DNA of 64,000 nucleotides from Epithemia pelagica. Lineage: Eukaryota; Protista; Bacillariophyta. The translations under genes and the position numbers were made by a program. Shown here one piece after another: positions 1-64,000 of the stretch. The notes under the pieces are model-generated. The model ran no database searches and was not told the origin of the DNA. It was given only the letters and a program-made list of their open reading frames with translations. The DNA is taken from the NCBI GenBank assembly GCA_946965045.2, contig OX337228.1, forward strand, positions 5,518,001 through 5,582,000, written 5' to 3'. Every line of letters begins with the position of its first letter. Position 1 is the first letter of the stretch.

Positions 1-740
1 GTGGACGGCGGTGGCTTCGTTGCGTTGGTGGCGGCGAACTTGGAGTGGGCTTGCATGGTCGCTGTTTTGCAGGGGGCTTGGTTGTTGCTGGCGAAGTTTT
101 CGTTCTGGCGGGTACTCAGTGGCGAGGCGAACTTTTCCGACACTGTGAGTGGAGATCGTTGGGCTGCTTCATTTTGTTTGGCGACGGGGTGGTTGTGGCG
201 ATGATGACGTGGCTTGGACTCTTCTGTTGCTGAGTGGTGGTGACGGCGCCAATCGACGACGTGTCGGTTTCCGTTTCTGTCGGTCTGTGTCCCGGTTGTC
301 TGGGTGGACGGTGGGGTGGCATGGTGGTGTTCGTGGCGAGTAGTTGTGGTTGGCTGTCCTTCGAAGGAGTTGGCGGTGTCGGTGTCGATGACGACGTGTT
401 TGTGGGGTTGTTGGTGTCGATTCTGCTGGGTGGCGCTTGGTCGGCCATCCGTGTGCTTCCCTTTTGGCGTGGAGGCGGTGTGGGGTGGCTGGTTGGTGGC
501 CATGGCGTGGCGGTGTTGTCCTTGTTGCGGAGGTGTGCCTTTTCTGTTTTTGGTTTTGTTTCGTCGATTTGGGAGTATGTCCATGGTGAAGGTGAGGTTC
601 GCCTGGCTGCGAGCGGGGCGACGGTGTACCAGCGGGGGTGCTGTCACCGAGGCGGGCGAGGTGAATCGTGTCATGGCCGTTGGCAGTTGTTTGCAGGAAA
701 GTGCCGGTGCGTGCCAAGGCGGGTCCGCGTCCGCCGCCAT
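1..740 (-). CDS. 5' part of an unknown low-complexity (His/Thr/Gln/Pro-rich) protein, running off the window start
   Basis: Manual translation from the ATG at 740 (MAADADPPWHAPALSC...) has no stop down to position 1. There is an in-frame stop just upstream and TATAAA at 807-802 on the minus strand. It is absent from the ORF track because it has no stop in the window. Confidence 0.55.
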   Translation of the reverse strand, partial: MAADADPPWHAPALSCKQLPTAMTRFTSPASVTAPPLVHRRPARSQANLTFTMDILPNRRNKTKNRKGTPPQQGQHRHAMATNQPPHTASTPKGKHTDGRPSATQQNRHQQPHKHVVIDTDTANSFEGQPTTTTRHEHHHATPPSTQTTGTQTDRNGNRHVVDWRRHHHSATEESKPRHHRHNHPVAKQNEAAQRSPLTVSEKFASPLSTRQNENFASNNQAPCKTATMQAHSKFAATNATKPPPS

Positions 741-1330
741 CGTTGCTGGCGCCGTTATGTCACGGGAGTGTTAGGTGTACGACAGAGGAGGCCGGCCGTC
801 CTTTATAGTTTTCTGTCTCTTGTTTCTCCTGTTACAGCTCGGAAACTCAACGGGACAGTGGAATAGAGACGGTTGGTCCAAGAAGACGTGAGGTGATGGG
901 CGATGCCAACAAAAGGTATCTTCAGCGACCGACGGTGGCGCGAAAATCTGGGAAACGCTTCTGGGTCGCTCCAAATGTCACCTTCGAAATAGCTATGACA
1001 ATAATCATCTCTTCTAAGGATAAAAAATGAATAGGAGTAATGGAGGTCCCCATCTCGTATGTCATCTGTCATCTGTCGTTCCCTGTTGGCCCTACGAGAA
1101 AGACACGTCAATTTGCGTTCTTTATCGAATCACAAACTCTGCGAACGGATGGAAAATACGTCATAAGGCAGGCAGCAAGAGGTGTCCGCCTTCCGCCTAG
1201 ATGTACTTTTCTACAATGCTAGTGCCAAGATAGACGGTGCTTCGGTGTAGAATGGTAAAGGGTATCGAAATGAATGAAAGAAAGACGTACGAGTTCCAAT
1301 ATTTATCAACTTGACACCTAGATCCTAACT

Positions 1331-3365
1331 CTAGCCGCTTTGCGATTTCAGCCACTTATCGTACTTGCCCTGCTGTGTTTTGAACAACTTTTGAGCCTTC
1401 TTCTTTTGGTTTTTGTTGAGTTCTTCATCATTCGAATCGTGGGTTGGAACGCCTTCGTCGTCAAACTTGGTGTACATCGGAGTAGTTTCGTCTTCTAAGG
1501 TCAATTGTTTCATGTATTCGGACGGCGACAACTTGTTGAGAGCTTCTTTCTTTGCGGCCTCCGCATCCTTGGCCGCCTTTTCTTCCGCCTTTCGCTCCAT
1601 TTCGGCCTTACGCTGTTCCATTTCCCTTCGCAAATCATCTGGGTTTGCCAACTTCCAAACTGACCCATCGCTCTTATCTTCTAGACGAACTCCTAGTTGA
1701 GGCAGGGCTTCGTCACGGAAACTATCGCAAAGCTCCAAAACGCCTGATAAATCCTTGTTACGCGCCTTCTCTCGGACTGCACTGCGAAAAGACATTAGGG
1801 CATCCAGAACAGGAGCCAAATGATCTTCTCTCGAGGTGCCTCCAGACGCAGAATCGTCGTTCGATGAGAAACCAATAGAACCTAGGCCGTTCAATCCAAA
1901 CAAATCAAGGATTCGGGTAATGTAGGAGGCAACATTCCGAACCACAAGACCAATGGTCTCTCCGCTAGGCGACTCCATGTACACGTTTGTGGCCTTGACA
2001 AGATCGTACAGAATATTGATACAAGCCGGTGTATCGAAATCATCCCGAAGAGCTTCGTCTACTTTGTTCTGGCTGTCAATCAGAGCCTTTTGTAGTGCTA
2101 CTGTTTGTGAAGACCATGCTTGGCTCTCTTTCAATGTCTTGGTTCGAAGAAAAGCCTTGGCGTTATGAAAGAATTCCACAAAGCGTCGTTCCAGGTCCAG
2201 TGTAGGTGCCATCGTATCATCCCCATAATCCATGGGAGCATTGTACTTAGTTCGAAGAAAGAGCAATCGAATCTGTCGGGCGGTATTAACTTCCAGCGCT
2301 TGTTGAATAGTGATAAAATTCTTGAGCGATTTGGACATTTTTAAGCCACGAATATGCAAATGACCCGAATGGACAAAGTAGTTGACCCACTGTTCATGGC
2401 CGCAATGAGCTTCGGCCTGCGCCATTTCATTGTCGTGATGAGGGAATTTCAAATCAATTCCTCCCGAATGAATATCCATTTTGGTGTCACCCGTCAATTT
2501 CTGGAAGACATCACTGGCCATGACGGAACATTCGATATGCCACCCAGGACGACCAGGGCCCCAGGGAGACTCCCAGACAGGTTCTCCTGGTTTGGCCTTT
2601 TTCCACAGAGCGAAATCGCGCTGCGACTTCTTCTCGTCGGTAAAACCTTGCGTCAACTTTCCTTCTCCCTCGGCCAAGAGAGCAGCATTGTGTATCTGTT
2701 CGGGAGCTAGTTTGCAATAGTGCATTTTGGGCGTGTTCTCAAAGGCTTCTACTGCAAAATAGACGGATCCATTGGACTCATAGGCAAGCTTCTTGTCGAT
2801 GATTGTCTGTATATAAGATACAACTTCATCCATGTATTCCGTGACGCGAGTGACAACCGTTGGGGTTGCTACATAAAGATCGCGCATGTCTTTGTGGAAC
2901 TCTTCTTCAAAATGGCGAGTGAGTTCCATGTGATGGATCTTCCTCTCGGCACTCCTCTCTACAATTTTGTCGTCAATATCTGTAATGTTCATCACCAATG
3001 TGACTTCATAACCAAAATAATTCTCCAAAATCCGACGGATAATGTCAAATCCTAAATAGGTTCGAGCATGGCCCATGTGACTTTCGGCGTAAACAGTTGG
3101 ACCGCACCTGTCAAGACAAACACGACGAGACTAACAGTCAGATGTTTCATTCTCAATGAAGCAACAACAACGTCGGCCAGACGTACATGTACCAAGTGAC
3201 CTGACGAGTTCCATCTTGAGGGATGAAGGACTCTTTTTGACGAGTTAAGGAATTCATTATTTTCAAGCCCGTTTCGTGTTGAACCACCGTGGGTGCAGGT
3301 TTCTGCCATGGTCGAAGAATCGACTTTTTGTCATTCTCACTTTTGGCTTCAGCTTCGGTCGTCAT
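1331..3365 (-). CDS. CARS: Cysteinyl-tRNA synthetase, cytosolic type
   Basis: Exons 3365-3187 and 3107-1331; intron 3108-3186 (GTACGT...CAG) joins WYM|CGPTVY. Motifs: HMGH (HIGH), GRPGWHIECS, GGIDLKFPHHDNE, KMSKS, plus the eukaryotic C-terminal extension. An alternative in-frame ATG lies at 3506. Confidence 0.97.
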
Positions 3366-3853
3366 GGTTGTGGCAGTGCCAGTGTCAATCTTCTCCTTGC
3401 TATCAGCGTGGCGTCCGTTGATCAAAGAGCGAGTATCAATATCCACCTTTATGTAACTTAAGGCCATGCGCAACTCGTCCGATGACAGACTAAAGTTGGT
3501 TGCCATTCCTCTTCAATGGTGTTTGAGATCTGAGATTCGACCCACAAAAGAGCGAGAGATGGCGGGAACTCCCCACTCTCCACCAGCAGGCTGTCCGGTG
3601 CGCGTCTGGCCTCGCCTCACGACCACGAAACGAAAAGGCCTTTTCTCTCGCCGTTCCAGTGCGACCGACCAGCAGATTAACACGCGACTACCCCAACCCA
3701 GATTTTTTGCTGCCAACGACCAACAATACACGTCATTTGGGCGCCCTCGTGTTTTCTACCCATCACTTTCGGTCCATGTGAACATAAACGACGTCTTGTT
3801 GTTGATTCATCTTTGTCTCTGCCTACTCATTGTTGCTGTATTCGACGTATTCC

Positions 3854-4682
3854 ATGTCTCTCTGGGTCCAGATTTGTAGAGTGGCGGCACTTTGTTTGCT
3901 GTGGCTCTCATCCTGCAATGCGTTTGTGGTGTCGAATCCATCCCCATCTCTGTTTCAGACCACGAGATTGCCCTCTCCTCAGCAGGAAAATGGTCTCAAG
4001 ATGGCTCCAGAAGATCTATGGACATCGTACAACATTGCCTTACAGGAATCACCGCTTTTGGTCAAGAGTTTGACGGCCGGTGTGATTTTGGGAGCGGCAG
4101 ATGTGGCCGGCCAAGCCATTGAATCAGCCCGTACTGAAGAGAGCGAAGACAAAACCTTGATTCTCGACGACGACGAGTCGACACCATCGTTTGATTTGGC
4201 TCGGGCATTACGATTTGCCGTGTTTGGTCTTGTCTTGCAAGCGGTACGTATGTGTGACTCTTAAAAACAATGGTGCGACACTGTGGTCCACACAACTCTG
4301 ACCTGCATGTGCCTTGTCTATTCCGTAGCCGTGGAATCATTTCTACTATTTGATGCTCGACGGAGCCATTCCTCCGACCGAAGAGCCCTTTACTTCCACC
4401 AACTTTGTCAAGGTGGTGATTGATCAATTTGTACAGGCACCCGTTTTCACCGTTCTCATTTTTATTTTTCTAGGTGTCCTCGAAGGAAAACAATTTGAGT
4501 CGATTCAAAAACAACTTCAAACGGACTACAAAGACACTATAGTAGCGAACTGGAAGCTGTGGGTGCCCGCAACTGTTGTAAATATTGGCTTCGTCCCTCC
4601 TATTCTGAGAGTTTTGTACTTGAACGTGGTTTTCTTCTTTTGGAGCATCTATTTGTCCTTGGTACTCAACAAAAAAGAATAG
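3854..4682 (+). CDS. Mpv17/PMP22 family protein with plastid-type bipartite presequence
   Basis: Exons 3854-4243 and 4329-4682 (intron 4244-4328). Motifs: PLLVKSLTAGVI, RALRFAVFG, KVVIDQFVQAP, NWKLWVP. Signal cleavage at SCNA-FVV. Confidence 0.9.
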
Positions 4683-4771
4683 ATATTCGAAATGGTGACT
4701 TCTACTACTTCATATCCATGTATACATAATCTTTGTTCAAACTCTACCACGTTTGCTTCTTGTATTCCCGC

Positions 4772-6525
4772 TCAGAAACAGTCAGCCACCACATAGGGGC
4801 TTGAATTGTGGATTTTGGTTGTCGTGAGAGCATTCAACGTAAATTCTGCGAGATCCACATGAGATATCGGAACAGGACCAGGTTGCTATAATATTTAACA
4901 AAGAAAGTAGAGTGGGGTGAGATTTCACACTCGTTGCTACGAGACATGTTGCATCAAAGATAAAGACGTACCGATTTGGAGGCGAACAACCTTTTGCACC
5001 CAGGCCCATTCTGCAAAAGAATGGTTGGCCGGGTCACAAGAAAAGAAAAATGAGGCGCCTTTGGGTTTTGATTTTCATCGTTGTTGTTGGTACTTGTCCG
5101 TAGACCGTGTTCGGTTGCAATTCGTTTCATCACGGCATCCAAGTCGAGCATAAACTGATCTCTTCGGCGAGTAGTAGTCTTGACGACTTTAGAAAACACG
5201 GGCGTTCGTCCTGTGATATCCGAAGCAAGAGATGTGGCCTGTAAAAGAAAAACCTGCATCGATTCCTGCCTTCGCATCATGACATAAAGCTTGCATACCA
5301 ACTTTGATAGGAAAAGGACAGGATACTCCGAGTTTCTACGCGGAAGAAGGTCATTGATCATGACTACCACGTAACTGGCCTCGTTCAATAGAATTTCGAG
5401 CTGCTGAGTATCCTCCATTTCGGCCTTCAAAATCTTCCAGGGAGCCTTGCCAGGTGTTTGTCGCGGATCGTCCGATGGTAGGCAGCGTACATTATATCCG
5501 GCATCCAACGCCGAGTACAAGAAGCGACTTCCAGTCATACCCGATGCTCCGAGTAGAGCTATCGTTTGTGCATTTGCAAAGCAAACACTTTCCCCCTCTT
5601 GATGGGACAGAAGCGATGTTCGCGTGACAGAAGTTCGGACCCCACTGGCTCTGCTGCCCGTTCCTCCACTGGTCCTCGTACGGTACCCTGTACCTCCTGT
5701 ACCGCTATCACGAGTGGACTTGCTTGTCACTGTTCGATCTTCGGCAGAGCTTCGTCGTGTCCTGTGCTTTGTGGAATTGCGGCTTTCTCCCGACCTTGTA
5801 CGCTGTGAGTAGGAGTTTCTGCCCTCCTGATCATCCCTGCTTTTGGCGCTCTCCAGATCATGTCGCCAATCATCTTTGAATTCGCTGGAGAGATTCCCAT
5901 CGGCACTATAGGAGCGAGATTTGGTATCCTTGGCTTTAAAGTCCTGGTCATCTCGTTTATAGGACTGTGACGAAACTCTTTCGCGTTGAGGAGAACGTTG
6001 TCTTGATTTAGACCTAGATCTAGTTCCATTTCCGGCAGCTTTGTGCGCTCGTGATCGACCCCTGTCTTCATCCGAGCGATTCTTAGCATTTGAGAGAATG
6101 CTACGGTCACTGTGACTCCTCTTGATGGAATTCTCATATCGTTTCTTGTAGTCGCCTACAGAGGAACTGGTCGATGACCCTTGACGTCCAGATGAAGCCA
6201 TTGAGTATCTTTCACCGTCCACCACATCTGACCTGCTCTTACGAAGAGATCTATCAGAGTCGGCCGATTCCTGGAAGTCATGTGACTCTTTCGCCCGGTC
6301 TTCCATTCGAGCATCATTCCGATGACCTCCGGAACGTTGACGGCGTGACACAGGTGCAGGAGCCCCTGGTATAGGCACCATGGGCATGGATCGTTGACTT
6401 GTTCGTCCCATCTTCCGTGTCGTCTTGTGGTGAGGTTTGAAATCTGAACACCAGAGAGGATGATGGTTTCTGGAAACAAAGGTGTTGCTGGTTCTTGTTG
6501 TACCTTCTGTTGTTCTGTCTTGCAT
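4772..6525 (-). CDS. NAD(P)-binding Rossmann (flavin reductase/BLVRB-like) domain with a long Arg/Ser-rich disordered N-terminus
   Basis: Exons 6525-4972 and 4885-4772 (intron 4886-4971). Motifs: IALLGASGMTG, LVTRPTIL, ISHVDLAEF. The start could be 6525 or 6411. Confidence 0.8.
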
Positions 6526-7184
6526 CTAAACCTGATCGCCAACCGAAAAGTGATGCCGACATACTCGTCACGCGCGAAATCTATGGACAGGATCGATGGA
6601 TTTTTGTAAGCCCTTTTCACAGGGCTTATATTCAAGAGAATGAGCATGCATCTTACCAAGCGCGGCGATACTTACAGATTTGATTCACCAACACCCTCAC
6701 ATTATTTCTCATAATCGATTACTACACAGCACCTCTGGCCATCTGCTGTGAACTTCTGCACTCTGCACAACCTGGACATATCCAATAAACTTCTGCGCAA
6801 GAGAATAAGAGTAATTGCTTCCCTGTCTTTATTCTTTTGTCTTTTGAGTAAAATAATGGTTCAAAGCTAGAAAGACAATAATTTACGGTGATATCAATGC
6901 TTCGTCTCGTAGCTACGCAAGACGGAGTGTATGAATGAGCTGCCTGGGGACCAGTCAGTCTCACACGACAGTACTAGCTAGTTGTTGATGATCCTCCAAG
7001 ACCCAATGAACTTTCATAGGAGTACATTTCTCAAGACACGTTACACATAGTCTTTGTCGTTGTGCGAGTCCAGCGGATCACCACCGGATGCCGTGGACAT
7101 AGAAATCAGGATGAGCAAATTTCCCGACGGAAACAAATAATATATAGTTGTTGGTTGGATTCCCACATGTATTCCTGCAGACAA

Positions 7185-7971
7185 TCATCTGGATTCGTTG
7201 GCATTGAGCATAATGCTCAAAATAATGGTCCATATAAAGAATACAACATTCACATACAAGACACGGAGTGCCGGTCTCACAAACGCCATGTTCAACAGAG
7301 ACGCTGGAATCCATAGTTTCCCTGAACATAACAAAACGCGCGCATGAGAAAAAAAACACGAGGCCTCACGTATGGTTTCTCGACACAAGAGGTGCAATCC
7401 ACCAAAAGTACGTACAATTGGCCACGAGAGCATCCCAAAAGTTGACCAGGAGATCCTCCTTGACACCCTCGATTCCAGTTCCCTTGAGAATGGCTAGGGC
7501 GGCAATAATCAGTGCCAACAAAATGGGTGCTTGCAAGGCTTGATCAATCACCAGTTTGACAACCGTGGTGAGAGTCCAGGGCGATTCCGTGGGTGGCAGG
7601 TACAAATCCAAATAATAAAAGTAGACATGGGACCAACTGGCACCAAACAATCCAATCAGGGCAAATCGCAACGTTCGCATCCAATCCATACCCTCCAGTG
7701 TATTGGTCCCACGACAATGTTCGACTCCTTGGCCGGCCAGGTCTCCCAACCCAAGAATGAAAAAGGCAGTAATACACTTGACCAAGATGGGATTCCGGTC
7801 CAAGTGGTAATTGTAGGATTTCCACCAAGAATGGGTCGACAACTGTTTTTCTCCTTCTTCATTGGATGTCCTGTCTTCTTCGTCCTTATTATTATGGTTC
7901 TGGTGCCCACCCACTTGTTCCAGCAATTGGTGATGCAACAAGAGTGGTGATTTTTCGTTTGACCCAGACAT
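7185..7971 (-). CDS. Mpv17/PMP22 family protein without a signal peptide
   Basis: Exons 7971-7416 and 7321-7185 (intron 7322-7415 joins AN-W|KLWIP). Motifs: PILVKCITA, RTLRFALIG, KLVIDQALQAP. The start is uncertain. Confidence 0.88.
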
Positions 7972-8920
7972 GGTGAGCCGCCTATAGAGAGTGATGAAGA
8001 AGTAAATCCAGAAGATCCAGAGCAAGGATCTGGTTGCTGTCTTCCAAGCAACTTCGCTGTCGTTTCCAGGATATTGTCTGGTCCCTCGTCGTCGTCGTCT
8101 CTCTTCTCTCTTCCCATAAAAGAGCTGCACCTTCGTTCTATCTCTGCGTCTATTCTATGGTAACCTTAGTTGAAATGAGGCGACTCGTGCGACTGCTACA
8201 CTTTCATTTACTGTGACGTGTACTTTGGAAGAAAGTGAGATTCGACGAGTGGAAGGACCTCCTCCTTCTGTTCTGCGTGTGTCTGCGTGTCTGCCAGGAT
8301 TCGTTCCATTCCAACCAATGCCGCGGTTCTGGTGATTCTGTTTGCTCCGCATCGCTGGCTGGCTCGCTACCGACTACCGATCACAGAAACAGGACTCTTT
8401 GGCAAGACCAAGCGAACCCAAAGTACACGAAAACCTATAGTCAAGGTCGCCTGCTGGCCGCGAAAACAAGCCAGCCAAACACGCGAAAGGTGCGAACGAG
8501 GGCATTGGGGATCAAGGTTTCGCCCCATCGCCTTTATCGCCTTCATCGTTGTGGTACGAATGATTTTCTCTGAAACAAGAAAGGTGTTGTTTGTTGTTGT
8601 CTTCTGTTTCCCCCATCTGCTGCTGAGTATTGAAAGAAGGACGTTGTCTGCCAACGATCCATCGTCGTCATCACAGTGGTACTTTGAATTCAAGAATACA
8701 CAACCGAGATTGATTGATCGAGGCCGACCCGTGAGGTGTGGATCGTGAGACTCCTCCTCTTTCGGATTCAGGTTTACCAGCAGGAGTCGGACCATCGTTG
8801 GGCGACTCCACCTCCATTGGCGGTGCGGTGGGTTGCGTTTGAAAACGGTGTGACTGTTCACCCAGGCAAAAGAGTGTTTGGATTCCAGGAACAACAAGTG
8901 ACAACCGTAAAGCTTGAACA

Positions 8921-11900
8921 ATGGAACCGTCCATGGATCTCGAACATGTGGTGGTCCATGGGGAAACCCTCCATTCACAACCACAACAACAACCACAACA
9001 ACGACAAAGCACACCCACACCTTTGATTGTAAGGCGAACACAATCGTACGATGGGGCGCCCTTGTCGTCCACCATGGTGGATGGCAGTGCTGGAGGAGAA
9101 GGCGATGGATTAATGGCCGACTCGGAAAGTCCTTTGCATGCCTCGTTTGATGTCTCGCAGCTCAGTGTGTACCGACAACCACAACAACCACAACAAGCAG
9201 CAGAAGGAGGCACGGCCTGTACCAAGGCCGCCGCCACCTTTACTCGAAATTATTTGGATCTCGTATCGGCCGCCTCATCGTCTTCGTCGGCTTCTTCCAC
9301 GGCCAAGACGCCCTTGCGAATACGATTTCCTCGATCCTCGAGTAGTACCAAATCATCCACTAGTCACAGTAGCAATCATCACCAAAAGGCGAGTGGCAAA
9401 CAAACTCCGGCGTCGGCTCGACGCAAGCGACTCTTTGCCCGACGATTGTCACCGGCCGCCGTGCATCGACCCATGGTGCAACCGGTCCATGCCTCACAAT
9501 CCATTTTTTCGTGGCAGCACGACGCCATGGATGCCTCACCCGTCGTTGTCGTGGATGCGTCGGCCGCGACACCGGCACCAAAAAAAGCCGCTCCCAAACG
9601 GTCTCTGGGTACCGTCACGACGGTCGCCAATAGTACCATTTTGGAAACCACCACCGAGACCGATGACAGTGCCGAAACCCAACACCCCCACAATACTACC
9701 AACAACAACAACCATACAAATAATCACAACAATCATCACCCCCCGTCCTCCAATTCCTTTCGATTTGCCTCCTTTCCGGCATCCTTACCACGCATTCCGA
9801 CCCACTATGCCCCACAAAAACGAGGCCTTGTCCTCGAACGCGACAATACCGCACAAGCCACGACAGCAGCCCTTCCCGATGCCGTGGACGATTGGAACAA
9901 TACGTCCAATCACAGCCTTTCTCTTGATGCCGCTGCTGGTGCTGCCTCCGAGCCCTTTCCGCCACCACAAGCAACCGCCCCCTTTTATTCCAGTCTGGAA
10001 GATTTGGAGGATAGCATGAGTACATCCCCCATGGGGACACCGGTCGGACGACGACGATTAAATTTCAATTCCGTCCTCTCACCGGGAACCCCCAATGATG
10101 TGAAGATGCATTTTCAACAGAGTGGACAATGTTCCCCCATTCGAGGTATCCCTGAAGAAGATGGCGATTTAACCAGCACCACCATTCGATCCAGTACGGA
10201 GAAACAACCAGCACAATCACAGCACCAACAACCAGCACAACTCATGAACCAATCCTTGGGGAGTAGCAGCACTACGACAAGTACTAGTAGTAAGGCAGGG
10301 TCACGCCCCATGCCGGATATGAATGCTTTTGAAGGAGATGTTTCGCAGGACCATTCGGGAGATCACAAGGGATCCTCCTCAACGACACGATCGCAACCAC
10401 CTTCTCCCAAATTGCTCTGTCCGCCGACACCGGTGCGCACACCGGCCTGGGTCCATGCCCCCAACGACACGACTTCCAACCACCACCACCCGGCAGCATC
10501 CAATACCAGTGCGAGTAGTAGTAGCCAAAAGAAGCTCCTGCATCAAAAATTTGGACGACAAAACTCATTGATTGCGACCAAGGTCTTGGCGACCTGTTCG
10601 CAACGTGATTTGGATGGACGATCGTCACTGGAAAGCTCCTTGCTGTTGGAGGAAGACTCGAAACAGCACCACTCGCTCCAAAACGACAGTCGCACTGCCA
10701 CCAGCAGCAACAACAACAATAATAGTAGCAGTATCCTGACCTTTGCCGAGTCGGCAGCGGCGGCAACCGAACCCGAAACAGATCTAGCCTCGAGTGACCG
10801 AGATCAATCCTCGCAACATCACAGCGTTCACCACCTGGACGATGACGACGATGATGAGGAGGATTGGCTTCACGAACAAAAAGGAAAGTGCCGACTTTTT
10901 GACGACGAGGAAGAAGAAAAAGACGAACCATTTATTCAGGAAGTTGTGTCCATGTCGGCAAACTTTGATATACTGGGAATGTTGGGACGAGGCACCTTTG
11001 CCGACGTGTACAAGGTGAGATCCCGAAAGGATGGGAAACTGTACGCGGTCAAGAAACATCGACGACAATTTCGGGGAAGACGTGATAGAGAATTAACCTT
11101 GGCCGAAGTCCGTCACATGCAACGGCTTCAAAGGTCGTCCAACAACAAGAACCTGGCTTCCGCCGCCAAGTCCAGTTACAGTCTCTATCTTTTATTTTTC
11201 TATCAGGCATGGCAAGAAGACGGTTACTTTTTCATGCAAACAGAACTCTGTTGCCGTGACACCTGCCGAGAATTCATGGATGCATTACGGGCCAACTGGG
11301 TAACCAGTCGGACACGGTATCCCTGTCTCAAACGACTTCCGGCCCCTCTTGGTATTGCTGCTGGGAGCGATCAAGATATTATTGGACGACTCGTTCCGGA
11401 ACCCACGATATGGAAAATTTGCCACGACATTTGTGCAGGACTTAGCCACATTCACTCACATGGATTGGTTCACCACGATATCAAACCATCCAACATTTTT
11501 CTCGTTTCACATCCCCATTTCGGCGCCATGTGCAAAATTGGGGATTTTGGATTGACTGGAGACGTTGGAACTCTTGACGATGGCCAAGAAGGAGATCAGA
11601 AATACATGGCTCCCGAACTCTTGTCTTCGGACGTGAAACACCCAAGTTTCGACATTTTCAGTCTTGGGTTGACACTCTATGAGCTGGCATCTTGTCTTAG
11701 CTTTGAGGTACCTTCTGAAGGTCAGCTTTGGCATGATTTGAGGAGAGCGAGAAGGACAGCATCCGAGATTCCCTCATCGCGCGATCCAGACTTGGTCCAG
11801 TTGATTTGTCAGTTAATGGGTCCAGATCAAAACTCCCGACTCCTTGCCGATTCGGTTCTGCACAATGCAAAGGTTCAACGAGCCGGTACCGTCAAGGATG

Positions 11901-12088
11901 AGTTCCTCATGGCCTACATAAGCGATGTGGAAGAGTACGAACAAAGACTGAATGACATGGAAATTAAGACGGACGATCAAACTCCTCGTGTTCTTGGACG
12001 ACCACGGGTATGTGTCAGTCCTTCACTATCCATTCCCAACGCACCCCTGCTGTTCTCGTCTCCCAAACATGCCCCACCCTATGCATAA
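8921..12088 (+). CDS. WEE1: Wee1/Myt1-family cell-cycle kinase
   Basis: 1055-aa ORF. Motifs: LGRGTFADV, YAVKK, AWQEDGYFFMQTELC, HHDIKPSNIF, KIGDFG, EGDQKYMAPE. The long disordered N-terminus carries TP/SP sites and an LCPPTPVRTP motif. Confidence 0.92.
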   Translation: MEPSMDLEHVVVHGETLHSQPQQQPQQRQSTPTPLIVRRTQSYDGAPLSSTMVDGSAGGEGDGLMADSESPLHASFDVSQLSVYRQPQQPQQAAEGGTACTKAAATFTRNYLDLVSAASSSSSASSTAKTPLRIRFPRSSSSTKSSTSHSSNHHQKASGKQTPASARRKRLFARRLSPAAVHRPMVQPVHASQSIFSWQHDAMDASPVVVVDASAATPAPKKAAPKRSLGTVTTVANSTILETTTETDDSAETQHPHNTTNNNNHTNNHNNHHPPSSNSFRFASFPASLPRIPTHYAPQKRGLVLERDNTAQATTAALPDAVDDWNNTSNHSLSLDAAAGAASEPFPPPQATAPFYSSLEDLEDSMSTSPMGTPVGRRRLNFNSVLSPGTPNDVKMHFQQSGQCSPIRGIPEEDGDLTSTTIRSSTEKQPAQSQHQQPAQLMNQSLGSSSTTTSTSSKAGSRPMPDMNAFEGDVSQDHSGDHKGSSSTTRSQPPSPKLLCPPTPVRTPAWVHAPNDTTSNHHHPAASNTSASSSSQKKLLHQKFGRQNSLIATKVLATCSQRDLDGRSSLESSLLLEEDSKQHHSLQNDSRTATSSNNNNNSSSILTFAESAAAATEPETDLASSDRDQSSQHHSVHHLDDDDDDEEDWLHEQKGKCRLFDDEEEEKDEPFIQEVVSMSANFDILGMLGRGTFADVYKVRSRKDGKLYAVKKHRRQFRGRRDRELTLAEVRHMQRLQRSSNNKNLASAAKSSYSLYLLFFYQAWQEDGYFFMQTELCCRDTCREFMDALRANWVTSRTRYPCLKRLPAPLGIAAGSDQDIIGRLVPEPTIWKICHDICAGLSHIHSHGLVHHDIKPSNIFLVSHPHFGAMCKIGDFGLTGDVGTLDDGQEGDQKYMAPELLSSDVKHPSFDIFSLGLTLYELASCLSFEVPSEGQLWHDLRRARRTASEIPSSRDPDLVQLICQLMGPDQNSRLLADSVLHNAKVQRAGTVKDEFLMAYISDVEEYEQRLNDMEIKTDDQTPRVLGRPRVCVSPSLSIPNAPLLFSSPKHAPPYA

Positions 12089-12220
12089 TTCCATTGTTTC
12101 TTGAAGATTTTCACAGCAGTTAACCTAACTGCGTGTGCATGGCATCAATAGCTGGCACATTTGATATTATTAATATTCATTCTAGTACATTACGAATGCA
12201 TGACTCTATCTGGTTTTGTG

Positions 12221-12772
12221 TTATGAGTTTCCAATTTGGTGTTTGCTGTATGGACATAACGGCACAGTATCGTGAAGAGAAGCAATCACGTGTTCTCCAT
12301 TTTCGACGTGGACCTTGACATGAAACCGCTTGTCTGTTCGCGAACTTGTTGCATGCCACTCGTTCTCTTCCGGGGGAAACAGGACCTTTGAGATATCCGA
12401 AAGGTTCGATTCTGGATCGGGAGGACTCAGATTTGGTTCCGTCCGACCATGCGTCCATTCGTTTTCTGAGAAAGGCGTCGTGTCAGACAAGGGATGGTTT
12501 AGATCTCCGTTTGAATCACGGGGTGGACGCTCTATGCTGTGGTCTTGGAAAGTCGTCAAGTCATAGACAAGCTTGTGGGTTGGCTTGCCTCCGTTCCATG
12601 CCCCGCACCCAAAAATCTCGCGGGCCCGTGTCCAAAGCGACGAAGCAGGTGGTGGAGGAGGAACAGCAAACGCAGGCGGATTGGCTTCCTCCCATACAAA
12701 TGCCTCCATTACGCTATGGTTTGTTTCATTTTCCAGATTGCGAGCTCCATAGTTTGACATGGTGTGGCTCAT
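12221..12772 (-). CDS. Hypothetical protein
   Basis: 183-aa ATG ORF in an otherwise empty interval, with an internal duplicated F..ENEW motif. No family recognised. Confidence 0.45.
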   Translation of the reverse strand: MSHTMSNYGARNLENETNHSVMEAFVWEEANPPAFAVPPPPPASSLWTRAREIFGCGAWNGGKPTHKLVYDLTTFQDHSIERPPRDSNGDLNHPLSDTTPFSENEWTHGRTEPNLSPPDPESNLSDISKVLFPPEENEWHATSSRTDKRFHVKVHVENGEHVIASLHDTVPLCPYSKHQIGNS

Positions 12773-13367
12773 ATGCGTCGAGGAACTCTAGGAGAAGTAT
12801 ATCCGTCGCTATCACTTCAAGCAATGAATCATAAGAAGCAAAACCACAACATCCAACGTCAAACGTCGAAACATTTGGAACGGAAATTTTTAACCTCATT
12901 TGAATGGACAAAGGAGACAAGCACATGCTGGCGAGCCGTTGGTGGAACTCGTTCCCGAACGGGACTATCCCATGAAATTTTGAAATCCCCGCATGAGTAC
13001 CAAACTTTGTGGCATGGGTCGATCGCCATGCGTTCGCGACGGCCAGCAAGAGCCCGGGGCGTGCAATGCGTACTCTATTCGTGACCGGACTGATGCGTTT
13101 GAGACGGACGGACGAAAAGTTCGACCGCCGTCTGACTGCGCCCCACAAACGTCAAGCTATTCCAATCCAACATCAATCCTTTGCTTCGGAGCTCTTGTTG
13201 CGGCCACCGCCTTCATCGAATCCATTTGTGCCGAAGAACACTTTAGGTGAGATTCATTGCTCCAATGTGAGGCAGGATGTGGGACCAAAGTCAATGTTCC
13301 AGGGTTGTTTCTCTGTTTCCGAGAGTAGATTATTGGCTGAATCTCACACAATGTTCTGGTAGACATT

Positions 13368-13828
13368 ATGATCTCTTCAGCGTTGCGTTTCACATCCCGC
13401 CTTGCCACAAGTCGAAGCTTGGTGGCATCCAGTGCTCTCCGCCAACAACCGACCATTGGCATCACTGCAGTTCGATCCGTGGTTTCGGCCCCGCCAGTAA
13501 GTGGAAAGATTGTAGATCCTTATCTTGGTGTTCATTTTGTTCCTCACAGGTGATGGTCATACACATGGTTTAGGTGTTTTTGGATGCGAAGGAAGTGACC
13601 GACCGTATTATTGAGGTGGTGAAAAATTTCGATCAAGTTGATGGTTCCAAGGTAACTCCTGAAACAAAATTTATTGACGATCTGGGATTGGATAGCTTGG
13701 ACCAAGTCGAAGTGGTAATGGCAATTGAAGACGAATTTGCTATTGAAATTCCTGACCCAGAAGCTGATAAGATCGTCAGTATTGCGGATGCTGTTGACTT
13801 CATTAGCACACATCCCATGGCCAAATGA
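13368..13828 (+). CDS. ACP: Mitochondrial acyl carrier protein (NDUFAB1-like)
   Basis: Exons 13368-13496 and 13574-13828 (intron 13497-13573, branch-like CTCAC at 13543). It has the DLGLDSLD phosphopantetheine motif and an Arg/Ser-rich mitochondrial presequence. Confidence 0.93.
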
Positions 13829-14190
13829 ACAAATTTATTTACATAATGCTTTCGTACATCCACGGAAGGGTCCGACACTTGACGCAGCTGATACCATGGC
13901 AAAATAGGAGAGAGAATTAAACAAGTTTAGCAGAATTTTATTTCACCCAATATTTTGTCCGGATCGACAATCATGGTCTCCTTCTGCGTGTAAAGTCTTG
14001 CTAGTACAACTGTTATGCCTACTGAATATCAGAGGTAATGCAGAAAGAAGCGAACAAATGATAGAGCGCTGCGCTGACTAAGAGGCACGGAGATGACGGA
14101 CATTGAATGAAAAAGGATATATGCCACTCTACTCAAAATCAAGGATTTTTACTCTATTCGTTGATGTAAAACGTACGGGTAAGCCACCGT

Positions 14191-15822
14191 TCATCGGTTT
14201 CTTGCTATCGTTGAGTACGTATGACGCTGGTTGCTTTTCCTCTTATCCAAGAGACTGTCCAAAAATTGCACAATGGTGAACACACCACCAACAGTGGCCA
14301 TGAGTCGAATCACTAAATGCGTGAAAGGGACAACGTTCCGTTGTACTTCAACAGCAAATGGATAAATTTCATAGATGAAAAACACCCCGGGTAAGATTGA
14401 GTTCGTCTTGACATTGTGATGAGAGTGATCAGTATGCTTTCCAGATTGGCCACCCGCCTGTGCAGCAACTCGGGACGCAGAGTCACTAGTCTCTGAGTTC
14501 CCATCCTTGTTCTCTTCCTTGGTATCAACGACATGCAGGTCTTCAGTCATGTATTCTTTCATCAGTGGACGGAAACGTTCCGTAAAGAAGAACCCGTTAG
14601 TTTCTCGTCGTTGGCTGTCCATCACGTAGGTGATTGGAACAATCTTAATGAAATACTGGAAAAGGCCAGTTGTACCGTGCCTCGCTTGAACGATCTTTAT
14701 TGCGCCATTAAGTGGAGTCTCTTCCTCACCCATTTTCCCACCCGAGTTGCCGTCGTGGTGTCCTCCAAATGACAGGTGATGAATAATGTGACTTGTATTG
14801 AACTTATGAGTTTCATCGGGGTTGAATATATGCACATGCCTGCCATTCCTCTGTATTCCCTCGCCCATGGCAACGTGAAAGTTACCAGCAACTCGATTTA
14901 GCTTCATGTGGCCCACCATGTTGCATCCCTCACCAAGCGTCAACGAGGCATGTCGTGGATTAGTTGATGATTTAACCACATTTCGTCCTTCTCGGATACA
15001 CTGTTCAGCAGTTTTTAATACATCGTCGTATCTCCAGTCTTTCTTCTTGTAACTTTCAATCAGTTCATCGCAAGTGTTGCAGCACTGATCGTCTTTCGCT
15101 TGAGCGCCAAAGCATGGACCACAATAGTCTTTGGGTAAAGGTTTGTTTTGTATGTGTTGGACAACATCATCTTGTTGTTTCCGATGTTTATTTGCCACAT
15201 CGAGTTGTTGGTCTCCAGCCACAGATCCATTGGCAAATAGTCTGGTTTTGGTAATGAATGATTGATCTAGATCAAGTTGCGAATCACCTGCGACGTCCAT
15301 AATATCCATATGCAGATCAATGCATGCCAGTGCAGGGAACGTTATGTTCAAGTTCACTTGCATTTTTTGACCCAAACTTGTATCCACGACAACATGTTCG
15401 ACAGTTTTAAAATTGGCCGCTCTCCATGCCAGAGTCTCGGCCGTGCACAGGAGCACAATCACCACACATGCAACGACAAAGGCAATGCCCCCACCATCGG
15501 TTTGCACTGTAAGTTCGGTATCAACTTTTGGAAACATGAAATCCAACTTCTTGACGACATTGCGTTGTCGACCGATGCCGTCGCTGGAAAAGTCGTTCGA
15601 CCCCGTGGACTTTTTGTCGGCGTCTAGATTTCGTCGTCGGAGCATGCTTCCCTGTGAACTTCCATTCTCCGTTCCCAAACCATTGTTGGCATAACCGTAT
15701 CCGCCACTGTAGCTCGTGGAACTATACGAATTGTACATCATGTGTCCATTCGACATGACGGAACCGATAACAAGTTCCCTCCACAACGTTGCAGTAGATC
15801 GAGTGTTGGGTTTGCTACTCAT
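14191..15822 (-). CDS. ERGIC3: ER-Golgi intermediate compartment protein (ERGIC3/Erv46 family)
   Basis: Motifs: LNITFPALAC, CGPCFGA, CCNTCDE, EGCNM..NRVAGNFH, FQYFIKIVP, PGVFFIYEI. Two TM segments. Confidence 0.93.
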   Translation of the reverse strand: MSSKPNTRSTATLWRELVIGSVMSNGHMMYNSYSSTSYSGGYGYANNGLGTENGSSQGSMLRRRNLDADKKSTGSNDFSSDGIGRQRNVVKKLDFMFPKVDTELTVQTDGGGIAFVVACVVIVLLCTAETLAWRAANFKTVEHVVVDTSLGQKMQVNLNITFPALACIDLHMDIMDVAGDSQLDLDQSFITKTRLFANGSVAGDQQLDVANKHRKQQDDVVQHIQNKPLPKDYCGPCFGAQAKDDQCCNTCDELIESYKKKDWRYDDVLKTAEQCIREGRNVVKSSTNPRHASLTLGEGCNMVGHMKLNRVAGNFHVAMGEGIQRNGRHVHIFNPDETHKFNTSHIIHHLSFGGHHDGNSGGKMGEEETPLNGAIKIVQARHGTTGLFQYFIKIVPITYVMDSQRRETNGFFFTERFRPLMKEYMTEDLHVVDTKEENKDGNSETSDSASRVAAQAGGQSGKHTDHSHHNVKTNSILPGVFFIYEIYPFAVEVQRNVVPFTHLVIRLMATVGGVFTIVQFLDSLLDKRKSNQRHTYSTIARNR

Positions 15823-16128
15823 CTAGGAGGACTAAATCTCGAGGAGGTACTTACTATCGCTAGAGGATAGAGGAGGGTCATTTATTTCTCTTGACTACAC
15901 GTGGAATTGTGCTCAGACACGTCACCTACCCGTAAGTCTGCGGACGCGGACGTATGCGACTGCGATCGAGTGAATCTTCTGCACTCGCACTTCGCCCTAC
16001 TCAGCCAGTTTACGTCGTGGTCTTCGTAATGTGCAACAACACATCATCGAACCCACAACGACATACAACGAACTACGAACTACAACAAAAAGAATCTTCT
16101 CATCAACCAAAACAAAGGCACCCACAAG

Positions 16129-17286
16129 ATGATACCAAGAATACGAGGAGGATACGTCAACTCAATTATAGCTGTGGTGCTCTGCCTATCAGCATGGTGG
16201 ATAAGTTTCAGTGAGGCATTTGTTTCAGATGTTGGAGGAAAGGGCATGGTCAGGGGGCCCATTTCGCCTCCGTTGGTTGGCGGGGTCGTCGGTCCAGAAA
16301 GAAGCACTGTGAAGGAGCCTGTGACAACATCGTTCCCCAGCTCTTCGTGGAGATCACGTGTCAGTTCCCGACTCTACACTGTGGAGTCTACTCGATTCCG
16401 AGGTGCGGTACGAAGACAGAGCTCTCTCGTGATCCCGAAACACCAATTTGAACAATGGACCCACAATTTGAACAGCCTTTCTCAGTGGACACAAACGATA
16501 AAGTCTATGCAGCCTTTCAGGAGTCGGAAGGTTAGTTTCGGACTGAGACTCATGGTCTTTTTGCTACTGATAACAAGACTATTGCGAGCGGGTGGTCTAC
16601 GTTCCATCTTGATTGGGGCAGAAGAATCCGTTACTCTCTATTCAACGCTGCTGGAGACATTTCCAGTTGTCACAAAAAGTATAACGGCAGGAGTGATTGG
16701 AGGACTGGGTGATTTCTTTGCCCAATGGCTTGAGAATCGAAGGTTATCAAGGCGGGCGTCACATCCAACACTTGGTGTCGCATCATCGCACAAAACAATA
16801 CCACGGCCACAAATAGATACTGGAAACTACAACATTCGGCGAGGGCTCTCGATTGTAGCCGATGGCCTTTTCCTTTCAGGCCCATTGATGCACTTTGGTT
16901 ATGAACTGTTCGAGCACATCTGGCCCATCTCTGGGGGTGGCACTCTTGCTGCTATGCTTCATGTCGTAGCAGATACCCTTCTCCTGGATTCCATATTCAT
17001 TGCCACCACTTTTTGGTTCAGCGGCTGGTTCGAAGGATTTTCTCTGAAACAGATTCGTTCTCAATTTCGTCGTGATTACGTTGCTGCATTCAAGGCTGGG
17101 GCATTGACCAGTGTGCTTGTCATGCCAATTGAGCTCGTTTGCTTCCGGTTTCTCCCTCTTTCCTTTCGAGTTTTGGCGGTTAACTTTATTGATATAGTAT
17201 GGGATGCTGTAATAAGTTACATGGCTCACAGAAGTCGTGGTGGGGAGCACATCGGCGACGACCAAGGAGGACGACATGGTCGTTGA
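16129..17286 (+). CDS. Mpv17/PMP22 family protein with plastid-type bipartite presequence
   Basis: Motifs: PVVTKSITAGVIGGLGDFFAQ, GPLMHFGY, LPLSFRVLAVN. Signal cleavage at SEA-FVS. Confidence 0.85.
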   Translation: MIPRIRGGYVNSIIAVVLCLSAWWISFSEAFVSDVGGKGMVRGPISPPLVGGVVGPERSTVKEPVTTSFPSSSWRSRVSSRLYTVESTRFRGAVRRQSSLVIPKHQFEQWTHNLNSLSQWTQTIKSMQPFRSRKVSFGLRLMVFLLLITRLLRAGGLRSILIGAEESVTLYSTLLETFPVVTKSITAGVIGGLGDFFAQWLENRRLSRRASHPTLGVASSHKTIPRPQIDTGNYNIRRGLSIVADGLFLSGPLMHFGYELFEHIWPISGGGTLAAMLHVVADTLLLDSIFIATTFWFSGWFEGFSLKQIRSQFRRDYVAAFKAGALTSVLVMPIELVCFRFLPLSFRVLAVNFIDIVWDAVISYMAHRSRGGEHIGDDQGGRHGR

Positions 17287-17471
17287 CAGTGGCGAAGGGT
17301 GGACGGATGGACAACTCCTGTCCACCGCCACCCGCCACCCATCAACTGACTTTGATCGTCCGTGCGTCGACAGTTTTCAGCGGGCTTTGGCATCATAGAT
17401 TTGATGGCACAACACCTCATAATTTCTTCTTTGATAGCACCAGTTCTTTTTTGTCACTTGCCCCTTTCATC

Positions 17472-19322
17472 ATGACGATAAAGGCCACATCTAGATCCTC
17501 GTTGGATTCTGTTAGGGTGTTGTTGTCAGTGATCATATTGCTCTCACTGGTCAGATATGGATCGCCCTTCACAACTTTACGGCACAGACATCGGTTCACG
17601 TCGCTTCACTCGACAACCCATGAAAAGCCCGAAGCGTCGACGACACCACCTCTTCAGAAACCGATTCGACAGCACCGACTGAACCAGAAAGAGCCCGTCG
17701 TGGCTGTAGTAGGCCGACCGAACGTCGGAAAGTCAGCCTTGGTGAATCGAATTGCTGGAACCCAGTCGGGTGGTGCTATCGTCGCAGATGAGCCTGGTAT
17801 TACCCGTGATCGAACGTATCGACCGGCCGAGTTCTTGGGAGAAAAGTTTTGGCTGGTCGACACTGGAGGATTGGTTTTTGATGATGATGAGGGCACCGTC
17901 TTTGCCAAGGAGATTCGTCAACAAGCGATGATTGCAATGGAAGAAAGCTCTGCCGTAATCTTTGTGGTCGACGGACAACAGGGATTCACTGGCCTCGATT
18001 CGCAGATCGCCGATTTTCTACGAAAACAACTGAAACGGATCCCTGTTGTCCTTGCTGTGAACAAATGTGAAAGTGAGAAAACAGGTGCTCTTTCAGCAGC
18101 TGACTTTTGGCAACTGGGTCTTGGAAACCCCTACCCTGTTTCTGCACTACATGGAGTTGGAACAGCGGAATTGTTAGAGGACATGTTTCAAGGGATTATT
18201 GATAAGCAGTCCGCAGTGCATGGGTTTGGTACAAAGGTCAAACGATTATCAGAAGCCAAGTCGAATTTGAAACATAAAGGCCCTTTGCCTTGGGAAGATG
18301 AGACGGACTACAAGATGAGAAAATGGGGGATCGGCGATCCAGCACAACGAGTCATTGACGATTACGAAGCTGCTATTTCGGCGTTTGATGAGACACTCCA
18401 GCCAGAACACATCAATGTTGCCATAATCGGTCGACCTAATGTTGGAAAAAGTTCCCTCTTAAATGCCATCTTTGGTGATACGCGAGCCATTGTCTCTGAT
18501 GTTGCTGGAACCACTCGAGATTCCATTGACGCTCTCATGGAACGTCCACCATTGGTAGAGGGAGAAACACCAACCGTTTATCGTTTTATTGACACAGCAG
18601 GAATACGGCGCAAAGGGAAAGTGGATTTTGGACCAGAGTTCTTCATGGTAAACCGTGCTCTTCGGGCGATTCGCCGTGCCGATGTTGTTTTGCTTATCCT
18701 TGATGCTACAGCTGGGGTGACAGAGCAAGATAGGGTCTTGGCTCAAAAGGTATCGGATGACGGAAGAGCGTGTGTCATCATTTGTAATAAATGGGATGCT
18801 GTGGTGGACAAGGATTCTAATACATACGACAAATCGGTCAAGTATGTACGAGCAGAACTACCGCAGACTCGATGGGCCCCCATCATCTTCTTGTCGGCCG
18901 CGACCGGACAGCGTGTGGGAAAAATATATGGCGTCATTGACTCGGCCCTTGCGGCGCATAGGCGGCGTTTTCCCACAGCAATTTTGAACGAAGTTTTGCG
19001 AGATACGATTCTGTGGCAGCCGCCACCTGCAAAGCGAAATGGCTCATCTGCGAAAATCTACTATTGTCACCAAGTCAGCACTAGACCACCGACGATTGTG
19101 GTATTCTGTAACGATCCGAGCTTGTTGCCCGATAGTTACCGTCGATATATGGATCGTAAATTTCGCGAATCGCTTGACGGATTCGAGGCAACTCCCATTC
19201 GGTGGATTTTCCGTGGACGACGTGAACGCGATGTTACACGAGCAGGCGGGGGCAAAACAATGAACGGAGCACCGGGAGCTGGAGGCAGTGGGAAAAGCTT
19301 TCCATTTCCTCACGCTGATTAG
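17472..19322 (+). CDS. der: Plastid ribosome-biogenesis GTPase Der/EngA
   Basis: Two GTPase domains (GRPNVGKS twice, DTGG/DTAG, NKCE/NKWD) and a C-terminal KH-like domain. The signal peptide starts at ATG 17472. Confidence 0.95.
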   Translation: MTIKATSRSSLDSVRVLLSVIILLSLVRYGSPFTTLRHRHRFTSLHSTTHEKPEASTTPPLQKPIRQHRLNQKEPVVAVVGRPNVGKSALVNRIAGTQSGGAIVADEPGITRDRTYRPAEFLGEKFWLVDTGGLVFDDDEGTVFAKEIRQQAMIAMEESSAVIFVVDGQQGFTGLDSQIADFLRKQLKRIPVVLAVNKCESEKTGALSAADFWQLGLGNPYPVSALHGVGTAELLEDMFQGIIDKQSAVHGFGTKVKRLSEAKSNLKHKGPLPWEDETDYKMRKWGIGDPAQRVIDDYEAAISAFDETLQPEHINVAIIGRPNVGKSSLLNAIFGDTRAIVSDVAGTTRDSIDALMERPPLVEGETPTVYRFIDTAGIRRKGKVDFGPEFFMVNRALRAIRRADVVLLILDATAGVTEQDRVLAQKVSDDGRACVIICNKWDAVVDKDSNTYDKSVKYVRAELPQTRWAPIIFLSAATGQRVGKIYGVIDSALAAHRRRFPTAILNEVLRDTILWQPPPAKRNGSSAKIYYCHQVSTRPPTIVVFCNDPSLLPDSYRRYMDRKFRESLDGFEATPIRWIFRGRRERDVTRAGGGKTMNGAPGAGGSGKSFPFPHAD

Positions 19323-19801
19323 GTCAATTCAAGCTGAGAGGAGGTTACTTCATCATATCTCATCATAAATCATGCTGCATTTCTTCATCGGAAAATGGGT
19401 TAGGAATCCTTTATAATTAGTCTACTCCAACAGCAAATGGATCCTCTCAAGAGAGATAAGGGCTGGGCTTGTACTAAAGCGTAAAGGAAAGGGTCTCTTC
19501 CCAGATTGCTTGAATAGCATAGATGGTACAATAACGTAGGTAGCTACGATAGTTTGTCGGATCCCGTGGGAGCCAGGCGGGAGATTTGGTCCCGCTCGGG
19601 AACGTTTGAATCGGGAGTCGCGAACCTATTTTTAACGGATGTCACACAAAAATCGTTAACGAGATATCAAACTTGCTCTCACTCTCTTCTTGACCAAGTC
19701 CTTCCCATAAAAGAAATCTCCACTTGCTTCTGTTGCAAGCATCCTTGTCTCTTCGGACTCTTTCTTTCCTACTTACAAATCAACACCAATCGTTTCACAC
19801 A

Positions 19802-20261
19802 ATGGCAGTAAGTAGATGACATCTCAACATAAACCATACAGCAATGACAACATTTCGTCTCATCCTTTCCTCTCGTTTTGAAACGTGTCACACAGGCAGA
19901 AGGATACGACCCGCGCCGTTCCAAGGTCTCGGCCAACCGCATGGATGACTTTCGTACTGGAGAACTGACAGGCGATTTGAAAGAAGTTCCAGGAATTGGT
20001 CCTGCGGCGGTCAAACTACTCGCCGAGCAGGATATTACGAACACCTATCATCTCATTGGTGCTTACATGCGAATGGCCAACGTGACCGGGGTAAACGGTG
20101 AACAAAGTATCGATACCTATCAGCTGAACCAGGATTTCTGGTATTACCTCAAGAACTTGAAAATCAGTTCACACCGCTCCGCTATCGTTTTGGCAATTTC
20201 GGAGAAAGTCGGTAGCTCTTTCCCTGCGTTCCACGACGCCAACATCTACGATGATGAGTAG
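19802..20261 (+). CDS. Small HhH protein resembling barrier-to-autointegration factor (BAF)
   Basis: Exons 19802-19807 (ATG GCA) and 19896-20261; intron 19808-19895 (GTAAGT...CAG). DF...EVPGIGPAAVKLLAEQDITNTYHLIGAY aligns by eye to the BAF core DF...[28 protein letters not shown]. Confidence 0.7.
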
Positions 20262-20465
20262 TTGAGAAGTTGCGATGGGGTCGACGCGCTTGATTTCTTT
20301 TTACTAAGATGTAAACTATGTATCCACCGATAGTCACTGGTGGTCCGCTTTCTATCTTGAGATTTTCTCGTAGAACTGTAGGAGTAGGTCAAGTTCCCCA
20401 AATGATAGCAACCTTAGAACCATAGCAGTTGGACGGACACATTGTGTACAATGTGGCCTGCACAG

Positions 20466-21200
20466 CTACTGGAATATTGCCAAAGTAAACAAGGCCACAA
20501 ATGCCATTGCGACAAACCGTACTGAGAAAGTTGCGACAACGTCTGCCCAGAGCGTCGCTTGTGATTCTTCTTCGATTTCGGACTTGTACAAATCTATATT
20601 CGGCCGCAGATAGAAGAATTCAACAAGACAATAAACAAACGAAGCCAGTGCTAGCTTGTCGAGAACATTCGAAAAACTAGACGCCCATTCTGCTTTGGCT
20701 AGGAATCCAGGAAGAGACTCTGGAGCCACTGGTATTGCATCGCGACTGATGAAGGAATTGGACGGAGGTACAAAGCCTGGCAAGTAGTCCTGTTCTTTGA
20801 TACCTGACGCATCAATTACCTTGAGACCTTTGGCAACTAACTCCTGAACAATCTCCGGTACGTTGGGTGCTGCTGAGGGATCCGTGACTGGCTTTAATGG
20901 GGCAATCGACCGACCGGCCTCCAAGTACGGATCCGGTGGTCCGAACCAGGGATTGCTGTGTCCATGAGCAACCCCGGAAGAGTAAATTGTTGATATCAGA
21001 GCCTCTGCATGTTGCACAGAGTCGATGGCTGAATTTGACAAGTCGACGGGTGTGTGAACAAATGAGCTTGGATCAACTGCTGCCATTGGGAGAGAAGAGG
21101 AACGCCTTGGAAGATCTGAAAGTCTTGCGATGGAGAATCCGTTCGATATAACAGCACCTGATATGACGATGAATATCCATATAATGTTTTGGACGGTCAT
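20466..21200 (-). CDS. Plastid-targeted membrane protein of unknown function
   Basis: Signal cleavage at SNG-FSI, Ser/Arg-rich transit peptide, two C-terminal hydrophobic helices. Confidence 0.75.
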   Translation of the reverse strand: MTVQNIIWIFIVISGAVISNGFSIARLSDLPRRSSSLPMAAVDPSSFVHTPVDLSNSAIDSVQHAEALISTIYSSGVAHGHSNPWFGPPDPYLEAGRSIAPLKPVTDPSAAPNVPEIVQELVAKGLKVIDASGIKEQDYLPGFVPPSNSFISRDAIPVAPESLPGFLAKAEWASSFSNVLDKLALASFVYCLVEFFYLRPNIDLYKSEIEEESQATLWADVVATFSVRFVAMAFVALFTLAIFQ

Positions 21201-21558
21201 GGTTGTCGAAATTCTCTTGACAGGGACAATTTGGATATGACTGCGCCGCACAACTGCCATGAATAGCTGGCTCTCGTTGACTCCTTTCCAGTGCTTGCCA
21301 CTGCTTTTGAATCTGCTAGGTAGGTGACAAACGAAAACAGTAGCAGACCCCTTCTCGTCTTCTTCTAACGGCAGAAGTGTTGATTGTTGATGGCAATAGA
21401 ACAGATCGATGGTTATGATTTATGATGGCTGGATCGATGTGTCACTGTGGCTACACGTGGAACCAATCGGTCGCAGTAGTCAAAATCGATCGCCGAGGAT
21501 ACCATGACCATGATTGGAGTAGGTAGACAAACTTATTTTACAGCTCCATCGGATAATT

Positions 21559-22233
21559 CTACATACTTTGCCATGGGATGTCGTTCCAAGGGAAGAAACT
21601 GGGATTCCGGGGACCCAGCTCAGACAGAAAGTTCAGAGCAGCCACAAATAGGACAAGGTCTATCCAAAACCTCGTATCTGGGGCAAGCTCTGGAAAACGA
21701 TCGGCAGCACCATCCGGATCAATCGAATCCAACAGAGGATTTGGTATGACAACATCACTAAACATATCATACTCTTCATCGTCTTCGTCATCGTCGTCAT
21801 GGAAATCACGGTCGTCCAATTCGTCTTCTACATCGTAGTAGGAGCTCTGCTCGTAGTAGGATGATCCTTGCAGTTCTTCTTCTCGATCACCATCGAAGCG
21901 ATTACGACGTGACGAGCCACGCCGGGGAACAGGTACCTTTTCCCAGTATTCATCGTCATCGTCCTCATCATCGTCATAGTACCGATCATTGTCTCGTTTC
22001 ATCTGCAGTAGAGGATACCGTCCTGTCATGACAGTGTCAAGGTACTTGAGGTTCGAATGAACATTCCTTCGGGTGATTGCTGCGTTCTCTATGAAGCCAT
22101 AAGGATGGCGGTGAGCTGATGTGATAGTTGCAACTAGGAGAAACCGTAGCATCCAAAGGTATGGGATTCGTCGACACATTCTGTCAATCATGGCCGAATG
22201 CCCCACAGAACATTTTGTACAGAACGGCGGCAT
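21559..22233 (-). CDS. Hypothetical acidic protein with N-terminal hydrophobic segment and C-terminal TM helix
   Basis: 224-aa ORF with an Asp/Glu/Tyr-rich core and an NPLLDSIDPDG..RFPEL..FWIDLVLF tail. Confidence 0.7.
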   Translation of the reverse strand: MPPFCTKCSVGHSAMIDRMCRRIPYLWMLRFLLVATITSAHRHPYGFIENAAITRRNVHSNLKYLDTVMTGRYPLLQMKRDNDRYYDDDEDDDDEYWEKVPVPRRGSSRRNRFDGDREEELQGSSYYEQSSYYDVEDELDDRDFHDDDDEDDEEYDMFSDVVIPNPLLDSIDPDGAADRFPELAPDTRFWIDLVLFVAALNFLSELGPRNPSFFPWNDIPWQSM

Positions 22234-22440
22234 TTTCGACGGACGCGAGCGACTTGAGTCGACGGACGGTCAACGGTCAGGCCCTTTTCGTGATTGAGAT
22301 GAAATGATGGGACTCGTATCTTGGGGGTCGTCTGTCTTTTTGGTTCGACGAGCATCTTCTCCCACCATTGTGAATCCTCAAAAGAGCATTGTGCTCAACA
22401 ACGATCTATTACACAAGAGCAAGTGTATTACAGCATTCAT

Positions 22441-23923
22441 ATGAGTTCAGATGATTTAGAAGGCGATGATATCTGGGGTGATTCGGGTGGATCCGCCGAG
22501 CTGGGAGGAGGTGGTGCCGCCGCGGCGGGTGCCAGTGAAGGCGAAAGCAAGCAACCAGACGATGGCGATGATCCATTGGAGGATGAGGAAACGAGGCATA
22601 TGACGATATCCGAATTACGCCAACGCATTCATTTATTGAACAATGATATTCGTGTCATGAAGTCAGATGTTCAACGCATCACTCATGAAAGTCGAGGGCA
22701 ACGTGAACGCATCAAGGAAAATCAAGAAAAGGTCAAAGTGAACAAGCAATTGCCATACTTGGTCGCGAACGTGGTCGAAGTGTTGGAACCTGATGCAGAG
22801 GATGGTACGTAGTCCCAATGGAGCGTTTGCTTTGAGGTTTTCGAGACAAGTGACTTATTCTGGTTCTATTCCTGGATTTTTGTCTTAAATAGGTTTGGAA
22901 GAAGAAGAGGGGGGCGATGCCACGGATGCTGTGGCAAAAACGCGGTCGGCGGTTGTTCGAACTAGTACGCGCCAAACGATTTTCCTTCCAATTCCAGGTT
23001 TGGTGGACCCAGATGAGCTGCGTCCGTCAGATCTTGTGGGTACGAACAAGGATTCCTATCTAATCCTCGAAAAGTTGCCAGAAGAATTTGACAGTCGTGT
23101 GCAAGCAATGGAAGTAGATGAAAGACCCACGGAAGAATATTCTGACATTGGTGGAGCTGACCAGCAAATCCAAGAATTGATTGAAGCTGTGGTCCTTCCC
23201 ATGACTCATAAAGATATGTTCGAGACCATCGGAATACGGCCACCCAAAGGTGTTCTGTTGCATGGACCACCAGGAACAGGAAAGACTCTGCTGGCCCGTG
23301 CCTGTGCCAATCAAACCAATGCAATCTTTTTGAAGCTGGCTGGGCCTCAGCTAGTCCAAATGTTTATTGGTGATGGAGCGAAACTTATACGCGATGCGTT
23401 TGAATTGGCAAAAGCGAAGATCAAGCAAGGCCTGTCAACGGGTGCTATTCTGTTCATTGATGAAATTGACGCTATCGGAACAAAGCGCTTTGGTGGTGAT
23501 CAATCAGGTGATCGCGAAGTACAACGTACCATGTTGGAGTTACTGAGTCAGCTGGATGGCTTTAGTAGCAATGAAATGATCAAAGTCATTGCTGCTACAA
23601 ATCGACCAGATGTGTTGGATCCGGCGCTTTTGCGTTCTGGTCGTCTTGATCGAAAAATCGAACTTCCTCATCCAAATGAAGATGCTAGAGCCAAGATTTT
23701 ACAGATTCATTCACGAAAAATGAACGTGAGCCCTGAGGTTGTCTTTGAGGAACTCGCACGTTCATGCGAAGATTTCAATGGTGCTCAGCTAAAGGCGGTT
23801 TGTGTGGAAGCTGGAATGCTTGCCTTGCGGAGAGAATCCTCTACCATTATGCATGAAGATTTTGTAGAAGCCATCACAGTTGTTGCTGCCAAGAAGAAAG
23901 GAAGTCTGGATTATTTTGCTTAG
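22441..23923 (+). CDS. RPT5: 26S proteasome AAA-ATPase subunit RPT5 (PSMC3)
   Basis: Exons 22441-22804 and 22893-23923 (intron 22805-22892). Motifs: [54 protein letters not shown]. Confidence 0.97.
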
Positions 23924-24124
23924 CCGAAATAGAAGGAACTCTGTAAGACATCTAATAGAATGCGTCGAAAGAAATACAATGGATGATCACATCCAGCAAT
24001 TCGGTTCCATGCGTGACATTCAGTGGACCTAGTTTCCCATCGCTTGAAATAAGCATCATCATGACCACTTCATAGTGTAGATATAGGAAACTTTGTATAC
24101 CTTAAATAAACACCACCTACATTT

Positions 24125-25334
24125 TTACTCCACCATGCAGATCATTTCGTTGAATCGGTCTACTTCCGTGGAAGATCCGATGCAAAGAGCAGTACGTTGG
24201 TCGACGGAGTTGATTTGAACATCCAAAATCGATCCACCAGTCACACCATCAGAAGTCTTGCCTCCTGCCTTTTCAACAAGAAGTCCGAAAGGAGCAGCTT
24301 CAAACGCCAGTCGGAGTTTGGCAGGGCTTCCTTCGGAGGTGGGGTTGGAGAAGACACCTTGTTCCTTTGTGAACTGTTGGTACACATCAGGGACAAGACC
24401 TCCAGAGTATCGGAGAGTGTAACGGTTCTCCATGAAGTGGTCAATGAGCTTCTTGTATCCAGGCAAGTCTTGGGCGGCACGCAAGTTGGCAGGGGCAAAG
24501 ATTTTGCAGTCAGGGCTGATGGAAATCTTGTGGCGAGAGCAGATCCAAGGTTCCCAGGTACCATCGGGAAGTTGGCAACCCTCAGGAGTGCAGCCGTAGC
24601 TGAATTCGTACGTTCCGTCGTCCAAGGCAACGAGAACAGTTGTACGAGGACCATACAAAGCAACCAAGGAGGTAACTTGGTCACGGCCAGTGGCTCCAAT
24701 CAAACCAGTGCTCTTGGGCCAAACACCAATCATGGTACCAACAGCCCAGTTATTGTCGACAATGGACGATCCATCCAAAGGATCCCAGCAGATAGTGAAC
24801 TCTCCGTCACCACCTTCGTCGACGTCACGGACAACAGGGTCTTCTTCGGAGGCTCCCTCGCGAATGACAGAAGACTTCTTCACCGAGTCCCAGATCAAGT
24901 TGTCGGCAATCACCTGTATATCGAAAAGAGTAAAATCACTATACAATGAGTCCATGGTCAACATTTCAGTTGTACTGTTCGTCCACTACAGACTTGTTCG
25001 CACTCACATCAACAGAAAGCTGGGCATCACCGAAATCGTTCATACTTCCTTCCACAGTGACAAGGGCTGTGCGAAGGGCCTCAGTGATTTCAGCGCACAC
25101 ATCAAGCATGTCCTTGATCACGGCGCGGACCTTGGGGTCGCTGCACTTTTGCTCAAGGACGGCGTCAAGGCTCTCATAGGAATCCTTTTTCTCCGTCTTT
25201 GTGTAGAAAGACGTGGACGAGGCACCAAATTCACCAAAAAGCTTGGTGGTGGAGGCCTGGCTTTTCAAGAAAGCAGGAGTGCTGAAAGCAGCAACTGCGT
25301 CGGCAAGGAGGAAGAGAGATGTGGCGACCTTCAT
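24125..25334 (-). CDS. SBP: Sedoheptulose-1,7-bisphosphatase-like enzyme with bipartite plastid presequence
   Basis: Exons 25334-25008 and 24913-24125 (intron 24914-25007), 371 aa. SBPase-type motifs: NDFGDAQLSVDVIAD, DPLDGSSIVDNN, TGRDQV..YGPRTT, YTLRYSGGLVPDV, AKLRLAFEAAP. Presequence MKVATSLFLLADAVAA-FSTPAFLKSQASTTKLF. Confidence 0.88.
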
Positions 25335-25740
25335 TGTTGGGGAGAAGAATGAACTGTGTGTCGAATCTGCCAGAGGTGATTCGCAAAAGTTTTCGTCTCG
25401 TGGACTCTGGGTAGCACGTCACACATTTGACATACGTATGCACGGGACTGCGTTGAGTAACCTTATTTTTCGGCCGACGTCGATCCGCTCACGATTATGG
25501 CACATCGTACGGACCATGACGACGATGTTAACACTCGGACCACAGACGACGATAATCCAAGGGAAAGGTTACAATCGTTTGCAAAAGCTCATACATCATC
25601 GATCGACTTAGAATGCTTCAACAACGAAAACAACTCAACGTATAGATAATCTGACCACCCCTAGCTACGGTAGCTAGTGATGATAAAAGTTGTAGATTAC
25701 GAATGCTATTTCACTGAAAAATACTAGGTAGGTAGGAATC

Positions 25741-27231
25741 TTAGTTGCCAGCAGCGGCATAAGCGTCAATAACTTCTTGGACATCGTTCTTCGATCCCAT
25801 GACGACAGGAATCCTTTGGTGAACAATCTTAGGCTTGATTTCCATGACACGTTCGGTACCAGTGGTGGACAAACCGCCAGCTTGTTCCATAATGAAGGAC
25901 ATGGGGGCACCTTCGTACAAAAGACGAAGCTTGCCATTGGGGTTCTTGGTATCACCGGGGTATCCAAAGACACCTCCGTACAACAAGGTACGGTGGACGT
26001 CTCCCACCATGGATCCAATGTAGCGACTGGAGAATTTCTTTCCGCTCTTTCCCGTTCCTTCACGCCACTTCATGACGGTATCACGCATTGGTGCGTCCCA
26101 CATTTCCAAGTTGGCTTCATTGAAGGAGTAGATGCCAGAATTTTCCGGGATTTCCACTCTTGGCTTTGAAAGAACAAACTCACCAATCGATTCATCCAAA
26201 GTGAAGATGTACACACCGTTTCCGAGGGTCAAGGCCAAGAATGTGGAGGAGGAATAGAGGCAGTAGGCGGCAGCGACAAGGTTTGTTCCGGGTTGAAGAG
26301 TGTTGGCAAGGCACTGGGCTTCTTGTTGAGTGCATTCATCGTCAATGCAATCAGGGTCAACTTCGCATCTTTCGTCGTGTTCATAGACGCCAATAATAGT
26401 TCCGGTGGGGATACCGGCATCGACATTGGACGATCCATCCAAGGCTATACAAAAGATGAAACAACCAAAACGTGTGAGGATGTTGCTCACATGCAGCTTA
26501 CCAAAGTTTTCAGCATGAAACGAGTCGTAAAAGCCAGATCGCTCTATTGGACAATGACAAAGAACAACTTACGCTGCAACACAAGAACACAATGAGTGAG
26601 ATGTCTGCTGGCAGCAAAGTTGGTCGAGAGAAGTGGAAACACCAGGAAATAAATAAATCAAACGGAAGCAGAGGAAACTTACATCGAATACTGCAACATA
26701 TTTGCCACTGTCGTCAATGATTACTTCTCGGTCGTCATCCTCCTCCAAAAGTGACACAGGCGCATCTTCTTCTTCGGAGGCCAGTACTCCCAAACGGCCA
26801 GTGAAACGAAGGGCACGCTTCAAGAGATCGTTCGTGATGACATCAAGCTTTTTCTGGTCTTCACCTTGGACATTGACCTCGCCTTGGTATCCAAGAGTCT
26901 CACTGGAGGGGAGCTGGGAACGCTTGACCAGGTTCGAGATGGCTTTGCAGGCCGTATCAATGGCTCCAAAGAGAGTTGTAAGCTCCTTGAGTTCAGGGTT
27001 GAGCATGGTGACTTCATTCATGAAGCGAGTCAATGTAACTCCAGTGGTGTCGCACACTTCGTCAAAGACGGGTGCCTTTGTTTTGGTTTGAATTCCAGAG
27101 GGTGGTGCTTCGACCGACGAAAACATGACACTGGATGTGCGAGCCGGTGTCTGGGCTCCTCCACCCACAACGAAAGCATCGGCAACCGTGGACGCAAGGG
27201 CGAATACTACGGCAACAGCACTAAACTTCAT
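25741..27231 (-). CDS. FBP: Plastid fructose-1,6-bisphosphatase, copy A (contains a 1-nt exon)
   Basis: Exons 27231-26683, 26573 (1 nt) and 26444-25741, 417 aa. Motifs: [47 protein letters not shown]. Signal cleavage at ADA-FVV. Confidence 0.93.
26573..26573 (-). other. Single-nucleotide exon (C) of FBPase copy A
   Basis: The minus strand reads TTGCAG|C|GTAAGT. The flanking introns are 26574-26682 and 26445-26572. The C is required to restore the frame of D-P-L-D-G. Confidence 0.8.
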
Positions 27232-27682
27232 GGTTTCGGTTTGTCTCACGAACACAAAAGGTTGGAAAAGAGACCTGATATAGTATGACGATGAAAGCAA
27301 TCGAATGAATACGGATGCAGGCGTTATTTTTTCTGACATGTTACGAGAATCGGTTCAAAAATTTAAATTCAGGGGGCGTGTTAGATCAATGACGTGTGTG
27401 CGAAAAGGCACGTTGGTCGGAACCAACATTCTTGCAAAAGAGGTGAAATTTTGTGAATCTGCGCCCCACCGTACGACGATACTCCGCTTTACTTACTGTT
27501 ACTGCATACATAGGTTAGTGGGGCAGAGCCTTAAATTTTCTTGCATGAGATGACACGACGACGGAGTCTGTCGCACGACAAAATCCGTCGTGCCACACAC
27601 CAAAGATACAATAGAGCAATTTGCATTCGCAAGTTTGTCTGGTCTATAAGTTGGAAAAAGGTGCAGTTGGAAACAAACAACC
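27232..27682. promoter_or_regulatory. Putative bidirectional promoter between the two FBPase genes
   Basis: 451 bp separate the divergent ATGs at 27231 (-) and 27683 (+). The interval contains a TGACGT motif at 27390. Confidence 0.55.
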
Positions 27683-29229
27683 ATGAAGATTGTGCAACTT
27701 CTCTCTCTTGTCGTCGCCCCAGTGGCTGGCTTTTCGCCGCTTACTGGACCTGCCCACCGTACTGCTTCGTCTTTGGGAATTGCCACCAACTCGGCGCCGG
27801 TGGAACCCAAGACGAAGGCCCCTGTCTTCGACGAAGTCTGTGAAACCACGGGCGTCACCCTGAAACGCTTCATGACCGAAGTCGCCATGCTCAACCCTGA
27901 AATCACAGAATTGACCACCCTCTTTGGTGCGATTGACACTGCCTGCAAGGCCATTGCCAAGTAAGTTCGTCCCTCCCCTGTCGGTTCTCGGTTGCCGGTT
28001 GCCGGTTGCCTTGTGCAGTTCATGTCAAAGTCACTCATTAACACAACCATTGCTTTCTTTTTGGAACAGCCTGGTCCGTCGGTCGCAACTTCCATCGAGT
28101 GAAACCCTTGGACTCGAAGGAGAAGTGAATATTCAAGGTGAAGACCAAAAGAAGTTGGACGTGATCACCAACGACATTTTGAAGAGAGCCCTTCGCTTCA
28201 CTGGACGATTGGGAGTGTTGGCCTCTGAGGAAGAGGACACCCCTGTCGATCTCATGGCCAACCAACAACCTTCTGTCATCATTGATGAGGGAGAGAAATA
28301 TGTCGCTGTCTTTGATGTAAGTCAGTCAAAAGCACGAATGACGTGCTGTCGGTTTGATCACTAACTGTCGTCCTACTTCACTGTTGTTTCTCGACTTCGA
28401 ATCTTTTGTGTTATTCCTACTTTGGTTTTCCCTGCACTTTTGGAAATAGCGTAAGTTCCCCAAGCAGCTGATTTCTATGAATCGTGGATCGTGTACTCAC
28501 TAAATTTTTCTGGACGTTTGTCAAACAGCCTTGGACGGATCTTCGAACGTTGACGCTGGTATTCCCACTGGTACCATTGTTGGAATCTATGAACATGACG
28601 AAGAATGTGCAGTTGACCCCGACTGTGTTGGAGACGAATGCACCGAACAAGAAGCACAGTGCCTTGCCAACACTCTTCAACCTGGAACCAACTTGGTTGC
28701 TGCCGCCTACTGCCTCTATTCCTCTTCCACCTTCCTCGTCCTCACTCTTGGAGCTGGAACATATGGATTCACTTTGGACGACAACCTTGGAGAGTTTGTC
28801 TTGAGTCACCCCAATATTCAGATCCCAGAGACTTCCTCCATCATGTCTTTCAACGAGGCCAATACTGGAAACTGGGACGAACCCCTCCAAAAGGTTGTCA
28901 GTAACTGGAAGGCAGGAACTGGCGCCAGTGGCAAGAAATTCTCCAGCAGATACATTGGCTCCATGGTTGGAGATGTTCACCGTACCTTGTTGTACGGTGG
29001 TGTGTTTGGATACCCTGCCGATACCAAGAACACGAATGGAAAGCTTCGTCTCTTGTACGAGGGTGCACCCATGTCGTACATTGTGGAACAAGCAGGGGGA
29101 CTGTCAACGACTGGAACAAAGAGAGTAATGGAAATCTCCCCTGAAACCGTCCACCAACGTGTTCCCATTGTTATGGGCTCCAAGAACGATATTCAAGAAG
29201 TTATTGATTCTTACGCCGCCAGCAACTAG
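27683..29229 (+). CDS. FBP: Plastid fructose-1,6-bisphosphatase, copy B (contains a 1-nt exon)
   Basis: Exons 27683-27960, 28070-28316, 28450 (1 nt) and 28529-29229, 408 aa. It has the same catalytic motifs as copy A. Signal cleavage at VAG-FSP. Confidence 0.93.
28450..28450 (+). other. Single-nucleotide exon (C) of FBPase copy B
   Basis: The sequence reads AAATAG|C|GTAAGT. The flanking introns are 28317-28449 and 28451-28528. The C is required to restore the frame of D-P-L-D-G. Confidence 0.8.
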
Positions 29230-29534
29230 ATATAAAAAAGTGATGATAGTATAAGTGGATAGTATACACGAAATCTAGAGCAAATCTACTTATCTCCAGG
29301 GTCGTGAGTGTTTTTTATTTGTCTAACGTTCAAACATATTCAACATGTGACTAATGATCGGCATTTATGGGAGGTTGGTTGATGAACAAAAAGAAGCTCG
29401 GAGTGATTTGAAAAAGTCTGCTGAACCCAACCCAATCTTTTGTGATGTGGTGAGATATAAGAGAGTCAATCATACAAGCGATGGAGTCTAACCCGACGCG
29501 AAATTGTCGCGTTGAAAGAAATGGTACCGCTTTC

Positions 29535-30155
29535 TCAGACGAGTACCGTTTCCTTGACTGCTGGTTCGCTGCTTGGAGTGTGTTTGTCCGAGTTTGAGCG
29601 TCCTTTTGACCTGGACCGTTTGGCATCATGGCGTGAGCGCGATCGACTGCGTCTTGAAGACTTGGATCTGCTGCTTCTCCTGCTCTTGTTGTCTTCGTCA
29701 TCCTTCATCAAATCGTAATCTCCCTTGCGTGAACGAGATCGACTTCGACTTCGTTTGACGGACCCTGACCGGCCCTTACTCTCTGACCTCTTCTTCTCTT
29801 TTTTGTTGGAAGAAGATGAGTCAGAAGACATCCTTCGCATTATAGCACGAAACATTAAGATGGATAGTCCAAGTGCGACAATTATTGAAACAATTTTGAT
29901 GGTATTCTTGAAGATTGTGGACTCTGTTGCAAGTCCACCACCACCTCCTCCTCCTCCACCACCATCGCCGCCTCCACCACTTCCTCCGTAGAAGCTTTCG
30001 TACGCTCCATCATTGAAATCTCGCATGGCCTCGTCATCGTTAAACCAACCAGCTCGTTGTCGCCAATATTCGACATCTTCGATCCGCCGTAATTGGTTTG
30101 TGAATCTCGCGCCTTCCTGCTCTGTCTCCGAGGACTGCCGAAGATACCGTGTCAT
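29535..30155 (-). CDS. Single-pass membrane protein with Gly-rich linker and RS-dipeptide-rich tail
   Basis: 206-aa ORF with TM segment IVSIIVALGLSILMF, poly-Gly, and RSRSRSRS repeats. Confidence 0.75.
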   Translation of the reverse strand: MTRYLRQSSETEQEGARFTNQLRRIEDVEYWRQRAGWFNDDEAMRDFNDGAYESFYGGSGGGGDGGGGGGGGGGLATESTIFKNTIKIVSIIVALGLSILMFRAIMRRMSSDSSSSNKKEKKRSESKGRSGSVKRSRSRSRSRKGDYDLMKDDEDNKSRRSSRSKSSRRSRSRSRHDAKRSRSKGRSNSDKHTPSSEPAVKETVLV

Positions 30156-31051
30156 TGCTCAATATTATTTGCTCACGCTTAGTGTCGAACCGTTTCGACT
30201 TTCACGGTGACGTTGGTGCCCTAGTAAGAAAAAGTGGTAATGCGATGATGGAATAAATGGGCGGTTTGTTGCTTGGACGTGGTCAATTCCTCAAATTTAA
30301 TGACAAAGAAGGACTTGACGAAATGGATATCTTCGATCCTGGAACAACAGACCCCGGAAGCTCCAGCACATATAGAATGAGGTGTCGTTCAACAGTCTCA
30401 ACCTCTTCTTCCTCTTCCCTTCCAATAGAGTTCAGGAAAAGTCAGACGAGACCACCTCGTGGATTCTTGGTCCTGTGTGGTAGACTACCAAAATTGTTCT
30501 TGGCCCCCTCGCAACTCGCAACGTTGACTGTGTTGGCTCTGGCGGCGCCAGCGAGTTGGCGATTGTCGACTGGCGCGGCGTATAAACACTTGCATTACAC
30601 GAAATCTACTCCAAATTCCATGAGAACGAAGCAAATTCTCTGTATATAGTACAATAGTTAGGGAGACATTTTGATTATATCTCCTCTAAGCCGCAGTATT
30701 TTGGGACATTTTGCGCTTATGCCATGGATGGTTTACTTACAACGACACGCTTCCCTCCTCACATCCCACACGACACACGACACAACGGACGGGCAGCGTG
30801 CGCGACTCTCTAAAATACAATGACCTGACAAACGCATGAGATGCGCGAACAACAAGACCAAACGCAAGCGTAAGTAGAGGAGCTTCCGATTACACTCCTT
30901 ATTCGATAATCGTACACGTGCCAACAAACGAAGACGCAGTCTGTCTGTCATCTCATGGGCGTGATTGATTCATTCCTGTTAGTGACGCATTTCGGGGTCC
31001 AGTTTTCCTGAACACTTCCAAATTTTCAGTTCGTGTCTGGAAGTCTCGACC

Positions 31052-32404
31052 ATGATGTTGAAATCGCCTTCAGCCTCATGTTTGCTCGTCAGTTGCAGTC
31101 TTTGTATCACAGTGATACACATACCTTTTACCCATGGATTTTCGGTGATCCAAGAAACACGAACGCCGTTGACGCGTTTGGCTTCATCCATCGGTGGAGA
31201 CGGTGGAGGTCCTGCATCCAACGATGATGGCAGCGGAAGCAACTGGGACGATTTCTTTCGAGGAGAGGAATCTGAAAGTATGCTTCGTGCTAGAGAATAT
31301 TTTAGCGAAAATTCTCTCCCAATCAACTTTGATGCAAGCACGAAAGAGGATGATACAGGTGAAACAAATACGGATTCGAATGAATTGGATCGAGCAAACG
31401 AACAAACAAAGCCTCAGGGTAACAACTCACCTTTTACGGATGACCAAGATTCTTTTGCGCTCGTACGATCTGGGACCGATGATAATTCGTTTGGAAGCTT
31501 CGCGCAAGATGAAGACGTTCTGGCATCCAATCCATACATGGCTGCTGTATCAAAGGTCTCGCCCTCGGATCTGATTTCGAAATTCACCAGCACCGCCCAC
31601 CCTCGTGTCCAAAATGCGGTTCGAAGTACAGTGTTGTCATTGATTGGGGGTTTACCGAAAATGGCATTTGAAACAACAACAATCACGACAGGTCAAAGAC
31701 TGGCTTCTCTCATGTTTCAGTTGCAGATGACAGGATATATGTTCAAGAATGCCGAGTATAGGCTTTCGCTGCAACAGTCCATTGGTTCGGATAGCATTCT
31801 CGATGGAAACCCTCTATTGCTTGAAGGAAGTGCAGGGACGTCATCGGACAACAAACCTTCTGTAGACTCCAAAGTTAAGGGCAAGTTAAGGGTCAAATAC
31901 GGCACGAAAAAAGATGGGGAACTGGCGGATAAGGAAGCTTCTTCCAGTTCGATGGAGGTAGAAGTCGATGCAGCTGCTTATATGTCAGAACTGCGATCCG
32001 AGGTAATGCAGCTCCGCGATGAGCTCATGATCACACGGAAAGAGAAGGAAGATGCATTACGGAAAGATTTACTGGTCTACATTCGCACATTACCCGAACA
32101 AGAACTTAGAAGCTTGACGAATACAATATCACAAGATGTCTTGGTGTCCATGAAAGGCTTGGTGAATGCGGTAATGTCGGGTATTGGTGATGGACAAATT
32201 GGCCCAAACACAACAACGGAAATGTCAGCGGAAGCAATGGCTCAGCTTTGCATGTGGCAACTCTGTATAGGATACAACCTGCGAACCCTGGAGGTTAGAG
32301 AAGAAATGAAGAAATCTCTGAGTGGAAACACCTCTGCATCAGGTACCATTTCCGGCATCAAACCTCCAAACGAAAGGGGAGATTCCCCCGGTGCATTTGA
32401 GTAG
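31052..32404 (+). CDS. Plastid-targeted DUF760-family protein (two repeats)
   Basis: Motifs: LASLMFQLQMTGYMFKNAEYRLSL and AQLCMWQLCIGYNLRTLEVRE. Signal cleavage at THG-FSV. Confidence 0.85.
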   Translation: MMLKSPSASCLLVSCSLCITVIHIPFTHGFSVIQETRTPLTRLASSIGGDGGGPASNDDGSGSNWDDFFRGEESESMLRAREYFSENSLPINFDASTKEDDTGETNTDSNELDRANEQTKPQGNNSPFTDDQDSFALVRSGTDDNSFGSFAQDEDVLASNPYMAAVSKVSPSDLISKFTSTAHPRVQNAVRSTVLSLIGGLPKMAFETTTITTGQRLASLMFQLQMTGYMFKNAEYRLSLQQSIGSDSILDGNPLLLEGSAGTSSDNKPSVDSKVKGKLRVKYGTKKDGELADKEASSSSMEVEVDAAAYMSELRSEVMQLRDELMITRKEKEDALRKDLLVYIRTLPEQELRSLTNTISQDVLVSMKGLVNAVMSGIGDGQIGPNTTTEMSAEAMAQLCMWQLCIGYNLRTLEVREEMKKSLSGNTSASGTISGIKPPNERGDSPGAFE

Positions 32405-32665
32405 AATCAAATGACTGTAGTACATGGTGACGATGGTTCGTGAATACCCCAATCCAACATGAATTGCGCTCTTGTGATGAGTATCAGAAAATCCTTAGTT
32501 AAAAATACACTGGAACAGGACGCTTCGAATGGCTGTGGTGTGGGTTGACGTTTGAGTCTGGGAGCTGGTGAAGAGCGGAGACGCCGTCGAACCTGATATA
32601 AGATCCCTAAGATGTAGTAAGAGCGCAGATAGTGGAGAGTTCTTTGCATTTTAGATTTAAAGGTT

Positions 32666-33971
32666 TTATTCCTTCACTTCTTCATACGCCCATTTGAGCC
32701 ATGGCATCAGGGTTTCCACGTCGGCCTTTTCGACTGTCGAGCCGCACCAGATTCTAATCGACGGAGGGGCATCACGATAGCCTCCAATATCGTAGGCGAC
32801 GCCTTCGTTTTCCAAAAGCTTGACAAATGTCTTGATCTGGTCTGCAGATAAATCCAAGGTGAGGCATACCGATGTGGAAGATCGAGTGGCTGGGTCTTTC
32901 GCGAGAAAATCAATCCAGTCGTTTTCCTTGACAAAGTCTTCTACAACAGAAAGGTTGTCTAAGCTCAACTGCTTCAATGCTGATACACCACCAATTGAGT
33001 CAGCCCATTGCAAAGCATCGATGTAGTCTTCAACTGCCAAGAGACTCGGCGTATTGATCGTTGCACCCTTGAAAATGCCTGCTTCAAGCTTTCCTTTCTT
33101 TGTCAAACGAAAGACTTTGGGCAAAGGGCGATTCTCGGGTGTGTAAGATTCCAAACGCTCGACTGCCTTGGGAGAAAGAATCAAAATCCCATGACCACCT
33201 TCTCCCCCAAGAACTTTTTGCCAAGAGTAGGTTGTGACGTCCAACTTCGACCAAGGCATGTCCATGGCAAAGCAAGCAGACGTTGCATCACAGAGCGTAA
33301 GTCCTGTGCGAGAATCACTGATGAACTCACAACCATCCGGGACACGGACGCCAGACGTGGTTCCATTAAAGGTAAAGCAAATATCGTGTTCAGGGTTCGT
33401 CTTGCCCAAGTCTGGGAGCTCGCCGTAATCTGCAGTATACTCATTGACTTCAACAGTATCGCGAAGCTTTAAATGAGAAATAGCATCGGCGAACCAGCCT
33501 TTTCCGAAGGATTCCCAGTGGCAAACATCGACATTTCGCTCCCCAAGCATATTCCACATGGCCATCTCGTACGCTCCCGTGTCTGATCCAGGTACAATTC
33601 CCACTTGATAATCTTCGGGAATTTGCAGAATTCGCTTTGTTTCTGAAATCGCCAAGCCTAAACGTTCTTTTCCAATCTTGCTACGGTGCGAGCGCCCTGC
33701 TGTCCGACTGTCAAGCTTAGCAACGTCATATCCAGGGCGCTTTTTGCAGGGACCCGACGAGAATTCTGGATTCAATGGCTGTTTTGGCACATCAAAGTCA
33801 CTTGTAAGAAACCCATCAAACAATACCCTCAAGTTCAGCGGGGGCACGTACCTTCACTGCAGGAGTGGCGATGCTCATCATACGAAGAGCGGAAAAGCCT
33901 GCCACATTTCCTGGTAGTATTTTCCTTGGAGCAAAAGAAAGCATTCTGGCCGCTGATGGAAGTCGCATCAT
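32666..33971 (-). CDS. serC: Phosphoserine aminotransferase (Methanosarcina/alphaproteobacterial SerC type) with mitochondrial presequence
   Basis: Exons 33971-33852 and 33778-32666 (intron 33779-33851). Motifs: [51 protein letters not shown]. Presequence [13 protein letters not shown]. Confidence 0.93.
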
Positions 33972-34300
33972 TGTCGACAAACGTACAGATAGAAAGATTC
34001 GTGGCCAACATCCAATTTGTGCGTCTTCGGAGGGAGGAGCATGACGCGAAGACGCAAATTCTCGTTGTGTCTGTGCGACGTCGACCATCGACCTACACGT
34101 GTGTGTAAGCTAGGATTACTATGTACGAAGAAAAAGGGATTTCTCCTCTATCTGGAGGAAAGAACGCAATTACTCCTCCAACCTAGAGAAACGTCCACTC
34201 AAGATCATGGACGCAACACAGAAAAAACTGGTCGATCTGGTGTTTTCATCTGGCCAGATCCCTGAAGTAGATAAGATTCCGATCCTCAGCATCCTAGCCG

Positions 34301-36711
34301 TCACTTTTCATCCCTGTCAGCTTCAGCGTCTTGTGTTTCGTCAGCCTCGTCCTCCTCCTCGTCGTCTGATACATCATGTTCATACCAAACCCCTCCACCT
34401 CCATCAATGAGTTCAGCTTTCGCATTATCGTCCTTCGAGTAAATGCCAACACTCTGCATAGTGTGACTTCCTTTCTTTTTCCTCTTCTGCGATCGTTCAG
34501 CTAACCTAGACTTACTTTCAGGTTCCGTTGCTTCTCCACCTTCTTTTCTTACATCAATCACCAAGGCGGAAGACGGTGTGAGTCCCAATTCTTCGAGCGT
34601 CTTTTCTTCTATCATACTTCTGTCAGTAGACTTGACGACAAGCTTCTTGGCCACGCACGTGATTTGGAATTCCCCACTAGGGTCTGGAAGTTGATCAATA
34701 GCATTGGACAAATGATCTGTCGCAGCAAGCGAGATCTGATACACCTTTTTCTTTCCTGCGAATCGAATTCTCAAAACACATGTATCTAGATTCTCAGTCA
34801 CGTCAGCCTCCGTTTCCTCTTCATCCTCGTCACTTTTGTCAAACCGTCCTTCTGCGTGAAACTGAGCACGTTGGACTTCATCTTGGTGTTTGCGCAGAGC
34901 TTTTGCGGCTTCGCGCTTCGTCCTTTCAATCCATGCTTCAATGCAATCCCTTGCCACAACAAGAGGAGCGACATTGACAAACGCCCGGTCGGAACCCAGC
35001 GTCATCTCTTCGCTATTGTCGGTCGAGGTGGTCTTCGTAAAGCCGACACTTTTTAACAAGCCCAATGCAGCTGGATAAGGAGCAATCTTGCCAGCAAGGA
35101 CAGCATTTGACAGCTTGGCGGTTCTGTACTTCATCTCTGTTGGGTTTTGAATGATATTGGAGAACAGCGACCGTACGATTTTTGCGGACGCATGTACCAT
35201 GGAAGCGTCATCTCCAGTTTGCACGACGAGGGTATCTAACAACAATTGCACCCGGTCTTTCAATCGTTCACGGGCAGAAAAAGGAAAACTGGACGACCCT
35301 GCCACTTTGACTAACTTTGTGGTCAGCTCTTCGTACTTTCGCTTCTGCTCGGTGGTCAGTGGTGGGTCGAAGCTGCTTTCTCCCAGAAACAGACCCTCCA
35401 TGAAGTTTTTCATCGCATTTTCTGATCGTGGCATTCCTTGGAACATGTGAATGATCCGGCCTTTGCTAATGCCAAAGACAGTCGGTAGTGCTGTGACTTC
35501 TAAGGCTGTGGAGATGGACTTCTCTTGGTCGGTATTCACTTTGACTAAACGAAACAAGCCACCGCTTTTCTGCGCCATCTCTTCCAGGGCAGGAGTCAAT
35601 ACTTTGCATGGCCCACACCTGAACGACATAGAGACAAAATAAGGAACCATGTCGGTGGTCGAAAGAAAAAAGCTTGTCTCGCTGCTACTCACCAATCAGC
35701 ATACACATCCAATAGAACAGGTACGGGGGATTCCAAAACAAGCTCTTGTATTTCCTCTGACTTGGATTCAAACACAACGTCTGCCTTCTTTGCTGGAGAT
35801 GGCATGTCATCTTTAGGACTAGTCGTCTCAGCCGAGCTGGTGTCGTCGAGCGGCAGAAGAGTAGGGTCAATATTCGTGTCAACTGTGACGGTAGGGAAAA
35901 CATTCTGTTCTGGTTCTTCCTCTACGGAACCTGGGAGTTCTGGTTGTGGGAAATCATCACTTTCTTGCTGCTCTTCGTCCTCTTTATCTGCCAACAAGAT
36001 CGCACGTGCATCATCCATGTTCCCCTCTGCAAATGCGAGAGCACGTCGGCTCAAAAATTTGTCGTATCCTTCGGCAACAAGTTCCTCGACCAGAGGCGAA
36101 TCGGCTGGAATTTGATCAATCACATCTAGCTCCTGCTGAACCATCGAGCGTGCAGCCTCTACATTGAAGACTCTTCCGCCTTCCCCTTCAGTAGAAGTTG
36201 CACTAAGAGCAGCCAACGCCAATGTGTAATCTACGTTCATGCTTTCTGCAAGAGAAGTCGCCGCATCGACGACCTTGTCCTCACCAACGAGATGCGGCGG
36301 CGGCGGTGGTGGTGGAGGAGATGTTCCCAAGCTTTCGTCAACAGAATCTTGCATGGAATCCACTCCTTGTGGAGGAGGGGGAGGTGGTATCGGACATGCA
36401 CCCCCTGGGCAAGATTCTTCACTTGCTGGGGAAGGGGGTTTCAGACCCAGTTTTTCCATGGCTGTCTGGATCTTTTCGTCCAGCGAGGCTTCCTGGCTTC
36501 CCCCTCTAAAGGAAAATGGAACGAGTAGTCGTTGCGAGTCCTGAACAAGCTGTCGTCGTGTTGTGGGGCAGTCATGGTGAAGAATCGACGAGAAAGGTAG
36601 CTTGATAGGTTTTCCAAACAGTCCAACTTTGAATCTTCTGAGACAATGTATTGTCCTGCAAATAATTGACAGAAGAAACAATTTTGTTGCAAGTATTCGA
36701 TTCAGTTTCAT
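34301..36711 (-). CDS. Signal peptide + UBA-like + thioredoxin (WCGPC) + PUB + UBX-like protein; sPUB-like, probably periplastidal
   Basis: Exons 36711-35693 and 35618-34301; intron 35619-35692 splits the W of WCGPC. 778 aa. PUB motif NIIQNPTEMKYR..LLKSVGF. Non-aromatic residue at +1 after the signal peptide. Confidence 0.85.
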
Positions 36712-36964
36712 TGTCGACGCAAAAGCAGATGAAGATACGACTATGGCATTGACACTTATCTTGCCCTTGATGTGCCATCCACATTTCATTCCACGTGGAA
36801 ATTGTGGGAGAGCTTTGCTTGCGCATTGAGAAGCATGACCCCACCAATGCTCCAATCACTGGTCCTCTCCAGTGATCATTGATTACTACTCCTACATTCT
36901 TTGGGGCCGTCGCGGATCTTTTATTTCCTACCAATATGGTAACCGGCTTCGAATACTTCATGAC

Positions 36965-38326
36965 ATGCGGTTGATCCAGGGAAGATCATTTTTATGTTCT
37001 CTTTTAGTCATTGGTTTAAGCCTTGACTTGCGACCGTGTTTGTCTCTCGTTGTTCGATGTTTTGCATGTTGCCGTCCTCCTCTTGTCCAACGACAAAGTG
37101 CGACGAGCGACATCATTAAACCTTGGATAGGCCGTGATCTGAGTCGGCATGGGGCTTTCCAGGAATTGAGGTCGCACCAAGCATCGTCCTCGGATGATTT
37201 CGAGCAACGTCGAGATGAGGATACGCAGAGACCATTGGCAAACAGCATCATATTTCATACAATCCCGGCGACTCTCCCCGTGGATCCAAGCAAAGATGCC
37301 ACTGATGTTTCCTGGCCTCCAGCATGGTTGGAGAGTCTTCCCAATGGAGTCTATACAGTTCTTCGTATTGAGATGGATTCCGAGAACGAAACACTTATTT
37401 GGGGCCTCGATTATCATCTTGAACGCCTGGACACCTCCTTTAGTATCTGGTGGAAGCATGGAAATGGCAACAAAAATGAATTTGGTCACAATATGGAGTC
37501 TATCCTTGCCCTGGCTCGAAGAGAGACTTCGCACGTTCTTAACGAGTTGTTGCATGAAGCCCTTAGATATACCATGCTCAGAGAACACATATTAATGGCT
37601 ACAATCTTGTGGTATCCAGACAACCAACAGATTCAAGTGCATGGCCACATCAAGGCCGTCACAGTACTACCGCCTACACCCATATCGGCAACCCTTGCCG
37701 TTTTGGCTACGAACAAGAGCATCACAAACGAAGGTCTCCCGAATCGGCAAAGACTGGCCGAAAGCAAGTTCTCCTCGTGGTGCGAGGAACGCAGGCCATT
37801 AGAAACGCAGTTTCATTCAGAAGTGGCAACTCAAACAGGTCATGAAGTTATATTGACTAATGTGTCAAGTTGGGGCTTGAAAGACGGCGCGACACAAGTT
37901 CAGCTGAACTTGCTAGAAGGATTGACGAGCAATTTGTTTCTCGTGTTTCCCGATAGAGTGGTTCGTACGGCCTCAACACCCCATGTCCTCGCGGGATTTG
38001 TTCGATCTATGGCCCTGGAATGCCTGATTGATATGGGTTACACAATCAATCATGACACCTCCATGTCTGTATCGTCAACAAAGGACATTGTGACGGCGTT
38101 ATCACAGTGTGAAGAAATCTTCGTGACATCAGCGATAAAGTTGGTTGTTCCGGTGAAATCCGTGTATGTCAATCGTACTATGGTGTGGTCGTATGATTGG
38201 GATCATGTCAAAGCCGCAGGTCACTTTCCCCTTGCCCTGCACCTTCGTTCTGAGATTTTGAGGCAAAGAGATCGCTTCGTTGTCCCTGCCCCCACTTCCG
38301 AATTCGGCACGCGAGTCACAAGGTGA
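36965..38326 (+). CDS. PLP-dependent aminotransferase class IV (DAAT/BCAT/PabC-like) with N-terminal targeting peptide
   Basis: Motifs: GVYTVLR, HLERL, SKFSSW, LEGLTSNLF, VLAGFVR, IFVTSA. Confidence 0.85.
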   Translation: MRLIQGRSFLCSLLVIGLSLDLRPCLSLVVRCFACCRPPLVQRQSATSDIIKPWIGRDLSRHGAFQELRSHQASSSDDFEQRRDEDTQRPLANSIIFHTIPATLPVDPSKDATDVSWPPAWLESLPNGVYTVLRIEMDSENETLIWGLDYHLERLDTSFSIWWKHGNGNKNEFGHNMESILALARRETSHVLNELLHEALRYTMLREHILMATILWYPDNQQIQVHGHIKAVTVLPPTPISATLAVLATNKSITNEGLPNRQRLAESKFSSWCEERRPLETQFHSEVATQTGHEVILTNVSSWGLKDGATQVQLNLLEGLTSNLFLVFPDRVVRTASTPHVLAGFVRSMALECLIDMGYTINHDTSMSVSSTKDIVTALSQCEEIFVTSAIKLVVPVKSVYVNRTMVWSYDWDHVKAAGHFPLALHLRSEILRQRDRFVVPAPTSEFGTRVTR

Positions 38327-38423
38327 AGTTGTAAATGCGACCGCCACAGAAAGATACGCACCAGCTTCTCGCCCTCTCGCCTCTACCCTCTACAAAAAAC
38401 AACGAGAAATCAACACGACGACG

Positions 38424-39080
38424 ATGATGTGGAAAGTTTGTCTTTTGTGCCTCTCTTTGACAGTTTCAAGCGTTCAGGCTTGGCAGGTAAATCAGATTGA
38501 CTCTACATACATTCGGAAGAGAGTCGCTGAACCAGCCTCGAAAGCGTTTATGAGTGCCGTTCTTTCTACAGCCTTGGTTCTACTGCCACCATCTCAAGCC
38601 ATGGCTAGCAGTGATACTGCTGCTCAAGTTACATTGCAAAGTCTGCCTCCGAAAAGTATAAACGTTCAAATCAAAGACCTGCCTGTAGTGGGCAAGTTGT
38701 TGTCAGGAACATACTCAAAGGTACCCGACAATGTTGAAATTGCGAAACCATCAATTGTGATCAAATCGCCGACAGACAAAACGAAGGCAATTCAAAATCT
38801 CGTCAAGAACGGACATTTGGAGTTTGACGTTTCAGGTACTGTAAATACACATTTGGATATTGACGTTGCAGCAGACAAAGCCAAAGTGATGTCTGTCCGA
38901 GTTGCCTCGGACTTGATTCCAAAACTTCCTTTCAAGAACCTAGCCTCATCGTCACAATCCAGTCCAACTGGAGGAAAAGAAAGTGCTTGGAATATGGTCA
39001 CAAACATGGGATCTGGGGAGACATACTACTACAACGAAAAGACTGGGTTGACGCAATACGAACGTCCTGCAAAGTTTTAG
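38424..39080 (+). CDS. Plastid (possibly thylakoid-lumen) protein with a C-terminal WW-like domain
   Basis: Signal cleavage at VQA-WQV, a second hydrophobic stretch ending in A-M-A, and C-terminal W.......GETYYYNEKTGLTQYERP. Confidence 0.8.
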   Translation: MMWKVCLLCLSLTVSSVQAWQVNQIDSTYIRKRVAEPASKAFMSAVLSTALVLLPPSQAMASSDTAAQVTLQSLPPKSINVQIKDLPVVGKLLSGTYSKVPDNVEIAKPSIVIKSPTDKTKAIQNLVKNGHLEFDVSGTVNTHLDIDVAADKAKVMSVRVASDLIPKLPFKNLASSSQSSPTGGKESAWNMVTNMGSGETYYYNEKTGLTQYERPAKF

Positions 39081-39205
39081 GTCGCTCTGGATATGGAAAC
39101 AAAATATACATGACGAGTCCTTACGTTATAGCGGTGTGTCCGTGAGATAGAAGACTCTCAAAATTGATGTAATGCTTCGCCGAACTTCGACTGCGGTTTC
39201 TGCTC

Positions 39206-41059
39206 CTACTTAATTAGTGCTTCCCCCTCCAAATCCAGGGCAAGGCTTTCATACCAAAGCTGTTCCCGTTCTTTTCTGCTCTGTCTGTCATTCAAGGCAA
39301 CAAATGGCTCCACTAATCTCCCCTCGGCGTCGACATGTAGTTGATCAATCATGTTTTCATACTGTTGCATAGTGATGAACTTTTGCTTGTTGGTGTACAT
39401 CAGCTTTTCTAGCATGTCTTCCATCTTGTTGATTAGAAGCATGTTGCTATACTCATGCTTTTTCATCTTTTGTTGGATCTGCCACCAAAGCTGTCTTGTT
39501 TCCATTACCTTGGACGAGGTGGTTTCATCTGTGGTATGATCCATATCCCACCCAAGGCTCTTTCCTACGTTCCGGAGGATAATGCGCTGCCACTCCCGCA
39601 TACTGGCATCACGTTTCTTTTGAATGTCTTGCAGACGTTCTAGATCGCCCAGGTACACTCCGTGGAACCCATGAGCTCGCGAAGTTGCCCATGTGTAGCT
39701 GCGTTACGCCCAGAATAAAAGGAACGAGGCCATGAGTTTTAATGAAAGACATTTCAAGCAGATACGAGAGACACCTACCCTTTTGGCTCCACCATATACT
39801 GGAATTCCAGCTCAATCTCTGGATCGACGGGACGCATATTCCGATCAAGTCGGTATAGAAGAGGGATTCCTGTAGGAATTGTCATTCCTTTGATATCTTC
39901 ATCGGTGATCTTTAAAAAATACAAATCCATTAGAAACCAAGATCAATACAGCAACCACAGAGAAAGCAACACAGACGAACTTACTCGGTCAATATGCTTT
40001 ACCAAGGTTCGAATGGTGTTAGCATGAGAGACGATCAAGCATTTCATTCCAGCACGCATGGCTGGAACGACCATGCTCTCAAAGAAGGGTACGATACGCG
40101 CTGCGGAATCTTTCAAAGATTCTGCCCGCGAAGCCTCCAACTCTTCTTGTGATAAGGTTTTGTACCTGGATCGAACGAAAAGACACCTGTTAGGACTGAA
40201 ATGTAAGCAGATCGGTCAAGTTTGAAAATGCAAAGTACCTTCTATCATTTCCATGCCAGTACGGATGGTCATTGTCCATTACTGGAGGACGGACATGATA
40301 GGACCGTCTCATTTGCATGACTAGTTCTTGGTCAAGGTCGAGTTGTTGCCATGCAGTGTCCTTATGATAGCCCTGTAGGGATCCATAATGACGCTCATTC
40401 AACCGCCAAGTTTTTGTGACAGGAACCCAATGCTGCTGCGCCATGTTGAGGCACATATTGCAAGAGAAACTTGCTCTTTTCAAAACTGAAGTAAAAGCAT
40501 GGTCAATCTCGATACCATTCTCATACAAAAGTCTCCCAGCAGTACGAGCTTCTTTTTCACCTGTTCTTGTTAAGTTGACATCACACCATCCCGTAAACCG
40601 ATTTTCTCTGTTCCATTCCGACTCCCCATGACGGAGAAGAACCAATGTGTAAAGCGATTCCTCACCATAGCTAGCGAGTTGGAACTTGTTTTCTTCAAGA
40701 GCGACATGTGGCAGCATCAATTCTGCGTACGCTTTGCTAGAATCGGAAATTTCACCCATTCCCTGAAAAGGTCGATTTGCCGTTGTGTCACTGGCTCTCT
40801 TGCTCATTCTCATCTTTGCAGCGGCAGCACTCCGTGGCGTACTTTTGATTCGAATGGGCCCCGACCGTTCCGATTGGGTGGAGGGAGTTTTTGCGTCTCT
40901 GGTCAAAGCCTTGTCAGGACCCGAATCATTCGTCGTGAGATACCGAGACGACACGACGCTGCCTCGAGGGACAGACAAACATCCTCTGAGAATCTCGGGC
41001 AAACCATGGCGACGATTTAGGGTAGCAACGGACCATTGCAAGGGGTTCGATCTTCTCAT
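39206..41059 (-). CDS. gpmA: 2,3-BPG-dependent phosphoglycerate mutase with mitochondrial-type N-terminal extension
   Basis: Exons 41059-40239, 40165-39985, 39909-39779 and 39698-39206, 541 aa. Motifs: LLRHGESEWN, RLNERHYG, VSHANTIR, IPTGIP. Confidence 0.93.
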
Positions 41060-41200
41060 TGTTGGTTTGACATGGAACTTTGAGCCACTGACGACGACAT
41101 CATGTCAACCGCAGACGACGCTTTCCCAGGCGATTCGAAAGCGACTGAATATATTCCCGGACCGGTAATCGCGACAGTCGCAAGTGAAGAAAAATTGTCA

Positions 41201-41325
41201 TACGTGTACGTACCAAAGAGACGTTACGTACTCTCCTATTACAAGACCTACACTAAGCTATGACGTATTCTCGATTGGGTACGTTTGTCTCTTGCGCGAC
41301 GGCTTGCTTTTCATTGGTTGACGTA
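41201..41325. promoter_or_regulatory. ACGT-core cluster upstream of PGAM
   Basis: ACGT occurs at 41202, 41208, 41221, 41226, 41263, 41281 and 41321; two of these are TGACGT. Confidence 0.4.
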
Positions 41326-42392
41326 TAGGGATTCCGGATTACAACGGAACAAAGTGAAGATTGGATACCTTTGGATACCCACCCCACCCCCACGGACCCC
41401 AACGACATCAGGGACCAGACACCACATCTCACACAAATCTTGTTTGAAGATCGTTGATCTGTTGTCCAAAGATCCATTGATTCGAAAGAAAGATTATCTT
41501 GTATAAACGGCAATCTCTTCAAACAATCTGTGCTTGGACATTGGACATTTCCAAATTTAGACAAAAGGTATGTTTTAACCATGGATTCTCAGTCATTTCT
41601 CGGACGCAATGGTCACGGTATGGGTGATGCCGCTTGCCACCCGGTGTTTTCATGAGATGCAACAAAATGGACGCCAGTTTCTGCGAGGACGAATCATGAT
41701 GGACCATTATCGCTTTATCTTGATCTTGTCTTCGTTATGTCTTGCTGAACGAACGACGATGGCGAGTGGCCATGGACCATGCTGGTGATGGTCGACGACA
41801 CATCCCTGCTCGGGGGCATTTTTCGAATCCGAGGAACGTAGACAGTCGCGGAACGAAGGATCCAACATTTCAAGTGCGACAGCTTGATGACGTTACGTCA
41901 CAACGTACTTCTTGTCTGCCACCGCGGAGAATTTCTTCAACGTCTGGACGAGGATCTGAGACGGATCTTGGAGCAGTGCTGGACCAGGACTGATTCAAGT
42001 CCACGTAGTTTGTCTTTCCCCGCTGAAGTGTACTCGTCGGACATGTCTTGATTCCAATATTGTTGTCGCCAATCTCTTACACTTATCATTTCCCGCCATT
42101 TGGCTAACTTCTTATGTCGCAGTCCGTCGCAGAAAGAACCGAACATATTGCGAATTAATATCAAGTTCGTGGAACAGCTTGTTCGCAACCAATCCCAATA
42201 TCAAACACCATTGGCAGCAAAAGTGGCACTGCAAGCGCATCGCGTCTACCCAGACAGCCCAAAGACTTGAATCCAACACATCAATATCTCCGTCGGCCAA
42301 AGAACCAGCCTCCAGCAGCAGTAACCAAAGCCAACGAAATCAATACCAGACTGCATCATTGAATCTGGAATCCATTAAAGAATCAAGATACC

Positions 42393-43994
42393 ATGGCGCT
42401 TTCGGCGATCCAAGAAGATGTACCGGAGATTCACTGTGAGATTGTTTCACATTCGATTCAGAAGAATGCAACTTCTTCTATGACTCGAAACCGGTCTGTT
42501 GCACAATCCAAGGATGAGTTTTTCGTGAAATCCTTGTCTATTCAACGTCCTGATGAGGACGAGCCAGAAGTAGATGCTCGCAGTGATCTCAAGATGCACG
42601 GTCCCATTCATGCGCAACACAGTGCCCTGTCATCGTCAAAGATGCCTCCCCTCTTTCAATCCGAATCTTCAATCACCACCATGCTCAAACCTCGGCTTAC
42701 ACTTTCCGCCTTCCGGGGACCATCTGCAAATATAACACAGACGGACCCCTCGAGGCGGTTACAAGATTTCTATGATCTTGACCGGCCGGGCTTTACTGGT
42801 GTTTTGGGACATGGTGCCTTCAGCACAGTGCGATTGGCACTACGGAAATGCGACTCAACACCTGTGGCGGTGAAGAGCATTGCCAAACATGAAGCCCTTC
42901 GATCAAGGCGGCTTCGGCCAGGAAAATACTTAGAAGAATGGGAAATTCTCAGGAGAATGAGAGGGCATCAGTATATTATCCAGCTATTGGATGTATTCGA
43001 AACAGACGAAGAGATTCAACTTGTGCTTGAATACTGTGAGGGTGGAGAACTTTTCAACGCAATTCAGAGAAAGCGCAATCGGAGCTACGCAATGCGCCGA
43101 GGACAGTATAGCGAACAACAAGCAGCATGCATCGCAAACCAAATCCTGCGGGCGCTCTGTGATATTCACGCTGCTGGAATCGTGCATCGAGACCTGAAAC
43201 CAGAGAACATTTTACTGTGGTCCGATAATGAAAACAGCGTACGCGTGAAGCTGTGTGACTTTGGAATGGCACGATCGGTCCTTCAGAAAGGGAAGGATGA
43301 TGAGCGGCGACAAGGCGATACCTCGCCACTTTCGCCTGACGTGTCAGGAACATGTGCGGCTATTGGAGGAAGCTACTACATGGCTCCGGAGCTTCAGTAT
43401 GGCCCTTCTTACGACACCTCCGTTGATATCTACTCGTTGGGAGTGACGCTCTACATTGTGCTTTGCGGGTTTCCTCCTGTTTTTTCAGGTCCGGACGCAG
43501 ATCAAGTCATGTTTCCGCTTTCATACTGGAAAGACATATCCGAGGACGCCAAGAACTTGGTCCGAAGGATGCTCAGCGCGGATCCTTCATTGCGTATTAC
43601 AGCTGCTGAAGCGCTTCGGGATCGATGGATATGGAATCACCGCTTTTCCATTTCCCACGCTCTTTCACCACGAACCTCTCGTGGCAGATTCGTTCAAAAC
43701 AAGTCTGAGGACGTGATTACTGTGGCAGTCCGACGATTGAGCAAGAACAAGCACAAGCACATGAAAGTACGGAAACGAAGATCTTCTCGAAAGAGCCAGC
43801 TCCTATCTCCAAAGAGACAAAGGCTGGGTGCTGTAAACAACAGCGCATCCACCGCCTTGATGGCCTTGGCCGATTTATATCGTGATGTTGCGCAGTCACC
43901 CTCGGCGAAGGTTATCTCATCTGTTGTGAATCATAATGCCATGGAGAGTGGAGCGGCTTTCAAGAGATCACCGCTTCCCACTCTATCAGTTTAA
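42393..43994 (+). CDS. CAMK-group Ser/Thr protein kinase
   Basis: Motifs: LGHGAFSTV, VAVKSI, LEYCEGGELF, HRDLKPEN, DFG, YYMAPE, DIYSLGV, GFPP. Confidence 0.93.
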   Translation: MALSAIQEDVPEIHCEIVSHSIQKNATSSMTRNRSVAQSKDEFFVKSLSIQRPDEDEPEVDARSDLKMHGPIHAQHSALSSSKMPPLFQSESSITTMLKPRLTLSAFRGPSANITQTDPSRRLQDFYDLDRPGFTGVLGHGAFSTVRLALRKCDSTPVAVKSIAKHEALRSRRLRPGKYLEEWEILRRMRGHQYIIQLLDVFETDEEIQLVLEYCEGGELFNAIQRKRNRSYAMRRGQYSEQQAACIANQILRALCDIHAAGIVHRDLKPENILLWSDNENSVRVKLCDFGMARSVLQKGKDDERRQGDTSPLSPDVSGTCAAIGGSYYMAPELQYGPSYDTSVDIYSLGVTLYIVLCGFPPVFSGPDADQVMFPLSYWKDISEDAKNLVRRMLSADPSLRITAAEALRDRWIWNHRFSISHALSPRTSRGRFVQNKSEDVITVAVRRLSKNKHKHMKVRKRRSSRKSQLLSPKRQRLGAVNNSASTALMALADLYRDVAQSPSAKVISSVVNHNAMESGAAFKRSPLPTLSV

Positions 43995-44117
43995 TAATTC
44001 GGAGTGCAATATTGATTTAGCGATTTATGTTATTTTGAATCTCTCCAGCTGTAGCGATAGGGACTGTATTAGATGACACGAACTGCAGACAATTTCAAAA
44101 TGCAATAGTGTTATACA

Positions 44118-45026
44118 TTAGTTTGTCAGACGCTTGTCATAGAAGTCACGCAAGACCTGGATCGCTACAAACATGGCAACGGTGTGTCCTCCGCAACGAA
44201 TGTAGTAAGGCCAGAATCCATTGTAAAGAGCAAAGAAACCTTCGTCTGCAGTAACTTTCTGTAGCGTTTGGAGAATACCTTTGTAAGGCATCTCTTTGGT
44301 AACTGGATCTGGCTTCTGGCTTGCCATTCTGTTTTTGGATGCTTCTAGGGGCATGGTGGCCACTGAATAAATGAGCCCAGTTGTCATCGCACTCATAAAA
44401 ACATTAGGAATCGAATTCTTCTTCAGCGACCAATATTTGTCATAAATATCTTTGAATTGGTCAAGTGTTGCTACTTGAAAGATTCCGACCATCATAGCTC
44501 GAAAGACAAAAGGGTTGCTTCCTCGCCAAAAGGCAGTGGCACCTTCTTCTCGAATAATTCTGGACGTGGCGTCAATAACCCCTCGGTAGTTGCGTCTCTC
44601 AGCAGCTGGAAGCTGAGAATCATTGGCAATACGAACTACCACAACTTCCATTGGACAAGCAATGTAAGCTGCGATACCACCAGACAACACTCCGACCCCC
44701 ATACGACCAGGAAGGTCCGTCTTTCCGCGTATCTGATGGAGGTAATCTCGAAATACTTCAAACAAGCCAAATCGACTGGAAGCGTAAAATACTTGGCGCA
44801 GCACTCCCGCATATAATCCGTCGTACAAACCAACGACCCAATTTGGTTGTTTCATCATCTCTTTAAATGAAAACGTTTTGCCTTGCATCGACGCCAAATT
44901 CATGCGAACCGCCAGAGTGCTCGCAGGGTGAATGCATACCCATCCAATCATTCCACCCATTCCAGCAGTGGCGAATTTCAAAAGGGGCCCGTGCGTTGGA
45001 GAAGTTGCCACTGTGGTATTCGACAT
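44118..45026 (-). CDS. Mitochondrial carrier, 2-oxoglutarate/malate (dicarboxylate) carrier-like
   Basis: Three carrier repeats (HPAS..AVRM, CPME..VVR, MPLE..KNRM), with LRQVFYASSRFG and YYIRCGGHTV. Confidence 0.92.
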   Translation of the reverse strand: MSNTTVATSPTHGPLLKFATAGMGGMIGWVCIHPASTLAVRMNLASMQGKTFSFKEMMKQPNWVVGLYDGLYAGVLRQVFYASSRFGLFEVFRDYLHQIRGKTDLPGRMGVGVLSGGIAAYIACPMEVVVVRIANDSQLPAAERRNYRGVIDATSRIIREEGATAFWRGSNPFVFRAMMVGIFQVATLDQFKDIYDKYWSLKKNSIPNVFMSAMTTGLIYSVATMPLEASKNRMASQKPDPVTKEMPYKGILQTLQKVTADEGFFALYNGFWPYYIRCGGHTVAMFVAIQVLRDFYDKRLTN

Positions 45027-45470
45027 GGTTCACTGTCGTCAAGGACGGGATGATTGGTAATACAACTTTCAGGACGGAGCAGTAGCATTGGCGGCAAAGG
45101 CGCACATATGTCGAGCATAGATTGATGGTCGATAGCGATACCCGAAGTGCGTCATATAGGGATCGTCTGTCCATCTGTCGGTGACGGAGCTACCCTCCAA
45201 AAATAGCCCATACGGATAGTCAACAGAAATGTTTCGCACAATGATGGCGGTAACCAAATCACTATGGCTCTCCTTCAATTATCCTCTACTCTAGAAAAAG
45301 TACATGATACTATCTACGATTGGTCTACTTCGCTCAAGCCTCAACCACCAACGGCAAACACTCGCATGAACCTCAAAGCTCGTAGGGTAGGCAACAGAGC
45401 TCCACAATGGCGACCTTCATCCATACATCCGCGTTGTCCGAAACGTGTCTATGTAAGCCATTGATCTCAT

Positions 45471-46631
45471 TTATTCAAAGCACCCATCCATTCGATAATA
45501 ATCTAGTTGATTGTGCGAAGCAAAATATCCTTCGCTGGCTTCCATTTCATCCGCCAACAGTTCCGTCTCTTCCCAACATTGCTCCAAAATCCTCCTCTCA
45601 GGAGACGTGTCTTGATCTTGAGACTGTCGCAAAAGTTTTAGGGTCATTTCAGAGGATGGGCGACCGAAGAATACCTGGTGTCCCAAAGGTAGCCATGCAA
45701 AGCTAAAATACGATGTTCCAACCAGAATCAGCTGCCCCTCCATCCATTGAGCATTGCGGAAACCGGATGATGCCACTTGACCGAAACCATGAAAACGGGA
45801 GAGAAATCGGCTTCCCCATTGTTCTGCAGCTTCGTTGTTCAGCTCAATGGGTTCTAGCGGCAAGGAAGAATGAGTTGATCTCTCGATTCGCTCGAGTCCG
45901 GGTAGATCGATGAAGGGCTCCTCCACAGTATTGTCACGAAAGGGGCTCAGATCAACTTGAAATGAGACTTCACCCTTTGGAACATTTCCACCTCCAGTGA
46001 CTTTTGTGGCAACAAGCGTATCTCCATGGTACGTGCAATTGAGCATTTCAAATCCATGATCTCCGTACTTTCCTACCCACAAACCATCGAGATTGAACTG
46101 GGGTAAAGCGGACCGCGCATGTTGCGCTTCTTGTCGGTACCTCGAAGCCTCATCATGATATCCAGCCTGTTCAGCAGCCTGGGCACGTTTCAGTGCAACT
46201 TGATACATAAATTCCGCATCCATTTGTTGAGCACGTAATATAGTTTGCTCCAGTTCTCGTTTGCGAGACATGGGAGCCGTTTGTAATTCAGCACGGAGAT
46301 CCAACACCTGTTGCCGCAACTCCTGCAATTCGTCTCCCGTCAAAAAGCGTGTTTCGCGATCACGCTCCCGTTCGAGACGTCGTCTACGACGACGACTCAG
46401 TGGGTTGTGCTCCATACGACGCCTACGGCTCCCGTTTAGCCAGTCGTTCATTCCACCATCCCCAAAATTTTCGGAGGCATGGTGGGACGAATCTTCATTT
46501 GAAGATATTCTCTTTCCCCACAGACGCAATAGCAATCCATTGCGGTTTCGAGATGAGCCAAATCTCGTCGGAGACGGAGAGAGAAATGAGGCCACCGAGA
46601 CTATCAGCGTAAACAAAATCGGAGATCTCAT
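45471..46631 (-). CDS. Plastid DUF3506 (EXECUTER C-terminal / cyclin-D1-binding-like) protein, copy A
   Basis: Motifs: LPQFNLDGLWVGKYGDHGFEM, LVATKVTG..NVPKGEVSF, GQVA..GF.N.QWMEG. Signal cleavage at VAS-FLS. Confidence 0.82.
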   Translation of the reverse strand: MRSPILFTLIVSVASFLSPSPTRFGSSRNRNGLLLRLWGKRISSNEDSSHHASENFGDGGMNDWLNGSRRRRMEHNPLSRRRRRRLERERDRETRFLTGDELQELRQQVLDLRAELQTAPMSRKRELEQTILRAQQMDAEFMYQVALKRAQAAEQAGYHDEASRYRQEAQHARSALPQFNLDGLWVGKYGDHGFEMLNCTYHGDTLVATKVTGGGNVPKGEVSFQVDLSPFRDNTVEEPFIDLPGLERIERSTHSSLPLEPIELNNEAAEQWGSRFLSRFHGFGQVASSGFRNAQWMEGQLILVGTSYFSFAWLPLGHQVFFGRPSSEMTLKLLRQSQDQDTSPERRILEQCWEETELLADEMEASEGYFASHNQLDYYRMDGCFE

Positions 46632-47770
46632 TGCGCACACCCGACAGCCAACAGTGGGAGGAGTATTATACGAGCAAAGGGCAACTTTGGATCAAATGCA
46701 AAGTGAATTGCGAGATTGAGGCGCTACGTGGTTCTATTTCACAGCATCCCATTCACGTGATAGTATTGCTTTCGGTACATACAATCCGATGCGGATTGTT
46801 TGAGACCGATGAAGTTCAAATTCTTTGTATAAACAAGACCCACTTCTTGGTGAAGCTTTGGTGAGTGAGGTGTTGAGGTTGTCTGGTGTTGCTGGATGGC
46901 GTGGAACGTGGAGTGAATATGGGCTCTCGCCGTTGGTCCAATACCGCCATGGATGACGCGAGACAGCCCCATACCGACACTGACAGACGTGGCTTTAAAA
47001 TTTCAAAAGAACCAAATCAGTTCGCATTTTGAGTTGGCCACTTGCCACGCGAGCAACGCCAAATCTGATGTTGTGATTGGTCCGACGGAAAGACATTCTC
47101 ACTCGCGATACAAGGGACCATTCACAAAATGAGAATAACTTCGCAAAAGTGCTTGTTCCGTAGGGTTTAGTCATGGTTGACGACTAGATAGAGAGATTTT
47201 GTCACGCGCATTGTGCTACTTAGACTAAAAATCTACTCGCCAAAAAAGAGACGGAGATGAAAGATCTTAGATCTACCTCATTTTTCGGATCCTCCCTTTG
47301 AACATTCCGAAGACACGGACTACAATCAATCATGACCATAAACCTTTTGATAGTGTACTTAGGTGGAAGGAGCATCTGCTTCCCCTGAGCGAATCGCAGC
47401 TGAAGTCATCGAAATCATCCTGATGTCATAAAAAGCGGTACCCCTGTTCTTCTGGTCTTCTTCTTTGTCCAAAACGTCATTCATCACGCCACTTCACCTT
47501 CATGCAATTCAATGTTCTAACATCCTCATCTCTTCCCACGCAATACGACGAGAGCCCACGTTTTCTTGTCGATTTGACACATTCCAATCTACCTACCTAG
47601 GAGTACCACCATTGATCAAAATCTCATCGGAACCATATCATATTTCATTCCTTTGGACGACAAAGTTCAAGTGCTCGTTCTACTCGCATCGACGATTACC
47701 TTCTCCTCGTTGCCTCATCTGGATTCAACCAGAATAACCACAACTCGGAACCTTTCAAGTCTGCTTCAAA

Positions 47771-49009
47771 ATGATGTCTCCTTCATTACGGTCATCTACC
47801 TTCACCACTGTCTGTCTAACGCTTCTCGTTACGTCTTTCTGGATACCATCGAGTGTACTGAGAGTCAGTGCATTTACTTCTACGAGCAAGACCGCATGGG
47901 GGACAAGCCAAGTGAGACTGTTCTCTTCATCGCTGGCAGACGGTGATGATATGCGATCATCCTCCGACAGAACTATGGATGAACGTCGAATGAGAGAGTT
48001 TGTGAACTTGGAACCTTTGGATCAACCGGATGTTCGTAAACGTCGGCTTGAACAAAATGACCGAGTGCGATCGCAGTTTGTGTCGTTCGGGGACCCTCTG
48101 TGGGATTTGCGAGTCGAGATGGACGAACTTTGCGTCAAGTTGTTCAACGCAATTTCCAACGGACATGAGATGAAAGAAGAAGAGGCGAGAGAAGAGCTGC
48201 GACAAGTTGAACGGAAAGACCCTGAGCTTGTGTACATGCTTGAACTTGCAAGTGTTGACACAGCCATTCGGGAAGGACGACACGAAGATGCCCGGAAACA
48301 CAGCGACCGAGCCGCCGAAGCTCGTTCATGCCTACCACAGTTCAACCTGGAAGGACTTTGGGTAGGAAAGTATGGACCTCATGGATACGAACTCATCAAC
48401 GTTACGTACGTTGGTGATACGATGATCGCAACAAAGGTCACCGGAGACCAAAATGTACCCCGAGGAGAAATCACCTTCCAGGCAAACCTCAACCCGTTGC
48501 AGTATCTCAATCGAGCGTCCCAAACCAGCATCTCAAGTGATGCCCGGACAAAGACCCAGATGCAGTCTTTGCAGCCAATTGAGCTTACAGACAAGGCGGC
48601 TCAAAAGTGGGGAACTCGTCAGCTCCCACGATACGTTGGTCTTGGCCAAGTGGCCGAAGAAGGCTTTGTCAACAACCAATGGATGGACGGCCAACTAATT
48701 ATCATCGGAGAAGATTACTTCAGCTTCGCCTGGACGCCCATTCAACAACAAATATTCTTTGGCAGGCCGTCGCCTGAACTTGCTCTCCGAATGCTGCGTG
48801 AAAGTGGTGTTTCGCCCTTGAGATCCGCCAAAGCCTGGTCTGCGCCGCCTTCGGTGGACGACGATATCCAGACACAAATGGATTTTGTAACCAGATGCTT
48901 TGAAAGAACAGACGAGGTTCTGGAGGACCGAAATGAAGAATCTGGTTCGAAGCACGACGGATATGGTTGTATCTTTATGGACGATTCAGAAGAATGCTAC
49001 TTTGAATAG
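47771..49009 (+). CDS. Plastid DUF3506 (EXECUTER C-terminal-like) protein, copy B
   Basis: Motifs: LPQFNLEGLWVGKYGPHGYEL, IATKVTGDQNVPRGEITF, GQVAEEGFVNNQWMDG. Signal cleavage at VSA-FTS. Confidence 0.82.
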   Translation: MMSPSLRSSTFTTVCLTLLVTSFWIPSSVLRVSAFTSTSKTAWGTSQVRLFSSSLADGDDMRSSSDRTMDERRMREFVNLEPLDQPDVRKRRLEQNDRVRSQFVSFGDPLWDLRVEMDELCVKLFNAISNGHEMKEEEAREELRQVERKDPELVYMLELASVDTAIREGRHEDARKHSDRAAEARSCLPQFNLEGLWVGKYGPHGYELINVTYVGDTMIATKVTGDQNVPRGEITFQANLNPLQYLNRASQTSISSDARTKTQMQSLQPIELTDKAAQKWGTRQLPRYVGLGQVAEEGFVNNQWMDGQLIIIGEDYFSFAWTPIQQQIFFGRPSPELALRMLRESGVSPLRSAKAWSAPPSVDDDIQTQMDFVTRCFERTDEVLEDRNEESGSKHDGYGCIFMDDSEECYFE

Positions 49010-49255
49010 GCGCCATACACCACACGACTGTGAGATGGACTCACATCTTCGTGTGGATCAAGTTTCATGCATAGACCCTGGGATGAAGGAAGACACCATT
49101 CTATCCTGGATGACCCTGAATAGAACCGAAATGACGGAGATTTGACTCGTTAACTTCAAAATAATGTGACTTTAATGCTAAATGGCGCCTTGTTTTATTG
49201 CCAGAGATGAAGGAATGATAACGTTGTGCTATGTCCCTAGGAGACAACGGCGCTG

Positions 49256-51520
49256 TCATTGTTTCTTACTAGCTTCGAGGCGCTTCCCGTGACTCTCTCT
49301 CTTCTTGAGGAGTTTCTTTGTTTGATTCTTGGATAATTCTGTTCCGTCTGCATCATGTGTGGGGAAGCCGTCGTCTGAGAAGGCCGAAAACATTCCCTCA
49401 TAATGACCTACGCGAAAGTAATCTTGCAATGATGGCATTTCAGATCTCGTCTTTACTGTACGTGACGAGGGAGGTTCCGACCCATCTTCTACAGCGTCTT
49501 GTGTGTTGGATACTGGTATGCAATAATTCCAAAATGACGACAAACTGTTATCGGTATCAGCGGTCCCGGTCGATGTATGTGCATGTTTCCCGTCGTGAAG
49601 CTGAACACCCATCGCAGGAAACGTTGATTCGCGAGCTTCATCGCACAAACGAAGTATCTCTGCTTTAAGGGATCGAATATCATCCTCGCCTTTGGTTGAA
49701 AGTGCCGCATCTCGAACTGACTTCCTAAAACGAACAATCTCATTCAAAAGACCCCTTTCTCCCCCAACAACTTTGCTTGATGCATCCGAAGCTTTGTTTT
49801 GCGCATCAGAATCTAGTCCGGTGCGACAAGTTACTTCCGAGAATCCAACCAAATCTAAGAGGTATCGCACATTCTGTAAAACATGAATAAGAACTTCATC
49901 AGGAACTGCCTGATCTCGTGTATTCCGTATATACGAGAAAGCATGGTCGGTCAACTGAAAAAGTTCCTTGACAAAGAGAGCCCCATCCAAATCATCATAC
50001 AATGCCCGAAGACAAGCTTGTCTACGTTGGGCAGTGAACCTGAAAATGTCCATATCACTTTCATTCCAAGTTTTGCAAGCAGCTCTCGTATTACCCTTTG
50101 ATTCATTTCTTGAAGAGTTCCTAGCATGTCGAAGTCTCTCTTCTCCCTCCTCCAAAAGTTTGCATATCTTTTCACCTCGCAGTTTTCTCGCTTCGGCAAT
50201 GTCAGTCTTTGAGTATGTGGTCGGTCCACGATAAGACCCTGACATTAAACACCAAAGCCGAAAATCATCGGCAGGGCAAGACCATGGACCAGCACTGCAG
50301 TCTCCGGAGGAGGAGTTACTCCTATCTTGTGCTAATAGCTCAGAAAGAGAAATAAAATTCTTGAGAGACTTGGACATTTTCATTCCATCAATGTGCAAAT
50401 GACCAGTGTGAATCCAGTGGGGTATCCATTCTCGTTGTTTCGTTTTATCCTCTTCTCGGTCTTGATGTTGTAATGCATATGCCTCCGCCTGAGCGATTTC
50501 ATTAGTATGATGAGGAAACTGGAGATCGATACCACCAGCATGAACCAAAAATTTGTATTGATCGTGGAACATGTCTTGCACTGATTGGATCATAGCGGAA
50601 CACTCTATGTGCCATCCAGGACGGCCGTCGCCCCATGGACTTGACCAGTACATTGTTTCCCCATCTTTCCTCAATTTCCATAGGCAGAAATCTCTTGGAT
50701 CTTTCTTGCGAGTGACGTCCTTACTGTCGCTTGAAGCGTCCAAGCTTTGAGGATGATTGTCAAATAAGTCCGTGGCTTGCGACGATGGCGCCAGTTTTCC
50801 GTAACGAAGTCGAAGAACTTGGCCGACATGTTCAAATGCACGTACATCAAAGTAGAGACCGTCTCCTTCTATAAAATAGGAAACACCGTTGTCGTGTATT
50901 CTCTGAATGTAGGGCACAATTGCCGATTGGACATGTTCCGTGACTCTCGTGACCACGTGAGGACGTAAACAGTTCAGTTCGTCCCACTGGCTAAAGAATT
51001 CCGCTTCAAAGCCACGAGCAAGCTCGAGGGCAGGCTCTTGACGATCTGATGCAGCTGCTAGAATCTTGTCGTCCACATCTGTTATGTTAAGGACAAACAA
51101 CGGAGGAGGGATAAACTCACGACCACCTTCTGTAGTCTCCAGACGGCGATACTCATGTTCCACAACGCGGCGCAAGATATCCATCCAAACATAGGTTCGA
51201 GCGTGTCCCAAATGAGCAGGTGCATACACAGTAGGTCCACAGGTATACCATGCTAAACCCTTTCTGGTTGTGCTTGCGACGTCATCTCCGCTGAACAGTT
51301 GAAGGGGCTCGACTCGTTGCGTCAGTGAATTGAACAGTTGCAAACCGAGGCCTTTTCTCGGTGCGCTTGACGAGTTGCTCTCTGTGAGACTCGAATTTGG
51401 TGCAGCTACGGATTCTGGATTGGACGACGCAACTGACGAGGTTCTCCTCAATAGACACAGTAGACTTCCATTCTGAAAGGACAAGGCCTTGGAGGAACTT
51501 ATTCGTCGCATCAAGACCAT
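49256..51520 (-). CDS. CARS2: Organelle-targeted cysteinyl-tRNA synthetase
   Basis: Motifs: WYTCGPTVY, HLGH, GRPGWHIECS, GGIDLQFPHHTNE, KMSKS. The N-terminus is Arg/Ser-rich and looks like a mitochondrial presequence. Confidence 0.93.
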   Translation of the reverse strand: MVLMRRISSSKALSFQNGSLLCLLRRTSSVASSNPESVAAPNSSLTESNSSSAPRKGLGLQLFNSLTQRVEPLQLFSGDDVASTTRKGLAWYTCGPTVYAPAHLGHARTYVWMDILRRVVEHEYRRLETTEGGREFIPPPLFVLNITDVDDKILAAASDRQEPALELARGFEAEFFSQWDELNCLRPHVVTRVTEHVQSAIVPYIQRIHDNGVSYFIEGDGLYFDVRAFEHVGQVLRLRYGKLAPSSQATDLFDNHPQSLDASSDSKDVTRKKDPRDFCLWKLRKDGETMYWSSPWGDGRPGWHIECSAMIQSVQDMFHDQYKFLVHAGGIDLQFPHHTNEIAQAEAYALQHQDREEDKTKQREWIPHWIHTGHLHIDGMKMSKSLKNFISLSELLAQDRSNSSSGDCSAGPWSCPADDFRLWCLMSGSYRGPTTYSKTDIAEARKLRGEKICKLLEEGEERLRHARNSSRNESKGNTRAACKTWNESDMDIFRFTAQRRQACLRALYDDLDGALFVKELFQLTDHAFSYIRNTRDQAVPDEVLIHVLQNVRYLLDLVGFSEVTCRTGLDSDAQNKASDASSKVVGGERGLLNEIVRFRKSVRDAALSTKGEDDIRSLKAEILRLCDEARESTFPAMGVQLHDGKHAHTSTGTADTDNSLSSFWNYCIPVSNTQDAVEDGSEPPSSRTVKTRSEMPSLQDYFRVGHYEGMFSAFSDDGFPTHDADGTELSKNQTKKLLKKRESHGKRLEASKKQ

Positions 51521-51857
51521 GGGAATAGCCTTATGGCATTTGGGATGCGCGACATTGTGCAGTCTGAACCCCAGTACCAGTCCACATGCAAATCCAGGAG
51601 TAAAAGATACGACATGCGCGAACTACCTCTCTAGGTTGACCCAAACAATTTTCTTCTGTCCTCAACACCCTGCCTCAATAATGATGGTGTACACATGAAA
51701 AGGCCGTCTAACTCCGAGACGAAAGATTGGTATCTCGTTTGGTTGTTGATAAATGAAACATACTATAGACAAGTAAACGTTTAGAAGCGCAGCTCATAGG
51801 CGCAGTCCTCTGCGTAAGAAAATCATTGTCGGTCGCTGAAACGCTGTCACTTCATCG

Positions 51858-52712
51858 CTAGGCATCTATCAAATCCCTTTCCCTTCCCATCATCGCGATT
51901 CTTTTTATGTGATCATGATTCATGTAGTCATCGTCATCATCGACGTACGTACCCGCTTTCTGCGACGTCTCTTTTCGGCTGTAAAGGCCTTGAATGTATT
52001 TTCGCTTGACATACCAGTATCCGCTAACAGCCATGACAATGAGACACAACAAAACACCCAAGGTGATGATGAATGTGTGGACCGTGGTCGAGACAGACCG
52101 TCGGAATCTGCTAGACCAACTTGTCAAAGAACCATTTTCACAACTGTTTGTGTTTGCTCCACCGAGATTGTAATTATACGACCCTTGTCGATTCGCTAGA
52201 CCAACAACCATGTGGGGTCGAAACGTGTAGGTATATTCATCATTTTTTTCTCCCCAATCGAACTTCTGACTCACTTGATATCGTCCTGGCTCTGGACAGT
52301 CTACGCCATCTACGGACCATAGACCATCCAAGCTACAAAGGTTTTCGCTATCCAAAGCTCGTACATCCTCGACGGTACCGTATCCTTCCACGTCAACCGT
52401 AATGTATGGGACAGTACCATCTGGTAGCTCGTCGGGGATGTACACTTCTATCTCGTAGGTTGCTCGGTCTCCAGCCTGGCAGGTGACGGCATTTCGGTAA
52501 GAACTGCTTCCGTAGTAGTATTGACCAGGCGTGCTGCAAACGATCTTCATTTCATTTACTTCAATTTTCGCATTCACGCACGATGAAAACTGTTTGTAGT
52601 AGCCGTCGCTGTCACTGCCACCGCTGTCTTCGCTCAGAACCAACTTGGTTGAGAGCAGACACAGAAGAAAAGTCCTTGTCGTAAATCTCAAGGCACCATA
52701 GGGACCAAACAT
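51858..52712 (-). CDS. Type I membrane protein with Cys-rich beta-type ectodomain, copy A
   Basis: Signal peptide, CSTPGQYYYGSSSYRNAVTC, YNLGGAN, and a TM helix before a cytosolic tail. Confidence 0.78.
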   Translation of the reverse strand: MFGPYGALRFTTRTFLLCLLSTKLVLSEDSGGSDSDGYYKQFSSCVNAKIEVNEMKIVCSTPGQYYYGSSSYRNAVTCQAGDRATYEIEVYIPDELPDGTVPYITVDVEGYGTVEDVRALDSENLCSLDGLWSVDGVDCPEPGRYQVSQKFDWGEKNDEYTYTFRPHMVVGLANRQGSYNYNLGGANTNSCENGSLTSWSSRFRRSVSTTVHTFIITLGVLLCLIVMAVSGYWYVKRKYIQGLYSRKETSQKAGTYVDDDDDYMNHDHIKRIAMMGRERDLIDA

Positions 52713-53553
52713 GGTATCCGAAGAAAGGTTTCGTTCTGGCACGGCCATTGTTTGTTCAAGCACGTTGAGATGTTCTTTAGATGCCCTGTGCGAGACACTA
52801 AAAATGGAGATTTGTGAGGGACTTTTTAGCGAGCGACGACTGGCGATCTTCTACTCCGTAGATAGAGAGGGCTGTCGAGGGAAAATGCTGGCTCGCTTTG
52901 GCAAGCTTTCACACAATAATTAAATGACAGTTCATCGGAACAGATCCAAGATCCAAAATGGACAGAGGGATTAAGTAGACACGTGCTATCATCTCCAATG
53001 ATGAACGAGAGACAGAAAGTGCGACAGAAATCAGATTTCATGATTTTGTCGCTGATGTTGTTAACCAAAAGGATCTCGGATGTCCTATCCATGTCTTTCC
53101 ACACGCACGTAAGATCTTTCCTTTATATGTCCGGAATACGATCGGCCGGCGATTTGTTCGTCTCCGCGTTCCGCTTCTTTGCTCGTTATGCCGTCCCATC
53201 TTTTCTGGAAGCGCAATATTGTAGCATCAGATCGAAGAGAAGTGGTGTCAGTCTCAAGGATAGGACTGTCTGTACTCCTTGAAGAAGTCCTTGAGATCAA
53301 ACAACATAGCCCAAATCATATCAGTTTTGGTCTCATCTCTCAAGCAATTGATAGGCACCCGAAGACCTTCCACTGCTGAGATACATCATCTCGCAGACGT
53401 CTCTGTGGTGTCTTCTCATTCTGAACGGCGCCAAGTCCTTCTACATCGTGGAGGAGACGTTGGTGTGGTATTCTGCACTGCTTGGGAACGCTCGGAGCTG
53501 CGGTATCCGAGTGAAATAACTCTTTTCTCCCTTCAGAAAATTCAGCAATACGC

Positions 53554-54483
53554 ATGATGGTCTCCGATGTACTGAGAAGAATAAAACGAGCATATCTCTT
53601 CATTGCAACATTTTTGTTATTTGCACGAGCAAGTGTTCATAGAACCGTTGCAACGAACGATTACAACGGAAACAATGATGGATATCAAAGCTGCCCATCA
53701 CCAATATCATCGTGTTCCAGCTCAGTGGTTCAAGTCTACGACATTAGCTGGGTTTGTAACAGTCGCTACACCTATCGTTGGGGAAATGGAGCACATGTCA
53801 ACTCGATTTTATGTGCAAACCAGGATTATGCTACGTTCTCGGTGAGCTTTTATGTGGTGGACACAATCACAGAAGTTAGTGATATATATGTTTCAATGGC
53901 TATCCAGGACTACAAAACTCGCAACATAATACAGTCGAGAGCACCTTGTTATTTGTGCAATATGGTTGGAACTTCTTGCACTGGAAAGGGGGACTACACG
54001 TTTTCCATGGACTTCAGAATCGTAAACAATGGCGACTCTTCAAGCTCAGACGATTTTTGTCCAGTTCTTATCATGGCATTCTCTACGGAGGAAGATTCTG
54101 GGTACAATCTCGGTGCGGTTAATATGGAGTGCGAAGAGTGGGATAATGCCCTGGCAACCTGGACTGAAACGCACACAGTAACTCCACGTGATTGGCTGCG
54201 CAACTACGGCATGATTTTGGCTACGGGTATTTGCCTCATTATATTTTCAGGATTTGTGTGGCAACAAGCTCGAAGAGCTGCAACCTTCAGATCCTGTGTC
54301 GATCCATGTATAATGGAACTGGATGACTATTATAGTTACCGGTATCCTCCACAACGAGCGCCATCTGCTCCGACAACAATATCAACTCAAGAACGAGTCA
54401 GTTCCAACGGCCTCCCTCTTCATCAACCTGCGCCAGGCTCACAAGTACTTCAAAAATACAGTGCACCAGTTCGCCCCGCATGA
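53554..54483 (+). CDS. Type I membrane protein with Cys-rich ectodomain, copy B (divergent paralog)
   Basis: Signal peptide, CNSRYTYRWGNGAHVNSILC, YNLGAVN, and a TM helix. Confidence 0.78.
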   Translation: MMVSDVLRRIKRAYLFIATFLLFARASVHRTVATNDYNGNNDGYQSCPSPISSCSSSVVQVYDISWVCNSRYTYRWGNGAHVNSILCANQDYATFSVSFYVVDTITEVSDIYVSMAIQDYKTRNIIQSRAPCYLCNMVGTSCTGKGDYTFSMDFRIVNNGDSSSSDDFCPVLIMAFSTEEDSGYNLGAVNMECEEWDNALATWTETHTVTPRDWLRNYGMILATGICLIIFSGFVWQQARRAATFRSCVDPCIMELDDYYSYRYPPQRAPSAPTTISTQERVSSNGLPLHQPAPGSQVLQKYSAPVRPA

Positions 54484-56157
54484 ACGGTTTTTGCTTGTTA
54501 TTGTGAATTGTGAGTCCAACAGAAGTATCGCTCCCCTCTTGTTGAGTCTCTGAGTCCTTTTGTTAAAAGTGAGATCACTCAAATGTATATTTGGCAGCAG
54601 CTGTATTACTAGTTCACATTAGTCTTGAAGAACTTGACTATTCCTAGGTGAGAAATGTAGGTTGTAACTTCCTTTCTACCTTTGTAAACCATGGACGCCG
54701 AAATGTCAGAGTCTGACAAGATGTCGGGTTAGGCAAGTCCCTTTGATATTTTATATTGAAATCAACTTAATCTTATCATCAGTGGAACATTTGATCAGAG
54801 AAGTAAATTTCAAGACACAGATTGCTCGTATGTCGGGACAAATTACAATACGACGTTCGACAACTGAATCTTCTATCATCTAGTTTGTGAGAGAACGGTT
54901 ACAGTGACCAGACACGATCGACTGGCACGTTGTCTACCGCTGCTGTGGGGATCCACAGCTTTGTGTATCATTATTCATCTTTCATATTCGACGTTTGAAG
55001 TACTCGTGTTCCATCTGAGCGGTGGATATTGTTTGACCAACTCTTGTGTGAATATGGCTAGTTCTGAATGCAGAGTATGATGGTCTTTTGTCCTTGATCC
55101 TCCTCCGTCCTGGTCATTTCGATTTCAGTGGCTTGTGTGGTGGAGAGAGTGACTATCTACCTAGTTATTTAAGCGACTGGACGTGTCCGAAGATGTCCGG
55201 AGACTAGAACATAAAAGAAAGACTGTCACCAAGTCTGATGGGTGTAACTTCTTCCATCAAATACGGATTTGTCGCCTTCTTTCTGCAATCGAAGTATTCA
55301 TGCAATTGCTTTGACTTTCGTCCTTGTTTGTGTTGACTTTGTTCGCCGTCAATCTTGATAGTCGGTCCATGTCCGCTTGTTTTGGTCTTTTTCTTATGAG
55401 AGGGACAGGGTCGTTTGCCATTCACTGGCTATGTGTGATGGATTGCCACTCATCGGCCATGTGTGATGTGTGATGGATTCCCAAATCGGAACAAGATGTG
55501 GGAGGGTGGAGTCTTCGACAGAATCGACCTTTTGTTAGCGAATCGAGATGACCCTACCTCTACCCAGTAGGCACTAAGGATAGCGGTTCGAACTTTGTAG
55601 AGGGATTCGAGGTTTCCATATGCGTTTGAGTTCAACAACGTTGTGGATTGAATCCCCCCAGGTCGGATCGAGTTTCTTGATGGGAGATGGGAGTGAATCT
55701 CAATCAACTTTTTCGTCTCCACGGAACTATTTCGCATGTAGATGTCTTGGTTTCATAATGTTTCTTCGTTCTGATTACTGATGATTATTTTACTTTCATC
55801 GCAATCCCAAAGATCGAGAAGAGAGGGGACAAGGGACAACACAAGGACAACAGAAACAAAAGAAAAAGATATGGCCAGTGCCTCCGAGACAAAATTCGTT
55901 TGTTCCGACCCGCGCGGAATCTAACGGCTGATGGAGCAGTCATTCCGTTGCGCGCAAGCAGGCGTTCTTGAAGGTCGCTGCCACACAAAATACCAGACGC
56001 GACATTTTCCATTTGCTTTTTTGGCGTGTCTCTCCAAAACGTGTTTCTGAAGAAATCCAAAACTGGACACACTCCCCTTGACCTTGACAGAATCTGGAGA
56101 GGGGAAATCGAACAAGCCCCAGCACTAAAATAATATCGAACAAGCACATACTCTGAA

Positions 56158-57736
56158 ATGGACGACTATTATCATCCAAGTGATCCCTATGATGACGATA
56201 TTGTGTACGGGGGGCAATCAGATGAGCAAGACGATGAAGAGGATGTATATTACATTTCTCAGAACAAAGATGAGTTGGACGGAGACGAGGCACTTGAAGC
56301 ACCTTCACCGCCAGTCGATTTCAACGACCCCGATATTGCGGCATTACCAAGGATTTTGCTAATGGGACCTCGTCGAGGTGGGAAAAGCAGTATACAGGTA
56401 TGTGGTCGATCATAGCTTGTTCCTTTGGTTGGAGGAGAACTTCCCCCAGAAGCACTTTGACGAACCCTTGTGCCACTCCAACCTCAGACCCACTTATATT
56501 TGCTGTTCTACAAGGCATTATTCTCACTGGCTAGTCTGCTGTTGTTCCTGCTTGCAATCGTTGAATGTGTGTCGCATTCATTCCCCTTTCGCGCACTCCA
56601 TAGAAGTGTGTATTTGAGAAAATGTCTCCTCATGAAACACTGTTTCGTTTGGAACCGACTCATACTCTAGAGCGTGCATTGATAGACCATACTCCACTTT
56701 GTCGGTTCACCATTCAAGACTTTCCAGGCGACTTCTACGGTGACGACATGAACGACGATGAGGCAATGGCATTATTTGGAAACAAGAGCACCTCTCTTAT
56801 TTTTGTTGTGGACGCCCAAGACGAGCCCTATGATCATGTACTGCAAAGTTTCACCACTGTCGTTACCCGGGCACTAAATGTCAATCCCAATGGTATCACT
56901 GTGGAAGTTTTTATCAATAAGGTTGATGGCGAGTTGTTTTTGTCTGACGAATCCAAGTACGACTGTCGACGCGATATCATGACACAGGTCACCGATGAGT
57001 TGACCGACGTTGGTATCCCAGATGGGAGTTTGGCAATACGATATCACCTCACATCAATCTACGACCATTCCATATTCGAAGCAATGTCTAGGGTTTCCCA
57101 ACGTCTGATACCCCAGTTACCTGTTCTCGAAAATTTACTCAATGTTTTAACAGCTACATGTAGCATGGTGAGTGGTTTTACTCTTGAGACAGCGTACACT
57201 TTGTCCCGAGCTTGTTGCTGATACTGGCTTGTGTGCAGGAAAAGGCGTATCTTTTTGACGTGGTTAGCAAATTGTATATAAGCACTGACTCGGGACCAGT
57301 CGATACGCAATCCGTAGAGCTCTGCAGTGACATGATCGATTTGTTCTTGGATGTTTCTGGGATATACGGGTTGTCTGGAACAGTGTCCACTGAGGCAGCA
57401 ACCGATATACCCTCGAAATTGGTTAGCCAAGCCGCTGCCGGCGAATTGGAGGAAGACTTCATTGGAGTGGGTGACAACGGCGAGTCGTCTACTTCGGCTT
57501 ACGACCAAGATTCAGCGTCCGTCATTCGCTTATCAAATGGAATTGTCCTTTACCTCAAGGAAGTTGACACAATGTTGGCCTTGGTTTGCATCACACGCGC
57601 GGAAAACTTTTCTCGTCGATCGTTGATCAACTACAACATTGCTAGTCTGAAACGGGCACTTCGATCAATCGTACAACCAGCGGAGGCGGCTCGACAGAAC
57701 GGCAGCGGTGGTTCACCTACGGTCACGGTAGAATAG
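56158..57736 (+). CDS. RRAGC: Rag GTPase C/D (Gtr2) family
   Basis: Exons 56158-56397, 56604-57167 and 57239-57736. Motifs: GPRRGGKSSIQ|KCVFEKMSPHET, DFPG, FINKVDG, LTSIYDHSIFEA, and a roadblock domain with LIDYN-like LINYN. Confidence 0.95.
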
Positions 57737-58662
57737 ACTGGTTTTCGTAGGACTCCAAAGGGAAATCATCTTGAACTGTGGAGCGTCACAAATCAGAAAT
57801 GCCTCAAGATGGCCTGGTGCCAATGTCAAGTATGTCGACATAGGATAAGCCTTTAGTAGGACGAGTCCGTAAGACTTGCAATGCATGCATCAAATTTCTT
57901 GGCTTCAGAAGTCATCTTTCTGTTCTCATCCTCCAGCCATGGTGTGCTCCTAGCTACTCCCATTTCCCATTACCCAATGCCTAACTCGCTCATTTGGGAA
58001 ATTGGAAATTCCCAGAATCTCCTTTTTCCTTTTACAAGCTGAGTTCAGACAGAATGTTCCTGACGTAGCGCTCCAGTAGGAAATCTACGTAATCCGCGCG
58101 AGCCATCCCCTTAATATAGCCCTTCTATTTATGCCTCTACCGTTCTACCAAAAATTGACCATGGTGAACGGTCCTTTTGACCGATCTCTTGCCAAATAGG
58201 AGACGGCTCCATGATCCCATGCTCTGAACCTCTTCTCCATTCATGGGTTGAGCATGGAGAACGATGTCGGCGCTGCATTCGTTTTGTAGGTGTCGTTTTA
58301 TCTAGTTGAAGGTGGTCGCCGCGCGATTTACTACGGCGACTCACGGCAAAACTTGGTGCAACCAATGCACCTCTATTGTAGAATCGAATGATAGAAGATA
58401 GAACAAAGACTATGAACACTTGTAGCGTTGTTCACGTCAAAAATTGATATTCTTCTCGTTAGATATATGGAACTTAGACTAGAAGTTGCGTCGTTCACAA
58501 CAAAGATTGATGTTCTTTTCTTTGTTGTGACTCACACAGCCGTACCTGAACGCAATGTATTGTACGGTAAACGTAACACAACTATAGAATTAGATCGTAT
58601 TCATAGAGAATGAAGATCCTACTCAAATGATAATCATAAAACGCTGCTACATTGTTCACTAT

Positions 58663-59235
58663 CTAGGCTTGTTGATGATTAAAGAAGAGATTTTGAAGCG
58701 GGTGCTTGAGCATCATCGCACCAAGCGAAATGTTGAAGCGATCCATATCCTTGCTGCCCATGTAGATTGTAACGACCTGGGGTTCCATGCAGGCTTTAGG
58801 GTTGATGGAGCAGCGTGTGTAGAGGCGGATGCGTCCCATGGGAGGTCCGTTCTTGCTCGTCTTTCCAGAGACCTGGTCCAGGTGCGACAGAGCAATGAAC
58901 CCAACTGGAACAACCAACGCTGGTTCCTCATGCTCGCTTGTTGCATCCCGGTCAAAGACTGCAATCCGTAGGTAGTCGGTCGCAAGCTCCCGCTGCACAA
59001 GCAGATGGCCACGGTCGACGATGTTGTGGCCAGTGTCCTTGTTTCTCGACATGGGCCCGATGAGCGCGCAAACATCGCTGGCATAAAAGCACGACTTGAA
59101 CGGGAGACCAGCACCACCCTCACGGCCATCCTCTTTGTTGAACTCGAACTTTGTCCTCATGTTGGTCATCTTGTTTCTTCTTCCTTGCCTCTTCCTGTCG
59201 TCTCTGTTTGATTGTTCCATTGCACGGCGGGTCAT
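58663..59235 (-). CDS. Orphan protein of unknown function
   Basis: 190-aa ATG ORF with coding-like, C-ending codon bias, divergent from the 59407 gene. Confidence 0.6.
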   Translation of the reverse strand: MTRRAMEQSNRDDRKRQGRRNKMTNMRTKFEFNKEDGREGGAGLPFKSCFYASDVCALIGPMSRNKDTGHNIVDRGHLLVQRELATDYLRIAVFDRDATSEHEEPALVVPVGFIALSHLDQVSGKTSKNGPPMGRIRLYTRCSINPKACMEPQVVTIYMGSKDMDRFNISLGAMMLKHPLQNLFFNHQQA

Positions 59236-59406
59236 TCGGAAGTTGCTTCATGCTGCAAGTTGATTTTGTGGCGCGCGCCGATATTGTTCACGAATGAGCG
59301 CGGGGGGATTCCCTAGATGACACAAGAACGGAGAGCGGGCAACAATCAAACAAACAAACACAACAATCAAACGAACGAATCCCTATTATGTTCTCACTTT
59401 CCAACG

Positions 59407-60313
59407 ATGCGCCAGACGCGTAGTGCTACCAAACGAGCTGAGTCTGCGAAGAAGGAGCAGGAGGACTCCGCCGCAGCTCCCTCCACAACCGCATTTCCCT
59501 CCGACAAGGGAAACAAGGGAAACAAGGCAAACAAGAAAATGAAGACAAAGACGGCCGTGGACAACAAAACGTCGAAGAAGAAGAAGACGACGACGACGAA
59601 GTCTCCCGCTTCGACAAAGAAGCATGTGACCTTCAACCTTGAGGGTCCTTCGTCGTGGCACGAGCGCGCAAAACAGTGGCAACTCACCATTGGGGATGAA
59701 GATGGTATCCCAGTGTTCTTCGTCAGCAACAAGGACGTCGAATGCGCTAACCTGTCGGATATCGCGGCAGAGCTCCTTGCGATCGAGGCTGTCGGCAAAG
59801 AAGGTAAGTTTGATTGTTCATTGTTGGTTTTGAGTCTCCCTTTCTCACGACGCGCCCTCTGCTGCCACAGACACCAAACCCAACAGCAAGCCCGACAACA
59901 AGCCCGACAGCAAGCCCGAGAAGGAGATCAAGAAGGAGGACGACGTCGAGAACAAGACTCCAGAGTCTTATGTGACCCCGAAGAAAGTAACTTCTTCCCC
60001 GAAAGTGGCGTCTCGAGCTTTCGCACTGACCCCCTCCCAGAAGCATGCTTTCCAGCGTCGGATTGCTGAGGAACAGGTGAAGGAAAGTGGAGCGACAGAC
60101 CCTCGCCAGACTTTGAATGAGTCGCTGGCATTGGGAGAAAACATCCCGTCGTCTCCTCCTTTGTTCTTTAGCAATCCTTCCCGTGCATACCGGACATCCA
60201 TTGATTCGTATGCCGATGATGGATTTCTCGAGACCCAAGAAGACTTCATCGGTACGCAGCAAAACGGGCTTTTTGGTCCCGATTACTTGGATCATGAGGA
60301 CGAGGCGTACTAG
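59407..60313 (+). CDS. Orphan Lys-rich protein with short tandem repeats
   Basis: Exons 59407-59803 and 59871-60313; intron 59804-59870 (GTAAGT...CAG) is in frame. 279 aa, with 9-bp (KGN) and 12-bp (xxKP) repeats. Confidence 0.7.
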
Positions 60314-60342
60314 ATATCTACTGATGGACGTTTTAGGTATCC

Positions 60343-60633
60343 TTAATCACTAAATATGAATCGATTTGTCATCATGGTAGTGCTTCTACAGTCATTCTTG
60401 TTGTGATTATCATCATTGTCGTCGTCCAAGTCCTCGTCATTGTCGTGGCTATCATTGTCGTCGTTGTATTGTAGTCGTCCTTGTTGTAGCTATCATCGCT
60501 CATCTTGTTTGTCCTCTTCATCATCATCGTCATCGTCGTTATCCAGCTTGCCAGTGTCGGTAGTTGGGTCCCGGTTTGCGGGCACGCCTCGTATGGATGT
60601 ACGAGGGAGTTTTAGTAGAACTCTCACCGAAAA
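60343..60633 (-). pseudogene. Decayed acidic (Asp/Asn-rich) ORF fragment
   Basis: The frame reads ...GKLDNDDDDDEEDKQDER**LQQGRLQYNDDNDSHDNDEDLDDD..., with tandem TGA TAG at 60495-60490. Confidence 0.5.
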
Positions 60634-61417
60634 TCATCGGTTAGGTTCGGCACCTCATCGGTTAGTCGAGTCCCGTGGCTTCAAACATCACCTACATCAC
60701 CTACATCCACACTACATACCTAGCTTCGCGCTAGCTCAACCTATATTTCGGTCGCATATACCAAAAAGTGAGAACAGATTGACGAACGTGCTATCACGAA
60801 TCAACTTTGGTCTTGATATCCCATCAACGGATGATCATCCGTTGAACATCCAAGCCTGACCTATGCCCTAAGCGTGCGCGCCCAAATTCGTCAAGATGCG
60901 CGCAAGAACTATCCGAGCGTGGCGATCATGTATCCGACCCAACGGTCTAAGTACACAAGGCACGAATCACGATCACGCGAGACCATATCATCGTTCCCAC
61001 TATTTCAAGATTGCAAACAAGGACGCGCCAACAAAACTACAAATACCAACTTTAGCCAAGAATCGTTGAGGCTGTATATGATATACAAGCACATATACAT
61101 GTTATATACCTCACATACATCAACTCCAACCATTCCAGACCTATCACCGCCAAGAACCTATTTCACACGATCGACAACAAGAATGGAAATCTCACACACC
61201 AAACCTAGTAGTAAGCTCACAATCATTAACATTACCATATCATCACGTCTTCAGTGTCCTGACTATCCCTACGATAGAACCCTTGGGTTTCCTTTGTTCT
61301 CTGACCCGTGGAGAACCTTGGTATCAGTTGGTAATCGATTGTGGCTCTTCTAGAGCGTGTACTGACGGAATTCTACTAGATTAACAGTCTCACCTGTCTC
61401 ATTTCCCCAAAGTTTAC

Positions 61418-62197
61418 ATGTCCAGTGACTCCAATACTCCTGTCCGTCGGATCTACAACGCTTTCCAGCAGAGTGGTGACCCAACACAGCAGATTGCCGT
61501 CCACCCTGGCGAATTCCTCATCGAGACGCCCTCTAACTCCCCGGAGAAGGCTAGCGCGCCTAATCCGTTCCAGACTCCCGATCAAGTCGTCCCTCCGCCG
61601 TCCGACCCGAATCGCCCGCCGAACACCCTTGCACGCCGACCGAGTACACCTCGTCGCCCGAACCCAACTCGCACCCGACGTACGAGCCGTCTCATCAACG
61701 CGCACCTCCGTTACTTCCGCGAGCCATCCGAGTATCAGAGCGACCCGGACCACATCCGTTCGACGCTCGAACACGAGGTCTCGTTCGAGTCCGTCCAACC
61801 CGTCGTCGACCTAGAGGATATCCAACGACTCCTAGACTTGCTATGCCAATCTCCAAGCTACCGATACATAGCGACGACCCTATCGACCACCCCATCAGGC
61901 TGCCTTCGGGTACGCTTCCTTACTTTCCAGCGTCCGGTCAATTACTTCCATACCATTTGGGTCGTGAACAAGACTAACCAACCTCTTCCTACCTTGACTA
62001 CCCGTCTCGACGACTACGTTGGTTTCATCCACGTTATCAAGTTGCACCAGGACTTCCGTGCCACTATCTTCCCTCTACTCACCCAACCAGTGAACCACCT
62101 AGTTGAGGACCACAACGGCAACGAAGAAGCTACCTCTGTTACTGAGTCTCCGATTCAACTTGATTACCACAACGAGCCCAGAAGTGACCACGTTTAA
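61418..62197 (+). CDS. Orphan ORF, probably transposon-associated
   Basis: 259-aa ATG ORF with a Pro/Arg-rich N-half and globular C-half. Its composition is strongly C-rich, unlike the host genes. Confidence 0.6.
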   Translation: MSSDSNTPVRRIYNAFQQSGDPTQQIAVHPGEFLIETPSNSPEKASAPNPFQTPDQVVPPPSDPNRPPNTLARRPSTPRRPNPTRTRRTSRLINAHLRYFREPSEYQSDPDHIRSTLEHEVSFESVQPVVDLEDIQRLLDLLCQSPSYRYIATTLSTTPSGCLRVRFLTFQRPVNYFHTIWVVNKTNQPLPTLTTRLDDYVGFIHVIKLHQDFRATIFPLLTQPVNHLVEDHNGNEEATSVTESPIQLDYHNEPRSDHV

Positions 62198-62206
62198 CGC
62201 CATTCG

Positions 62207-62266
62207 TAAGCGAGTAGCGTATAGCTGTCTCCCATATAAGCGAGACAGCTATACGCTACTCGCTTA
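62207..62266. repeat. Perfect 25-bp inverted repeat with a 10-nt loop
   Basis: TAAGCGAGTAGCGTATAGCTGTCTC (62207-62231), loop CCATATAAGC, then its exact reverse complement (62242-62266). Confidence 0.97.
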
Positions 62267-62562
62267 ACTTCGACTTTCATTAACTTCATCAAAAACCAAA
62301 GTCTGTCAAATCTGACTTCTTCGTTGGAAAGATCTTGAAATTCTGAATAACTTCATATATGATAGTATACAGTAAATACACAGTCATTAGCGTGATATTT
62401 CGCTTTGAAAAATTGACGATTTTCCTCAATTTTGTTCATTTCGATCATCCTTCGCCCATGGCCCAACTTTGTACTCTTATACATATCTACCATTTGGGCC
62501 GATCGTTGCAGGATTCTCCATTCCGACGGTCCTTATAGTGAAGAAGACGTCCACGAAAGGCA

Positions 62563-64000
62563 ATGTCGTCTGCAGTTGTACCTACGGAGAACGACGATCA
62601 CGAGTCCTCACAGCCGAATTCGTCACAGTCACTCCTCGATGAAGATACTGATCAACCCGTCGCACCTCAAGCCCATACCTATCCAGATTCTGACCAACCT
62701 ATTGGTAGAGATCATCACCAACCTCATGTTGACAATGATCAAGATGATGCTGTCGCTATTTCTGCATCACCACAACCAATAGCGAATGCGGATGGCGAGC
62801 CACCCGTCGATGCTGAGCGACCTGTTCCACCTCCACCTCCACACCCTGTCGGAAATATTGCACAAGGACAAGAAACAAATACCGAGACACAAGAACTATT
62901 ACCCGAAGGGGAAAGTCTTCCGGCCCATTTGCCCGGACGAGGTCAATCCACTAAGCCACGTTCCCGATTTAGCTACTCGAAACGGTATCTCGTCTCACCT
63001 GACGATTTTTGGATTCATCCAAACTTCCACGAGGAATTTTGTCGTCGCTTTCGTCGCAACCCTACAAACCGTCCTATCAATCTCGTTGGGAAAATTGCAG
63101 AGTGTCCTACGAAGAAGAATGGAAATGTATATTCCATTGTATGGGACAATTCAACACTCTCATCTCTCGAGGTTCCACAGAATTGGATCAAATCTCAATT
63201 CACCTCCAACTCTACAGTAAAAGACAAACTTCGTCAATGTATTCAAGAGTACAACCCAAGTCAACATGGCCGGGGAAACCAACCATCTCAAACACAACAA
63301 TCGCAACAAACAAGCCAGTTGCAAACGCACCAACCAAACCAAACTTCTGTGGTGGAGAATCAACAAAACAATTACATGAACAACAACAATGCACAACCTC
63401 CTGTTGTTCAGCGTCGCGGATCAACACAACAGCCTCCACCTCCTTCCACAGCAGAGCGCGCACGACACCGAGCCGCAATCAGGAATGTTCCGGAATCTTC
63501 TCTTAGACGCTCTCCTCGCCGTCATTCTCGTCGCAGCTCAACATCCAACCCGCCATCCACTCAAGAAAGAGCCCAAGGACGGGCAGCTCTAATGACTGCT
63601 CCTAACGGCGGCCCTTCTCCGTCAGAAAATGGGAACGATGAAAACAACGATACCCCAACCACCCAAGTTCCAACCCGTCTTTTCGGCAGTACAAGTACTT
63701 CTGTATCTACAAGAGCTTCGGCAGCTGCACGGCGACAGCGTCGACAGGAAGAAAACACAGAAGACGATGCATCAGAGAATGGGGAAGATTCTTCGTCTGA
63801 CGAGGACGACAATGGTGGGTATGAACTGGATTTCAATGCCACAGTTCATAGGAATGTCGATCCCTTAGATGACTATGACGACAATGATGACAATAATGAA
63901 GACGAAGAAAATGTTGTCCAAAGCGACGACTCGGAATCAACAGACGACGACGACGATCCCAACAATTCAACAAATCTGAAAGTGCTCATAGACAATCTAC
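62563..64000 (+). mobile_element. Long ORF open to the window end; probable N-terminus of a DNA-transposon protein
   Basis: Manual translation from ATG 62563 (MSSAVVPTENDD...) gives 479 codons with no stop. It is a disordered Pro/Gln/Asp-rich sequence with one compact segment (LVGKIAECP..NVYSIVWD..VPQNWIK) and an acidic tract. No catalytic domain lies inside the window, so the TE identity is inferred. Confidence 0.45.

Follow-up and report, generated by a model that had tools for sequence, protein, structure and literature searches.

A sedoheptulose-bisphosphatase gene with a predicted bipartite plastid-targeting presequence in the diatom Epithemia pelagica, an ordinary orthologue of a widespread diatom gene

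The window analysed here, a stretch of 64,000 nucleotides from Epithemia pelagica, contains a minus-strand gene for a sedoheptulose-bisphosphatase (SBPase; gene SBP) that fills positions 24125-25334 exactly, from stop codon to start codon. Exon 1 (25334-25008, minus strand) encompasses 109 codons beginning with the ATG at 25334, and is separated from exon 2 (24913-24125, minus strand), with 262 codons and the TAA at 24127-24125, by the sole intron of the gene (25007-24914, minus strand, 94 nt), which has GT..AG borders (GTGAGT..ACAG) and lies in phase 0 after QLSVD. The spliced product has 371 amino acids, with the catalytic core (DPLDGSS, YGPRTT, YTLRYSGGLVPDV and KLRLAFE) encoded by exon 2. 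All four motifs quoted by the initial annotation were found in this spliced protein, and FGDAQLSVD/VIAD, which bridges the exon junction, exists in the spliced form only. The splice 24913/25008 was observed in the metatranscriptome of a close relative with ~92-95% identity, in which RNA contigs break at 24913 and resume with the 13 letters of 25008-25020 and a second contig displays the reverse junction; in relatives, the intron is removed as predicted. An intron of 90-92 nt was also detected at the identical codon in Phaeodactylum tricornutum (92 nt), Fistulifera and Mayamaea. The ATG at 25334 is the earliest possible start 3' of an upstream in-frame stop, and the next in-frame methionine is residue 75, within the conserved N-terminal helices. 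The 5' end of the E. pelagica gene was placed from the open reading frame and the complete transcripts of relatives, because zero RNA contigs aligned to 25226-25689, which covers the 5' UTR and the first ~110 nt of the coding sequence. Such transcript-derived complete relatives, namely P0002 (92% identity) and P0003 from Entomoneis sp. CCMP467 (91%), start with a similar signal peptide (MK...). A single run, X6, that contains 98% of the window is probably the source DNA and offers no independent evidence. The public entry for the window gene, P0001 (24125-24964), is an exon-2-only ORF call whose ATG falls inside the intron. A scan for bacterial promoters and terminators was set aside as inapplicable to a eukaryote.

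The N-terminus of the encoded protein was assessed by our own rule-based check of hydropathy, the -3/-1 residues and the residue at +1. Codons 1-16 (25287-25334, minus strand) encode a predicted signal peptide composed of MK, the h-region VATSLFLL and the c-region ADAVAA, with V at -3, A at -1, the cleavage motif VAA/FSTP and a best 8-residue Kyte-Doolittle mean of 2.34; the shortness of the h-region and the Asp at position -5 count against this prediction. Codons 17-34 (25233-25286, minus strand) encode the transit-peptide-like stretch FSTPAFLKSQASTTKLFG, which has F at +1 and, among its 18 residues, lacks D and E and includes two K and seven S or T, giving a net positive charge. The remainder of exon 1 (25008-25232, minus strand) encodes the start of the mature enzyme, running from GEFGASSTSFYT to FGDAQLSVD. 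Residues 1 to ~35 represent an N-terminal extension, since homology to the solved SBPases begins only at window residue ~44 (Toxoplasma) or ~54 (Chlamydomonas). The three elements of a bipartite presequence were all observed, that is, a signal peptide, an F at +1 where F, W, Y or L is required, and an acid-poor, hydroxylated transit domain, so that the N-terminus is predicted to be a classic diatom bipartite plastid presequence of the ASAFAP type, and the signal peptide, aromatic +1 residue (VAA-FST) and acid-free transit peptide read from exon 1 by the initial annotation were recovered. With such an architecture, the 16-residue signal peptide would direct the precursor into the ER/chloroplast-ER lumen, cleavage at VAA/F would expose the Phe, the acid-free Ser/Thr-rich stretch would carry the protein across the inner plastid membranes, and the mature enzyme would begin near GEFGASS.

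SBPase is the Calvin-cycle enzyme that makes sedoheptulose-7-phosphate. The Pfam domains identified in exon 2, PF00316 (FBPase N, 2.4e-22) and PF18913 (FBPase_C, 4.3e-33), bear the name of fructose-bisphosphatase (FBPase), and NCBIfam, which cannot discriminate SBPase, returned only class 1 fructose-bisphosphatase models, all far below their cut-offs. Among all PDB sequences, the top four matches are solved SBPases, with 242-213 bits versus at most 85 bits for any FBPase: 4IR8 from Toxoplasma, the best solved-structure match (E 6.7e-71), two chains of 5IZ3 from Physcomitrella (E 1.2e-62) and 7B2O from Chlamydomonas (E 4.4e-62), with the best FBPase at E 4.8e-23. The catalytic and metal-binding motifs (SEED, DPLDGSS, YTLRY.GG and KLR..FE) are intact in a residue-by-residue alignment to the Toxoplasma SBPase. 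A search of 1.84 billion cluster representatives retrieved 209 clusters at E <= 1e-30, and among the best 10 of these 209 the only two with organism names are a plant chloroplast SBPase and a Cyclospora SBPase. A quick ML tree built from 107 rows grouped the window protein with SBPs of diatoms and bolidophytes in a starred clade, which is nested in a clade with the Cyclospora SBPase (support 99, starred) near the plant chloroplast SBPase clade, and the neighbouring FBPase of the window lies far from the window SBPase. The PDB scores and the tree placement agree that the motifs are of the SBPase rather than the FBPase type, as originally proposed, and no clustering with FBPases was seen; sedoheptulose-1,7-bisphosphate is the presumed preferred substrate.

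Green-lineage chloroplast SBPases (Chlamydomonas 7B2O, Physcomitrella 5IZ3 and those of plants) share the fold family and catalytic motifs with the window enzyme (E ~1e-62), and presumably its Calvin-cycle role, whereas they carry a simple transit peptide instead of a bipartite presequence and show only ~49% identity. Among the apicomplexan SBPases (Toxoplasma 4IR8 and Cyclospora), that of Cyclospora shares the same 99-support clade with the window protein, while residue 15 of the solved Toxoplasma chain aligns to window residue 44 and the chain has no counterpart of the first ~35 residues of the window protein. Unlike the green-lineage enzymes, which contain a redox-regulatory Cys pair, the window SBPase has V and S at these positions: C-AGTA-C, before the N.FGD motif of the Chlamydomonas SBPase, aligns to V-TVEG-S. 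The regulatory Cys pair that defines green-type thioredoxin regulation is therefore absent, consistent with a report that the diatom SBPase is not redox-regulated (PMC7378808), and because this pair is missing the enzyme is probably not light-activated by a green-type disulfide.

The gene belongs to a conserved FBPase-SBPase locus. A plastid-type FBPase gene (25741-27231, minus strand) lies upstream in the same orientation as SBP and encodes the presequence MKFSAVAVVFALASTVADA/F, and both of the adjacent plastid-type FBPase genes carry N-termini of the same presequence kind as the window SBPase. Two divergent plastid-type FBPase genes with SBP in tandem were observed in the window (22895-29100), in P. 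tricornutum (L001) and in Fistulifera (L008), the P. tricornutum cluster resembling the window in having one FBPase on one strand and the FBPase and SBP tandem on the other. The tandem of FBPase followed by SBPase is also present in P. tricornutum, Fistulifera, Mayamaea and N. inconspicua. A gene for a 26S proteasome AAA-ATPase lies downstream of SBP in the window, P. tricornutum and Fistulifera, and further genes, one of them a GTPase gene, separate SBP from the AAA-ATPase gene in the latter two. The window SBP is a positional orthologue of the SBP gene that, in other raphid pennates, follows a gene for a plastid FBPase on its 3' side.

The distribution of the presequence was surveyed in 225 near-full-length homologues from three similarity searches, among the matches listed; since the set was chosen by similarity it is biased, and its proportions are indicative only. 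A hydrophobic region followed by a small residue and an F/W/Y/L site was detected in 188 of the 225 rows, with 33 rows showing no signal peptide and 4 an unclear N-terminal class; the 33 include a few truncated N-termini or Arg/Ala-rich forms. Besides that of P. tricornutum, ~30 signal-less diatom SBPs exist. In a first survey with 99 positives, F occupied +1 in 85 and A occupied -1 in 90. Named carriers of the presequence comprise, as annotated proteins, those of Fistulifera solaris, Chaetoceros tenuissimus (GFH60658.1, annotated as sedoheptulose-bisphosphatase), Nitzschia inconspicua and Pseudo-nitzschia multiseries (JGI 323862), and further Entomoneis (sp. CCMP467), C. affinis, Licmophora, Amphora, Leptocylindrus, Coscinodiscus, the diatom endosymbiont of Durinskia and the bolidophyte Triparma, together with several MMETSP transcriptomes. 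No SBP of Thalassiosira pseudonana was found among the matches listed or in the cluster listings. The other diatom plastid-type SBPases are ~370 aa in length, share 85-92% identity with the window protein over the mature enzyme and have the same signal peptide, A/F site and short Ser/Thr-rich transit peptide; they differ from it only in the fast-evolving letters of the presequence, with the structure unchanged. Judged from these N-termini, a presequence of signal peptide plus aromatic residue is the rule for the retrieved diatom and bolidophyte SBPs, several of which are already annotated as sedoheptulose-bisphosphatase, and the window gene is an ordinary orthologue of a widespread, already annotated protein.

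The initial annotation had regarded a plastid SBPase as unusual among diatoms, and its account of the older literature was accurate. Kroth et al. 2008 described a single P. tricornutum SBP, without a plastid presequence, ~500 bp downstream of FBPC2 (PMC2173943), and the review of Obata 2013 extended the absence of a plastid SBPase to "diatom genomes" (PMC3901268). The view of no plastid SBPase does fit P. tricornutum, and the surprise arose because it was extrapolated from this species; that a plastid-targeted SBPase is unusual among diatoms is not supported, given the architecture shared by the 188 of 225 homologues and the listing of plastid-targeted SBPs in ochrophytes by Dorrell et al. 2017, whose analysis of such proteins from ochrophyte genomes judged them polyphyletic (PMC5462543). 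In later studies of Seminavis and Fragilariopsis, SBPase is simply listed among the Calvin-cycle enzymes. Our literature search retrieved no paper with an explicit statement that a plastid-targeted SBPase occurs in most diatoms; Dorrell 2017 comes closest.

The P. tricornutum SBP (protein 56467) shares 88% identity over exon 2 and the identical intron position with the window gene, but lacks a signal peptide, its model starting with MPEAASGK. Two in-frame TAA codons lie directly 5' of the annotated ATG, preceded by a short non-hydrophobic ORF, and two intron-less RNA-derived contigs, colinear with the genome, begin only ~90-96 nt upstream of this ATG. Mayamaea pseudoterrestris has a signal-less SBP directly 3' of FBPase, with a homologous exon 1 present. 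No missed upstream exon or start with signal-peptide coding potential was found in P. tricornutum or Mayamaea. The possibility that these two models lack a first exon, raised earlier for SBP models in general, thus found no support: the curated models are correct, because exon 1 and the identical intron are present, the upstream sequence has no signal-peptide coding potential and, in P. tricornutum, the transcripts agree. The suggestion holds only in a trivial form, for exon-2-only ORF calls such as the many database entries of 256-279 aa that represent exon 2 alone and stem from prokaryote-style gene finders on genomic contigs. As a separate observation, the 5' leader of the P. tricornutum gene (L001:5915-6000) contains a 24-codon in-frame upstream ORF, MPTFVRSNAVIHSHIIFEASIASV, whose closing TAA TAA stands six bases 5' of the annotated ATG. 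Both transcript contigs contain this ORF, which might be what remains of a lost presequence or might act as a regulatory uORF.

Signal-less SBPs (among them P0021, P0531, P0517, P0518-P0529, P0533-P0538, P0543 and P0083; loci L001, L006 and L007) were observed in P. tricornutum, Mayamaea, Cylindrotheca closterium and ~25 unnamed sequences, and the model P0546 of Nitzschia sp. Nitz4 is also divergent. An apparent status of P. tricornutum as the sole signal-less homologue proved to be an artefact of a pattern that demanded GASS/T, which proteins with GASCTS escaped, and of hit lists skewed towards plastid-type queries; the additional forms were recovered with a looser pattern and with a divergent signal-less SBP as the search query. 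When the mature domain was analysed in a careful ML tree, one clade (support 99/97, starred), nested among the signal-bearing SBPs of raphid pennates, took in 15 of 17 signal-less SBPs but not those of P. tricornutum and Mayamaea. The AU test did not reject a topology uniting every signal-less form (p = 0.33), and the data neither show nor reject a single origin. The Cylindrotheca SBP gene has no adjacent FBPase, while synteny favours positional orthology between the SBPs of P. tricornutum and Mayamaea and the signal-bearing genes in the window and in Fistulifera. Signal-less SBPs thus recur in raphid pennate diatoms, where by their N-termini they are presumably cytosolic, and plastid targeting of SBPase is not universal. 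On balance we lean towards a plastid SBPase with a signal being the general and ancestral diatom state. The published view that diatom plastids lack SBPase would then stem from model species in which the presequence was lost: P. tricornutum and Mayamaea would have lost it in situ, at the conserved FBPase-SBPase locus, and Cylindrotheca and its relatives, as a separate clade, at a locus where no FBPase is adjacent.

Two further forms were encountered among the homologues. Four SBPs (P0167, P0177, P0178 and P0539) possess Arg/Ala-rich N-termini that resemble a simple transit peptide and lack a signal peptide, and since they nest (support 97-98, starred) beside Triparma and three unnamed signal-bearing SBPs, there is a hint that this SBP type was transferred laterally between lineages whose plastid-import systems differ. 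P0320 (661 aa; five JGI transcript contigs, ~2.49 kb) is a tandem SBPase-SBPase fusion without a signal peptide, whose first half has degenerate catalytic motifs, with an insertion after DPLDG and KLPLCYAA replacing KLRLAFEA, and whose second half looks intact.

Taken with the locus and the relatives, the sequence makes it very probable that the window gene is a nuclear gene for a stromal, plastid-targeted SBPase, which would give E. pelagica a canonical Calvin cycle. Activity as an FBPase, or as a dual F/SBPase, in place of a dedicated SBPase function would be compatible with membership of the class 1 FBPase superfamily and with the below-cut-off NCBIfam matches to models named class 1 fructose-bisphosphatase; the bit score is, however, three times closer to solved SBPases than to any FBPase, the protein sits in the SBPase clade, and with two plastid-type FBPase genes adjoining, a third FBPase is not needed, which together render such an activity improbable. 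That the protein travels only along the ER/secretory route or stops in the periplastidal compartment appears very unlikely: only the signal-peptide part is strongly hydrophobic and the transit-like part is short, at 18 residues, but F at +1 with small -3/-1 residues is the stromal-import motif, the architecture is kept across the 188 homologues, the two adjacent FBPases bear the same kind of presequence, and SBPase has no known role in either compartment. A cytosolic enzyme as in P. tricornutum, with translation starting 3' of the presequence, would recall the signal-less SBPs of related diatoms; it is hardly credible for E. pelagica, where the next in-frame start would be the methionine inside the conserved helices, the ATG at 25334 is the first after the stop, and the complete transcripts P0002 and P0003 begin with the MK... 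signal peptide.

A dedicated plastid SBPase would equip E. pelagica with a canonical Calvin cycle, in line with what most diatom sequence data already imply. Reviews and metabolic models that generalise the missing plastid SBPase of P. tricornutum to diatoms as a whole should not be applied to E. pelagica, and the signal-less SBPs of several raphid pennates may mark a cytosolic role of SBPase in those lineages.

Follow-up and report, generated by a model that had tools for sequence, protein, structure and literature searches.

Two Neighbouring FBPase Genes with a Frame One Base Short

The window (i.e., the whole stretch of 64,000 nucleotides of Epithemia pelagica DNA that was analysed) contains two plastid-type fructose-1,6-bisphosphatase (FBPase) paralogs, which are neighbours and are transcribed divergently: a minus copy at 25741–27231 and a plus copy at 27683–29229. 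The two paralogs are 75% identical to each other, and the Pfam profiles PF00316 (FBPase) and PF18913 (FBPase_C) match the exon pieces of both above the curated cut-offs, which identifies them as class I fructose-1,6-bisphosphatases. Their N-termini (MKFSAVAVVFALASTVADAF and the 17 residues of the other copy) resemble signal peptides ending before Phe. Plastid targeting in diatoms uses a bipartite presequence, made of a signal peptide with Phe at the cleavage site. In the public ORF calls for E. pelagica, each FBPase gene is broken into pieces.

Exon 1 of the minus copy (26683–27231) runs over 183 codons from the ATG to GTA TTC GAT and matches the FBPase N-terminal domain (E-value of 3e-17); the TTCGAT with which it ends at 26683 is followed by GTAAGT. 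Beyond a gap of 238 nt (26445–26682), the last exon opens with CCTTGGATGG at 26444, preceded by TATAG, and reads from CC TTG GAT GGA to the stop codon (25741–26444; Pfam FBPase and FBPase_C). The plus copy consists of exon 1 (27683–27960), an ordinary GT..AG intron of 109 nt (27961–28069), exon 2 (28070–28316; Pfam FBPase), which ends in GTC TTT GAT, with TTTGAT at 28316 followed by GTAAGT, and, beyond a gap of 212 nt (28317–28528), a last exon that opens with CCTTGGACGG at 28529, preceded by AACAG, and reads from CC TTG GAC GGA to the stop codon (28529–29229; Pfam FBPase and FBPase_C).

Across each of these gaps, the Asp-Pro-Leu-Asp-Gly (DPLDG) motif is one base short. The role of DPLDGSSN in metal binding is established (Asp118 and Asp121 in the pig kidney enzyme), and FDPLDG is found in 117/120 homologous proteins among the matches listed in the first protein search. 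When a C is counted in as the first base of the Pro codon, both genes have open frames, of 417 aa (minus copy) and 408 aa (plus copy, modelled with exon 1 at 27683–27960 and exon 2 at 28070–28316), each featuring FDPLDGSSN, and it is only then that the metal-binding motif is intact. When the C is omitted, the frame shifts and ends early, at a stop codon at about 28804 in the case of the plus copy.

A Candidate One-Base Exon within Each Gap

Each gap contains a site at which a single C stands between a 3′ and a 5′ splice site sequence: TTGCAG-C-GTAAGT in the minus copy (C at 26573, minus strand, thus G on the plus strand) and AAATAG-C-GTAAGT in the plus copy (C at 28450, plus strand). A motif scan of both gaps returned this site as the sole AG-C-G[TC] in either of them and, for the plus copy, as the sole AG-N-G[TC]. 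The probability of AGCGTAAGT arising by chance is about 2–4 in 10,000 per gap, as estimated from shuffled gaps, and GTAAGT occurs 19 times in the window, both strands taken together. The other two AGCGTAAGT sites of the window were rejected as one-base exons from their locations, one (33294) lying antisense inside a 393-aa minus-strand ORF and the other (30867) upstream of a DUF760 ORF.

The site divides each gap into two putative sub-introns, all of which start with GTAAGT. In the minus copy, sub-intron A (26574–26682, 109 nt) ends in TTGCAG, with CTCAC 27 nt before its 3′ end, and sub-intron B (26445–26572, 128 nt) ends in GTATAG, with CTCAC at −34. In the plus copy, sub-intron B (28451–28528, 78 nt) ends in AAACAG, with CTCAC at −33, while sub-intron A (28317–28449, 133 nt) ends in AAATAG and has the terminal AG as the only one in its last 60 nt; no YTNAY was found within 60 nt of its 3′ end, the best branch candidate being a CACTAAC about 86 nt upstream. 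When the four gaps from two paralogs in two species are considered (see below), the eight sub-introns measure 73–133 nt, all start with GTAAGT and end with YAG (8/8), and 7/8 have a branch-like CTNAC motif 27–37 nt upstream of the 3′ end. Sequence comparison detected no similarity between the intron sequences of the two window copies.

These results agree, down to the coordinates and boundary letters, with the preliminary description of this DNA, which had proposed a frame one base short of DPLDG in both paralogs, a single AG-C-GTAAGT per gap that brings the frames to full length, and intron sequences that cannot be aligned between the copies. It had also described each gap as about twice the local intron size, and the 109-nt intron 1 of the plus copy, now confirmed by RNA, bears this out.

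Evidence from cDNA and Genomic DNA

RNA evidence was taken from assembled Logan contigs rather than raw reads, and such contigs drop rare forms. For the minus copy, an 853-nt contig from RNA of the same organism (X10, record 8; depth 2079) aligns to 27099–26683, then has one letter (G on the plus strand), then aligns to 26444–26010, with no mismatch. For the plus copy, a 1183-nt X10 contig (record 9; depth 549) aligns to 27656–27960, 28070–28316, a C, and 28529–29135, thereby joining 27960 to 28070 as well. The same junction of the plus copy (28240–28316, C, 28529–28696) is present in a 246-nt contig from an unrelated marine metatranscriptome (X1). Against the cDNA contigs of their own paralog, the flanking exons show 0 and 1 other letters. 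Neither a contig retaining a sub-intron (the bins within the introns had a depth of 0) nor a form without the C was found among the assembled contigs, from which rare variants are dropped. At this junction, the mature mRNA of both genes thus has a single additional C, giving the GAT-C-CCTTGGA that had been put forward as the cDNA check of a one-base exon, and this C is missing from the genomic DNA at that place. As to its source, position and conservation very strongly support the C at 26573 and the C at 28450.

In genomic DNA, neither gap shows an indel in the Logan contigs (X7), which run colinear with the window across both. A second assembly or haplotype (L091), which shares 99.6% identity with the window and differs from it by 22 SNPs in 8.7 kb, is exactly identical to it in both gaps. 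Both sources have CC, not CCC, at the two acceptors. An assembly error, against which the preliminary description had already argued, is therefore excluded as far as assembled contigs allow. Moreover, since each outer splice site is bordered by G, shifting these sites cannot yield the C.

Distribution among Relatives and Other Diatoms

The search of relatives that had been suggested along with the one-base exon was successful in one distantly related species, which has AG-C-GTAAGT at the corresponding position of each orthologue (L001, with the C at position 342, for the minus copy; L085, with the C at position 1290, for the plus copy). In both, the junction reads TTCGAC-gtaagt..ag-C-gtaagt..ag-CTTTGGA. 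This species, whose run SRR25945676 is of DNA, shares 92% protein identity with the window, synonymous sites are near saturation, third-codon-position identity is about 0.3–0.7, and the introns are barely alignable except for a CAG-C-GTAAGTT block.

Elsewhere, the motif was uninterrupted in Fistulifera solaris, in a Bacillariaceae genome and in 80 metagenomic loci (FDPLDG, with FNALDG in one). These loci come from a scan of JGI metagenomes with the C-terminal exon, in which 80/80 were uninterrupted and no further carrier was found, most of them being transcript-sized and uninformative on introns. Several candidates were discarded. The FNALDG protein (P0025) could have been a gene model forced over a one-base exon, but its contig (L002) reads AAT GCC CTT GAT without interruption and is unrelated. 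Three ORFs starting at LDGSSN (P0176, P0194 and P0162, from the Bacillariaceae genome and metagenomes) turned out to be a false lead with respect to the same intron; in L086 and L090, GAT CCT TTG GAT is unbroken and an intron lies farther upstream. Finally, P0055, a relative on L003, has an intron after DAGIPT, not between D and P. In F. solaris, the 411-aa gene likewise contains a single intron, of 78 nt, located at codon 211. In the same species, a gene-conversion tract was observed between the same two FBPase genes.

Proposed Splicing and Alternative Explanations

We consider it very probable that each FBPase gene has a single-C exon, apparently constitutively included between two ordinary short spliceosomal introns that are removed by intron definition. 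The introns flanking the C would be of 109 and 128 nt in the minus copy and of 133 and 78 nt in the plus copy, each recognised through its own GTAAGT 5′ site, which would pair fully with U1, and its YAG end. A single base separates the 3′ site of the first intron from the 5′ site of the second, and simultaneous occupancy is therefore hardly possible; removal would then be sequential, as has been proposed for the one-base exon of APC11 (PMC4674806). Since all recognisable signals lie inside the introns, either order of removal would be workable. In form, such a site would be a recursive splice site (AG-GTAAGT) that retains one base.

Removal of the 212 or 238 nt as one intron, with the C supplied by RNA editing or insertion, or by a non-canonical splice taking another C of the gap, appears very improbable to us. 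It is true that the cDNA contigs show one C between the exons and not its source, and that no splicing intermediates were seen. However, this explanation leaves unaccounted for both the length of the gaps, about twice that of a normal local intron, and the AG-C-GTAAGT in each of four independent gaps, whose chance expectation was given above, while slippage cannot yield a C next to the G that lies beside both outer splice sites. Diatom nuclear mRNAs are not known to undergo editing by single-base insertion.

The one-base exon might alternatively act as a switch, with skipping producing a frameshifted, prematurely terminated message that tunes FBPase output. The premature stop of the plus-copy frame without the C would fit such a role, as would plant VPS55, whose one-base exon is present in some isoforms and missing from others (PMC8831610). 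Nevertheless, the assembled contigs, which drop rare variants, contain the form with the C alone (depths of 549 and 2079), and we regard regulated skipping as very improbable, even a little more so than the removal of each gap as one intron.

An artefact, i.e., an assembly lacking a C at both acceptors or cDNA from other, intron-free FBPase copies, could be imagined from the homopolymer errors to which long-read assemblies are prone and from the multigene nature of the FBPase family, but, as far as contigs allow, it has practically no chance of being correct, given the X7 DNA contigs without an indel in either gap, the second assembly that differs by SNPs and yet not in the gaps, the finding that both genes of a different species are likewise one base short, and the fit of the cDNA to each paralog's own exons (0 and 1 other letters) in the face of 75% identity between paralogs.

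Comparison with Known One-Base Exons

The preliminary description knew of Arabidopsis APC11 as the single reported case of a one-base exon. This has to be amended, as plant VPS55 (PMC8831610) and Fusarium CYP621A (PMC12940212) are also known; in the literature searched, these three gene families are the only ones for which one-base exons are documented, and neither a paper linking diatoms with microexons nor a diatom one-base exon was found there.

As in the diatom FBPase genes, the APC11 exon of Arabidopsis and other land plants is a single base between AG and GT inside one annotated intron, is needed for the frame, is missing from genome annotations, and is kept among relatives while other lineages have an uninterrupted site. 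In contrast, the base is an A in a gene for a ubiquitin ligase subunit, instead of a C in FBPase, and the gap is of 422 nt and asymmetric (with the base at position 333), against sub-introns of 73–133 nt in the diatom. The APC11 exon has been validated by mutagenesis, in which A>T and A>G changes were carried into the cDNA (Guo & Liu 2015, PMC4674806; Yu et al. 2022, PMC8831610), whereas the diatom exon is known from cDNA contigs and sequence comparison. A further difference from APC11 is that, in the diatom, the exon occurs at one and the same codon of two anciently diverged paralogs.

The VPS55 exon of plants is directly followed by a strongly conserved donor, GTRAGT (PMC8831610), a feature shared by the diatom sites (GTAAGT in 4/4). 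Early land plants have VPS55 isoforms with and without the exon, and only one of the VPS55 paralog clades carries it, whereas the diatom contigs show the included form only and both paralog clades carry the exon within one lineage. In Fusarium CYP621A (Nelson & Syed 2026, PMC12940212), the base lies within a codon of a conserved motif (Gly of PKG, compared with Pro of DPLDG in the diatom), and the exon was likewise found by a frame deficit, kept among orthologues and confirmed in public RNA-seq; however, it concerns the middle codon base of a single fungal P450 gene, as opposed to the first codon base in two paralogs.

Finally, the ratchet points of Drosophila and vertebrates (references 26–29 in PMC4674806) also have a 3′ site set against a 5′ site, (Y)nAG-GTAAGT, and stepwise removal. 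They leave nothing in the mRNA and split very long introns, whereas the diatom FBPase genes keep one base between short sub-introns. A recursive splice site proper retains zero nucleotides, while one base is retained in the FBPase mRNA: the diatom site behaves in the manner of a ratchet point without being one.

Origin and Significance of the Exon in Two Paralogs

The two FBPase paralogs diverged before the split between pennate and centric diatoms, long before the Epithemia lineage. If the intron-C-intron structure had arisen separately at the same two positions in both, this would point to site-directed intron creation, which we find unlikely. Less unusual scenarios would be that the two neighbours exchanged sequence by gene conversion long ago, or that the structure is ancient and was lost many times. 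Two other routes were considered and rejected: a mobile introner or tandem-duplication origin, as none of the four sub-introns is similar to another of them or to anything else in the 64-kb window, and a recent gene conversion between the window paralogs, as third-position identity near the junction (0.33–0.47) is no higher than elsewhere. With synonymous sites saturated, the latter comparison bears on recent conversion, and not on an old one.

A one-base exon is the lower limit of exon size and a very rare structure, to which FBPase adds a fourth gene family and a fourth major lineage (stramenopiles, with the diatoms). This supports the view that intron-definition spliceosomes can handle one-base exons generally. 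The same structure is present in two old paralogs of one lineage, and not in the other diatoms examined; together with the conversion tract of F. solaris, it provides a specific system in which the spread of intron positions from one paralog to another can be studied. In addition, the exon lies within the catalytic metal-binding motif of a Calvin-cycle enzyme, where an annotation that misses the C yields two truncated or frameshifted plastid FBPases, which argues for microexon-aware annotation in diatom genomes.

The Gene Pair and Its One-Base Frame Deficit

Two plastid-type class I fructose-1,6-bisphosphatase (FBPase) genes, divergently transcribed and separated by 451 nt, were found in the window sequence, and all their exon pieces match Pfam FBPase and FBPase_C above curated cut-offs. 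The minus copy (reverse strand) has a single exon, from the ATG at 27231 to ...GTA TTC GAT at 26683, before a gap, and its last exon restarts at 26444 as CC TTG GAT GGA and ends at 25741. The plus copy (forward strand) has exon 1 (27683–27960), an ordinary intron of 109 nt (27961–28069), exon 2 (28070–28316, ending ...GTC TTT GAT) and, after its own gap, a last exon restarting at 28529 as CC TTG GAC GGA and ending at 29229. As the preliminary description had it, the reading frame across both gaps (238 nt, minus; 212 nt, plus) needs one more base to encode Asp-Pro-Leu-Asp-Gly (present in 117 of the 120 homologues listed in our first search), AG-C-GTAAGT occurs once per gap (C at 26573 on the reverse strand and at 28450 on the forward strand), and translation with that C gives products of 417 (minus) and 408 (plus) amino acids with FDPLDGSSN. 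Gene predictors had been expected to mis-model these genes; public ORF calls for Epithemia pelagica indeed split both into pieces, so the practical annotation point holds.

The 451-nt interval is a divergent promoter region common to both FBPase genes, and the first base of the plus-copy cDNA contig, immediately following Illumina adapter sequence, is 27656. The mRNA probably starts there, 27 nt ahead of its ATG. The minus copy is followed downstream by an SBPase-like gene (24125–25334, reverse strand), which apparently contains a single intron of ~96 nt (donor GAT/GTGAGT). Its CWDPLDGSS is uninterrupted, and the one-base exon is thus not common to this more distant family member.

RNA and DNA Evidence at the Junctions

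Searches of public runs returned X7–X9 (DNA-like, from the organism), X10 (same organism, exonic words only) and X1–X6 (marine metatranscriptomes), and contigs of X10, X1, X2 and X7 were compared with window 25700–29250. The X10 contigs are spliced cDNA. One of 853 nt (depth 2079) matches 27099–26683 and 26444–26010 without mismatch, with one letter in between, G on the forward strand and therefore C in the message, while one of 1183 nt (depth 549) matches 27656–27960, 28070–28316 and 28529–29135, which confirms the ordinary intron and places one letter, C, between 28316 and 28529. A 246-nt contig from X1, a different study and sample, likewise reads 28240–28316, C, 28529–28696. Transcription from some other copy can be rejected, since each cDNA contig is a perfect match to its own gene, whereas DNA identity between the paralogues is just 75%. 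Assembly error, already doubted in the preliminary description, is ruled out by X7 DNA contigs crossing both gaps with no letters inserted or missing. Moreover, both gaps and their flanks are identical in another assembly, or haplotype, of the species (L091; ENA ERZ21939226 ctg1228l), which is 99.6% identical to window 24540–33230 over 8.7 kb (it differs by 22 SNPs, 9 nt inserted after 27614 and 1 nt missing at 29233); its variants at 27524, 28039 and 28848 are common to X7, and 28848 T>G also occurs in RNA. The C in the cDNA and the colinear DNA contigs imply that the message of both genes has a C absent from the genome at the junction.

Source of the Extra Nucleotide

A shift of the outer splice sites cannot supply this C, since G follows GAT and G precedes CC. 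AG-C-GTAAGT is the only AG-C-G[TC] in each gap and the sole place with C between AG and GT. We infer, very strongly given the comparative data, that the extra C is drawn from this site, and the C at 26573 and that at 28450 are very probably one-base exons. When each gap was shuffled 200,000 times, AGCGTAAGT arose at a frequency of about 2–4 in 10,000; the 64-kb window holds only 19 GTAAGT on both strands, and 4 AGCGTAAGT versus 0.16 expected. The other two sites are unrelated: 33294–33302 (forward strand) is antisense within a 393-aa ORF (32666–33847, reverse strand), and 30867–30875 (forward strand), a potential donor site for a short first exon, lies ~185 nt upstream of a DUF760 ORF (31052–32404).

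A search of other diatom genomes had been suggested; a relative represented solely by DNA contigs of run SRR25945676 (protein identity 91–92%) has the same exon–intron–C–intron–exon arrangement in both orthologues: ...TTCGAC/gtaagt...ctccag/C/gtaagt...gttcag/CTTTGGACGG in L001 and ...TTCGAC/gtaagt...attgcag/C/gtaagt...aattag/CTTTGGATGG in L085. The proline codon is C+CT in the relative versus C+CC in the window, third codon positions are only about 0.3–0.7 identical, and the introns align poorly outside splice-site blocks, including CAG-C-GTAAGTT. Four gene copies have thus retained the one-base site over a long period of divergence.

The eight sub-introns flanking the C (two paralogues, two species) measure 73–133 nt, comparable to the ordinary 109-nt intron, and all begin with GTAAGT and end with YAG. 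Seven have a CTNAC motif 27–37 nt before the 3′ end; on inspection, the eighth has CACTAAC ~86 nt upstream, and the pyrimidine-rich sequence that follows lacks AG. Each half thus resembles an autonomous intron. U1 pairs with 5′ site positions −3 to +6, and U2AF35 contacts the AG of the 3′ site. At the one-base exon the two sites overlap and can hardly be occupied simultaneously, which points to stepwise removal of the sub-introns by intron definition; either order would keep the signals of the remaining intron. Skipping of the C would lead, in the plus copy, to a frameshift into a stop near 28804; skipped isoforms could be missed, as assembled RNA contigs drop rare forms.

Distribution and Origin

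Nothing interrupts the motif in any of the three genes of the syntenic Fistulifera solaris cluster, in a Bacillariaceae genome and related contigs, in the DNA of another FBPase-bearing contig (L003) or in any of the 80 JGI metagenome/metatranscriptome loci, several of which are multi-kb genomic contigs. One full-length diatom FBPase contig (L002:960–980; JGI 3300061568, Ga0589631_0116434) reads FNALDG in uninterrupted DNA where FDPLDG is invariant elsewhere; this is a sequence error or else a variant without the first metal-binding Asp. The FBPase–FBPase–SBPase-like synteny is kept between F. solaris and the window. In a tree of the C-terminal region, the window's two copies fall in two separate clades (100/98 support each). 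F. solaris has a gene in each, and Odontella and Pseudo-nitzschia sequences join the plus-type clade; the duplication thus long predates the lineage carrying the one-base exon.

The exon's presence in both paralogues may reflect an old gene conversion between neighbours, early acquisition with numerous later losses, or two parallel gains. Conversion does occur in F. solaris, whose divergent FBPases (L084:5329–8314, GCA_002217885.1 BDSP01000016.1) share 99–100% DNA identity over ~50 codons (alignment codons ~100–150) and 60–80% outside, a gene-conversion tract in the pair that bears the one-base exons in the window. Around the one-base junction no sign of recent conversion is seen, although synonymous sites are saturated. 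The sub-introns show no likeness to each other or to other sequence within the 64-kb window.

Comparison with Known One-Base Exons

A one-base exon is documented in plant APC11, for which intron-defined stepwise removal was proposed (PMC4674806), and those of APC11 and VPS55 are documented across land plants, with a conserved GTRAGT donor in VPS55 (PMC8831610). Our literature search found no paper linking diatoms and microexons. The FBPase case shows every testable defining feature of one-base exons. It differs from the known cases in lineage and host gene, in its position within a catalytic motif and in its occurrence in two old paralogues. One-base exons are a known, very rare kind, to which the FBPase pair adds.
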